DNA of 42,429 bases from the NCBI GenBank assembly GCA_040003795.1, contig JBDUBV010000003.1:1-42429 (forward strand), in the 5' to 3' direction. The stretch is from Pseudonocardiales bacterium (GTDB lineage: Bacteria > Actinomycetota > Actinomycetes > Mycobacteriales > QHCA01). This document shows, piece by piece, positions 1-42,429 of this stretch. The notes under the pieces were generated by a model, which was given only the letters and a program-made list of their open reading frames with translations, was not told the origin of the DNA and ran no database searches. The position numbers and the translations under genes are program-made. Every line of letters starts with the position of its first letter. Positions within the stretch are counted from its first letter, which is position 1.

Positions 1-232
1 CCGGAGACCGTCGGTGACAGTGCCGTCCGGGGCGACGGCCATCCGCTGGCTGACGCCGGCGAGGCCGCCGGTCTCGGTGATCGTGAACACCGCGATGCTC
101 TGGGCACCCTGCCCGGATCCGTTGGGTCCGACTGGAGGGCCGCTTGCTCGCGCAGCCGGCCAGCAGGGCAGTGGCGATGGCGGCGGCGGACAGCCCCCGT
201 AGTCCGGTGGGCAACTGTGTGTTCATGGTCAT
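1..232 (-). pseudogene. 5' part of a lipoprotein gene with a single frameshift (runs off the window edge)
   Basis: ATG at 232 overlaps the tam stop (ATGA). Signal peptide with lipobox LLAGC. Removing one base near 144-145 restores a high-GC3 frame reading SGPPVGPNG...FTITETGGLAGVSQRMAVAPDG. Could be a sequencing error. Confidence 0.55.
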
Positions 233-1035
233 GGGATGCTGCTGGGCCCTGCGGGGTTCCGCTCAGGATCGCGGTGCGCCACCGCGAAGATCCGCCGGAA
301 CGGCAGCAGCGTGCCGAATGCTTCCCGCGGATAGGCGACCCGGAGCCGCTCGGCGTATTCGCTCACGAACTCCTCGCGCTCAGCGCCGTCGAGCACCGCG
401 AAGACCGGCCGCAGCGCCGTGCCCCTGGTCCACTCGAGCACGGCGTCGGCACCGCCGAGCAGGTGCAGGTAGGTCGTCTCCCACACGTCCGTGCTGAGCT
501 CCAGCCCGACCAGGGTGCTCACATAGTCAGCCGGTTCGTGCACTTGTGCCGCACGGGCCGCGCCGGCACCGAGCCGGTCGCGCCACCGAGGGCTCTCGCG
601 CAGCGCGGTGAGCTCGGTGTGACTCGGGGCGCTGAAGTTGCTGGGGACCTGGAACGCCAGCCAGCCGCCGACGGCCAGCATCGCGGCGAGCCGGGGGATC
701 AGGTCCAGGTGCCCGGGGATCCACTGCAGGGTCGCGTTGGAAACCAGCACATCGACCGGCCGGCCGGGTTGCCAAGTGCTGAGGTCGGCCTCGATGAAGT
801 GCAGCCTACCGGCCACGGCGTGCTGCTGCGCCGCGTGGATCATTTCCGGGGAGTTGTCGATTCCGACCACAGTGGCGCCCGGCCAGCGCTGCAGGAGGGT
901 CGCGGTCTGGTCGCCGGGACCGCAGCCCAGGTCGACGACGAACTGCGGGTCGGCGGCCGCCACCCGGCCGAGCAGGTCCTGGAACGGCCGGGTGCGCTCG
1001 TCGGCGTAGCGCTGGTAGACCTCGGGATCCCACAT
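229..1035 (-). CDS. tam: trans-aconitate 2-methyltransferase-like SAM-dependent methyltransferase
   Basis: MWDPEVYQRYADERTRPF N-terminus, VVDLGCGPG SAM motif, SNATLQW, C-terminal FRRIFAVA. Confidence 0.88.
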   Translation of the reverse strand: MWDPEVYQRYADERTRPFQDLLGRVAAADPQFVVDLGCGPGDQTATLLQRWPGATVVGIDNSPEMIHAAQQHAVAGRLHFIEADLSTWQPGRPVDVLVSNATLQWIPGHLDLIPRLAAMLAVGGWLAFQVPSNFSAPSHTELTALRESPRWRDRLGAGAARAAQVHEPADYVSTLVGLELSTDVWETTYLHLLGGADAVLEWTRGTALRPVFAVLDGAEREEFVSEYAERLRVAYPREAFGTLLPFRRIFAVAHRDPERNPAGPSSIP

Positions 1036-1047
1036 GCCGGCCGGGGT

Positions 1048-1500
1048 TCAATAGCCGGGGGCGGGCGTACCGGGTGGGTTGGAGGCGCCAGGCTCGGCGT
1101 TCGGGTTGGCAACGCAGACCTCCCCCTCCAGGCCATCCGGGTCGCGGAAGAAGACGCTGAAGCTCGGGCCGAAGTCGGTCACGAAGCCGTCGGTGGCACC
1201 GCGCTTGATGAGCCGAGACCGGATGGTGTTGAAGGCCTCCAGCGAGGCCGCCTGCAACCCGAGATGGTCGATGCGCCCGCGGCCGAACATGGGGGTCTGA
1301 CGGTGCGCCTCGGTGTTGCCCGGCACCTCGAAAACGTTGAGCTCCGCAGAGTGTCCGATGTGGATAAAGCAGAGTCGAGCATCCGGCCCGGCCGGCCCGT
1401 CCTGGCCGATCTCCGCGTCGAAGACCTCGCGATAGAAGGCCTGCAGGCGCTCGGTGTCGTTGGTCAGGATCGCCACGTGGTTGACGCCGTCGAGTAGCAC
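1048..1500 (-). CDS. VOC/glyoxalase-family protein
   Basis: GVNHVAILT...FY, GRIDHLG and FFRDPDG motifs; TACGGT -10 box 7 nt upstream of the GTG. Confidence 0.85.
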   Translation of the reverse strand: MLLDGVNHVAILTNDTERLQAFYREVFDAEIGQDGPAGPDARLCFIHIGHSAELNVFEVPGNTEAHRQTPMFGRGRIDHLGLQAASLEAFNTIRSRLIKRGATDGFVTDFGPSFSVFFRDPDGLEGEVCVANPNAEPGASNPPGTPAPGY

Positions 1501-1530
1501 ATCGAAGACCGTACGCCTTCGCAGGCCCGC

Positions 1531-4500
1531 TCAGGCTCGCAACCGCAGGCCACGGGGGGTGGGCCGGAAGCCGGCGGCCTCCAGTGCCTGCGCCAGCCCG
1601 GTCTCGCCCACCCGTTCGCCGTCGGCCCGCTCCGGCGCGATCTTTCCGAGCCAACCGTCGCGCACCGCCATTGCCAGGGCGTCGACGGCCGGCTGCAGCA
1701 GTCCACGGTCGTCGGTCCAGGACAGCAGGGTGCGGCCACCGCGTTCGACGTAAAGCACGAGATGGCCGTCGACGGTGACCACCAGGGCACCTGCCTTGCG
1801 ACCCGGCCGGTGCGACGTGTCGACGGGACGGGTCGGCCAGGGTAACGCCGCGCCGAAGGGGTTGGCCGGGTCGGTGGCGGCCAGCACGAGCGCGCGAGCC
1901 TGCTCGGGGCGGGCGTCCTGCGGTCTGGCCAGTGAGCGCAGGTGGTCGACCGCGCCGGGCACGGCGAACTGTGCACCGCCCAGGGACTCGACGAAATAGC
2001 CGCGGCGGGTGCGGCCGGCCTCCTCGGATGCCTTGAGGATCGGATAGACGCCGGCGAATCCGCCCGCCACCCGCTCGGCCACCACCGCGCCTCGGGTCAC
2101 GACGCCGTGCCGGTCCAGCAGTGACTCGGCGGCGGCGTGCGCGCGCCGGGTGGGGTCGGGCTCGCGCGCGGGCAGTCTCCACCACCTGCCGGCCACCGAC
2201 GGCGGGCCGGTGCGGGCAGGCAGCGATGCCCGACCCGGCCGGGCATATCTCACCCGCGCGGCGGGCCGCCAAGTGGCGTGGGTGGTGCGCCCGGTGCCCA
2301 GCAGGGAGCGCAGCGGCGCAAGCGTGTCGTTGGTGAGATAACCGGCCCAGACCAGGTCCCAGATGGCCGCCGCCAGGGCGGCGTCGTCGGTCGCGGCACA
2401 GCGCTCGGACAGCGACCGGAAGAACAAGGCCTGGCCGTCGCCCAGCGCCGCCAGGGCGGCTTCGTGCAGGGGGGTGCTGTCGAACTCGGCATCTGGGAAG
2501 GGCAGCAGCAACTCCGCGGTGTCGGGCAGTGCGAGGCTGACCCACCCGTCATTGCCGGCCAGCGCGCCTGAGCCGGCCCACAGCACCTCACCCGCTGCGC
2601 TCAGTTCGTCGAGCATCGTCGGGGAGTAGTCGGCGATCCGGGCCGGGAGCACTAGGCGCTCCAAGGCCGACGCCGGCACCGCCGCGCCCTGCAGTTGCTC
2701 GATCGTGCGCAGCAGTGCGTCGACCCCGCGGCCCGCCGCAGAGCCCACGTGCTGCCAGGCCGGCAAGAAGCGGGTGAGGGTGTCGACCGGCACCGGCTCG
2801 ACGTCCTTGCGCAGCTTGGCAAGTGAACGCCGGCGGATCATGCGCAACACCTCGGCGTCGCACCACTCGATGCCCGCCCCGCCCGGCCGGAACTCTCCGG
2901 ACACCAGCCGCCCTGTGGCAGCCAGGCGTTGCAGCGCCCCACCCACCACGGCGACGCCGAGACCGAACCGGGTGGCGCACTCGGCGGCGACGAAAGGACC
3001 GTGGGTACGGGCGTAGCGCGACACCAGATCACCCAGCGGGTCACGGACCGGCTCGGTGTAGGCCTCCGGCACGCCGACCGGCAGAGCTGCACCGAGCGCG
3101 TCGCGCACCCGGCCGGCATCCTCGATCGCGAACCACCGCTCGACATCGGCCACCCGCGCCCGGATGACGCGGCGGGCCGCCGCCAGTTCGGCCAGCCACT
3201 GGGGGCTGGCGCCTCGCTCGCAGGCCTCGGCCGTGCTGAGCCCGCCGATCAGCCGCAGCAGATCGGCAGTGCCGTCGAGGTCGCGGACCCGCCGCTCGGG
3301 GGTCAGCCGCTGCAGCTCGGCTCCGATCTCGTCGAGGGTCTCTGGATCGATGAGCTCGCGCAGCTCGGCCTGCCCCAGCAGCTCGGCCAGCAAGGTGGAG
3401 TCGAGTGAGAGCGCCTGCGCCCGGCGCTCGGCCAGCGGGGCGTCGCCTTCGTACATGAACATGCCGACGTAGCCGAACAGCAGCGAGCGGGCAAACGGCG
3501 ACGGCTGGACCGTCTCCACCTCCAGGACCCTCACCCGGCGGGCGGCGATGTCACTCATCAGGGTGACCAGGCCGGGCAGGTCGAAGACGTCCTGCAGGCA
3601 CTCGCGCATCGTCTCGAGCACGATCGGGAAGCTGCCGTAGTTCCCTGCCACCTGCAGCAATTGAGCGGCCCGCTGCCGCTGCTGCCACAGCGGCGAGCGC
3701 CGGCCGGGATTGCGCCGTGGGAGCAGCAACGCGCGCGCAGCGCACTCGCGGAAGCGGGCGGCGAACAGCGCCGAGCCGCCGACCTCGGCAGTGACCAGCC
3801 CGTCGATCTCGTCGGGCTCGAAGACCGCGAACCCCCCGGGTGGCTCGCCGTCGGTCTCCGGCAGGCGTACGACGATGCCGTCGTCGGAGTGCATCGAGGC
3901 GACGTCGAGGCCGTAGCGCTCGCGCAGCCGGGCGGCGATCGCCAGCGCCCACGGAGCGTTGACCTGGGCGCCGAAGGGGGAGTGCACGGCGATCCGCCAG
4001 TCGCCGAGCTCGTCGCGGAAGCGCTCGACGACGATCGTGCGGTCGTCGGGTAGATGCCCGGTCGCCTGCCGCTGCTCGGCCAGGTAGGCGACCAGGTTGG
4101 CCGCCCCCCACTCGTCGAGCCCGGTGGCTGCGGCACGTTGGACAGCAGCCGCCGGCTCCAGGACCGAAAGCTCGCGGACGAAGCTGCCGATCGCCCGGCC
4201 GAGCTCCAACGGCCGGCCGAGCGCGTCACCCTTCCAGAACGGCATCCGGCCGGCCTGACCGGGCGCGGGGGAGACCAGCACCCGGTCGTGGGTGATGTCC
4301 TCGATGCGCCAACTGCTGCTGCCCAGCAGGAACACGTCACCGACGCGGGACTCGTAGACCATCTCCTCGTCGAGCTCGCCCACCCGGGCGCCGGGCTCGC
4401 CCTCCCGGCCGGCCAGGAACACCCCGAACAGCCCCCGGTCGGGAATCGTTCCGCCGCTGGTGACGGCGAGCCGCTGGGCACCCGAGCGGGCAGACAACGT

Positions 4501-6057
4501 GCCGCTGACGCGGTCCCAGACGATCCGGGGCCGCAACTCGGCGAAGTCGTCGGAGGGGTAACGCCCCGCCAGCATGTCCAGCACTGCCTCGAACGCCGAC
4601 TGGGGTAGGGCCGCGAATGGGGCGGCCCTACGGACCATGGTCGCGAGGTCCTCGACCGGCCAGTCCTGCATCGCCACCATGGCGACGATCTGCTGCGCCA
4701 GCACGTCGAGGGGGTTGCGCGGATAGGACAGTGCTTCGATTGCGCCGTGCACCATCCGCTCGGCGACGACCGCGCACGGTACGAGGTCGCCGCGGTATTT
4801 GGGAAAGATGACACCGTGCGACACCGCGCCGACGTGGTGCCCGGCGCGCCCGATGCGCTGCAGTCCGCTGGCCACCGAGGGCGGTGACTCGACCTGCACC
4901 ACGAGGTCGACGGCGCCCATGTCGATGCCCAGCTCCAGGCTGCTGGTCGCCACGACAGCCGGCAGGGTGCCCGCCTTCAAGGCCTCCTCGGTCAGCCGCC
5001 GCTGCTCGCGGGAGACCGACCCGTGGTGGGCGCGGGCGACGTCAGGTCCCTCAACCCGTGCCGGCGGGCCGGACCCGGACTGCCCCATGAGCTGGGCGGG
5101 CACGGAGCCGAGCACCGACTCCACGTCGGGGCTGGACTGCTCGTGGGCGATCTCGTTGATCCGTGAGCACAGCCGCTCGGCCAGCCGCCGGGAGTTGGCG
5201 AACACGATCGTGCTGCGGTGGGCCCGGATCAACTCGAGGACCCGCTCCTCGACGGCCGGCCAGATCGAGGCCCGGCGCTGCGGCTGATCGTCGGAGATCG
5301 GCTCAGCCGTCTCGCCCAGCGCGGACATGTCCTCGACCGGCACCACGATCTGCACGTCGACGGTCTTGGCCGCCGGCGGTGCCACGATCGTGACCTCCCG
5401 CGCCCCGCCGAGGAACCGCGCCACCTCCTCTGCAGGCCGCACCGTCGCTGACAGCCCGATCCGTTGGGCCGGTGCCTCTAGCAGCGCGTCCAGGCGCTCG
5501 AGTGACAGCGCGAGGTGGGCGCCGCGCTTGGTGGAGCACACCGCGTGCACCTCGTCGACGATGACGGTGTCGACACCCCTCAAGGCCTCGCGGGCCTGGC
5601 TGGTGAGCAGCAGGAACAACGACTCCGGTGTCGTGATCAGGATGTCCGGCGGTCGGCGGCCGAAGTCGCGGCGCTCACGCGCGGGGGTGTCCCCGGAGCG
5701 CGTCCCCACGGTGATGTCCGGGCGGGGCAGACTCAGCCGGTGACTGGCCTGCCAGATGCCGGCGAGAGGGGAACGCAGGTTGCGCTCGACGTCGGCCGCC
5801 AGCGCCTTGAGCGGGCTGATGTAGAGCACCCGGCAGCGGCGCAGGGCATCGGCGGGCGGGCCCTCGGCGGCCAGCCGGTCGATGGACCACAGAAAGGCAG
5901 CCAGCGTCTTGCCGGATCCGGTCGGCGCGACGCACAGCACGTCGCTGCCGCCCGCGATGGCATCCCAGGCACCCTCCTGGGCGGCGGTGGGACGCTCGAA
6001 CGCCCCCCGGAACCACGCCTGCGTGGCGGGGGAGAAGCGGTTGAGGACGTCGGGCAC
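1531..6057 (-). CDS. lhr: Lhr-family ATP-dependent helicase, long form with C-terminal winged-helix/glycosylase-like domain
   Basis: APTGSGKT, YISPLKAL, TTPESL, DEVH, GLSAT, HHGS, ATSSLELGID and QRIGRAGH motifs. GTG 6057 chosen from promoter spacing; ATG 6066 is the alternative start. Confidence 0.95.
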   Translation of the reverse strand: MPDVLNRFSPATQAWFRGAFERPTAAQEGAWDAIAGGSDVLCVAPTGSGKTLAAFLWSIDRLAAEGPPADALRRCRVLYISPLKALAADVERNLRSPLAGIWQASHRLSLPRPDITVGTRSGDTPARERRDFGRRPPDILITTPESLFLLLTSQAREALRGVDTVIVDEVHAVCSTKRGAHLALSLERLDALLEAPAQRIGLSATVRPAEEVARFLGGAREVTIVAPPAAKTVDVQIVVPVEDMSALGETAEPISDDQPQRRASIWPAVEERVLELIRAHRSTIVFANSRRLAERLCSRINEIAHEQSSPDVESVLGSVPAQLMGQSGSGPPARVEGPDVARAHHGSVSREQRRLTEEALKAGTLPAVVATSSLELGIDMGAVDLVVQVESPPSVASGLQRIGRAGHHVGAVSHGVIFPKYRGDLVPCAVVAERMVHGAIEALSYPRNPLDVLAQQIVAMVAMQDWPVEDLATMVRRAAPFAALPQSAFEAVLDMLAGRYPSDDFAELRPRIVWDRVSGTLSARSGAQRLAVTSGGTIPDRGLFGVFLAGREGEPGARVGELDEEMVYESRVGDVFLLGSSSWRIEDITHDRVLVSPAPGQAGRMPFWKGDALGRPLELGRAIGSFVRELSVLEPAAAVQRAAATGLDEWGAANLVAYLAEQRQATGHLPDDRTIVVERFRDELGDWRIAVHSPFGAQVNAPWALAIAARLRERYGLDVASMHSDDGIVVRLPETDGEPPGGFAVFEPDEIDGLVTAEVGGSALFAARFRECAARALLLPRRNPGRRSPLWQQRQRAAQLLQVAGNYGSFPIVLETMRECLQDVFDLPGLVTLMSDIAARRVRVLEVETVQPSPFARSLLFGYVGMFMYEGDAPLAERRAQALSLDSTLLAELLGQAELRELIDPETLDEIGAELQRLTPERRVRDLDGTADLLRLIGGLSTAEACERGASPQWLAELAAARRVIRARVADVERWFAIEDAGRVRDALGAALPVGVPEAYTEPVRDPLGDLVSRYARTHGPFVAAECATRFGLGVAVVGGALQRLAATGRLVSGEFRPGGAGIEWCDAEVLRMIRRRSLAKLRKDVEPVPVDTLTRFLPAWQHVGSAAGRGVDALLRTIEQLQGAAVPASALERLVLPARIADYSPTMLDELSAAGEVLWAGSGALAGNDGWVSLALPDTAELLLPFPDAEFDSTPLHEAALAALGDGQALFFRSLSERCAATDDAALAAAIWDLVWAGYLTNDTLAPLRSLLGTGRTTHATWRPAARVRYARPGRASLPARTGPPSVAGRWWRLPAREPDPTRRAHAAAESLLDRHGVVTRGAVVAERVAGGFAGVYPILKASEEAGRTRRGYFVESLGGAQFAVPGAVDHLRSLARPQDARPEQARALVLAATDPANPFGAALPWPTRPVDTSHRPGRKAGALVVTVDGHLVLYVERGGRTLLSWTDDRGLLQPAVDALAMAVRDGWLGKIAPERADGERVGETGLAQALEAAGFRPTPRGLRLRA

Positions 6058-6064
6058 GCTGTTC

Positions 6065-6086
6065 ATAGTGCCTCGGGGGTGCGACA
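6065..6086 (-). promoter_or_regulatory. PafBC/RecA-NDp-like promoter of lhr, probably leaderless
   Basis: Minus strand reads TGTCGC-N10-CACTAT-N7-GTG; mycobacterial consensus is TGTCGG-N10-TAnnnT. Confidence 0.55.
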
Positions 6087-6123
6087 GAGCAAGCTGCCCT
6101 GGCGTCCTGGCACACTGACTGGC

Positions 6124-7266
6124 ATGCAGCGCACCCTCTTCGGCCCCGACCACGACGCCTTCCGCGCGCTGGCCCGGTCGTTTCTGGACAGCCATGTCGT
6201 CCCCTTTCACGCCCAGTGGGAGAAGGACGGCATCGTCGACCGCGCCATGTGGTTGGAGGCCGGCAAGCTGGGACTGCTGGGCACCGACGTGCCTGAGGAG
6301 TACGGCGGAGGGGGGCAGCCCGACTTCCGTTACAACGCGGTCCTGGTCGAGGAGTTGGTGAGGGGCGGCACGACGGGAGTCGGTTTCGGCCTGCACAACG
6401 ACGTCGTCGCGCCGTACCTGCTCCGTCACACCACCGAGGAGCAGAAGCAGCGCTGGCTGCCCGGCTTCTGCGCCGGCGAGCTCATCACCGCGATCGCCAT
6501 GAGCGAGCCGGCCGCCGGAAGCGACCTGCAGGGCATCCGTACCACTGCCCGGCGCGACGGCGACAGCTACGTCGTCAACGGGTCCAAGAACTTCATCACC
6601 AACGGGATCAACTCCGATCTGGTGATCGTGGTGGCCAAGACCGACCCGGCCAAGGGTGCGCACGGGATCAGCCTGCTCATGCTCGAGCGGGGAATGCTCG
6701 GGTTCGAGCGCGGCCGCAACCTCGAGAAGATGGGCCTCAAGGCCCAGGACACTGCCGAGTTGTTCTTCGATGATGTGCGGGTTCCGGTCGAGAACCTCCT
6801 CGGCGAGGAGAACCACGGCTTCTACTACCTGATCGAGAACCTCCCGCAGGAGCGCCTCGGCATCGCCGTGGTCGCCGTGGCCTCGTGCGAGCGGATGCTG
6901 GAGCTGACCATCGAGTACGTCAAGACCCGGGAGGCCTTCGGCCGCTCGATCGGGTCCTTCCAGAACACCCGCTTCCTGCTGGCGGAGCTGACGACGGAGA
7001 CGGCGGTCGCCCGTACGTTCATCGACCGGTGCATCGCCGAGCACAACGCCGGGACCCTGTCGGCCATCGACGCGGCCATGGCCAAGTGGTGGACCACCGA
7101 GTTGCAGAACAAGGTCGCCGACCGCTGTGTGCAACTGCACGGCGGTTACGGCTACATGCTGGAGTACCCGATCGCCCGGGCGTTCCTGGACTCGCGGGTC
7201 CAGACGATCTACGGGGGATCGACGGAGATCATGAAGGAGATCATCGGCCGGTCACTGGGCATCTGA
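6124..7266 (+). CDS. acyl-CoA dehydrogenase (long-chain type)
   Basis: AIAMSEPAAGSDLQGI, NGSKNFITNG, QLHGGYGYM and IYGGSTEIMKEII motifs. Confidence 0.95.
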   Translation: MQRTLFGPDHDAFRALARSFLDSHVVPFHAQWEKDGIVDRAMWLEAGKLGLLGTDVPEEYGGGGQPDFRYNAVLVEELVRGGTTGVGFGLHNDVVAPYLLRHTTEEQKQRWLPGFCAGELITAIAMSEPAAGSDLQGIRTTARRDGDSYVVNGSKNFITNGINSDLVIVVAKTDPAKGAHGISLLMLERGMLGFERGRNLEKMGLKAQDTAELFFDDVRVPVENLLGEENHGFYYLIENLPQERLGIAVVAVASCERMLELTIEYVKTREAFGRSIGSFQNTRFLLAELTTETAVARTFIDRCIAEHNAGTLSAIDAAMAKWWTTELQNKVADRCVQLHGGYGYMLEYPIARAFLDSRVQTIYGGSTEIMKEIIGRSLGI

Positions 7267-7289
7267 CCGGGCGGGCTAGCCTGCCAATC

Positions 7290-7484
7290 GTGCGGCTCAC
7301 GGAGTTCTGGACGCGGATGCAGGAGCACTTCGGGGTGGCATACGCCGACTCCATCGCCACCGACCAGGTGCTGGGGGAGCTCGGCGGCCGCAGCGTACGC
7401 GAGGCCTTGGCAGCCGGTGATGATCCCAAGGTGGTCTGGCGTGCCGTGTGCGCCGCCTTCGACATACCCGTCCGCAACCGGTGA
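7290..7484 (+). CDS. DUF3046-family small protein
   Basis: MRLTEFW..M..HFG..YA....DQVL..LGGRS..EAL..G.DPK.VWRAVC; usual position upstream of actinobacterial recA. Confidence 0.85.
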   Translation: MRLTEFWTRMQEHFGVAYADSIATDQVLGELGGRSVREALAAGDDPKVVWRAVCAAFDIPVRNR

Positions 7485-7537
7485 ACCGCGTCGCATGCCC
7501 CGTGCCGATCGGCGCCTCGTCTGCGACCATGCCTGCC

Positions 7538-8491
7538 ATGGGACGTCACAGACTGCTGGTCGCGGTGGCCGGGGCAATCGGCCTGCTACTCAGCCTCAGC
7601 GGTTGCGTCAAGCTCGACATGGACCTGACCATCAGGTCCAACGACACGGTCGAAGGCACGATCATCCTTGCCGTCAACAAGCGGCTGCTAACAGCCTCCG
7701 GCCAGGGAGAGCAGCAGCTGCACGACCAACTCGAGAAGCAGGGACCCTTCGCGGCCGCCGAACGGCCCAAGGAGGGCACGTTCAGCCAGCGCCCGTACGA
7801 CAAGGACGGCAGGGTCGGCGAGGCCTACACGTTCTCCGGTGTCCCGCTCACGGAGTTCGGCAACAGCGGCACCGGCCTGAAGATCACCCACACCGGTGAC
7901 CGGTACTTCGTGTCGGGCCAACTGGACCTGACCACCCAGTCGGCGACCGACCCCCAGACCGAGGCGCTGGCCAAACAGTTCGGCAGCACGCCGGAGCTGC
8001 GGATCAAGATGACCTTTCCCGGCGAAGTACTCACGAGCAACGGCACCATCAACGGTCGCTCCGTCACCTGGCATCCCAAGCTGGGCCAGCGGACGTTGCT
8101 GAGCGCAGAGGCGCGCACGACAGCGGTGATCCCCAAGTTGCTGGCGATAGCCGGCGGCGTGGTCGGGCTTCTGCTGGTGATCGGCCTGGTCGTGCTGCTG
8201 GTGCTGCGCCGCCGCCGACGGGTGCGCGAGGCCTACGCCGGTCAGCCGGCTTATGCTCCGGCCGGTTACGGAGGGTACGACCCGTCGCCTGCCCAGCAGC
8301 AGGAGGCGTACGGCCCGGGCCAGGGGCAGTACGGCGCACCGTACGCAGCGCCCTCGCAGTCGGAGGGCTGGGCCTGGCCCGCGCCACCCTCGCCGGAGGC
8401 CAGCGGGGTGTCGCCCGCCGATCGGACGCAGCAGTTGCCCGTCGTCGACCCGGCGCGGCCGGTGCCTCCCGACGAGCCAGGGCCGCGGTGA
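7538..8491 (+). CDS. LppM/DUF3153-like lipoprotein with C-terminal TM helix and Pro/Gln/Tyr-rich tail
   Basis: Lipobox LSGC, DDTV-like segment, TFPGEVLTSNG, hydrophobic TM followed by RRRRR. Confidence 0.75.
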   Translation: MGRHRLLVAVAGAIGLLLSLSGCVKLDMDLTIRSNDTVEGTIILAVNKRLLTASGQGEQQLHDQLEKQGPFAAAERPKEGTFSQRPYDKDGRVGEAYTFSGVPLTEFGNSGTGLKITHTGDRYFVSGQLDLTTQSATDPQTEALAKQFGSTPELRIKMTFPGEVLTSNGTINGRSVTWHPKLGQRTLLSAEARTTAVIPKLLAIAGGVVGLLLVIGLVVLLVLRRRRRVREAYAGQPAYAPAGYGGYDPSPAQQQEAYGPGQGQYGAPYAAPSQSEGWAWPAPPSPEASGVSPADRTQQLPVVDPARPVPPDEPGPR

Positions 8492-8577
8492 CGAGTGTGG
8501 GCGCACCGGGAAGGTGCCGAACTGGCGGTCCGGCACCGGTAGCCGGCTCCTTCGGGTGCTCCTGAGAGACTGAGGAC

Positions 8578-9215
8578 TTGGAGAAGCTCACCACCTGGCA
8601 GATACTCGGCGCGCGCCTCGATTGGCACACATTCGCGCAGGGCCTCCACGCGCAGTTCCTGACTCGAGACCTCGCGGTCGGCTGCACATTCGTCACCGCC
8701 GTCAGCGAGCCGCCGAGACGGCAACAAACACCGGGCGTGCGGCTGACCGTCCCGTTGGTAGACATCAGGTTGATCAGCCATGACGTCGGTGGGTAACCCA
8801 GCGCGACATCGACCTCGCCCGGCGGATCAGCGAGATCGCCCGCGACCAAGGATCGCCGCCGAGCGAGTGCCGTGACCCAGATCGAGCTCGCATCGGACAC
8901 CGCTGACCTCGCCGCCGCGGGACCCTTCTGGGCCGCCCTGCTCACCGGGAGTCCCGACTCACTCGTGGGTGACGACATCGTCGATCCCAGCGGCCGGGTG
9001 CCCCCGCTCTGGTGCCAGGGCACCGACGCACATGAGACTCCGCGTCAGCGCTTGCACATCGACCTGTGGGTCCCGCATGACGTCGCCGAGGAGCGGATCG
9101 CGGTCGCGGTCGCCGCGGGGGGCGAGTGGTCGACGACGAGAACGCCCCGTCGTTCGTCGTGCTGGCCGACCCGGAGGGCATCAAGGCCTGTGTGTGCACG
9201 CTCGTCGGCCGGTGA
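8578..9215 (+). pseudogene. degraded pterin-4a-carbinolamine dehydratase/VOC fusion gene
   Basis: Segments spread over several frames: W..AQGLHAQF, L.SHD, WVTQRDIDLARRISEIA, VTQIELA.DTAD, FWAALL, QRLHIDLWV, PSFVVLADPEG.KACVCT; several frameshifts. Confidence 0.75.
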
Positions 9216-9308
9216 GGGGCTGACACCGGGCGCTGCGGTGGCTGACCTCGGCAAGGCCGTTGTCGGAGAACACTCCATAGCCGTTGACCCCGGCGTGTCG
9301 AGCCCATT

Positions 9309-9324
9309 TCGAACACGTGTTCGG
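9309..9324 (+). promoter_or_regulatory. LexA SOS box upstream of recA
   Basis: TCGAAC-ACGT-GTTCGG matches the actinobacterial TCGAAC-N4-GTTCGA; candidate -10 TAACGT at 9327-9332. Confidence 0.9.
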
Positions 9325-9333
9325 GCTAACGTG

Positions 9334-9360
9334 TTGTCCACAAGGCCGTGGTCGTCCACA
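9334..9360 (+). promoter_or_regulatory. two DnaA-box-like sequences in the recA upstream region
   Basis: TTGTCCACA (9334-9342, perfect actinobacterial box) and TCGTCCACA (9352-9360, one mismatch). Confidence 0.55.
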
Positions 9361-9383
9361 GCGGGGTAACGGGTCGGGCAGAT

Positions 9384-9405
9384 TGTCGGACCTGCCATCT
9401 AGCGT
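9384..9405 (+). promoter_or_regulatory. PafBC-dependent (RecA-NDp) proximal recA promoter
   Basis: TGTCGG-N10-TAGCGT, exact match to TGTCGG-N10-TA-N3-T. Confidence 0.85.
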
Positions 9406-9497
9406 CTGCCGTGACCGCACAACCGAGAAGAACCGACACTGCGAAAGCCCGAAGCAGAGACACCCGACGTCCCGACTCTCAAAGCAAGGTGGCAGGC

Positions 9498-11630
9498 ATG
9501 GCAGCACTGGACCGCGACAAGGCCCTCGACCTCGCGCTCGCCCAGATCGACAAGTCCTTCGGCCGCGGCTCGGTCATGCGGTTGGGCGACCGGCCGCAGA
9601 TCCCCGTCTCGGTGATCCCGACCGGCTCGATCGCCCTCGACGTGGCACTCGGAATCGGTGGCCTGCCCCGCGGCAGGGTCATCGAGATCTACGGTCCCGA
9701 GTCGTCCGGCAAGACCACGGTCGCACTGCACGCGGTTGCCAACGCACAGGCGGCCGGGGGCATCGCCGGCTTCATCGACGCCGAGCACGCACTCGATCCC
9801 GACTACGCCAAGGCCCTGGGCGTCGATACCGACGCCCTGTTGGTCTCCCAACCCGACACGGGCGAGCAGGCGCTGGAGATCACCGACATGCTGATCCGGT
9901 CGGGCGCGCTCGACATCGTCGTGATCGACTCCGTCGCGGCCCTCGTGCCCCGGGCGGAGATCGAGGGCGAGATGGGCGACAGCCACGTTGGGCTGCAGGC
10001 CCGCCTGATGAGCCAGGCGCTGCGCAAGATCACCGGCGCGATCAGCAACACCAACACGACCTGCATCTTCATCAACCAGTTGCGGGAAAAGATCGGCGTC
10101 TTCTTCGGCTGCCTGTCCTATGGCACCAAGGTCACCCTGGCTGACGGCACCCAGGAGAAGATCGGCAAGATCGTCAACCAGCGGCTTCCCGTCGAGGTGA
10201 TGTCCTACGACCCCGAGCTCGGCAGGATCGTGCCGAAGCGAGTGGTCAACTGGTTCGACAACGGCATCACCGATGAGTTCCTGCAGATCACTGTCGCGCG
10301 GCCCGGCGGCAACGGCAGGGCGCAGCTGGGTCTCACCAGCAACCATCAGGTGCGCACCCCGGGGGGCTGGCGAGAGGCGGGCGAGCTCATCGTCGGAGAT
10401 CGCGTCATGCTGTCGCAGCTTCATCGGCTGAGCCCCGTGCAATGGGAGATGGTTCTCGGCGGGCTGATGGGCGCTGCCGCGCTCTCGCCGAGCCGCCGTG
10501 AGGGCAGCCTCGGCACTCGGTTCCGGATGGGCCACGGTGTCCAGCGGGTGGACTATCTCGACTGGAAGGCGTCGATGTTCGCCAACATCGGCCAGACCCG
10601 CTCCTCCGATGACACCGGTGCGGCATTCGTCGATCTCACCCGGTTGCCCGAGCTGGCTGAGCTGCGGGAGGCGGTCTACCTCGGTGACGGCAAGAAGCAC
10701 CTGTCCTGGGACTACTTCAAGGCGCTGACCCCACTCGCCTTGGCCGTCTGGTACATGGACGACGCGTGCTTCACCCTCCGCTCCGAGGGACTGCAAGCAC
10801 GGACAGTGGGGGGCAGCGGCCGGGCCGAGGTGTGCGTCGACGCGATGAGCCCCGGGTCGCGGGATCGGCTCGTGCAGCATCTTCGCGACGCCTATGGGCT
10901 GACCTGCAAGCTGGTGGTCCGCGGCGCTGCGGCGCAACACCTCCTGCAGTTCACCACCGCGGCGACCGCACGGCTCCAGGAGCTCGTTGCGCCCTACGTG
11001 CACCCGTCGATGGACTACAAGCTGCTGCCCCGGTTCCGTGGGCGCTTCGCTGTCGAGCCGTCGTTCGTCGAGCCGACCCCGCTGCCGGTGCCGGCCAGAG
11101 TGATGGATGTGCGCGTCAAGCCGCCGACCCGGTCCATGCACCGGTTCGACCTCGAGGTGGAGGGCTCTCACAACTACCTCGCCGACGGCATCGTCGTGCA
11201 CAACAGCCCGGAGACGACGACCGGTGGCAAGGCGCTGAAGTTCTACGCCTCGGTGCGACTCGACGTGCGGCGTATCGAGACGCTCAAGGACGGCGGTGAG
11301 GCGGTGGGCAACCGCACCCGGGTCAAGGTCGTCAAGAACAAGATGTCCGCGCCGTTCAAGCAGGCCGAGTTCGACATCGTCTACGGGCAGGGGATCAGTC
11401 GTGAGGGTTCCCTGATAGACGTGGGGGTCGAGCAGGGTCTCGTCCGCAAGTCCGGTGCGTGGTTCACCTACGAGGGGGACCAGCTCGGCCAGGGCAAGGA
11501 GAACGCCCGGGCGTTCCTGCGCGACAATCCGGATCTGGCCAACGAGATCGAGAAGAAGATCAAGGAACGGCTGGGCATCGTGCCATCGCTCGACAACGAC
11601 GTGCCGGTGCCGCCCCCGGTCGACTTCTGA
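9498..11630 (+). CDS. recA: recombinase RecA precursor containing an intein (710 aa; about 345 aa after splicing)
   Basis: [38 protein letters not shown] and [20 protein letters not shown] motifs. Confidence 0.99.
10110..11204 (+). mobile_element. intein with LAGLIDADG-type endonuclease domain at the RecA G|S site (M. leprae-type site)
   Basis: VFFG|CLSYGT ... TSNHQV (block B) ... [12 protein letters not shown]|SPETT; 365 codons; internal VLGGLMGAA and LAVWYMDDA blocks. Confidence 0.95.
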
Positions 11631-11632
11631 CC

Positions 11633-12223
11633 ATGACCCGCCGCCGGCGCGCCGCCGATGAGGCCGACATGCAGGAGGTCGGCCTGCCGAATCCCGAGTC
11701 GGCGGCCTCGGCAGCCAGGGCCATCTGCCTGCGGCTGCTGACAGCCCGACCGCGCACGCGGTCCGAGCTTGCGACGGCGCTGCGCAAGAGCGGTGTCCCG
11801 GACGGCTGTGCCGACGCGGTCCTCACCCGGTTCGCCGAAGTGGGCCTGATCGACGACGAGGCGTTCGCGGCGGCGTGGGTGAGTTCGCGGCACGCCGGCC
11901 GCGGCCTCGCCCGGCGGGCGCTGGCCGACGAGCTGCGCAGCCGCGGTGTGGCACCGGCCGTGGTGTCGACCGCCCTCGACCAGGTGGACGGAGACACCGA
12001 GATGGCGACCGCCCGGCACTTGGTCGACCGCAAGATGGCCGGCCTGCACGGGGTGCCGGCGCACGCCTGCCGGCGCCGCCTTGTCGGCATGCTGGCCCGC
12101 AAGGGTTACCCCACGGGTTTGGCTATGCGCGTCGTCCGCGACGCCCTCGCCCAGTCAGTGGCGGCCGGCCGGGTTGACGGCGCCGGGGACGTCGACGAGA
12201 CCGACACTCTCGCTGATGTCTAG
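11633..12223 (+). CDS. recX: regulatory protein RecX
   Basis: LRLLTARPRTRSEL, GLIDDEAFA, ELRSRGV and LARKGY motifs; 2 nt after the recA stop. Confidence 0.95.
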   Translation: MTRRRRAADEADMQEVGLPNPESAASAARAICLRLLTARPRTRSELATALRKSGVPDGCADAVLTRFAEVGLIDDEAFAAAWVSSRHAGRGLARRALADELRSRGVAPAVVSTALDQVDGDTEMATARHLVDRKMAGLHGVPAHACRRRLVGMLARKGYPTGLAMRVVRDALAQSVAAGRVDGAGDVDETDTLADV

Positions 12224-12499
12224 GCGCTGCTGAACAAGGGTTGGTGGTGGCGGGGCGCACCAGCGCTCAGAGCGCGAGATAGGTCAGACCCGAGGGTCGA
12301 CAACGGTGCCGCCCCGCCGACGCAGAGTTTGCAGTGCCCCGCTGGTTCCGTCAAGGCTCGGTCGCCACTGTCACTGGCTCCTAGGTGCGTGCCATGGCCC
12401 TTTGCCGCTGGTCCTCATGGGAGGACTCACGCACGCCGTTGCCGGACCACGATGTGCGTTCATCACCCGCTCGTCCTGACTCCCACAGCGGCGCCGCGC

Positions 12500-12528
12500 T
12501 TGACCCTCCACGGATGCCGTCATAACCT
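12500..12528 (+). promoter_or_regulatory. sigma70-type promoter upstream of the rny leader
   Basis: TTGACC-N17-TAACCT. Confidence 0.75.
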
Positions 12529-12534
12529 CGAATT

Positions 12535-12798
12535 ACTGAGGAGTAAAGCCCGCGACGGAGCGGGACGACATAGATCACATACGACAAAGCGCACCACCCG
12601 ACACTCGAACAGGCACCATCGCTCCCTGCAACATCACCAATCAGGCAGCCCGCCTGCCGCCCTTTCCCCCGGGTCTTCCGACGACCCGGCGCATCTGCCC
12701 CCCGGGGTTGCACTGTCGTCTTCGGGCTCTCCTCATGCGTAGCTCCGCGGCGCGCTCGGCCAACCTGGCGTGGCTGCGGCGACATGTGAGGAGGAGCC
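12535..12798 (+). ncRNA. candidate structured RNA (rny 5' leader or independent sRNA)
   Basis: Nested long-range pairings TGAGGAG/CTCCTCA, AGCCCG/CGGGCT, GACGACA/TGTCGTC and TGCAAC/GTTGCA, two internal hairpins, and an alternative anti-SD pairing; identified by eye. Confidence 0.55.
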
Positions 12799-14541
12799 GT
12801 GATTGCTCAGATCGGGTCCGTCGATCTCTTCCTGGGCCTGCTCGTCGCCATCGCCGTGCCACTGGCCGCTGCGCTCGGAGCCGCGCTCGTGATACGCCGG
12901 GTCCGAGTGCGCGAGGACCGTCCCGCCGAGCAGGCTGCCCCGCAGCCCCGGTTCGGGCCTGCCCCGCAGCCCCGGCTCGGGCCCGCCGATGAGCAAGTGG
13001 CCGGCGATGAGCAGGCGCTCGGGGCCGCCCGGCGCGACGCCGACGAGGTGGCCTCCGCCGCCCGGATGGAGGCACAGCGCCTCGAGGCACAGGCGCGCCA
13101 GGCCGCTGACGACATCGCCAGCGAGGCGCGCCGGCGCGCCGCCGATCTGGTCGAGAACGCCCGGCGCGACACTGAGCTCGCCGCCTCAAACTCCTTGCTC
13201 GAGGCACGCCGGCAGCACGAGCGCGAGACGGTCGAGGTGCGCGCCGATCTCGAGCGCCGCGATCACCGGCTGGCCGAGCGGGAGGAACGTCTCGACGCCG
13301 ACGTCAGCCGGATGGCGGCCCGCGACGCGGAGCTCACAGAGGTGGAGCACGCACTGGGCCGCCGCCAGGCCGAGCTCGGGCAGCTCGAGGACGAGCGGCG
13401 CCAGGAGCTCGAGCGGATTGCCGGGCTGTCCGCTGAGACGGCTCGCGCCGAGCTGGTGCGGGCTATAGAGACGGCGGCCAAGCGCGAGGCTGCCCTCCTG
13501 GTGCGTGACATCGAGGCGGACGCCCGCGAGACCGGTGAGAACCGGGCCCGCCACATCGTCGTCGACGCGATCCAGCGGGTCGCCAGCGAGCAAACCGCCG
13601 AGAGCGTGGTCAGCGTCCTGCACCTGCCCAGCGACGACATGAAGGGCCGCATCATCGGCCGTGAGGGGCGCAACATCCGCTCCTTCGAGCAGGTCACCGG
13701 CGTCAACCTGATCATCGATGACACTCCCGAGGCGGTCCTCCTCTCCTGCTTCGACCCGGTACGCCGTGAGGTCGGCCGGATCACCCTGGAGAAGCTGGTC
13801 CTCGACGGCCGGATCCATCCGCACCGGATCGAGGAGGTCCACGAACGCAGCAAGGAGGAAGTGGAGGCATTGTGCCTGCGGGCCGGCGAGGATGCCTTGG
13901 TCGAGGTCGGGGTCACCGACCTGCACCCCGAGCTGCTCGGCCACCTCGGTCACCTGAGGTACCGAACCTCGTACGGCCAGAACGTTCTCAAGCACCTCAT
14001 CGAGACCGCGCACATCGCCGGGCTGATGGCCGCCGAGCTGCGCATGAATCCCGCCGTCGTCAAGCGCGCCGCGTTCCTGCACGACGTCGGCAAGGCCCTG
14101 ACGCATGAGGCAGAGGGCAGCCACGCCCTGGTGGGTGCCGAGCTGGCGCGGCGCTGCGGCGAGAGCGAGGAAGTCGTGCACGCCATCGAGGCGCACCACA
14201 ACGAAGTGGCCCCGCAGACCATCGAGGCGGTGCTGACGCAGGCTGCTGACTCCTGCTCGGGCGGCCGTCCAGGTGCGCGTCGGGAGAGCCTGGAGACCTA
14301 TGTCAAGCGGCTGGAACGGATCGAGGAGATCGCGGGCAACAAGCCCGGTGTCGACCGGGTCTTCGCGATGCAGGCTGGTCGCGAGGTCCGGGTCATGGTG
14401 CTGCCCGACTCCGTCGACGACCTCGCGGCGCAGGTCCTCGCCCGCGACGTCGCCAAGCAGATCGAGGAGGAGCTGACCTATCCCGGCCAGATCCGGGTGA
14501 CGGTGGTGCGAGAGACCCGGGCGACCGAGGTCGCGCGGTAG
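12799..14541 (+). CDS. rny: ribonuclease Y
   Basis: N-terminal TM helix, coiled coil, KH domain (MKGRIIGREGRNIR), RTSYGQN, HD motif LHDVGK, AMQAGRE, LTYPGQI; SD GAGGAGG. Confidence 0.97.
   Translation: MIAQIGSVDLFLGLLVAIAVPLAAALGAALVIRRVRVREDRPAEQAAPQPRFGPAPQPRLGPADEQVAGDEQALGAARRDADEVASAARMEAQRLEAQARQAADDIASEARRRAADLVENARRDTELAASNSLLEARRQHERETVEVRADLERRDHRLAEREERLDADVSRMAARDAELTEVEHALGRRQAELGQLEDERRQELERIAGLSAETARAELVRAIETAAKREAALLVRDIEADARETGENRARHIVVDAIQRVASEQTAESVVSVLHLPSDDMKGRIIGREGRNIRSFEQVTGVNLIIDDTPEAVLLSCFDPVRREVGRITLEKLVLDGRIHPHRIEEVHERSKEEVEALCLRAGEDALVEVGVTDLHPELLGHLGHLRYRTSYGQNVLKHLIETAHIAGLMAAELRMNPAVVKRAAFLHDVGKALTHEAEGSHALVGAELARRCGESEEVVHAIEAHHNEVAPQTIEAVLTQAADSCSGGRPGARRESLETYVKRLERIEEIAGNKPGVDRVFAMQAGREVRVMVLPDSVDDLAAQVLARDVAKQIEEELTYPGQIRVTVVRETRATEVAR
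12937..12984 (+). repeat. 24-bp in-frame tandem duplication in rny (APQPRFGP/APQPRLGP)
   Basis: gccccgcagccccggttcgggcct followed by gccccgcagccccggctcgggccc, 22/24 identical. Confidence 0.85.
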
Positions 14542-14551
14542 GAGGGATCGG

Positions 14552-15394
14552 GTGCTTCACACAGTCGCGAGGGTTGCGGCCGGCGCTGCCGCTGTGTCGG
14601 CCGTGCTTACCGCCGGTGGGTGCCAAGGGCACGATCGACGTGCGTCGCCGTCATCGTCATCGAGCGCGCCGTCATCGAGCGTGTCGTCACTGCCGCCGAG
14701 CCCGACGTCCTCGCCGGTGCCGCTCGGCGCGGCCAGCGTCGACGGTTGCCGGCTGCCGCTCGGTGCGCACGTGGTGCTCGTCCCCACCGCCGATGGGCTT
14801 CGCCTGACCGGCATCGCACTCGGGGCGGGCACCCGTGGCGTGGCGCTGTTCCACTCCTCCGACGGCGACCTGTGTCAATGGGCGGAATACGCCTGGCGGC
14901 TGGCCGGTGTTGGGATGCAGGTCCTCGCCATCGACGCCAGGGGGCACGGATCCACCGTCGACCCCTCGTCGAGTGCTCCTACGTCACGCTACGACCTGGA
15001 CGGGGTGGCCGCGCTGACCTGGCTGCTCGGTCACGGCGTCGTCAAGGCAGGCCTGGCCGGTGCATCCATCGGCGGGACCCTGGCGCTGGCCACCGCTGAG
15101 CGCCCGGGTGCGCCCGTCGTGGCAGTGGCGAGCCTGTCCGGTCCGCAAAAGGACTTCGGCCGGCTCGACGCGTTCGCCGGCCGCGCCCGGCTGCCCTCCG
15201 CCGTGCTGTTGATCGTGGGCGGGCTGGACGGCACCTTCGCCAAGGACGCCGACGTGCTCGCCGCCAACATCCAGGGAGCCCGGCTCATCAAGGCCGACGC
15301 CGGCGAGCACGGCACCGCGTTGCTGCCCAAGGTGGTCGACGGCCTAGCCATCGAGGACTCGCTGACGGCGTTCTTCGTGCGGTCGCTGGCCTGA
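14552..15394 (+). CDS. secreted or lipoprotein alpha/beta-hydrolase
   Basis: Signal with AGGC, Ser/Pro linker, DARGHG, nucleophile elbow GASIG, C-terminal EHG. Confidence 0.8.
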   Translation: MLHTVARVAAGAAAVSAVLTAGGCQGHDRRASPSSSSSAPSSSVSSLPPSPTSSPVPLGAASVDGCRLPLGAHVVLVPTADGLRLTGIALGAGTRGVALFHSSDGDLCQWAEYAWRLAGVGMQVLAIDARGHGSTVDPSSSAPTSRYDLDGVAALTWLLGHGVVKAGLAGASIGGTLALATAERPGAPVVAVASLSGPQKDFGRLDAFAGRARLPSAVLLIVGGLDGTFAKDADVLAANIQGARLIKADAGEHGTALLPKVVDGLAIEDSLTAFFVRSLA

Positions 15395-15419
15395 TCGTCA
15401 TCTCGCTCCGCTCCGGCAA

Positions 15420-15770
15420 TTCGTTGAGCAGGGTGGCGGTGGAAGCGTTCGGTTTTGCCGTTGGTCCAGGGGGAGCCGGTTCGGTGAACCGGCGTTTGAG
15501 TTGCCAGGCTGAGCAGACCCTGCGGCAGTCGGTGCCGTGCCGGTTAGACCATCGCGTTAGCGGTGTGGACGCGTCCGACGCGCACGTCGTCGGCGGTGAA
15601 CCAGGCTGGGGCGCGGTGCAGGAAGGCGGCGCTGGTGTGGTCCTTCTCGTCGGGCAGAACCTCTGGATAGGCCAGGCGTGTGGTCGTCGATGGCGGTGTG
15701 GACATTCGCCACCCACCGCCGGCCGGGATGCGGCCGAGTCTCTTGATGTCCATGTGGATCATCGCTCGGG
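15420..15770 (-). mobile_element. IS481-family transposase remnant, catalytic (rve) part
   Basis: IHMDIKRLGRIP.GGGWR, TRLAY.EVLPDEK..T.A.FL.RA.AWF, V..VHTANA (TDN decayed) and PWTNGKTERF.RTLLNE across frameshifts. Confidence 0.85.
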
Positions 15771-15772
15771 CA

Positions 15773-16602
15773 CGGATGCTCGGATTCTTACAGGATGCCG
15801 AGGACGTCCTCCAGGACACGCTGCTGGCTGCCTGGCAAGGCCTCGCAGGGTTCGAAGGACGTGCGTCGATCCGCACCTGGCTTTACCGGATCGCCACCAG
15901 CCGGTGCCTCAACGCGTGTCGCGCCGCCAGCAGGCGCCCGGCCAAGGAGTGGGGCATGCTCAACGTCGAACCGCCCGAGCCGACCCGGCTCGGCGAAGTG
16001 CTCTGGCTCGAGCCGTACCCCGACACGCTCTTCGAGGGTGCGATCGACGTATCACCCGGGCCGCAAGCCCGCTACGAGCAGACCGAATCCATCTCCCCTG
16101 GCCTTCGTGACCGCCCTTCAACTCCTCCCGCATCGCCCACTCGCCGTCCTTATCTTCGCGCGACATCCTCGGATTTCACGCGAACGAGGTAGCCGACATG
16201 CTTGACTTGAGCCTCGACTCGGTCGACAGCGCCCTCAAACGGGCGCGCACCAGCCTGCTGTGCCGACGGCCGCCGGTCGCCGACCGCGAACGGCCTCCCG
16301 CCTCCGGATCACCGTCCGGGGATGCGATCGTGGCGGACTTCGTCGACGCATACGAGTCCGTCGATCTCGACGCGCTGGTGCGCTTGCTGACCGACGACGT
16401 CTTCTGTTCAATGCCACCGATGCCCTTCGAATACGAGGGCCGGCCGGCGTTCGGGGTGCATCTGCGCGCCCCCAACGGCATCGCCCACGGGGTCGGTCTC
16501 ATCGTCCTCACCCTCGCCGGCGACCAGATCTGCGCCATGAGCCGCTTCGAGAACGCCGTGCTCCCATGGTTCGGGCTACCGCGATCGCTCCCGAGCCGGT
16601 AG
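15773..16602 (+). pseudogene. ECF sigma factor remnant (SigG-like, C-terminal SnoaL-like domain)
   Basis: RMLG..QDAED.LQDTLLAAW, FEGRASIRTWLYRIAT, WLEPYPD, LAFVTALQLLP, SALKRAR, LLTDD..SMPP; 5'-truncated, frameshifted, apparent internal deletion. Confidence 0.85.
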
Positions 16603-16649
16603 CCAGCTTCCGAACGGCCGATCTGCGCCGCAGCGAAACACACACCGGC

Positions 16650-16990
16650 GGATGTGCCGGCTGCCACTGCCGGGCGGCCAGCACCCGCTTCTCCACCCTG
16701 TGCGAGGTGCGGTTCGGCCTCCCCTGCGGGCGGCTGGGACGTCGGCCAGCCCGGCTACGCCGGCCCCGGGTGAGGGCGCAGCCACGTGTAGACCGTGGCC
16801 CGCGAGACGCCCGGCTGCCCGGCGACGGAACAGGCGGCCAACCTGCCGCGACACGTTCAACGATGAGCTCGCGGGCGCACAGATTCCTACGAGCGTTAGG
16901 GTCAGCCAAGGACCTCGTGGGCGGGACGGATGTGAGGTACATCAAGTCGCCACGTCGCCAACCCGGGGCACATCAACCTCTCGGATGAGA
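16650..16990 (-). mobile_element. IS481-family transposase remnant, N-terminal HTH part and possible left end
   Basis: TTG at 16909 after GAGG; A..NAR....RELIVERVAAGWP, SRATVYTWLR, GLAD, PNRTSHRVEKRVLAAR across frames. Confidence 0.8.
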
Positions 16991-16991
16991 G

Positions 16992-17513
16992 CTAGCCGGC
17001 CCACTCCTCGCGCAGCAGGCCCATGACGACCGTGTCGACGTACGCGCCGTCGGCGAAGGCATGCCGGCGCAGCACGCCCTCCTTGACGAACCCGACCTTG
17101 CCGTAGGACGCGAGCGCCGCCGTGTTGGAGGCCAGTGTCTCCAGATGCAGCCGCCGCAGGTTGCGCGCCCGGAAGAGGAAGCCGACGAGCACCCGCAGGG
17201 CGTCCGTGCCGTAGCCGCGGCCGCGGGCCCCGGGGAGGAGGGCGATGCCCACCTCGGCGGCCTGGGCGAAGGTGTCCTCACCGAACATGCCGCAGCGGCC
17301 GACCGGTGCCCCCTCGGCCTCGACGACGAACTCCACGCCGTCGATCCCGGCCGTCGCCGGCACGTACCAGTCACGGAACGCCTCGAAGGTCAGGGGCTGG
17401 GGGGCGCGCCGGCTGCGGGCGGCCCAGGTGTCGAGGTCGGAGATGATGCGGTAGAGCGCCGGCAAATCATCGGGCTGGAACGGCCGCAACAGGACCTGCT
17501 TGCCGGGCAGCAT
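16992..17513 (-). CDS. GNAT acetyltransferase (RimJ/RimL-like)
   Basis: [32 protein letters not shown] motifs; TAGGCT-N7-ATG. Confidence 0.9.
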
Positions 17514-17561
17514 GCGGCGGAGCCTATCCGCCGGCGGCCCCGCGTACGCTTCCGTATCGAG

Positions 17562-18992
17562 ATGCCTACCTACCAGGTGCGCACCCACGGGTGCCAGATG
17601 AACGTGCACGACTCCGAGCGGCTCAGTGGGCTGCTCGAGGCGGCCGGCTACGCGCGGGCGGCAGCAACCGACGAAGCACCAGACGTGGTGGTCTTCAACA
17701 CGTGTGCGGTGAGGGGGAACGCCGACAACCGGTTGTACGGCAATCTCGGCATGCTCGTTCCGATGAAGAAGCGCAACCCCGCCATGCAGATCGCGGTCGG
17801 GGGCTGTCTCGCGCAGAAGGACCGCGGTGAGATCCTCCGTCGAGCGCCCTGGGTCGACGTGGTGTTCGGCACCCACAACATCGGCTCCCTGCCGGTGCTG
17901 CTGGAGCGGGCCCGGCACAACGCCGAGGCGCAGATGGAGATCCTTGAGTCCCTCGAGGTGTTTCCCTCGACCCTGCCGGCCCGCCGGGAGTCTGCGTACT
18001 CCGGCTGGGTCTCGATCAGCGTGGGCTGCGACAACACCTGCAGCTTCTGCATCGTGCCCTCGCTGCGCGGCGGCGAGCGCGACCGTGACCCGGCCGACGT
18101 CCTGGCCGAGGTGCACGCACTCGGCGACGACGGGGTGCTGGAAGTGACCCTGCTCGGGCAGAACGTCAACTCCTACGGCCGCTCCTTCGGCGACCGCGGG
18201 GCGTTCGGCAAGCTGTTGCGCGCGTGCGGGACGGTGGAGGGCGTGGAGCGAGTGCGCTTCACCAGCCCCCACCCCCGCGACTTCACCGACGACGTGATCA
18301 TCGCCATGGCCGAGACCGCCAACGTCTGCCACTCGCTGCACATGCCGATGCAGTCGGGCTCCGACGTGGTGCTCAAGGCGATGCGCCGCTCCTACCGGCA
18401 GGAGCGCTACCTCGCCATCCTCGACCGGGTACGCGCCGCCATGCCGGACGCGGCGATCACCACCGACATCATCGTGGGATTCCCCGGGGAGACCGAGGTC
18501 GACTTCCAGGCGACCCTGGACGTGGTGCGCCAGGCGCGGTTCGCCGGCGCCTTCACCTTTCAGTACTCGCAGCGGACCGGCACCCCGGCTGCGTCGATGG
18601 ACGGCCAGGTGCCCAAGCAGGTGGTCCAGGAACGCTACGAACGGCTGGTCGCACTGCAGGACGAGGTGTCCTGGGCGGAGAACGCGGAACTGCTGGGATC
18701 CACCCTCGAGGTCCTGGTGGCCGAGGGGGAAGGTCGCAAGGACGCGGCCACGCACCGGCTCTCGGGCCGGGCCCGCGACGGCCGGTTGGTGCACTTCGCG
18801 GGTAGGCAGGGCATCCGTCCCGGCGACCTGGTCGAGGCGAAGGTGACCTATGCAGCACCCCACCACCTGGTCGCGGACGGCGGCGTGCTGTCGCACCGCC
18901 GCACTCGGGCGGGGGACGCGTGGCAGAACGGCCGCGCGACCCGGGCGCCCGGCGTACTCCTTGGCATGCCGACCGTAGGCGCCCCTGCTTAA
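17562..18992 (+). CDS. miaB: tRNA-2-methylthio-N6-dimethylallyladenosine synthase
   Basis: [23 protein letters not shown], radical-SAM motif [22 protein letters not shown] domain. Confidence 0.97.
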
Positions 18993-20233
18993 CGGGCGGA
19001 GCGTTCGGCCTGGTCGAGGAATTCGCGGCGTCGGGCCAGCGACGCCTCGGCGTCGGCCAGCGCACGCTCGTCACCGGCAACCCGGGCCCGGGCGACCTGC
19101 TTCTCGGCCTTGCTCACCTGCTCGCGCATCTGGTCGAGCAACGGGTTGGAAGACGCGGCCGTTCGCCGCCAGCGATCGTCAACGGCGTCCCGCACCCGGT
19201 CCTGCGCATCCCTCATCCGGTCGTCAAGCGCGGCGGCGTCCTCTCGCGGCACCCGGCCGGCCTTCTCGTAGCGTTCTTGGATGTCGCGCAACCGGTCCTG
19301 AGCCACCCGGGGGTCGGTCAGGTCCAGCCGCTCTGCCTCGACGATGAGCTTCTCCTTGGCGTCGCGGTTGCCCCGGGATGCGGCGTCGCGCTCGGCAAAG
19401 GCCTCCGTCCGCCGTCCGAAGAAGCTGTCCTGGGCGGCACGGAACCGCTTCCACAAGTCTTCCTCAGCCTCCCGGCTGGCTCGGGGAGCTACCTTCCACT
19501 GGGTCATGAGCTCCTTGAGCTGGCGCGCGCCGGGGCCCCATTCGGTCGACTCGGACAGCGCCTCGGCCTCGGCGACCAAGTCCTCCTTCTTGGCCTGCGC
19601 TTCCCTGCGGGTCACGTCCAGCTGGGCGAAGTAGGCACCGCGGCGGCGGGTGAACGACGTGCGAGCGGAGTTGAGCCGCTTCCACAGCTCGGCCTCGACC
19701 AAGCGGCCGAGCCGCGGCCCGTCGTTCCAGTCGGCGACGATCTGGCGGATCCGCTCGCCGGCGAGCTTCCACTGCGTGCTCGACTCTGCCAGCCGCTCGG
19801 CTTCCTCGACGAGCTCACGCTTGCGGGTCAGCGTGTGCTGCACCTGCGCGGCCCGCTTGGCCTTGGCGTCGGCCAGCCGGGCCTCCGCCTTCGCCTGCAC
19901 GCTGTCCAGCTGCGCGGCCACCGCGGCGAGGTCTCCGACGACGGGTGCCGTCGGAAGCGACGCACGGAGCCGGCGGGTCGCGGCGACAGTCGCCTTGGGG
20001 TCGCCGTTGCCGGACTCGATGCGCTGTCCGAGCAGGCTGACCTCGGTGACCAGATCGTCGTAGCGGCGGGAGTAGTGGGCCAGGCCCTCGGCCGGCGGAC
20101 CGGCCTGCCAGGATCCGACGACGCGCTCGCCCTCAACGGTCCGGACGTAGACCGTGCCGTCGTCTGCCACCCGGCCCCATTGGGTGGCCCCCGGGTCGGC
20201 CGGCTCGCCCGCTTCGTGGATAGCAGAACTCAC
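18989..20233 (-). CDS. DUF349-domain coiled-coil protein
   Basis: [25 protein letters not shown] and repeated LW.RF..A...FF units; ATG 20251 is an alternative start. Confidence 0.85.
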
Positions 20234-20303
20234 CCGTGCATTCTCACGCATCGCATAATCGCCGACCACTCGACCTCGGTGCGGCGCTGCGTAGGCTCGC
20301 CCT

Positions 20304-21011
20304 GTGCTGGTTGCGGTAGCGGTCTGCCCCCACCCGCCGCTGCTGGTCCCTGCAGTCGCGGCCGGCGCCGCGCCCGAGCTGGCCAGCCTGCGCAGTGCCT
20401 GCGCCACTGCCATCGGGCGATTGTCGGCGACCGCCGCCGACGTCGTGGTCCTCGTCGGCGCCGCCCCGACGGTCCGGTGGTACAACCGCGGTGACGCCGG
20501 CTCCTTCCAGTCGTACGGCGTGCCCGTCGAGGTAGCCCTCGACACCGAGATCATCGGCCTGCCGACCATGCCGCTGTCCCTGACCGTCGGCGGGTGGCTG
20601 CTCAACGTGGCCGGTTGGCCTGGCCGGCGGCGGGCACTCGGCGTGCCGGGTCACGTCGCCGAGGCCCACCTGGGCCGCCTGGCCGGTGAGGTGACCGGCG
20701 CTGCTGCCCGCGTCGCCCTGCTGGTGATGGGCGACGGCAGCGCGCGGCACACCGTGCAGGCGCCGGGATACCTCGATGAGCGCGCGCCTGACTTCGACCA
20801 GGCGGTCGCGACGGCCCTCGCCAGCGCCGACACGGATGCGCTCAGCGCCCTCGACCAGCAACTCGGCGACGACCTGCTCGCAGCAGGCACCGCCGCGTGG
20901 CGGCTGCTCGGGTGCGCGGCGGCGGGGGCGGCCTGGGACGCCGAGTTGATCGAGGCCACGGCACCGTACGGCGTGGGGTACCTCGTCGCGTCCTGGCAGC
21001 GCCGGCCGTGA
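20304..21011 (+). CDS. class III extradiol dioxygenase subunit B-like protein
   Basis: AVCPHPPLLVP, LPLSL-like segment, LLVMGDGSA, APGY.DERA..FD, APYGVGY; usual miaA neighbour. Confidence 0.8.
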   Translation: MLVAVAVCPHPPLLVPAVAAGAAPELASLRSACATAIGRLSATAADVVVLVGAAPTVRWYNRGDAGSFQSYGVPVEVALDTEIIGLPTMPLSLTVGGWLLNVAGWPGRRRALGVPGHVAEAHLGRLAGEVTGAAARVALLVMGDGSARHTVQAPGYLDERAPDFDQAVATALASADTDALSALDQQLGDDLLAAGTAAWRLLGCAAAGAAWDAELIEATAPYGVGYLVASWQRRP

Positions 21012-21925
21012 GCCGGGTGGTCGCCCTCGTCGGCCCGACTGCCAGCGGCAAGTCCGATCTTGCCGTTTCGGTCGCACTGGCCGTCGGGGGCGAGGTGGTC
21101 AACGCCGACTCGATGCAGCTCTACCGCGGGATGGACGTCGGCACGGCAAAGCTGACCGCGCAGCAGAGCCGAGGCGTCCCCCATCACCTGCTCGACGTCT
21201 GGGAGGTGACCCAGACGGCCAGCGTGGCCGAGTACCAGCGGCTGGCCCGCGCGGCCGTCGACGACGCATTGCGGCGCGGGGTGACGCCGATCCTCGTCGG
21301 CGGCTCCGGGCTGTACGTCCGCGCCGTGATCGACCCGCTGGACTTCCCTGGCACCGACCCGGTGCTGCGCGCCGAGCTCGAAGCGGAGCTGGCCGGAGCC
21401 GGGTCGCAAGTGCTGCACGAGCGCCTCCGCGCGGCCGATCCCGCTGCCGCGCTGGCCATCGCGCCCGCTAACGGCCGCAAGATCGTGCGGGCCCTGGAGG
21501 TGATGGCCATCACCGGACGGCCCTTCACCGCCGCATTACCGGCTTACGACACCTCAGCAGCCCCTCGGTACGACGTCGTGCAGTTCGGCATCGATCTGCC
21601 GCGCGCGGAGCTCTCGGGCCGGATCGACGAGCGGGCCGAGCGAATCTTCGACCTCGGCCTGATGGCCGAGGTCCGACAGCTGGAAACCCGCGGCCTGCGC
21701 CACGGTGTCACCGCCCGCCGCGCGCTCGGGTACGCCCAGGCGCTCCGGCTCGTCGACGGAGACATCACCGAGCGCCAGGCCCGCTCGCTCACCGCTGCGG
21801 CCACCCGCCGGTTCGCCGGCCGCCAGCGGGGGTGGTTCGGCCGCGACCCACGGATCCGATGGCTGCGGTCGGCCGACCCGGCAGCAGTGGTCGGCTCGCT
21901 CGACGGGGCTGGCAGAGGGGACTGA
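21008..21925 (+). CDS. miaA: tRNA dimethylallyltransferase
   Basis: GPTASGKS, NADSMQLYRGMDVGTAK, VGGSGLY and ALGY motifs; GTGA overlap with the upstream gene. Confidence 0.97.
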   Translation: MSRVVALVGPTASGKSDLAVSVALAVGGEVVNADSMQLYRGMDVGTAKLTAQQSRGVPHHLLDVWEVTQTASVAEYQRLARAAVDDALRRGVTPILVGGSGLYVRAVIDPLDFPGTDPVLRAELEAELAGAGSQVLHERLRAADPAAALAIAPANGRKIVRALEVMAITGRPFTAALPAYDTSAAPRYDVVQFGIDLPRAELSGRIDERAERIFDLGLMAEVRQLETRGLRHGVTARRALGYAQALRLVDGDITERQARSLTAAATRRFAGRQRGWFGRDPRIRWLRSADPAAVVGSLDGAGRGD

Positions 21926-21945
21926 CCCGGGGCAAGATGGCAGGC

Positions 21946-23745
21946 ATGCGTACGAATCGGCTGATGAGCCTCCTTGCCGTTGCAGTCGTCCCCGCGGCAC
22001 TGCTTGCCCCGACAGCGGCCAGCGCGCAGACGAAGACACCGCCCAAGGCGCCCGTGGCGATCGGATCCGGCGGCGCGGTGTCCACCGTCGACGCCAACGC
22101 CACGCAGATCGGGGTCAAGGTGCTCCGGCAGGGCGGCAACGCGGTCGACGCGGCTGTGGCGACCGCCGCCGCGCTCGGTGTGACGGAGCCTTACTCCTCC
22201 GGCCTCGGCGGTGGCGGCTTCTTCGTCTACTACGACGCCGCCACGGGGCGGGTGCACACGATCGACGGCCGGGAGAAGGCACCGGCGGCCTTCACGCCGA
22301 CGACCTTCACCGAGAACGGTCAACCGATCCCCTTCGCCGACGCCGTGACGAGCGGGCTGTCCAACGGCGTCCCCGGCACCCCCGCCACCTGGGCCAAGGC
22401 GCTGAGCCTGTGGGGGACGCGTTCGCTAAAGCAGGCGCTCGCTCCGGCCGAGCGGCTCGCCGACAAGGGCTTCGTCGTCGATCAGACCTTCCACGACCAG
22501 ACGGCGCTGAACTCCGCCAGATTCGCTCTCTTCCCCGCCACGGCGGCGCTGTTCCTGCCTGGGGGACAGCCGCCGGCCGTGGGCAGCACGCTGCGCAACC
22601 CCGATCTTGCCGACACCTATCGGCTGTTGGGCAAGCAGGGGATGTCGGCGATCTACGGCGGCCAGGTCGGCCGCGACATCATCCGGACCACGCAGCACCC
22701 GCCCATCGACCCCGCCGCCACCTATCACCCAAGGCCCGGCCTGATGACGATGCACGATTTGCGCGACTACACCGCGACGCAGCGCCGGCCGACACACGTG
22801 CGCTATGAAGGGCTCGACGTCTACGGTATGGCGCCGCCGTCCTCCGGCGGCTCCACCGTGGGCGAGGCGCTGAACATCCTGAGCAACTTCAGGCTGAAGT
22901 CGATGAGCGACGCGGAGTTCTACCACCACTACCTCGAGTCGACCCGCCTGGCCTTCGCCGACCGCAACGCCTACGTCGGCGACCCCGACTTCGTCGACGT
23001 CCCGCTGCAGCAGTTGCTCAGCAAGGGATTCGCGCGAGAGCGGGCCTGCCTCATCGACCCGGCGCACGCGCTGACGAGCCCGGTTGCGCCCGGCAGCCCG
23101 GATGGCTCCTACGGTCGCTGCAGGGTGCTCGGTGCACCCGCCCTGACCGGCGTCGAGGGCACCAACACCACCAACCTGACGGTGGCCGACCGGCGGGGCA
23201 ATGTCGTGGAGTACACCCTGACCATCGAGCAGACCGGCGGGAGCGGGATCACGGTGCCCGGCCGCGGCTTCCTGCTGAACAACGAGTTGACCGACTTCAA
23301 TTTCGTCTCGGCACTGCCCGCCGGCATGCCCGACCCCAACCTCCCGGCAGGGGGCAAGCGGCCGCGGTCGAGCATGTCGCCGACCATCGCGCTGCGGCAC
23401 GGCACGCCGTTCCTCGCATTGGGATCTCCCGGCGGTGCGACGATCATCACCACGGTTCTGCAGATCCTCATCGAACGCCTCGATCACGGCATGACACTGC
23501 CGCAGGCGATCGCCGCTCCGCGGGCCTCGCAGCGCAACTCCCCAACGACCCAGGCGGAGCAGGCCTTCATCGACACATACGGTCCTGCCCTGCAGGCGTT
23601 GGGGCAGCAGTTCGTCCTTCCGCCACCGCCTCCAGAGATCGGCGCGGCGACGGCTATCGAGTTCCTCGGCAACGGTCGGCTGCTGGCGGCGGCCGAGCCG
23701 GTGCGGCGCGGGGGTGGCGCGGCGGCGGTGGTTCACCCGGGGTGA
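21946..23745 (+). CDS. ggt: secreted gamma-glutamyltransferase
   Basis: Signal peptide, GGNAVDAA, SGLGGGGF, IDGRE, PPSSGG, TTNL nucleophile, LLNNELTDF, KRPRSSMSP, GSPGG. Confidence 0.95.
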   Translation: MRTNRLMSLLAVAVVPAALLAPTAASAQTKTPPKAPVAIGSGGAVSTVDANATQIGVKVLRQGGNAVDAAVATAAALGVTEPYSSGLGGGGFFVYYDAATGRVHTIDGREKAPAAFTPTTFTENGQPIPFADAVTSGLSNGVPGTPATWAKALSLWGTRSLKQALAPAERLADKGFVVDQTFHDQTALNSARFALFPATAALFLPGGQPPAVGSTLRNPDLADTYRLLGKQGMSAIYGGQVGRDIIRTTQHPPIDPAATYHPRPGLMTMHDLRDYTATQRRPTHVRYEGLDVYGMAPPSSGGSTVGEALNILSNFRLKSMSDAEFYHHYLESTRLAFADRNAYVGDPDFVDVPLQQLLSKGFARERACLIDPAHALTSPVAPGSPDGSYGRCRVLGAPALTGVEGTNTTNLTVADRRGNVVEYTLTIEQTGGSGITVPGRGFLLNNELTDFNFVSALPAGMPDPNLPAGGKRPRSSMSPTIALRHGTPFLALGSPGGATIITTVLQILIERLDHGMTLPQAIAAPRASQRNSPTTQAEQAFIDTYGPALQALGQQFVLPPPPPEIGAATAIEFLGNGRLLAAAEPVRRGGGAAAVVHPG

Positions 23746-23764
23746 GGCCGTAGGCTCGGCAGCC

Positions 23765-24559
23765 GTGCGCTATCTCAAGGGCCACGGCACCGGCAACGAC
23801 TTCGTCGTGCTGCCCGACCCTGACAACGTGCCGCTCACGCCGTCGCTCGTCCGGGCGCTGTGCGACCGGCGCTTCGGCATCGGCGCTGACGGGGTGCTGC
23901 GAGTAGTCCGTGACGGCGCCCTGTGGTTCATGGACTACCGCAACGCCGACGGCTCGATCGCCGAAATGTGCGGCAACGGGATCCGGCTCTATGCCCGCTA
24001 CCTGGTCGACGCCGGGCTGGCCGAGCCCGGGTCGCTCGAGGTGGCCACCCGAGACGGCGTCAAGCAGGTCAGCCTGGACCGCTTCGGTGACGTCACTGTG
24101 CAAATGGGCCAGGCCAAGGTGGACGGCGCCGCCACTGCCGGCCTTGGAGACCGGTCGTGTCAGGGCATCCTCGTCGACATCGGAAACCCGCATCTGGTCT
24201 GCGTCGTGGACGGCCCTGTGACGGATTTCGACCTGACTGCAGCACCGATCGTGGACAGCGCGCTCTTCCCCGACGGCGTCAACGTCGAGGTGGTCACCGG
24301 GGTGGGTGAGCGGCACCTGCAGATGCGCGCCTTCGAACGCGGGGTAGGGGAGACGCGGTCCTGCGGTACGGGGGCCTGTGCCGCCGTCGCGGCCGCCAGC
24401 CGGCAGACGGGGGAAGCGGACGGCGAGTGGATCGTCGACGTCCCCGGCGGCCGGCTCGTGGTGACCCTTGAGGGGGACCGGGTTCAGTTGACCGGACCGG
24501 CCGTGGTGGTCGCCAGCGGGGTCATCGACGAGGGCTGGCTGTCGTCGATCGGGCGCTGA
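23765..24559 (+). CDS. dapF: diaminopimelate epimerase
   Basis: KGHGTGNDF, EMCGNG, GNPH and ERGVGETRSCGTGA motifs. Confidence 0.97.
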   Translation: MRYLKGHGTGNDFVVLPDPDNVPLTPSLVRALCDRRFGIGADGVLRVVRDGALWFMDYRNADGSIAEMCGNGIRLYARYLVDAGLAEPGSLEVATRDGVKQVSLDRFGDVTVQMGQAKVDGAATAGLGDRSCQGILVDIGNPHLVCVVDGPVTDFDLTAAPIVDSALFPDGVNVEVVTGVGERHLQMRAFERGVGETRSCGTGACAAVAAASRQTGEADGEWIVDVPGGRLVVTLEGDRVQLTGPAVVVASGVIDEGWLSSIGR

Positions 24560-24634
24560 TCGTTCCTCGTCAGGTATTGCCCTGGATGTCACCGATGCGT
24601 CAGGCTTGTGCAACGTCCCGACTCGGAGGTCGTC

Positions 24635-25390
24635 ATGCGCAATAGGCTGCTGCTGGTCCTCACTGTGACAACGCTGGCGATCCTGGCGTCCCCCGGCACG
24701 GCGAGCGCGAGCCACTCGTGGAACGGTTACCACTGGGCCCGGACCAGCAACCCGTTCACCCTCAAGGTCGGCGACAACGTCACCCCCGCCTGGGATACCT
24801 ACTTGAACACCACCGTGTCGGACTGGAGTAAGTCGACCGTGCTCGACCTGACCAAGGTCGCCGGCCAGGCCAAAGGCCGTTGCCGCGGCACCACGGGACG
24901 GGTCGAGGTATGCAACAACACCTACGGCCAGACCGGGTGGCTCGGCGTGGCCTCGATCAGCGTTTCCGGCAAGCACATCACCCTGGGCACCGTCAAGCTC
25001 AATGACACGTACTTCAACACGTCGCAGTACAACACCCCGGCCTGGCGGAACCTCGTCTCCTGTCAGGAGGTCGGCCACACCCTGGGCCTGGACCACCAGG
25101 ACACGAACTTCGACAACCCTAACCTCGGCACCTGCATGGACTACACCAACGACCCGAGCACCAACCAGCACCCGAACCAGCACGACTACGACGAGTTGGT
25201 GTCGATCTACTCCCACCTCGACAGCACCACGACCGTGGGACTCGCACCCACCGCGCCAGCTAGCGCTGTGACCGACACCCCTGCCTCGTGGGGACGGGTG
25301 CTCGAGCGCTCGGCCAACGGCCGTGCGTCGCTGTTCGTGCGCGACCTCGGTCACGGCAACCAGGTCTTCACCTTCGTCACCTGGGCGTGA
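24635..25390 (+). CDS. secreted metzincin-like protein with QExxHxxGxxH motif
   Basis: SD GGAGGT, signal peptide ending ASA, CQEVGHTLGLDH and downstream TCM (Met-turn-like). Confidence 0.75.
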   Translation: MRNRLLLVLTVTTLAILASPGTASASHSWNGYHWARTSNPFTLKVGDNVTPAWDTYLNTTVSDWSKSTVLDLTKVAGQAKGRCRGTTGRVEVCNNTYGQTGWLGVASISVSGKHITLGTVKLNDTYFNTSQYNTPAWRNLVSCQEVGHTLGLDHQDTNFDNPNLGTCMDYTNDPSTNQHPNQHDYDELVSIYSHLDSTTTVGLAPTAPASAVTDTPASWGRVLERSANGRASLFVRDLGHGNQVFTFVTWA

Positions 25391-25417
25391 GGCCACCAGT
25401 TCCGGTGGGGTGATGAT

Positions 25418-25446
25418 GGCCGGGGCCCGTCAATCGGGCCCCGGTC
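25418..25446. terminator. GC-rich hairpin between convergent genes
   Basis: CCGGGGCCCG-TCAAT-CGGGCCCCGG perfect 10-bp stem; no U-tract. Confidence 0.6.
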
Positions 25447-25447
25447 C

Positions 25448-26854
25448 TCACCCGGTCGATCCCGCCACGTCGCGGACGGCAGCAGCAACGGCTGGCGCCA
25501 CCGTGGAGTCGAAGACGCTCGGCACGATGAAGCTGGCGTTGAGCTGGCCCTCGTCGACCACGTCGGCAATCGCCCTCGCTGCGGCCAATGACATCTCTCG
25601 GGTGAAGACCCGGGCGTGCGCGTCGAGCAGCCCGCGGAAGATCCCGGGGAAGGCCAGCACGTTGTTGATCTGGTTGGGCTCGTCGCTGCGCCCGGTCGCT
25701 ACCACCGCCGCGTGGGCGCGTGCCGCCCGCGGGTCCACCTCCGGATCGGGATTGGCCAACGCGAACACGATGGCCCGCGGCGCCATGGTGGCGATATCGG
25801 CACCGGTCAGGATGTTGGGCGCGCTGACGCCGATAAACACGTCGGCACCGGCCAGGGCTCCGCGCAGGTCCCCGGAGTAGTGCGCCCGGTTGGTGTTCTC
25901 GGCCAGCCAGCGCATCGACGGGTCGAGACCGGTCAGGCCACCGTGCAGGGCTCCCATCAGGTCGCAGGCGACGAGGTCACCGACGCCCTCGGCCAGCAGC
26001 AGCTTCATGATCGCCGTGCCCGCGGCGCCGGCGCCGGAGACCGCGATCCGGACGTCGCTCAGCCGCTTGCCGACCACGCGCAGTGCGTTGGTCAGCGCCG
26101 CCAGTACGACCACCGCGGTGCCGTGCTGGTCGTCGTGGAAGACGGGAATGTCGAGCAGGTCGGACAGCCGGCGCTCGACCTCGAAGCAGCGCGGTGCCGC
26201 TATGTCCTCGAGGTTGATGCCGCCGTAGGCCGGGGCGATGCACCGCACGACCTCGACGATGGTGTCGGTGTCCTGGCTGTCGATGACCACCGGCCAGGCG
26301 TCCACCCCGGCGAACCGCTTGAACAACGCCGCTTTGCCCTCCATCACCGGCAGTGCGGCTGCCGGGCCGAGGTTGCCCAGACCCAGCACCGCCGAGCCGT
26401 CGGTGACGACGGCGACGGTGTTGCGCTTGATCGTCAGCCGACGGGCGTCGTCGGGGTTGGCCGCGATGGCCAGGCACACTCGTGCCACCCCGGGGGTGTA
26501 GGCACGCGACAACTCGTCGCGATTGCGCAACGAAACCTTGGGCGTCACCTCGATCTTGCCGCCGAGGTGCAGCAGGAACGTGCGGTCGCTGACCTTGCGC
26601 ACGTCGACCCCGTCGAGGGCCGCAAGCGAGTCGGCCACCCGCTGGGCGTGGGCACCGTCGGAGGTGTCACAGGTGATGTCGAGGACGATGCGCTCGGGGT
26701 GGGACTCGACCACATCGAGAGCGGTGACCACGGCCCCGGAAGCCCCGACCGCGGTGGTCAGGCGCCCCACGGCGTTCGGGTCGGGCCGCGCGGCCACCCG
26801 TACGGTGATCGAATAGCCCGCACTGGGCAGCGGGGTGGTGCCGGTCGCCGTCAC
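25448..26854 (-). CDS. NAD(P)-dependent malic enzyme with N-terminal ACT domain
   Basis: [46 protein letters not shown] and [11 protein letters not shown] motifs. Confidence 0.93.
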
Positions 26855-27011
26855 CGGGCCATCGTCGCACCCCCTCGCCCGCGGATCGCCAGCACCGCAC
26901 CAAGCCCGGCCCCCGTTGCGGCATAGCCCGGACATTGCCGGGTCCGAGACCCTCGGACGCGACGTTATCCGGGATATTGCCGGGTGAAGGCGGTGGCAGA
27001 CGGTGCGAGCC

Positions 27012-28709
27012 TCACACCATCCAGCCCAGCACCGATGTCGACTGCAGGTAGACCAGGGCGCACATCAGCACCAGGAACAGCAAACTCCACCCGATCACCC
27101 GGCGGAACAACTCGCCTTCTCCCTCCCGACCGGCCAGCCCCACCGCCGCGGCCGCGATGGCCAGGTTCTGCGGCGATATCATCTTGCCTAGGACGCCACC
27201 GGATGAATTCCCCGCCGCCATCAGTGCGGCATCCAAATGAGCCTTGCCCGCCGCACTGACCTGCAGGGCGCCGAACAACGAGTTGGACGAGGTGTCCGAC
27301 CCGGTCACCGCGACGCCGAGCCAGCCAAGCACCGGCGACAGCAGTGCAAAGGCGCCGCCGGCCCCGGCCATCCAGTTGCCCAGCGTCGCGGTCTGTCCGG
27401 ACGCGTTCATCACGTACGCCAGAGCCAGCACCGCCATGACCGTGAGGATGGCGAACTTCAGCTGATCGAGCGATGCGACGTACACGCGGACCGCCGCACC
27501 AGGTTTGACCCGCAGCACAAGCATGGTGATAAGGCCGGCCAGCAATAGCAACGTGCCGACGGCGATCAGCCAGTCGAACTTGTAGTTGACCAGGGTGAGC
27601 GGCTTACCCTTGACGTTGAACAGGTGCAGACCGGGCCAGGCGAAGATCTTCGTCACCGCGTTGAGACCGGTGCCGTGGCCTCCGGGCAGCTTGGGAGCGA
27701 TCCCCTTGATGGCTGGGATGTTGGCCAGGCCGAAGATGGCGATGATGATCAGGTACGGGGCATAGGCGCGCGCGATCTCGGCGCGGGAGTCCGGCCGTTG
27801 CACATGGTCGGCGAACTCCGCGGTGGGCTGGTCTGCCGCGCCACCCGCCACCGCCGGAACGCCGACGCCCCCTCGATAGGGCTCGGCCGGGTGCCAGACC
27901 CGCAGGAAGCCGACCAGGACCGCTGCCGAGAACAGCGAGGCGATGATGTCGGCAAGCGGCACGGAGAAGTAGTTGGAGCTGGCGAACTGCGCCAGCCCGA
28001 AGGCGACGCCGCACAACAGAGCGGCCGGCCAGGTCTGGCGCAGGCCCCGGCCACGATCGACGATGAAGACGAGGGCCAGGGGTACGAAGACCGCGAGCAC
28101 CGGCGTTTGCCGGCCCACAACCGATCCGAGTTGGTCGACGCTGAGCGGCTTCACAGCCGAGGTGACCGTACTCAGGGTGATGATCGGCACTGCGAGCGCA
28201 CCGAAGGCCACCGGCGCGGTGTTGGCGACCAGCGCCACGGTGGCGGCCTTGATCGGCTTGAGGCCGACGGCGATGAGCATGACCGCGGTGATAGCCACCG
28301 GCGTGCCGAATCCGGCCAGCGCCTCCAGCAGGGCACCGAAACAGAAGGCGATCAGCACCGCCTGGATCCGCTGGTCGTCGCTGACCCGGGCGAAGGACCG
28401 GCGCAGCACGTCGAAGTGGCCGCTCTTGACCGTCATGTTGTAGATCCAGATCGCGTTGATGACGATCCACATGATCGGGAAGAAGCCGAAGGCGGCGCCC
28501 TCGGTGGCCGACAATGCCGTCTGGGCGACCGGCATGCCGTAGACCAGGGTGGCGACGAGCGCGGCCACCAGCAGCGAGGCGAGCGCGGCGATCCAGGCCC
28601 GCATCCGCAGGCCGCCGAGCAGGAGGAACAGCGTGAGCAGCGGCAGCACCGCGACGAGCGAGCTCAGGAACAGCGAACCGCCGACCGGATCGAGCACCTG
28701 CTTGTACAT
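27012..28709 (-). CDS. lctP: lactate/glycolate permease (LctP/GlcA family)
   Basis: FGALLEALAGFGTP, ANTAPVAFG, TGSDTSSN.LF and GKMISPQ motifs; many TM helices. Confidence 0.93.
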   Translation of the reverse strand: MYKQVLDPVGGSLFLSSLVAVLPLLTLFLLLGGLRMRAWIAALASLLVAALVATLVYGMPVAQTALSATEGAAFGFFPIMWIVINAIWIYNMTVKSGHFDVLRRSFARVSDDQRIQAVLIAFCFGALLEALAGFGTPVAITAVMLIAVGLKPIKAATVALVANTAPVAFGALAVPIITLSTVTSAVKPLSVDQLGSVVGRQTPVLAVFVPLALVFIVDRGRGLRQTWPAALLCGVAFGLAQFASSNYFSVPLADIIASLFSAAVLVGFLRVWHPAEPYRGGVGVPAVAGGAADQPTAEFADHVQRPDSRAEIARAYAPYLIIIAIFGLANIPAIKGIAPKLPGGHGTGLNAVTKIFAWPGLHLFNVKGKPLTLVNYKFDWLIAVGTLLLLAGLITMLVLRVKPGAAVRVYVASLDQLKFAILTVMAVLALAYVMNASGQTATLGNWMAGAGGAFALLSPVLGWLGVAVTGSDTSSNSLFGALQVSAAGKAHLDAALMAAGNSSGGVLGKMISPQNLAIAAAAVGLAGREGEGELFRRVIGWSLLFLVLMCALVYLQSTSVLGWMV

Positions 28710-28712
28710 GGA

Positions 28713-30113
28713 TCACGCTCCGGAGCTTGAGGACCTGCCCCCGTCGCCGAGACTGATGCCCCGGATGGAGGCATCGAGAACCTCCGCGGTGTGTCGGAAA
28801 CCCAGCTGTGTCCCCCGGGAGCCATTGGCGTCATCGGCGCTCATTGCCGCGGCGACCTGCATCAGGCAACCGGGGTTGGCGGTGACGAGCCAGTTGGCGC
28901 CGGTGGCCGCGACGTTGGCCGCCTTGCGCTTGCCCAGCGCCTCTCCGGCGTCGGGCTGGAGCAGGTTGTAGACCCCCGCCGAGCCGCAGCAGATCTCGGC
29001 CTCGGGGATCTCCCGCAGTTGCAGCCCGGGGATCTCGCGGAGCAGTTGCCGCGGTTGGGACCGGATGCCCTGCGCGTGGGCCAGGTGGCAGGCGTCGTGG
29101 TAGGCGACGGTGATCTCGAGAGGGTGCCGGGTCGCGCGCGGCCCCATCTCGACGAGGAACTCCGCGAGGTCGCGGACCTTCCCGTCGAACGCCTGGGCCT
29201 TCGCCGCGTAGGCGGGGTCATCGCGCAGCAGGTGGGCGTACTCCTTCATCGACGAGCCGCAGCCGGCGGCGTTGACGACCACGGTGTCGACGCCGGCGGA
29301 GTCGAAGGTGTCGATGAGCCGGCGTGCGAAGGTCGCCGCCTCCTCCTCGCGCCCGTTGTGCACCGACAGCGCACCGCAGCAGCCCTGGCGCCGGGGGATC
29401 ACCACCTCGCAGCCCTCCGCCGCCAGCACCCGTGCGGTGGCGGCGTTGACGTGGCCGAAGAAGGCACTCTGCACGCAGCCGGTCAGCAACCCCACCACCG
29501 CCCGGCGCTCGCCCTGCGCCGGCACGCGTTCGGGCAGGCGCTCGGTGGCCGACAACGGGGGCGCTATCGACTCCATCACCCGCAAGCTCGACGGCAGCCG
29601 GCGCATGAGGCCACTGCGGGACAGCAGCCGGCTCGCTCCCGACCACTGGTAGAGCCGCAGCGGCCCGCGCAGGAGCCGCAACCGCCGGGGGTACGGGAAC
29701 AGCGCGAAGATCGACGCTCGCAGCAGGCGGTCCCGCAGCCGGCGCGGGTAGCGGCGCTCCACCTGGGAGCGGGTGGCCTCGATCAGCTTGTCGTACTGCA
29801 CACCCGACGGGCAGGCCGTCACGCAGGCCATGCACCCGAGGCAGCGATCCCAGTGCGTCACCATTGAGTCGCTGAGCGGCTCACCTTCCAGGCCCACCTG
29901 CATCAGGTAGATACGTCCCCGAGGGGAGTCCATCTCCTCACCCCACAGCGCGTACGTGGGGCACGACGGCAGGCAGAAGCCACAGTGCACGCAGTCATCG
30001 ACCAGCTCGGGATCGGGCGGGTGGAAGGCGTCGAAGGCTCCGTTCCGGCCGTCCCCGGCGTCGTCGGCGGTCGGCATGGTGACCTGTGGGCGGGACTCCT
30101 GCTCGTGTCTCAT
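28713..30113 (-). CDS. glcF: glycolate oxidase iron-sulfur subunit
   Basis: CVHCGFCLPSCP and CLGCMACVTACP 4Fe-4S motifs, two CCG domains, YHDACHL. Confidence 0.9.
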   Translation of the reverse strand: MRHEQESRPQVTMPTADDAGDGRNGAFDAFHPPDPELVDDCVHCGFCLPSCPTYALWGEEMDSPRGRIYLMQVGLEGEPLSDSMVTHWDRCLGCMACVTACPSGVQYDKLIEATRSQVERRYPRRLRDRLLRASIFALFPYPRRLRLLRGPLRLYQWSGASRLLSRSGLMRRLPSSLRVMESIAPPLSATERLPERVPAQGERRAVVGLLTGCVQSAFFGHVNAATARVLAAEGCEVVIPRRQGCCGALSVHNGREEEAATFARRLIDTFDSAGVDTVVVNAAGCGSSMKEYAHLLRDDPAYAAKAQAFDGKVRDLAEFLVEMGPRATRHPLEITVAYHDACHLAHAQGIRSQPRQLLREIPGLQLREIPEAEICCGSAGVYNLLQPDAGEALGKRKAANVAATGANWLVTANPGCLMQVAAAMSADDANGSRGTQLGFRHTAEVLDASIRGISLGDGGRSSSSGA

Positions 30114-30150
30114 GACTCCTCCGCGAAGGGAAGCGCGTCGTGGGAAGACA

Positions 30151-31338
30151 TCAGATTCCTCCCACGAAGCGGCCCGGGGCCATCCGGTGGTCCGGGTCCA
30201 GCTCGTCCTTTACCCTGCGCATCAGGGCCAGGCCGGCGACCGGGCCCCACGCGTCGACCGTCGCCCGCACGGTGGCCGGTGCACGCAGCAGGACCGCCGC
30301 GCCGCCGGCGTCGCGGCAGTGCGCGCGGGCGGCGACGACGAAGCGACCGGCCGCGGCGGGATGGGTGTGGGCAGGCAGCCCGGCAAAGAGCACCCCGACG
30401 CCCGCCGAGCCGCGCAGGTCCGGGGCCACGTCGGCCCTGGCCGCGGCCTGCGCCAGCCTGCGCAGCAGGCCCGGAACGGCCGCGATCTCGGCGGTGAGCT
30501 TGAGCGTGACGGGTCCGGGCAGCCGCGCCCACCAGGCCGGCGCCTGGTCACCCGACACGGCTCCCTGCCCGAGCAGTGCGCTCACGGTGGCAGAGCGGGC
30601 CCGCACGCCCGGAGCGACGCCCTCCAGCAGCACCGTGACAGTGATCGGGCCCTCCGGCGAGGGCCGCGAGATCTCCAGCGCCGAGGCCATGACCTGGGAA
30701 TCCAGCACAGCGGCGACTGCGGCGCCGGCCGCGGCCTCGTCGGCCAGGTCGGCGCTCACCCACTCCGCGGCCTCGGGCAGCGGGTGCAGGCGGAAGATGG
30801 CCTCGGTGATCACTCCCAGGGTCCCGAAGGCCCCCGCGTAGAGCTTGCCCAGGTCGTAACCCGCAACGTTTTTGACCACCTTGCCGCCGCTGCGCGTCAC
30901 CACGCCGTCGGCCCGCACCACGGTGATGCCGATGAGCAGGTCGCGGATGGTGCCGTAGAGCAGCCGAGAAGGGCCGGCCAGCGCAGTCGAGACGACACCG
31001 CCCACGGTAGAGCCTGGCACCACCTCATCGACGGCGAGCCGCTGCCCGGCCGGGGCCAACGCCGCTGCAAGATCACTTAGCCGGACACCGGGCTGCACCC
31101 GCACCACCAGGTCGCCAGCGACGTGCTCGATGACGGAGTCCATGGCCGACAGGTCAACAAGCAGGTCCACCCTCGACGGTGGGCACCCCCAGTCCAGCTT
31201 GGTTCTTGCTCCCGTGGCGACGACCGTCAGCCGATCGCGGGCCGCCGCTCGCAGCGCTGCCGCGACGCCGTCCTGGCCCGGGGGGCGCAGGACGCTTCCT
31301 GCCCGCACCCCGTCGACCAGGGCAGTCTCAGAAGGCAT
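30151..31338 (-). CDS. glcE: glycolate oxidase FAD-binding subunit
   Basis: STVGG, GGKVVKNVAGYDLGKL..G..GTLG, C-terminal K..LDP....PGR. Confidence 0.88.
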   Translation of the reverse strand: MPSETALVDGVRAGSVLRPPGQDGVAAALRAAARDRLTVVATGARTKLDWGCPPSRVDLLVDLSAMDSVIEHVAGDLVVRVQPGVRLSDLAAALAPAGQRLAVDEVVPGSTVGGVVSTALAGPSRLLYGTIRDLLIGITVVRADGVVTRSGGKVVKNVAGYDLGKLYAGAFGTLGVITEAIFRLHPLPEAAEWVSADLADEAAAGAAVAAVLDSQVMASALEISRPSPEGPITVTVLLEGVAPGVRARSATVSALLGQGAVSGDQAPAWWARLPGPVTLKLTAEIAAVPGLLRRLAQAAARADVAPDLRGSAGVGVLFAGLPAHTHPAAAGRFVVAARAHCRDAGGAAVLLRAPATVRATVDAWGPVAGLALMRRVKDELDPDHRMAPGRFVGGI

Positions 31339-32803
31339 CGGCCTGCCCTGCCCTGGTGAGCGGATGTGCCTCCTTGCGTCGCCCGGGCACCTCACCGCAC
31401 AGCCGCGGCGTCGGGAAGATCTTGCCGGGGTTGGACAGCCCGGCCGGGTCGAAGGCGCAACGCAGCATCTGCATCGTGTCGAGGTCGTCGTCAGTGAACA
31501 TCCGTGGCATGTACTTGGCCTTGTCCGACCCCACGCCGTGCTCGCCGGTGATCGAACCGCCGTACTCGATGCACAGGTCCAGAATCGCTCCCGACACCTC
31601 CTCGGCCTGCTCGCCCTGGCCCTCGACCGCGTCGTCGAAGAGCACGAGCGGGTGCAGGTTGCCGTCGCCGGCGTGAAAGACGTTGGCCACGCGCACGCCG
31701 CGCTCCCCGGACAGCGCGGCGATCCGTCGCAGCACCTCGGGCAGCGCCGTCCTGGGGATCACTCCGTCCTGCACGATGTAATCCGGGCTGATCCGTCCCA
31801 CTGCGGCGAAGGCGGACTTGCGGCCCTTCCAGAACAACGCCCGCTCGGCGGCGTCGGCGGCCACCCGGATCTCGAAGGCGCCGTGATCGCGGCAGTGCTG
31901 CTGCACGGCGGCGAAGGTGTGCTCGACCTCCGCGGCCGGCCCGTCGAGCTCCACGATCAGCACGGCCCCGGCTTCTGCCGGGTAGCCGCAGGCGACGGCG
32001 GCCTCTGCGGCCTCGATGGCCAGCGCGTCCATCATCTCCACCGCCGCCGGCACCACGCCCGCGCCGATGATCGCCGACACGGCGGCGCCCGCGTGGTCGG
32101 TCGAGGCAAAGCCGGCCAGCAGGGTCTGCACGGTCTCGGGCAGGCGCAGCAGCCGGAGCGTCACCCGCGTCGTGATACCCAACGTGCCCTCGGAGCCGAC
32201 GAAGGCGCCGAGCAGGTCGTACCCGGGGGGGTCGACCGCCTTGCCGCCCATCTGCACGATCTCCCCGTCCGGGGTGACCACTTCGCACCCGGTCACGTGG
32301 TTGACGGTGAAGCCGTACTTCAGGCAGTGGGCGCCGCCGGAGTTCTCCGCGACATTGCCGCCGATCGAGCACACCTGCTGGCTCGAGGGGTCGGGCGCGT
32401 AGTAGTAGCCGTGCGGGGTGGCTGCGCGGGTCACGTGCAGGTTGATCACGCCCGGATCGACGACAGCCCGCTGGTTGGCCACGTCGACCTCGTGGATTGC
32501 GCGCATCTGCGCGGTGACGATGAGCACGCCGTCGGCATGCGGCAGCGCGCCGCCGGACAGGCCGGTGCCCGACCCGCGGGCGACATACGGGACGCCCTCC
32601 TCGATGCACGCCCGTACGACCGCCTGGCCCTGTTCGGTGGTCCGCGGGAAGACCACGAGCGCCGGGGTGACGCGGAACTGCGCCAAGCCGTCGCACTCGT
32701 AGGTGCGCAACTGTTGACGGTCGGTCAGTACGGCGCCCGGGTCGAGCAGCGGGCGCAGCCGGTCGGCTAGTGCCTGCGCCGCCTGCGCCGCCTGCGCCGG
32801 CAT
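31328..32803 (-). CDS. glcD: glycolate oxidase subunit GlcD
   Basis: YECDG, RGSGTGLSGGA, PDPSSQ, GGNVAENSGGAHCLKYG, FHAGDGNLHP and SITGEHGVG motifs. Confidence 0.93.
   Translation of the reverse strand: MPAQAAQAAQALADRLRPLLDPGAVLTDRQQLRTYECDGLAQFRVTPALVVFPRTTEQGQAVVRACIEEGVPYVARGSGTGLSGGALPHADGVLIVTAQMRAIHEVDVANQRAVVDPGVINLHVTRAATPHGYYYAPDPSSQQVCSIGGNVAENSGGAHCLKYGFTVNHVTGCEVVTPDGEIVQMGGKAVDPPGYDLLGAFVGSEGTLGITTRVTLRLLRLPETVQTLLAGFASTDHAGAAVSAIIGAGVVPAAVEMMDALAIEAAEAAVACGYPAEAGAVLIVELDGPAAEVEHTFAAVQQHCRDHGAFEIRVAADAAERALFWKGRKSAFAAVGRISPDYIVQDGVIPRTALPEVLRRIAALSGERGVRVANVFHAGDGNLHPLVLFDDAVEGQGEQAEEVSGAILDLCIEYGGSITGEHGVGSDKAKYMPRMFTDDDLDTMQMLRCAFDPAGLSNPGKIFPTPRLCGEVPGRRKEAHPLTRAGQADAF
32772..32798. 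repeat. three perfect tandem copies of GCCTGCGCC at the glcD 5' end
   Basis: Encodes (AQA)3 on the minus strand, in frame. Confidence 0.8.
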
Positions 32804-34372
32804 CTACGGCATCCGGTCGTAGGCGGGCAGCGTGAGAAAGTCGGCGAAGTCGTCGGCCAGCGCCACCTCGGTGAACAGCTGACGGGCCTCGGCGTAGTCC
32901 TCGGGCTCGCCCAGCTTGTTCAGCTCCTCGACGATGATCCGGTTGACCAGGCCGCGGGTGACGGCCTGCCCGTCGGCCAGGGTCACGTCGTTGTGCACCC
33001 ACTGCCAGATCTGCGAACGGGAGATCTCGGCGGTCGCCGCATCCTCCATGAGGTTGAACACCGCGACGGCACCGGAGCCCTTGAGCCACGAGGCGAGGTA
33101 CTGCAGGGCGACGCTGACGTCGTTGCGCAACCCCTCCTCGGTCACCTCGCCCGGGGTCGAGGCGACGTCGAGGATCTGCTCGGCCGTCACGTGAACGTCG
33201 TCGCGCAGCCGGTCGAGCTGGTTGGGCCGGTCGGCGAGCACGCCGTCGAAGACCTCACGGCACAACGGGACCAGGTCGGGGTGGGCCACCCAGGACCCGT
33301 CGAAACCGTCACCGGCCTCACGTTGCTTGTCCTCCCGCACCTTGGCCATCGCCTTGTTGTTGACCTCGGCGTCCTTGCGGCTGGGGATGAAGGCCGCCAT
33401 ACCGCCGATGGCGTGCGCACCTCGCCGGTGGCAGGTGTTCACCAGCAACTCGGTGTAGGCCCGCATCATCGGCGCAGTCATGGTGACAGAGTTGCGGTCA
33501 GGGACGAGGAACTCCTTGCCCCGGGTACGGAAGACTTTGATCATCGAGAACAGGTAGTCCCAGCGGCCGGCGTTGAGGCCAGCGGAGTGATCGCGCAGCT
33601 CGTAGAGGATCTCCTCCATCTCGAAGGCCGCCGGGATCGTCTCGATGAGCACGGTCGCCCGGATGGTGCCCTGTGGGATGCCCAGGAGATCCTGCGCCTG
33701 CATGAAGACGTCTTTCCAGAGCCGGGCCTCCAGATGGCTCTCCATCTTGGGCAGATAGAAGTACGGTCCCTTGCCGGCATCGAGCTGGCGCCGCGCGCAG
33801 TGGAAGGCGTACAACCCGAAGTCGAACAGGCTGCCCGACATCGGCTCGCCGTCCACGAGCACGTGCTTCTCGGGCAGGTGCCAGCCACGGGGGCGTACGA
33901 CTATGGTCGCCAGCTCACCGGCCTCCTTGAGGGCGTAGGCCTTGCCCTCGGCACTGGTGAAGTCGATGCTGCGGTCCAGCGCGTCGCGCAGGTTGAGCTG
34001 GCCGCCCACCATGTTCTCCCACAGCGGGGTGTTGGCGTCCTCGAAGTCGGCGAGCCACACCTTGGCGCCGGAGTTCAGCGCGTTGATCGTCATCTTGGCG
34101 TCGGTCGGCCCCGTGATCTCCACCCGCCGATCGAGGAGGCCGGGGGCGGGGTCGGCCACCCTCCAGTCCCCGCGCCTGACGTCTTCGGTCTCGGGTTGGA
34201 AGTCCAGCGTGCCGCCCGCGGAGATCTCGCGCTGACGGTCCTGCCGGGCGGCGAGCAACTGCATGCGACGGGACCCATGCCGCTGCTGCAGCGCCGCGAG
34301 GAATTCCAGGGCGGCTGAAGTAAGGATCTCCGCTGACCCGCGTACGGGCGGCCCGGCGACGTCGATCGACAT
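32804..34372 (-). CDS. aceB: malate synthase A
   Basis: [50 protein letters not shown] and [12 protein letters not shown] motifs; SD GGAGGT. Confidence 0.96.
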
Positions 34373-34446
34373 GGCACCTCCTGTTTGGGCTTGTGGTCCC
34401 AATACCCGCGTGCTTCACGGTAACCCCCGTGACACCATCGGAGGTG

Positions 34447-35871
34447 ATGACGCGTTCACTGGCAAGCTCACAGACCCCCGACGACTCCGTCGGCGACTCC
34501 TTCGCCGACGGCGACCAGCTGGACCTGGCCGACCGGCAGGCGTTGCGCCGGGTCGGGGGCCTGTCGACCGAGCTGGTCGACGTCTCGGAGGTCGAATACC
34601 GCCAGCTGCGCCTCGAGCGCGTCGTGCTCGTGGGCGTCTGGACGACCGGCACCCTCGCCGACGCGGAGAACTCCCTCACCGAGCTCAAGGCGCTGGCCGA
34701 GACGGCCGGCTCGCAGGTCCTCGACGGGGTGATCCAGCGTCGCGGCCGCCCCGACCCGGCGACCTACATCGGCTCGGGCAAGGCCAAGGAACTGCGCGAC
34801 ATCGTCTTGTCCGACGGCGCCGACACCGTGGTGTGCGACGGGGAGTTGTCCCCCGGCCAGCTGCGCCAGCTCGAGGACGTCGTCAAGGTCAAGGTTATCG
34901 ACCGCACCGCCCTGATCCTCGACATCTTCGCCCAGCACGCCCGCAGCCGCGAGGGCAAGGCGCAGGTGGAGCTTGCGCAACTGCAGTACATGCTGCCGAG
35001 GCTGCGCGGCTGGGGCGAGTCGATGTCCCGGCAGGCCGGCGGGCGGGTCGCCGGCGGTGGCGGCATCGGCACCCGCGGCCCGGGTGAGACCAAGATCGAG
35101 ACCGACCGGCGCCGCATCCGTACCAAGGTCGCCAAGTTGCGCAAGGACATCAAGGCGATGGCCGGCGGCCGGGCGGTGAAGCGCCAGGAGCGGGTCCGCA
35201 ACCAGGTGCCGGCGGTTGCGATCGCCGGCTACACCAACGCCGGCAAGTCCTCGCTGCTCAACCGCATCACCGACGCCGGGGTGCTGGTCGACGACGCGTT
35301 GTTCGCGACCTTGGACCCCTCGGTACGCCGTGCGGAGACCGCCGACGGCCGTGCCTACACCCTGGCCGACACCGTCGGCTTCGTCCGGCACCTGCCACAC
35401 CAGTTGATCGAGGCGTTCCGGTCCACCCTCGAGGAGGTTGCCGAGGCCGACCTGATCGTGCACGTTGTCGACGGGTCGCACCCCGACCCTGAGTCGCAGG
35501 TCAACGCAGTGCACGAGGTGCTCGGCGAGATCGAGGCCCAGCACGTCTCGGAGATGCTGGTGGTCAACAAGGTCGACGCGGCCGACCCGATCGTGCTCGA
35601 GCGGCTGCGCCGGGTGCTGCCGGATGCGATCTTCGTCTCGGCCCGCACTGGGGAGGGCATCGACAGTCTCCGTACGGCGATCGAGTGCGGTCTGCCCCGC
35701 CTGGCCATGGAGGTCGATGTACTCCTGCCCTATGCCCGCGGCGACCTGGTGTCTCGGGTGCACGACGACGGGGACGTGCTGGCCGAGGAGCACACGGAGC
35801 AGGGCACGCACCTGCAGGCCAGGGTCACGGCCGCGCTCGGTGCGCAGTTGGCGCCATTCACCGTAGCCTGA
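34447..35871 (+). CDS. hflX: GTPase HflX
   Basis: DRTALILDIFA, RGPGETKIETDRR, GYTNAGKSS, LFATLD, DTVGF and NKVD motifs. Confidence 0.97.
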   Translation: MTRSLASSQTPDDSVGDSFADGDQLDLADRQALRRVGGLSTELVDVSEVEYRQLRLERVVLVGVWTTGTLADAENSLTELKALAETAGSQVLDGVIQRRGRPDPATYIGSGKAKELRDIVLSDGADTVVCDGELSPGQLRQLEDVVKVKVIDRTALILDIFAQHARSREGKAQVELAQLQYMLPRLRGWGESMSRQAGGRVAGGGGIGTRGPGETKIETDRRRIRTKVAKLRKDIKAMAGGRAVKRQERVRNQVPAVAIAGYTNAGKSSLLNRITDAGVLVDDALFATLDPSVRRAETADGRAYTLADTVGFVRHLPHQLIEAFRSTLEEVAEADLIVHVVDGSHPDPESQVNAVHEVLGEIEAQHVSEMLVVNKVDAADPIVLERLRRVLPDAIFVSARTGEGIDSLRTAIECGLPRLAMEVDVLLPYARGDLVSRVHDDGDVLAEEHTEQGTHLQARVTAALGAQLAPFTVA

Positions 35872-35895
35872 CCCATCAGGGGGGCTGGCCCAGCC

Positions 35896-36582
35896 TCAAA
35901 GCTTGCGCAGCACGGTGACGACCCGCCCGAGAACCGTCGCGTCGTCGGCGAGGATGGGTTCGTACGCAGGGTTCTGCGGGAGCAGCCACACATGGCCCTC
36001 CCGGCGGCGCAAGGTCTTGACGGTCGCCTCACCGTCGATCATGGCTGCGACGATGGTGCCGTTCTCCGCTGTGGGCTGCTGCCGGACCACCACGAGGTCC
36101 CCGTCGGCTATGGCAGCGTCGATCATGGAGTCCCCGACCACGCGCAGGCAGAACAGCGTGCCTTCCCCGACCAGGTCACGTGGCAAGGGGAGCACGTCCT
36201 CGACCGCCTGCTCTGCCAGGATCGGTCCACCTGCGGCGATCCGGCCGACAACCGGCACGTAGGCCGGCATCGGGTGGGCGGCCCGGCGCTCTGCCTCGTC
36301 GATGTCATCAGGGCTATCGGGCAGCCGCACGTCGACGGCCCGTGGTCGGTTGGCGTCCCGGCGCAGGAAGCCCTTTGCCTGCAGCGCGCCGAGCTGGTGG
36401 GCGACGCTGCTGGTGCTGGTCAGCCCGACGGCCTCGCCGATCTCACGCACGCTGGGCGGATACCCCTGCTGGCGCATGTGGTCTCGAATGACCTCCAGGA
36501 TCCGGCGCTGTCGGGCGGTCAGGCCGGCTTCGTCGGGCGGGCCGTCGGGAATCTCGGTCACCGAGTCGCCGGTGCTCACCAC
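35896..36582 (-). CDS. lexA: SOS repressor LexA
   Basis: [20 protein letters not shown] cleavage site, GDSM, ATVK; SD GAGGAGG before the GTG. Confidence 0.97.
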
Positions 36583-36639
36583 GCCCTGCCTCCTCATCCC
36601 GGCCCGGTCTGCTGCCGAACCGCCGTCTGACTGCTCGTG

Positions 36640-36680
36640 ACCGTAGCCCGCCAACTCCCGTGATTCAAACAAATGTTCGA
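36640..36680 (-). promoter_or_regulatory. lexA promoter with SOS box overlapping the -35 element
   Basis: Minus strand TTGAAT-N17-TACGGT; SOS box TCGAAC-ATTT-GTTTGA at 36665-36680. Confidence 0.85.
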
Positions 36681-36705
36681 ACGACACGCCGCCGAGCCTG
36701 GAAAC

Positions 36706-36759
36706 TGTCATGCCGTCGTGCTACACATCGCACGTACGTTCGATCGCACATGCGTTCGA
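36706..36759 (+). promoter_or_regulatory. LysM-gene promoter: PafBC-like element followed by two abutting SOS boxes
   Basis: TGTCAT-N10-TACACA (degenerate), then TCGCAC-GTAC-GTTCGA (36728-36743) and TCGCAC-ATGC-GTTCGA (36744-36759). Confidence 0.75.
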
Positions 36760-36803
36760 TCGGTTCTCAGCAATACCGCGTCACGCGTCATCAGGAGGCA
36801 GCC

Positions 36804-37256
36804 ATGTCGATCACCGCGCTCGAGCGCCCGCAGACCCGCCCGGCCGGGCCGCCTGCCCGGCACCTGAGCCTCGTGCAGCCGGCGCCGATCCGGGCGCGGC
36901 TGCCGCGTCACGTCGACCAACGTGGGACACCTGAGCCCACCGGGAACCCCGAGGCATCCGCGCCGACACCGGCGCGGATCACCCGCCGGGGCCGGCTGGT
37001 GCTCTGCCTGGGCATCGTCACGGTGTTCAGCGCCGTGGCGTTGGTGGCTGCCTGGTCCGTGGCGGACCGTCCCCCGCCGCCGCGGCCCGCGGCCGCCATA
37101 GTGGTGGTGCAGTCCGGGGACACCCTGTGGGCCGTCGCCGCGCGCGCTGACCCGCAGGTCGACCCGCGGGTGACGGTCGACCGCATCGTCAAGCTCAACG
37201 GCCTGTCCGATGCCACCGTGCAGCCCGGGCAGCGCCTGCGCCTGCCCAGCCACTGA
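36804..37256 (+). CDS. membrane LysM protein, ChiZ/YneA-like SOS cell-division inhibitor
   Basis: ITRRGR, TM helix, VVQSGDTLW.VA...DPR...I..LN.L....QPGQRL; divergent from lexA. Confidence 0.85.
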   Translation: MSITALERPQTRPAGPPARHLSLVQPAPIRARLPRHVDQRGTPEPTGNPEASAPTPARITRRGRLVLCLGIVTVFSAVALVAAWSVADRPPPPRPAAAIVVVQSGDTLWAVAARADPQVDPRVTVDRIVKLNGLSDATVQPGQRLRLPSH

Positions 37257-37298
37257 GCCGTTAGCCGTGGCCCGCGGTGCGACACGCCGTCCACCCCC

Positions 37299-37346
37299 TT
37301 GCCATAGCTTGTGGTGCCGTCTAGCTTTGGACCCCACATCTTGTGA
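37299..37346 (+). promoter_or_regulatory. nrdRJ promoter with tandem NrdR boxes
   Basis: TTGCCA-N17-TAGCTT; boxes ttgcCAtAgcTTGTGg (37299-37314) and accCCAcAtcTTGTGa (37331-37346), 32 bp apart. Confidence 0.8.
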
Positions 37347-37361
37347 ATGACAAACATGTGA

Positions 37362-37424
37362 TTCTCCACAGGCGGTGCACAGCCAAAGCGGGCAGACGCA
37401 CATGTTGTCCCCATCTTTTGCACA
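37362..37424 (+). promoter_or_regulatory. cluster of DnaA-box-like 9-mers in the nrdR leader
   Basis: TTCTCCACA 37362, CGGTGCACA 37373, TTGTCCCCA 37405, TTTTGCACA 37416; two co-oriented pairs with 2-nt spacers. Confidence 0.45.
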
Positions 37425-37486
37425 GGTAGGCCCCAATCGGCGCGCCCTGCAGCCCACCGGCGGGCCGGGAAGAGGAGGAATCGGCC

Positions 37487-38026
37487 ATGCGTTGCCCGTA
37501 CTGCCGGTTCCCGGACTCGCGGGTCGTGGACTCCCGTGAGGTCGACGAGGGGCAGACCATCCGGCGCAGACGCTCCTGCCCCGAGTGCGCCAAGCGCTTC
37601 ACCACCGTCGAAGAGGCGACGCTGGCAGTGATCAAGCGCAGCGGGGTGACTGAGCCCTTCCGGCGCGACAAGGTGGCAGCCGGGGTCAGCAAGTCCTGCC
37701 AGGGCCGCCCGGTGGGTGCCGACGCGCTGGCGCTGCTGGCCCAGCAGGTGGAGGACGCCCTGCGGGCTACCGGCGCCGCCGAGGTGGACTCCGGCGATGT
37801 CGGCCTGGCCATTCTCGGCCCGCTCAGGGCGCTTGACGAGGTGGCCTACCTGCGGTTCGCATCGGTTTACCGGGGCTTCGACTCCCTGAGCGACTTCGAG
37901 GCCGAGATCGCCGGGCTCCGGGCGGCCCAGGGACACCGGCCCGGGGCGGGGCACACCGTCGACAAGCACGGCGACCCGCACGAGCCGGCACCGCCACCCG
38001 ACCGGGCGCGCGTCCCGACGCCGTAG
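37487..38026 (+). CDS. nrdR: transcriptional repressor NrdR
   Basis: MRCPYC, SRVVDSR, IRRRRSC..C.KRFTT.E, ATP cone, [10 protein letters not shown]. Confidence 0.98.
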
Positions 38027-38112
38027 CAGCTGGTTGCAGGTTGCAGCACCTTCCCCGGGCATGCGCCCGGGGCCCAGGACGTTGAATTCCAAGGATGGAA
38101 GGCAGGACGACG

Positions 38113-40905
38113 ATGACGGAGACGGTTGGCACCAAGAGGGGTGCGGCTCGCGCCGGCCTCACGATCGAGCGCCTCTTCACGACCGAGGGAATGCACCCCT
38201 ACGACACGGTGACCTGGGAGCGCCGCGACGTCGTGCTGACCAACTGGCGTGATGGCTCGGTCAACTTCGAGCAGCGCGGGGTGGAGTTCCCCGACTTCTA
38301 CTCGGTCAACGCTGCCAACATCGTTTCGAGCAAGTACTTCCGTGGCGCGGTCGGCAGTGACGTCCGGGAGTCCAGTCTGCGGCAGCTGATCGACCGGGTC
38401 GTCGACACCTACAGCGCCGCCGGCCTGGAGCACGGCTACTTCGCCACGTCGAAGGACGCCGAGGTGTTCAACCACGAGCTGAAGTACGCCCTGCTGCACC
38501 AGTACTTCAGCTTCAACTCACCGGTCTGGTTCAACGTCGGCACGCCGGCCCCGCAGTTCGTCAGCGCCTGCTTCATCCTCTCCGTCGACGACGACATGGA
38601 CTCGATCCTGGACTGGTACAAGGAGGAGGGCCTGATCTTCAAGGGCGGGTCCGGCGCGGGGGTCAACCTGTCCAAGATCCGCTCGTCGCGGGAGCTGCTG
38701 TCCTCGGGCGGCACCGCGTCCGGGCCGGTGTCCTTCATGCGCGGTGCGGACGCCTCTGCCGGCACTATCAAGTCCGGCGGGGCCACCCGGCGCGCTGCCA
38801 AGATGGTGGTGCTCGACGTGGACCACCCCGACATCGAGGAGTTCATCGAGCTCAAGGCGCGCGAGGAGGAGAAGATCCGCGTGCTGCGCGACGCCGGCTT
38901 CGACATGGACCTCGGCGGCAAGGACATCACCAGCGTGCAGTACCAGAACGCCAACAACTCGGTCCGGGTCAGCGACGAGTTCATGCGCGCGGTGGAGGAG
39001 GGTAAGGAGTTTCACCTCCGGGCCCGCAAGGACAACCGGATCCTGCAGACCGTCGATGCCCGTGAGCTGTTCCGCAAGATGGCCAGGGCGGCATGGGAGT
39101 GCGCCGACCCCGGCATCCAGTACGACGACACGATCAACGACTGGCACACCAACCCCGAGAGCGGTCGCATCACGGCGAGCAACCCGTGCAGCGAGTACCT
39201 CAGCCTCGACAACTCCTCCTGCAACCTTGCCTCCCTCAACCTGATGCGGTTCCGCAAGGCCGACGGCACCTTCGACGCCCCGCTGTTCGCCAAGGTGGTG
39301 GAGCTCGTCGTCACCGCGATGGACATCTCGATCTGCTTCGCCGACTTCCCGACCGACAAGATCGGCCAGACCACCCGCGACTACCGCCAGCTCGGTGTCG
39401 GCTACTGCAACCTGGGCGCTCTGCTGATGTCCACCGGGCACGCCTACGACGGCGAGGACGGCCGCGCGATGGCCGCCGCAATCACCTCCCTGATGACCGG
39501 TGCGGCCTACAAACGCTCGGCTGAGCTGGCCGGCGTCGTGGGTCCATACGCGGGCTATGCCAAGAACGCCCACGCCCACACCCGGGTGATGCGCAAGCAC
39601 GCTGCCGCCACCGATGTGGTCCGCACGATGGGGGCCGACGACGCCGCCGTCCTGGCCGAGGCGACCGCTGCCTGGCAGGCCTGCCTGACCACCGGCGAGG
39701 CCAACGGCTGGCGCAACGCCCAGGCCAGCGTGCTGGCACCGACCGGCACCATCTCCTTCTTCATGGACGCCGACACCACCGGGGTCGAGCCCGATCTGGC
39801 GCTGGTGAAGTACAAGAAGCTGACCGGCGGCGCGTCGATGCAGATCGTCAACCGCACGGTGCCGATGGCATTGCGCAAGCTCGGTTACAACGAGGAGACG
39901 GTCGAGGCGATCGTCGAGTACATCACCGAGCACGGCCACGTCGTCGATGCACCGGGCATGCGCGAGGAGCACTACGAGGTCTTCGACTGCGCGATGGGGG
40001 AGCGCTCCATCTCCTGGATGGGGCATGTGCGGATGCTGGCCGCGGTGCAGCCATTCCTGTCCGGCACCGCCAGCAAAACCGTCAACCTGCCGGCCAGCGC
40101 GACGATCGACGACATCGAGAAGGCCTATTTCCAGGCGTGGAAGTCCGGGCTCAAGGCGCTGGCCGTCTACCGCGACAACTCCAAGGTCGGCCAGCCGCTT
40201 TCCGATACCTCAGGCAAGAAGCAGGCGGCCGCCGCGGCGGTCATCGAGAGCCGGCCGGTGCGCAAGCGGCTGCCCAAGAAGCGGCCGTCGCAGACCGTCT
40301 CCTTCGCCGTAGGTGGTGCCGAGGGCTACATGACCGCGGGCTCCTACCCCGACGACGGCCTGGGCGAGGTGTTCCTCAAGCTGGGCAAGCAGGGCTCGAC
40401 CCTGGCCGGCGTGATGGACGCCTTCTCGATCGCCATCTCCATCGCTCTGCAGTACGGCGTGCCGCTGGAGACCTATGTCTCCAAGTTCACCAACATGCGC
40501 TTCGAGCCGGCCGGCATGACCGACGACCCAGACATCCGGATCGCCAACTCGGTGATGGACTACATCTTCCGTCGGCTGGCCCTGGACTACCTGCCCCTGG
40601 ACACCCGCGCCGAGCTCGGGATCTTCACGGCGGCGGAGCGGATGGCCACGCTGGATGCAGGGTCCGGTGCCGGCGTCGCCGAGGCCGAGCCGGACATCGA
40701 GGGGATGCGGTCCTCCGCTCCCGTCGAGCCGCTCAAGACGGCGGCGGCTCGGCCGGAGATGGCCACCGGCGGCGTGGGCGGGCAGACCCTGTCCGGCCAG
40801 ACGGCCATCGACGCCCCGCTCTGCATGACCTGCGGGGTCAAGATGCGCCCGGCCGGCAGCTGCTACGTCTGCGAGTCCTGCGGCAGCACCAGCGGCTGCA
40901 GCTGA
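38113..40905 (+). CDS. nrdJ: adenosylcobalamin-dependent (class II) ribonucleotide reductase
   Basis: FNSPVWFN, SACFI, GGATRRAAKM, NPCSE, CNLASLNL, APTGTIS, TSCPD-like domain and C-terminal CxxC...CxxC; no intein. Confidence 0.96.
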   Translation: MTETVGTKRGAARAGLTIERLFTTEGMHPYDTVTWERRDVVLTNWRDGSVNFEQRGVEFPDFYSVNAANIVSSKYFRGAVGSDVRESSLRQLIDRVVDTYSAAGLEHGYFATSKDAEVFNHELKYALLHQYFSFNSPVWFNVGTPAPQFVSACFILSVDDDMDSILDWYKEEGLIFKGGSGAGVNLSKIRSSRELLSSGGTASGPVSFMRGADASAGTIKSGGATRRAAKMVVLDVDHPDIEEFIELKAREEEKIRVLRDAGFDMDLGGKDITSVQYQNANNSVRVSDEFMRAVEEGKEFHLRARKDNRILQTVDARELFRKMARAAWECADPGIQYDDTINDWHTNPESGRITASNPCSEYLSLDNSSCNLASLNLMRFRKADGTFDAPLFAKVVELVVTAMDISICFADFPTDKIGQTTRDYRQLGVGYCNLGALLMSTGHAYDGEDGRAMAAAITSLMTGAAYKRSAELAGVVGPYAGYAKNAHAHTRVMRKHAAATDVVRTMGADDAAVLAEATAAWQACLTTGEANGWRNAQASVLAPTGTISFFMDADTTGVEPDLALVKYKKLTGGASMQIVNRTVPMALRKLGYNEETVEAIVEYITEHGHVVDAPGMREEHYEVFDCAMGERSISWMGHVRMLAAVQPFLSGTASKTVNLPASATIDDIEKAYFQAWKSGLKALAVYRDNSKVGQPLSDTSGKKQAAAAAVIESRPVRKRLPKKRPSQTVSFAVGGAEGYMTAGSYPDDGLGEVFLKLGKQGSTLAGVMDAFSIAISIALQYGVPLETYVSKFTNMRFEPAGMTDDPDIRIANSVMDYIFRRLALDYLPLDTRAELGIFTAAERMATLDAGSGAGVAEAEPDIEGMRSSAPVEPLKTAAARPEMATGGVGGQTLSGQTAIDAPLCMTCGVKMRPAGSCYVCESCGSTSGCS

Positions 40906-41129
40906 CAGCGGGCGATATTTTGCCTGTGCCGATGGTGCTACGAGGAAGCCGAGGCCCGATCGCCTAGGCTCATTTCGGTGGAATGACCAGCCAGCGGCCG
41001 GCCGCCCCACGACCCGCCCGTAAGGGGCCCTTATACGGCACAGCTTGCCGCCGATACCGGGGGGCCTGAGGGCGATCAGGGTCTGGATGACCTGGACGCG
41101 GGCATGGTGATGTTGATGCGCCGGCCCTC

Positions 41130-41813
41130 TCAACCCACCGTCCGACATTCGGCGGTGGCGCGGTAACGGTCGATCCACTCGTTGTTCGTTTCATCGGCTT
41201 GGCGGTGATTCCGAGGTGCAATCGTCCGATCATCGGGAAGCTGAAGGCCGAGGAAGTTCAGGATTGCGTCCATGACGCCGGCCACGTCGGCGATCAACTC
41301 TTCGTAGCCCACCAGGTGCGGTCGAACGTCGCTCGCGGCGAACCAAGCCCGCCATGCCGCGTTGTGCGCCTCGATAGTCTCGACTAGGCCGTGGATCTGC
41401 TCGAAATCGAAGCGAGGGTCGCGCCCGGGTGTGGCTGTGTCTCCTGGGTGCCAGTAGTTGATCTGCTCGGCGCGCGCCCACGACACCGCTTGGGCGAGCG
41501 TGTTCTCTCGCCAGAGGTGAAGAAAGCGCGTCCGGCCGAATGCTCCCGTCAGTCGGTCGAGATCGGTGCCCGCGAGTTCCGGGCGCACGGCGCCGAGCCT
41601 GGCGACGATCTCTTCCATCGTTGCCCACATGACCCTGGCGCCGAAGACACCGTTGTCCGTACTTCCTTCTGCCACGGCCGCCCGTACGAAGTCCTGGTAG
41701 TCGAAGCATCCATCTGAGTCTCGCGTGAGCTGCCACCGGTCGGCCCACGACTGCTCGTCGGCCAGTCGGAAGTAGGACTCGGGTCGGCCCGCGACCCCAG
41801 TGGAGCGCAGCAA
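41130..41813 (-). pseudogene. Stf0-family sulfotransferase, 5'-truncated
   Basis: LLRSTGVAGRPESYF, T.NGVFG, L.R.N.LAQAVSW.RA.Q, YEEL; in-frame TGA just upstream and no RxGS PAPS-binding loop. Confidence 0.7.
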
Positions 41814-42429
41814 CCGTATCCGGGCGCCCTGTCAGTGGTGACCCTCCGAGCCTGCTGGCAAGCGCGCAGGGGTGTGGTCGCCGACCCGCACCATCGACTG
41901 TGTCATGTCAGGGATCCCCAGCGGGACACCGCGACGCTGGGGCACTACGGCAGCCTCGCACGCCAGGTGTCCCGTAAAGGCCCGCCCGCGATCCACGCCC
42001 CCTGGAGGTCGCCCAGCCTCGACAGGCCGGCGGTGACCAGACTGCGAGACTCTGGATCACCTTGCACACCTTCTCTCGGCAGCGCGCCATTGTGCTGTGG
42101 CCGCCGTCCAATGGTCATGCAGCGGGCGGGCCCATTGCTGGGCCCGGGTCGAGCCCACAGTGCGATTCGCCCATGGCATTGCGGGCAGTCAGCGGCGGCG
42201 CGCTGAGTCCTGCGGCGCACCGAGGACCTTGGGCAGTCATGAACCGGAGCAGGAATCCCAAGGCGGGCATCGCCTGTTAGGGAGCCGGAACCCAACCGAT
42301 TCTCCGCTAGTACAGGCCGGTTTCACTCGTCGGCCTCGTCGGCTCGGCCGGGTCTCCGTGCTGCACTGGCTCCTCAGGGGTCCGTTGCTGCGGAGGAAGC
42401 CGGTGCCGACCGGGTTGCCTTTGCGCGGC

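Follow-up and report, generated by a model that had tools for sequence, protein, structure and literature searches.

The window analysed here, a stretch of 42,429 nucleotides from a Pseudonocardiales bacterium, carries recX (11459..12223, plus strand; Pfam RecX_HTH1/2/3) and, downstream of it on the same strand, rny (12799..14541), which encodes an RNase Y of 580 amino acids with the Pfam domains RNase_Y_N, KH_1 and HD. Orthologues of rny were found in 32 of 41 related genomes, with recX as the upstream neighbour in 27 of 30 related loci. The 276-nt spacer that precedes rny is single copy, and a reading of it as a repeated element was therefore dropped. Region 12500-12801 is best explained as a promoter followed by a structured 5′ leader of ~264 nt on the RNase Y mRNA, an explanation that, taken as a whole, we consider about evenly poised between right and wrong.

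The promoter consists of a -35 hexamer TTGACC (12500..12505, plus strand), invariant in all five sequences of the genus, and, after a 17-nt spacer, a -10 hexamer TAACCT (12523..12528, plus strand), which reads TAGCCT in most relatives and fits what we take to be the actinobacterial consensus TANNNT. This assignment, first made in the initial annotation, is borne out by direct reading of both hexamers, by a regular expression search that recovered them at fixed spacing in front of rny in 64 of 110 loci, and by the full pattern occurring just once in the window's own genome. A promoter and terminator scan with the E. coli consensus returned 0 sites, with none at TAACCT. From the position of the promoter we infer a transcription start near 12535, which would give a predicted untranslated leader at 12535..12798 (plus strand). 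Lengths of 177-847 nt are found among the leaders of relatives.

All motifs and pairings listed in the initial annotation were recovered by direct reading. At the predicted 5′ end, 8-11 nt past the -10 hexamer, begins element A, a Shine-Dalgarno (SD)-like UGAGGAG (12537..12543, plus strand) recognised by reading and comparison and predicted to form the 5′ strand of a long-range helix, P1; the stretch TGAGGAG-TAA-AGCCCG occupies 12537-12552, and no start codon lies 3-11 nt downstream of A in the window. At locus L036, from a Streptomyces sp., the leader measures no more than ~41-45 nt, and by eye A could form a local 5′ hairpin there. Directly after A in the window lies hairpin P2 (12549..12564, plus strand), with CCCGC and GCGGG arms around a 6-nt loop, which is present in the minimum free energy (MFE) fold. 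Comparable CCCGC...GCGGG-type hairpins were seen by eye in several families. When an unstructured alignment of the 5′ module was submitted to RNAalifold, no consensus pairs emerged, P2 included, so that P2 rests on single folds and inspection.

P2 is followed by a conserved motif, ACAUAGAUC (12568..12576, plus strand), which its conservation and its G|A step in an A/U-rich context mark as a candidate endonuclease cut site; PMC11780869 ascribes to RNase Y a weak preference for G|A in such a context. In 35 of 60 leaders an ATAGA falls within +25..+110, with a median position of +43, compared with 2 occurrences in 13,186 nt further downstream. The initial annotation had also noted an A/C-rich stretch behind the 5′ end, and the base counts agree: the tract at 12575..12654 (plus strand), G-poor and weakly paired in the predicted ON fold described below, contains 35 C, 13 G and 24 A in 80 nt. 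Across 56 leaders the first ~80 nt are A-rich, at 24-32% compared with 11-16% elsewhere. Considered as a Rho-utilisation site, the C-rich tract shows a strong C>G bias in the window, but across the 56 leaders this bias is only mild.

Further downstream is element B, the anti-SD GGCUCUCCUCAUG (12725..12737, plus strand; GGCTCTCCTCATG as read in the DNA), whose CUCCUCA, ~60 nt before the start codon, provides the partner of A at 12729-12735 and can also pair with the SD. Element B is conserved in the genus, and its CUCCUC block aligns across families. An inner hairpin (12743..12781, plus strand) separates the anti-SD from the SD in the RNAalifold structure of the genus 3′ module, which has 28 pairs; 7 of these retain pairing despite two-sided changes, 6 of them in the inner hairpin. 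Element C comprises the SD region UGUGAGGAGGAGCC and the GTG start (12785..12801, plus strand; direct reading and fold), that is, TGTGAGGAGGAGCC at 12785-12798 with GTG at 12799, a start position common to the genus relatives. Two helices said to extend the A:B pairing, GACGACA (12564-12570) with TGTCGTC (12714-12720) and TGCAAC (12627-12632) with GTTGCA (12707-12712), have the right coordinates, but by eye their sequences are not conserved among four genus relatives. Stop-free frames in the leader are uninformative because of the G+C content here, and the leader was ruled out as coding sequence because the genus alignment contains single-base indels.

Conservation of the rny leader among Actinomycetes

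Across Actinomycetes, the region in front of rny repeatedly carries the promoter, the 5′ SD-like element, the small hairpin, ACAUAGAUC, the CUCCUC anti-SD and the SD; all of these are found in 5 of 5 genus sequences and can be recognised across families. An nhmmer profile of the 5′ module matched 69 of 110 loci, once each and always upstream of rny, and found no match in the Coriobacteriia, Acidimicrobiia or Clostridia outgroups, including the Clostridia loci L088 and L099. The leader occurs from Frankiaceae and Micromonosporaceae to Streptosporangiaceae, relatives of Nocardioidaceae, and Streptomyces. What is conserved is both ends and a short linear motif; the middle varies in length and sequence and is not alignable between families, and a MAFFT alignment of 34 whole leaders placed the anti-SD block out of register. 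Judged by this sequence comparison, the window's leader is the local copy of an rny leader conserved across the class Actinomycetes.

The initial annotation did not recognise the leader as a named family, and Rfam gives the same answer: at E values up to 10, window positions 11800-13200 returned from Rfam 15 only a chance match to snoTBR5 (15 bits), and 12 related loci returned 0 matches at gathering thresholds. Our literature search turned up no publication on the rny leader of any actinomycete, and a review of Streptomyces RNases names RNase Y in a reference title only. RNase Y is a central decay-initiating nuclease that is almost unstudied in Actinomycetes, and the conservation of its leader across families suggests that its dose is tightly set after transcription.

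Predicted competing helices in the leader

Taken as a single sequence, the window's leader folds with ordinary stability (z -0.25, with 74 of 200 shuffles as good), and the evidence that its structure exceeds chance is comparative rather than drawn from this fold. Two pairings of element B are predicted for it. The helix between 12725-12737 and 12785-12798, for which the initial annotation had counted 11 Watson-Crick and 2 G-U pairs with one bulged G, is exactly so composed; it is present in the MFE fold of 12535-12830 with pair probabilities of 0.5-1.0, and an anti-SD:SD helix is included in the genus consensus fold. The pairing of UGAGGAG with CUCCUCA appears in the MFE fold when just 12535-12780 is folded, i.e. 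before the SD is transcribed. Both helices use 12729-12735 and are thus mutually exclusive in the window, with predicted energies of -112.2 kcal/mol for the state with the SD masked (OFF) and -106.4 kcal/mol for the state with P1 (ON). At equilibrium the full-length leader of the window is predicted to be entirely in the OFF state, P1 pairs having a probability of 0. This runs against the earlier proposal that the intact leader keeps the ribosome binding site (RBS) open, and an ON state would therefore need kinetic trapping.

Nascent and full-length folds were predicted for 52 leaders. At least 5 A:B pairs are present in the nascent MFE fold of 40, and in the full-length MFE fold of 15; 33 have their SD core paired to the B window in the full-length RNA. 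Among the 36 leaders showing both helices, 20 have at least 4 nucleotides common to the two, a count made without a null model. The leader's own A outperformed swapped A sequences (cluster-weighted 0.89 vs 0.61, p=4e-4), and swapped or reversed A still paired with B in 62-67% because the core is shared. In these models, as had been claimed, two mutually exclusive folds alternate, and the RNA is predicted to flip from one to the other between its nascent and full-length forms. The further claim that loss of the 5′ end shuts the RBS was not upheld, in that in-silico removal of the first 40 nt produced no significant drop in SD accessibility (0.289 vs 0.261, p=0.10).

We compared the pairing of elements within and between species, using for A:B 59 leaders in 35 clusters; as these clusters were defined by sequence similarity and not by a tree, the p-values are approximate. 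A and B from the same leader paired at -23.44 kcal/mol compared with -20.22 kcal/mol for cross-species combinations (mean percentile 0.213, p=3.9e-6), and the result was similar when the anti-SD window was defined by sequence (-20.93 vs -16.2 kcal/mol, p=3.2e-5) and in a further own-versus-cross test (p=1.9e-6). Controls lay near the null, at percentile 0.42 for reversed A and 0.47 for coding region, and the signal was replicated in automatically processed, independent metagenome loci, 11 of 11 of which did not exceed percentile 0.21 (p=0.0005). Among the compensated examples are L025, L032, L073, L094 and L007. Five clusters that lack an SD-like A, including the Micromonospora type, gave no A:B signal (percentile 0.44).

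The 5′ end had also been described as a near-copy of the RBS. Across lineages element A is indeed SD-like, with a mean of -7.6 kcal/mol compared with -5.0 kcal/mol in mid-leader windows (p=2e-5) and values of -8 kcal/mol or below in 20 of 35 clusters vs 16% of 727 control windows, but outside the SD core that both have in common it does not follow the true RBS of its own lineage (mean percentile 0.47, p=0.26). Covariation of the anti-SD:SD helix is weak: B:C differed between own and cross combinations (p=0.0013 and 0.018), but reversed-C controls shifted in energy to a similar extent (p=0.07 and 0.19), which leaves the B:C signal barely above its composition control. Collectively, the comparison of sequences shows a lineage-specific complementarity of A and B and the conservation of all elements of the leader.

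A putative switch controlling RNase Y

Our overall best explanation, which has in our judgement about an even chance of being correct, is that promoter and structured leader form a switch of both translation and stability. Three elements would compete: A, the 5′ SD-like UGAGGAG; B, the anti-SD CUCCUCA; and C, the true SD. We infer an ON/OFF output, a trigger and its identity as follows. During transcription A and B would pair first to form P1, which would close the leader, bury the 5′ end and hold B off the SD, so that new mRNA would be translatable (ON). Were A lost or displaced, B would pair with the SD as far as the start codon, the thermodynamically favoured fold (OFF). The likeliest trigger would be endonucleolytic cleavage of the weakly structured, A-rich tract that follows A and includes ACAUAGAUC, and by analogy the likeliest enzyme to carry it out would be RNase Y itself. 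RNase Y synthesis would thus come under negative feedback, and a 5′ end would be exposed to exonucleolytic decay.

Since the 5′ end mimics the RBS and vies with the true one for the mask, the leader probably sets the amount of RNase Y, and feedback control through the leader is, by analogy, probable. That it acts as a sensor of RNase Y is an idea drawn by analogy with Bacillus subtilis. There, RNase Y autoregulates through cuts in the 5′-proximal A/U-rich part of a 160-nt leader, and the rny RBS can be buried in structure (PMC10303841). A more specific and distinctly more tentative version, possible in our view yet probably not correct in full, is a homeostat of the RNA-decay machinery. The mRNA would be born ON, with its 5′-terminal SD mimic capturing the anti-SD co-transcriptionally; idle RNase Y would then cut ACAUAG|AUC in the unstructured tract, which would free the anti-SD to clamp the SD and open the RNA to a 5′ exonuclease. 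A single cut would thereby stop translation and begin decay, a mechanism that, if true, is distinct from the one in Bacillus.

Among the alternatives, an unlikely one is that the leader is a 5′ stabiliser and nothing else, with anti-SD:SD pairing incidental. Either the SD-like 5′ element would bind 30S without translation, in the manner of STAB-SD sequences, or P1 would bury the 5′ end, and the mRNA would be shielded from 5′-end-dependent decay by RNase J or RNase E. The SD-likeness of A right at the predicted 5′ end fits this account, as do the lack of a start codon after A in 30 of 37 leaders, the weak B:C covariation and the ~41-45-nt leader of Streptomyces sp. L036, where A may by eye pair locally as a 5′ hairpin. 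However, the flanks of A complement B in a lineage-specific manner, which binding to the invariant 16S tail would not need, and an A paired in P1 is not free for 30S; by prediction it is so paired in the nascent fold of 40 of the 52 leaders, but pairs with B in the full-length MFE fold of just 15. Moreover, the partner in such a helix need not be CUCCUC unless SD complementarity matters, and for 33 of the 52 full-length leaders the models predict pairing between the SD core and B.

We consider it rather improbable that the same architecture responds to another trigger, such as RNase III acting at P1, or an RNase E or RNase J cut or protein binding in the single-stranded tract, which would couple rny expression to other decay machinery or to ribosome availability instead of RNase Y. 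The P1 duplexes are long and irregular (~17-25 bp, -20 to -38 kcal/mol), and RNase III targets in B. subtilis are long-range intramolecular helices according to PMC11780869; PMC3848588 lists RNase E, RNase III and RNase J in actinomycetes as well. Against this, experiment offers a single precedent for an rny leader, namely cleavage by RNase Y of its own transcript (PMC10303841), and the motif's conserved G|A in its A/U-rich setting agrees with the weak preference reported for RNase Y (PMC11780869).

There is little probability that the locus has a conserved promoter and a GC-rich leader with no switch at all, the pairings being by-products of G+C content and of SD-like and anti-SD-like words. 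The fold energy does equal that of shuffles, and unrelated leaders, too, form duplexes of -20 kcal/mol with each other, but the own-versus-cross tests included composition-preserving controls and were replicated, and the motif positions are conserved across orders. Less credible still, and very improbable, is a ligand riboswitch in which a metabolite would bind the leader middle and shift the balance between A:B and B:C. A long leader with alternative helices would suit it, but the middle is variable between families, with no conserved junction, pocket or aptamer core, no Rfam match appears even at E up to 10, and conservation is confined to both ends and a short linear motif. That A is the RBS of a short leader peptide (uORF) controlling rny is extremely unlikely and was rejected: A is SD-like and Micromonospora-type loci do carry a uORF, yet that uORF adjoins the rny start, away from A, and of the 37 leaders whose A is SD-like just 7 have an ATG, GTG or TTG 3-11 nt downstream, none of them in the window's genus and with inconsistent lengths of 1-49 codons.

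Relation to known regulatory leaders

If the switch operates as proposed, it would add a new class of cis-regulatory RNA for GC-rich bacteria and would exemplify a 5′-terminal SD mimic serving as an anti-anti-SD over ~200 nt, with A, B, C and the ACAUAGAUC motif offered as mutable elements. Its closest counterpart would be the rny leader of B. subtilis, as described in PMC10303841. The two share the gene, a long untranslated leader (264 nt as predicted in the window), an A-rich 5′-proximal part (here the first ~80 nt) containing a stem-loop, a strong SD for which burial in structure is possible, and a feedback logic acting on a decay-initiating nuclease. In that account B. subtilis rny mRNA is destabilised: cuts fall within the first 50 nt and within the ORF, and RNase J1 gains entry but is blocked by an initiating ribosome (PMC10303841). 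Compared by description only, the actinomycete leader is longer and GC-rich, and competition between a 5′ SD mimic and an anti-SD is not described in the part of PMC10303841 consulted.

The leader resembles SD/anti-SD/anti-anti-SD switches, such as riboswitch platforms and attenuators, in having exclusive helices and an upstream strand that sequesters the SD mask. It differs from them in that the anti-anti-SD is the extreme 5′ end, lies >180 nt away and is itself SD-like, with no aptamer or leader peptide evident here. As in the leaders of E. coli rne and of pnp and rnc, where a ribonuclease controls its own mRNA, the leader is conserved and structured; the element in the rne 5′ UTR is Rfam rne5. 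A stem-loop within the 5′ UTR of rne is sensed by RNase E, as summarised in PMC10303841. The enzyme and the phylum are different here, and Rfam gave no match.

The SD-like sequence near the 5′ end, which no start codon follows, resembles the STAB-SD concept of Agaisse and Lereclus, 5′ stabilisers of Bacillus mRNAs that reportedly act by binding 30S; unlike those, the element here is lineage-specifically complementary to an internal anti-SD. In the refolding of hok mRNA and in the maturation gene of phage MS2, long-distance 5′/3′ pairing closes the RBS. The rny leader would share with both a long-distance pairing, formed or lost by kinetics or nuclease trimming, that decides whether the RBS is open, but unlike in hok and MS2 this pairing is predicted by our folding models to keep the RBS open.

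The predicted rny leader in the window

The gene encoding RNase Y (rny; 12799-14541, with Pfam RNase_Y_N, KH and HD domains) is found 3' of recX, which is itself preceded by an intein-bearing recA. Direct reading of 12200-13000 confirmed the coordinates of every motif in the initial annotation: a -35 hexamer, TTGACC (12500-12505), separated by 17 nt from a -10 hexamer, TAACCT (12523-12528); a 5' element, UGAGGAG-UAA-AGCCCG (12537-12552), which opens with a Shine-Dalgarno (SD)-like heptamer (element A); an anti-SD segment, GGCUCUCCUCAUG (12725-12737; element B); and the SD region, UGUGAGGAGGAGCC (12785-12798; element C), immediately 5' of the GTG at 12799. The pairing claimed between B and C was likewise recovered, as 11 Watson-Crick pairs, two G-U pairs and one bulged G, in the minimum free energy (MFE) structure of 12535-12830. 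As the fold energy of this interval is not better than that of shuffles (z -0.25), and a scan with an E. coli-type consensus reported no promoter, the feature is indistinguishable from chance in the window sequence alone.

Several other properties of the locus were apparent. An intein carrying a LAGLIDADG endonuclease domain splits recA (9348-11630; Pfam RecA, LAGLIDADG_2, Intein_splicing, RecA_C), and the recX ORF as listed (GTG 11459) overlaps the recA end by about 170 nt, suggesting that the true recX start may be further downstream. A 276-nt spacer (12224-12499), single copy in its genome, separates the recX stop from the rny promoter; it is missing from a genus relative (L002), where the spacer begins at the promoter. 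By eye, it contains an imperfect 13-bp inverted repeat (~12249-12261/12305-12318), possibly a recX terminator. Within the leader, the tract 12575-12654 contains 35 C and 13 G in 80 nt.

Conservation of the leader among actinomycetes

Orthologs of rny were identified in 32 of 41 related genomes, with recX 5' of rny in 27 of 30 loci and a long intergenic spacer in every case. Five sequences from the window's genus conserve the -35 and -10 hexamers, UACUGAGGAG, a CCCGC/GCGGG hairpin, CAUAGA, GGGCUCUCCUCAYGC and the SD, while many single-base indels interrupt the middle of the leader. These counts, and those for the genus consensus fold below, depend partly on one locus (L005) from a genome flagged as unpublished (G005); this locus is one of 59 sequences in the statistics below, and no conclusion hangs on it alone. 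The same layout is found in other families of the order and, in named genomes fetched via protein, in Micromonosporaceae, Frankiaceae, Streptosporangiaceae, one Nocardioidaceae MAG, Kribbella, Jiangella, Acidothermaceae, Allonocardiopsis and one Streptomyces.

The promoter proposed in the initial annotation is supported by a loose pattern that matches 5' of rny at 64 of the 110 loci; the genome carrying the window has it once. A 5'-module profile, searched with nhmmer, matched 69 of the 110 loci, once each and always 5' of rny on the same strand, and no locus from Coriobacteriia, Acidimicrobiia or Clostridia; as 60 of the matched sequences are profile seeds, only ten extra matches are independent. 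The first ~80 nt are A-rich (56 leaders), and ATAGA, mostly inside ACAUAGAUC, occurs at +25 to +110 in 35 of 60 leaders, many from related Micromonosporaceae, compared with two copies in 13,186 nt located more 3'.

Some lineages exhibit variations. In Streptomyces sp. L036 (about 2293-2371), the same promoter lies ~18 nt past the recX stop codon, followed by a short leader of about 41-45 nt; by eye, GUGAGG at its 5' end can pair with CCUCGC close by, making a 5'-terminal hairpin that may be a collapsed form of the long-range helix. Micromonospora-type loci (L016, L047, L048, L055, L056, L057 and L049) have, by eye, a 12-18 codon upstream ORF (uORF) with a strong SD directly 5' of the rny start, and these lineages have no SD-like 5' element and a weak SD at rny itself. 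The uORF stop codon and the rny start codon overlap (as ATGA or GTGA), suggesting translational coupling. In the protein, the segment between the membrane helix and the conserved core (L007-L030, L018) is highly variable in length and of low complexity, with Ala/Gly/Pro/Thr repeats; the longest open frame (L018) is about 1,070 aa.

Predicted pairing of the anti-SD with two partners

Element A begins 8-11 nt past the -10 hexamer. Its description as a near-copy of the ribosome binding site (RBS) holds in that it is SD-like, with a mean energy of -7.6 kcal/mol for binding the 16S 3' tail motif versus -5.0 for mid-leader windows (p=2e-5), and -8 or below in 20 of 35 clusters compared with 16% of 727 control windows; its similarity to C is not lineage-specific (p=0.26).

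We compared within-species A:B duplex energies with those between species from different clusters, using 59 leaders with curated starts in 35 similarity clusters. The first 26 nt paired better with their own B region (-110 to -24) than with those of other species (-23.44 versus -20.22 kcal/mol; mean percentile 0.213, p=3.9e-6), as they did with an anti-SD window set by sequence alignment alone (-20.93 versus -16.2 kcal/mol; 0.252, p=3.2e-5) and with a wider B window (0.217, p=1.9e-6). Controls were near null, both for reversed A (-20.73 versus -20.24 kcal/mol; 0.42, p=0.037) and for coding region replacing B (-21.95 versus -21.37 kcal/mol; 0.47, p=0.29). The signal resides in the 27 clusters with an SD-like A (percentile 0.18); none was detected in five clusters without one (0.44). 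Individual duplexes contain compensated differences, including CAGGAAAGC with GCUUUCCUG (L025), a 12-bp UUGAGGGAUCAC helix (L032) and GCAGCGAGG paired with CCUCGCUGC (L073). Start codons were partly hand-curated in this set and not in the replication set, where an automated pipeline reduced 80 metagenome loci to 19 with the 5' module, 12 usable and 11 tested; all 11 gave own-species percentiles of at most 0.21 (p=0.0005), and restricting the test to the eight whose element A was novel gave p=0.004.

Of the two competing helices, A:B shows lineage-specific complementarity, and for B:C this signal is weak. The B:C helix is part of the genus consensus fold (28 pairs), and 33 of 52 leaders contain it in their full-length MFE. 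Seven genus-fold pairs withstand changes in both strands: six belong to the inner hairpin, and the seventh is only apparent, from a sequence shifted in the alignment (L004). Lineage-specific complementarity of B:C (p=0.0013 and 0.018) is barely above reversed-sequence controls (p=0.07 and 0.19), indicating that this helix rests on a shared CCUCC:GGAGG core and folding rather than covariation.

Mutual exclusivity of the two partners is supported by a purely descriptive count from predicted folds: at least four of the same nucleotides enter both helices in 20 of the 36 leaders showing both. The claim that the intact leader keeps the RBS open fared less evenly. In the window, the long-range A:B helix (P1) is the MFE if folding is limited to 12535-12780, but in the full-length leader the B:C fold is the MFE (-112.2 kcal/mol, versus -106.4 with P1 forced) and equilibrium P1 pair probabilities are 0. 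The expected effect of truncation, a shift in SD accessibility at equilibrium, did not reach significance when 40 nt were removed (p=0.10; 52 leaders). An ON state, if real, would thus be kinetic. At least five A:B pairs are predicted in 40 of 52 leaders as nascent RNA versus 15 of 52 at full length, and more often with own than swapped A (cluster-weighted 0.89 versus 0.61, p=4e-4), the high baseline for swapped A reflecting the shared core.

A proposed switch and its relation to known systems

The best-supported reading is a three-element arrangement of 5' SD mimic, anti-SD and SD. Sequestration of the anti-SD by the 5'-terminal mimic would leave the mRNA ON and protect its 5' end, and loss of A:B pairing would allow the anti-SD to close the RBS. 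The most economical trigger would be feedback by RNase Y. Two alternatives are less probable: that the leader is purely a 5' stabiliser, either a terminal helix or a STAB-SD, in which a 5'-terminal SD-like sequence binds 30S without translation, or that the trigger is a different one, such as RNase III cutting P1, RNase E, RNase J or a bound protein. A ligand riboswitch is unlikely because the leader middle is not conserved. A uORF at A is also unlikely, and A was rejected as the RBS of a leader peptide: a start codon lies 3-11 nt downstream in only 7 of 37 leaders with an SD-like A, none in the window's genus. A leader without any function is unlikely given the own-versus-cross tests, their controls and the replication.

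Consistent with the initial annotation, which recognized no named family, an Rfam search of 11800-13200 with E values as high as 10 gave nothing beyond a chance 15-bit snoTBR5 match, and none of twelve related loci matched at gathering thresholds. A full-text literature search yielded no study of an rny leader in actinomycetes; in a Streptomyces RNase review, RNase Y appears solely in the title of a reference. In the sections available of the B. subtilis studies, RNase Y sites show an excess of G|A, with U at -2/-3, in A/U-rich RNA of weak structure that precedes a stronger structure (PMC11780869), a weak preference that we infer the ATAGA motif may match. RNase Y there controls its own mRNA by cutting a 160-nt leader within its A/U-rich, 5'-proximal portion, and the strong rny RBS can be buried in structure; unlike the arrangement proposed here, those sections describe destabilisation and no anti-SD switch (PMC10303841). 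Full-length B. subtilis rny mRNA also co-purifies with RNA polymerase (about 64-fold enriched by RIP-seq), from which the authors suggest a link between the transcription and decay machineries (PMC11077062). Nuclease leaders and SD-masking switches are already known kinds of element; neither this rny leader family nor the geometry of its 5' SD mimic appears to have been described.
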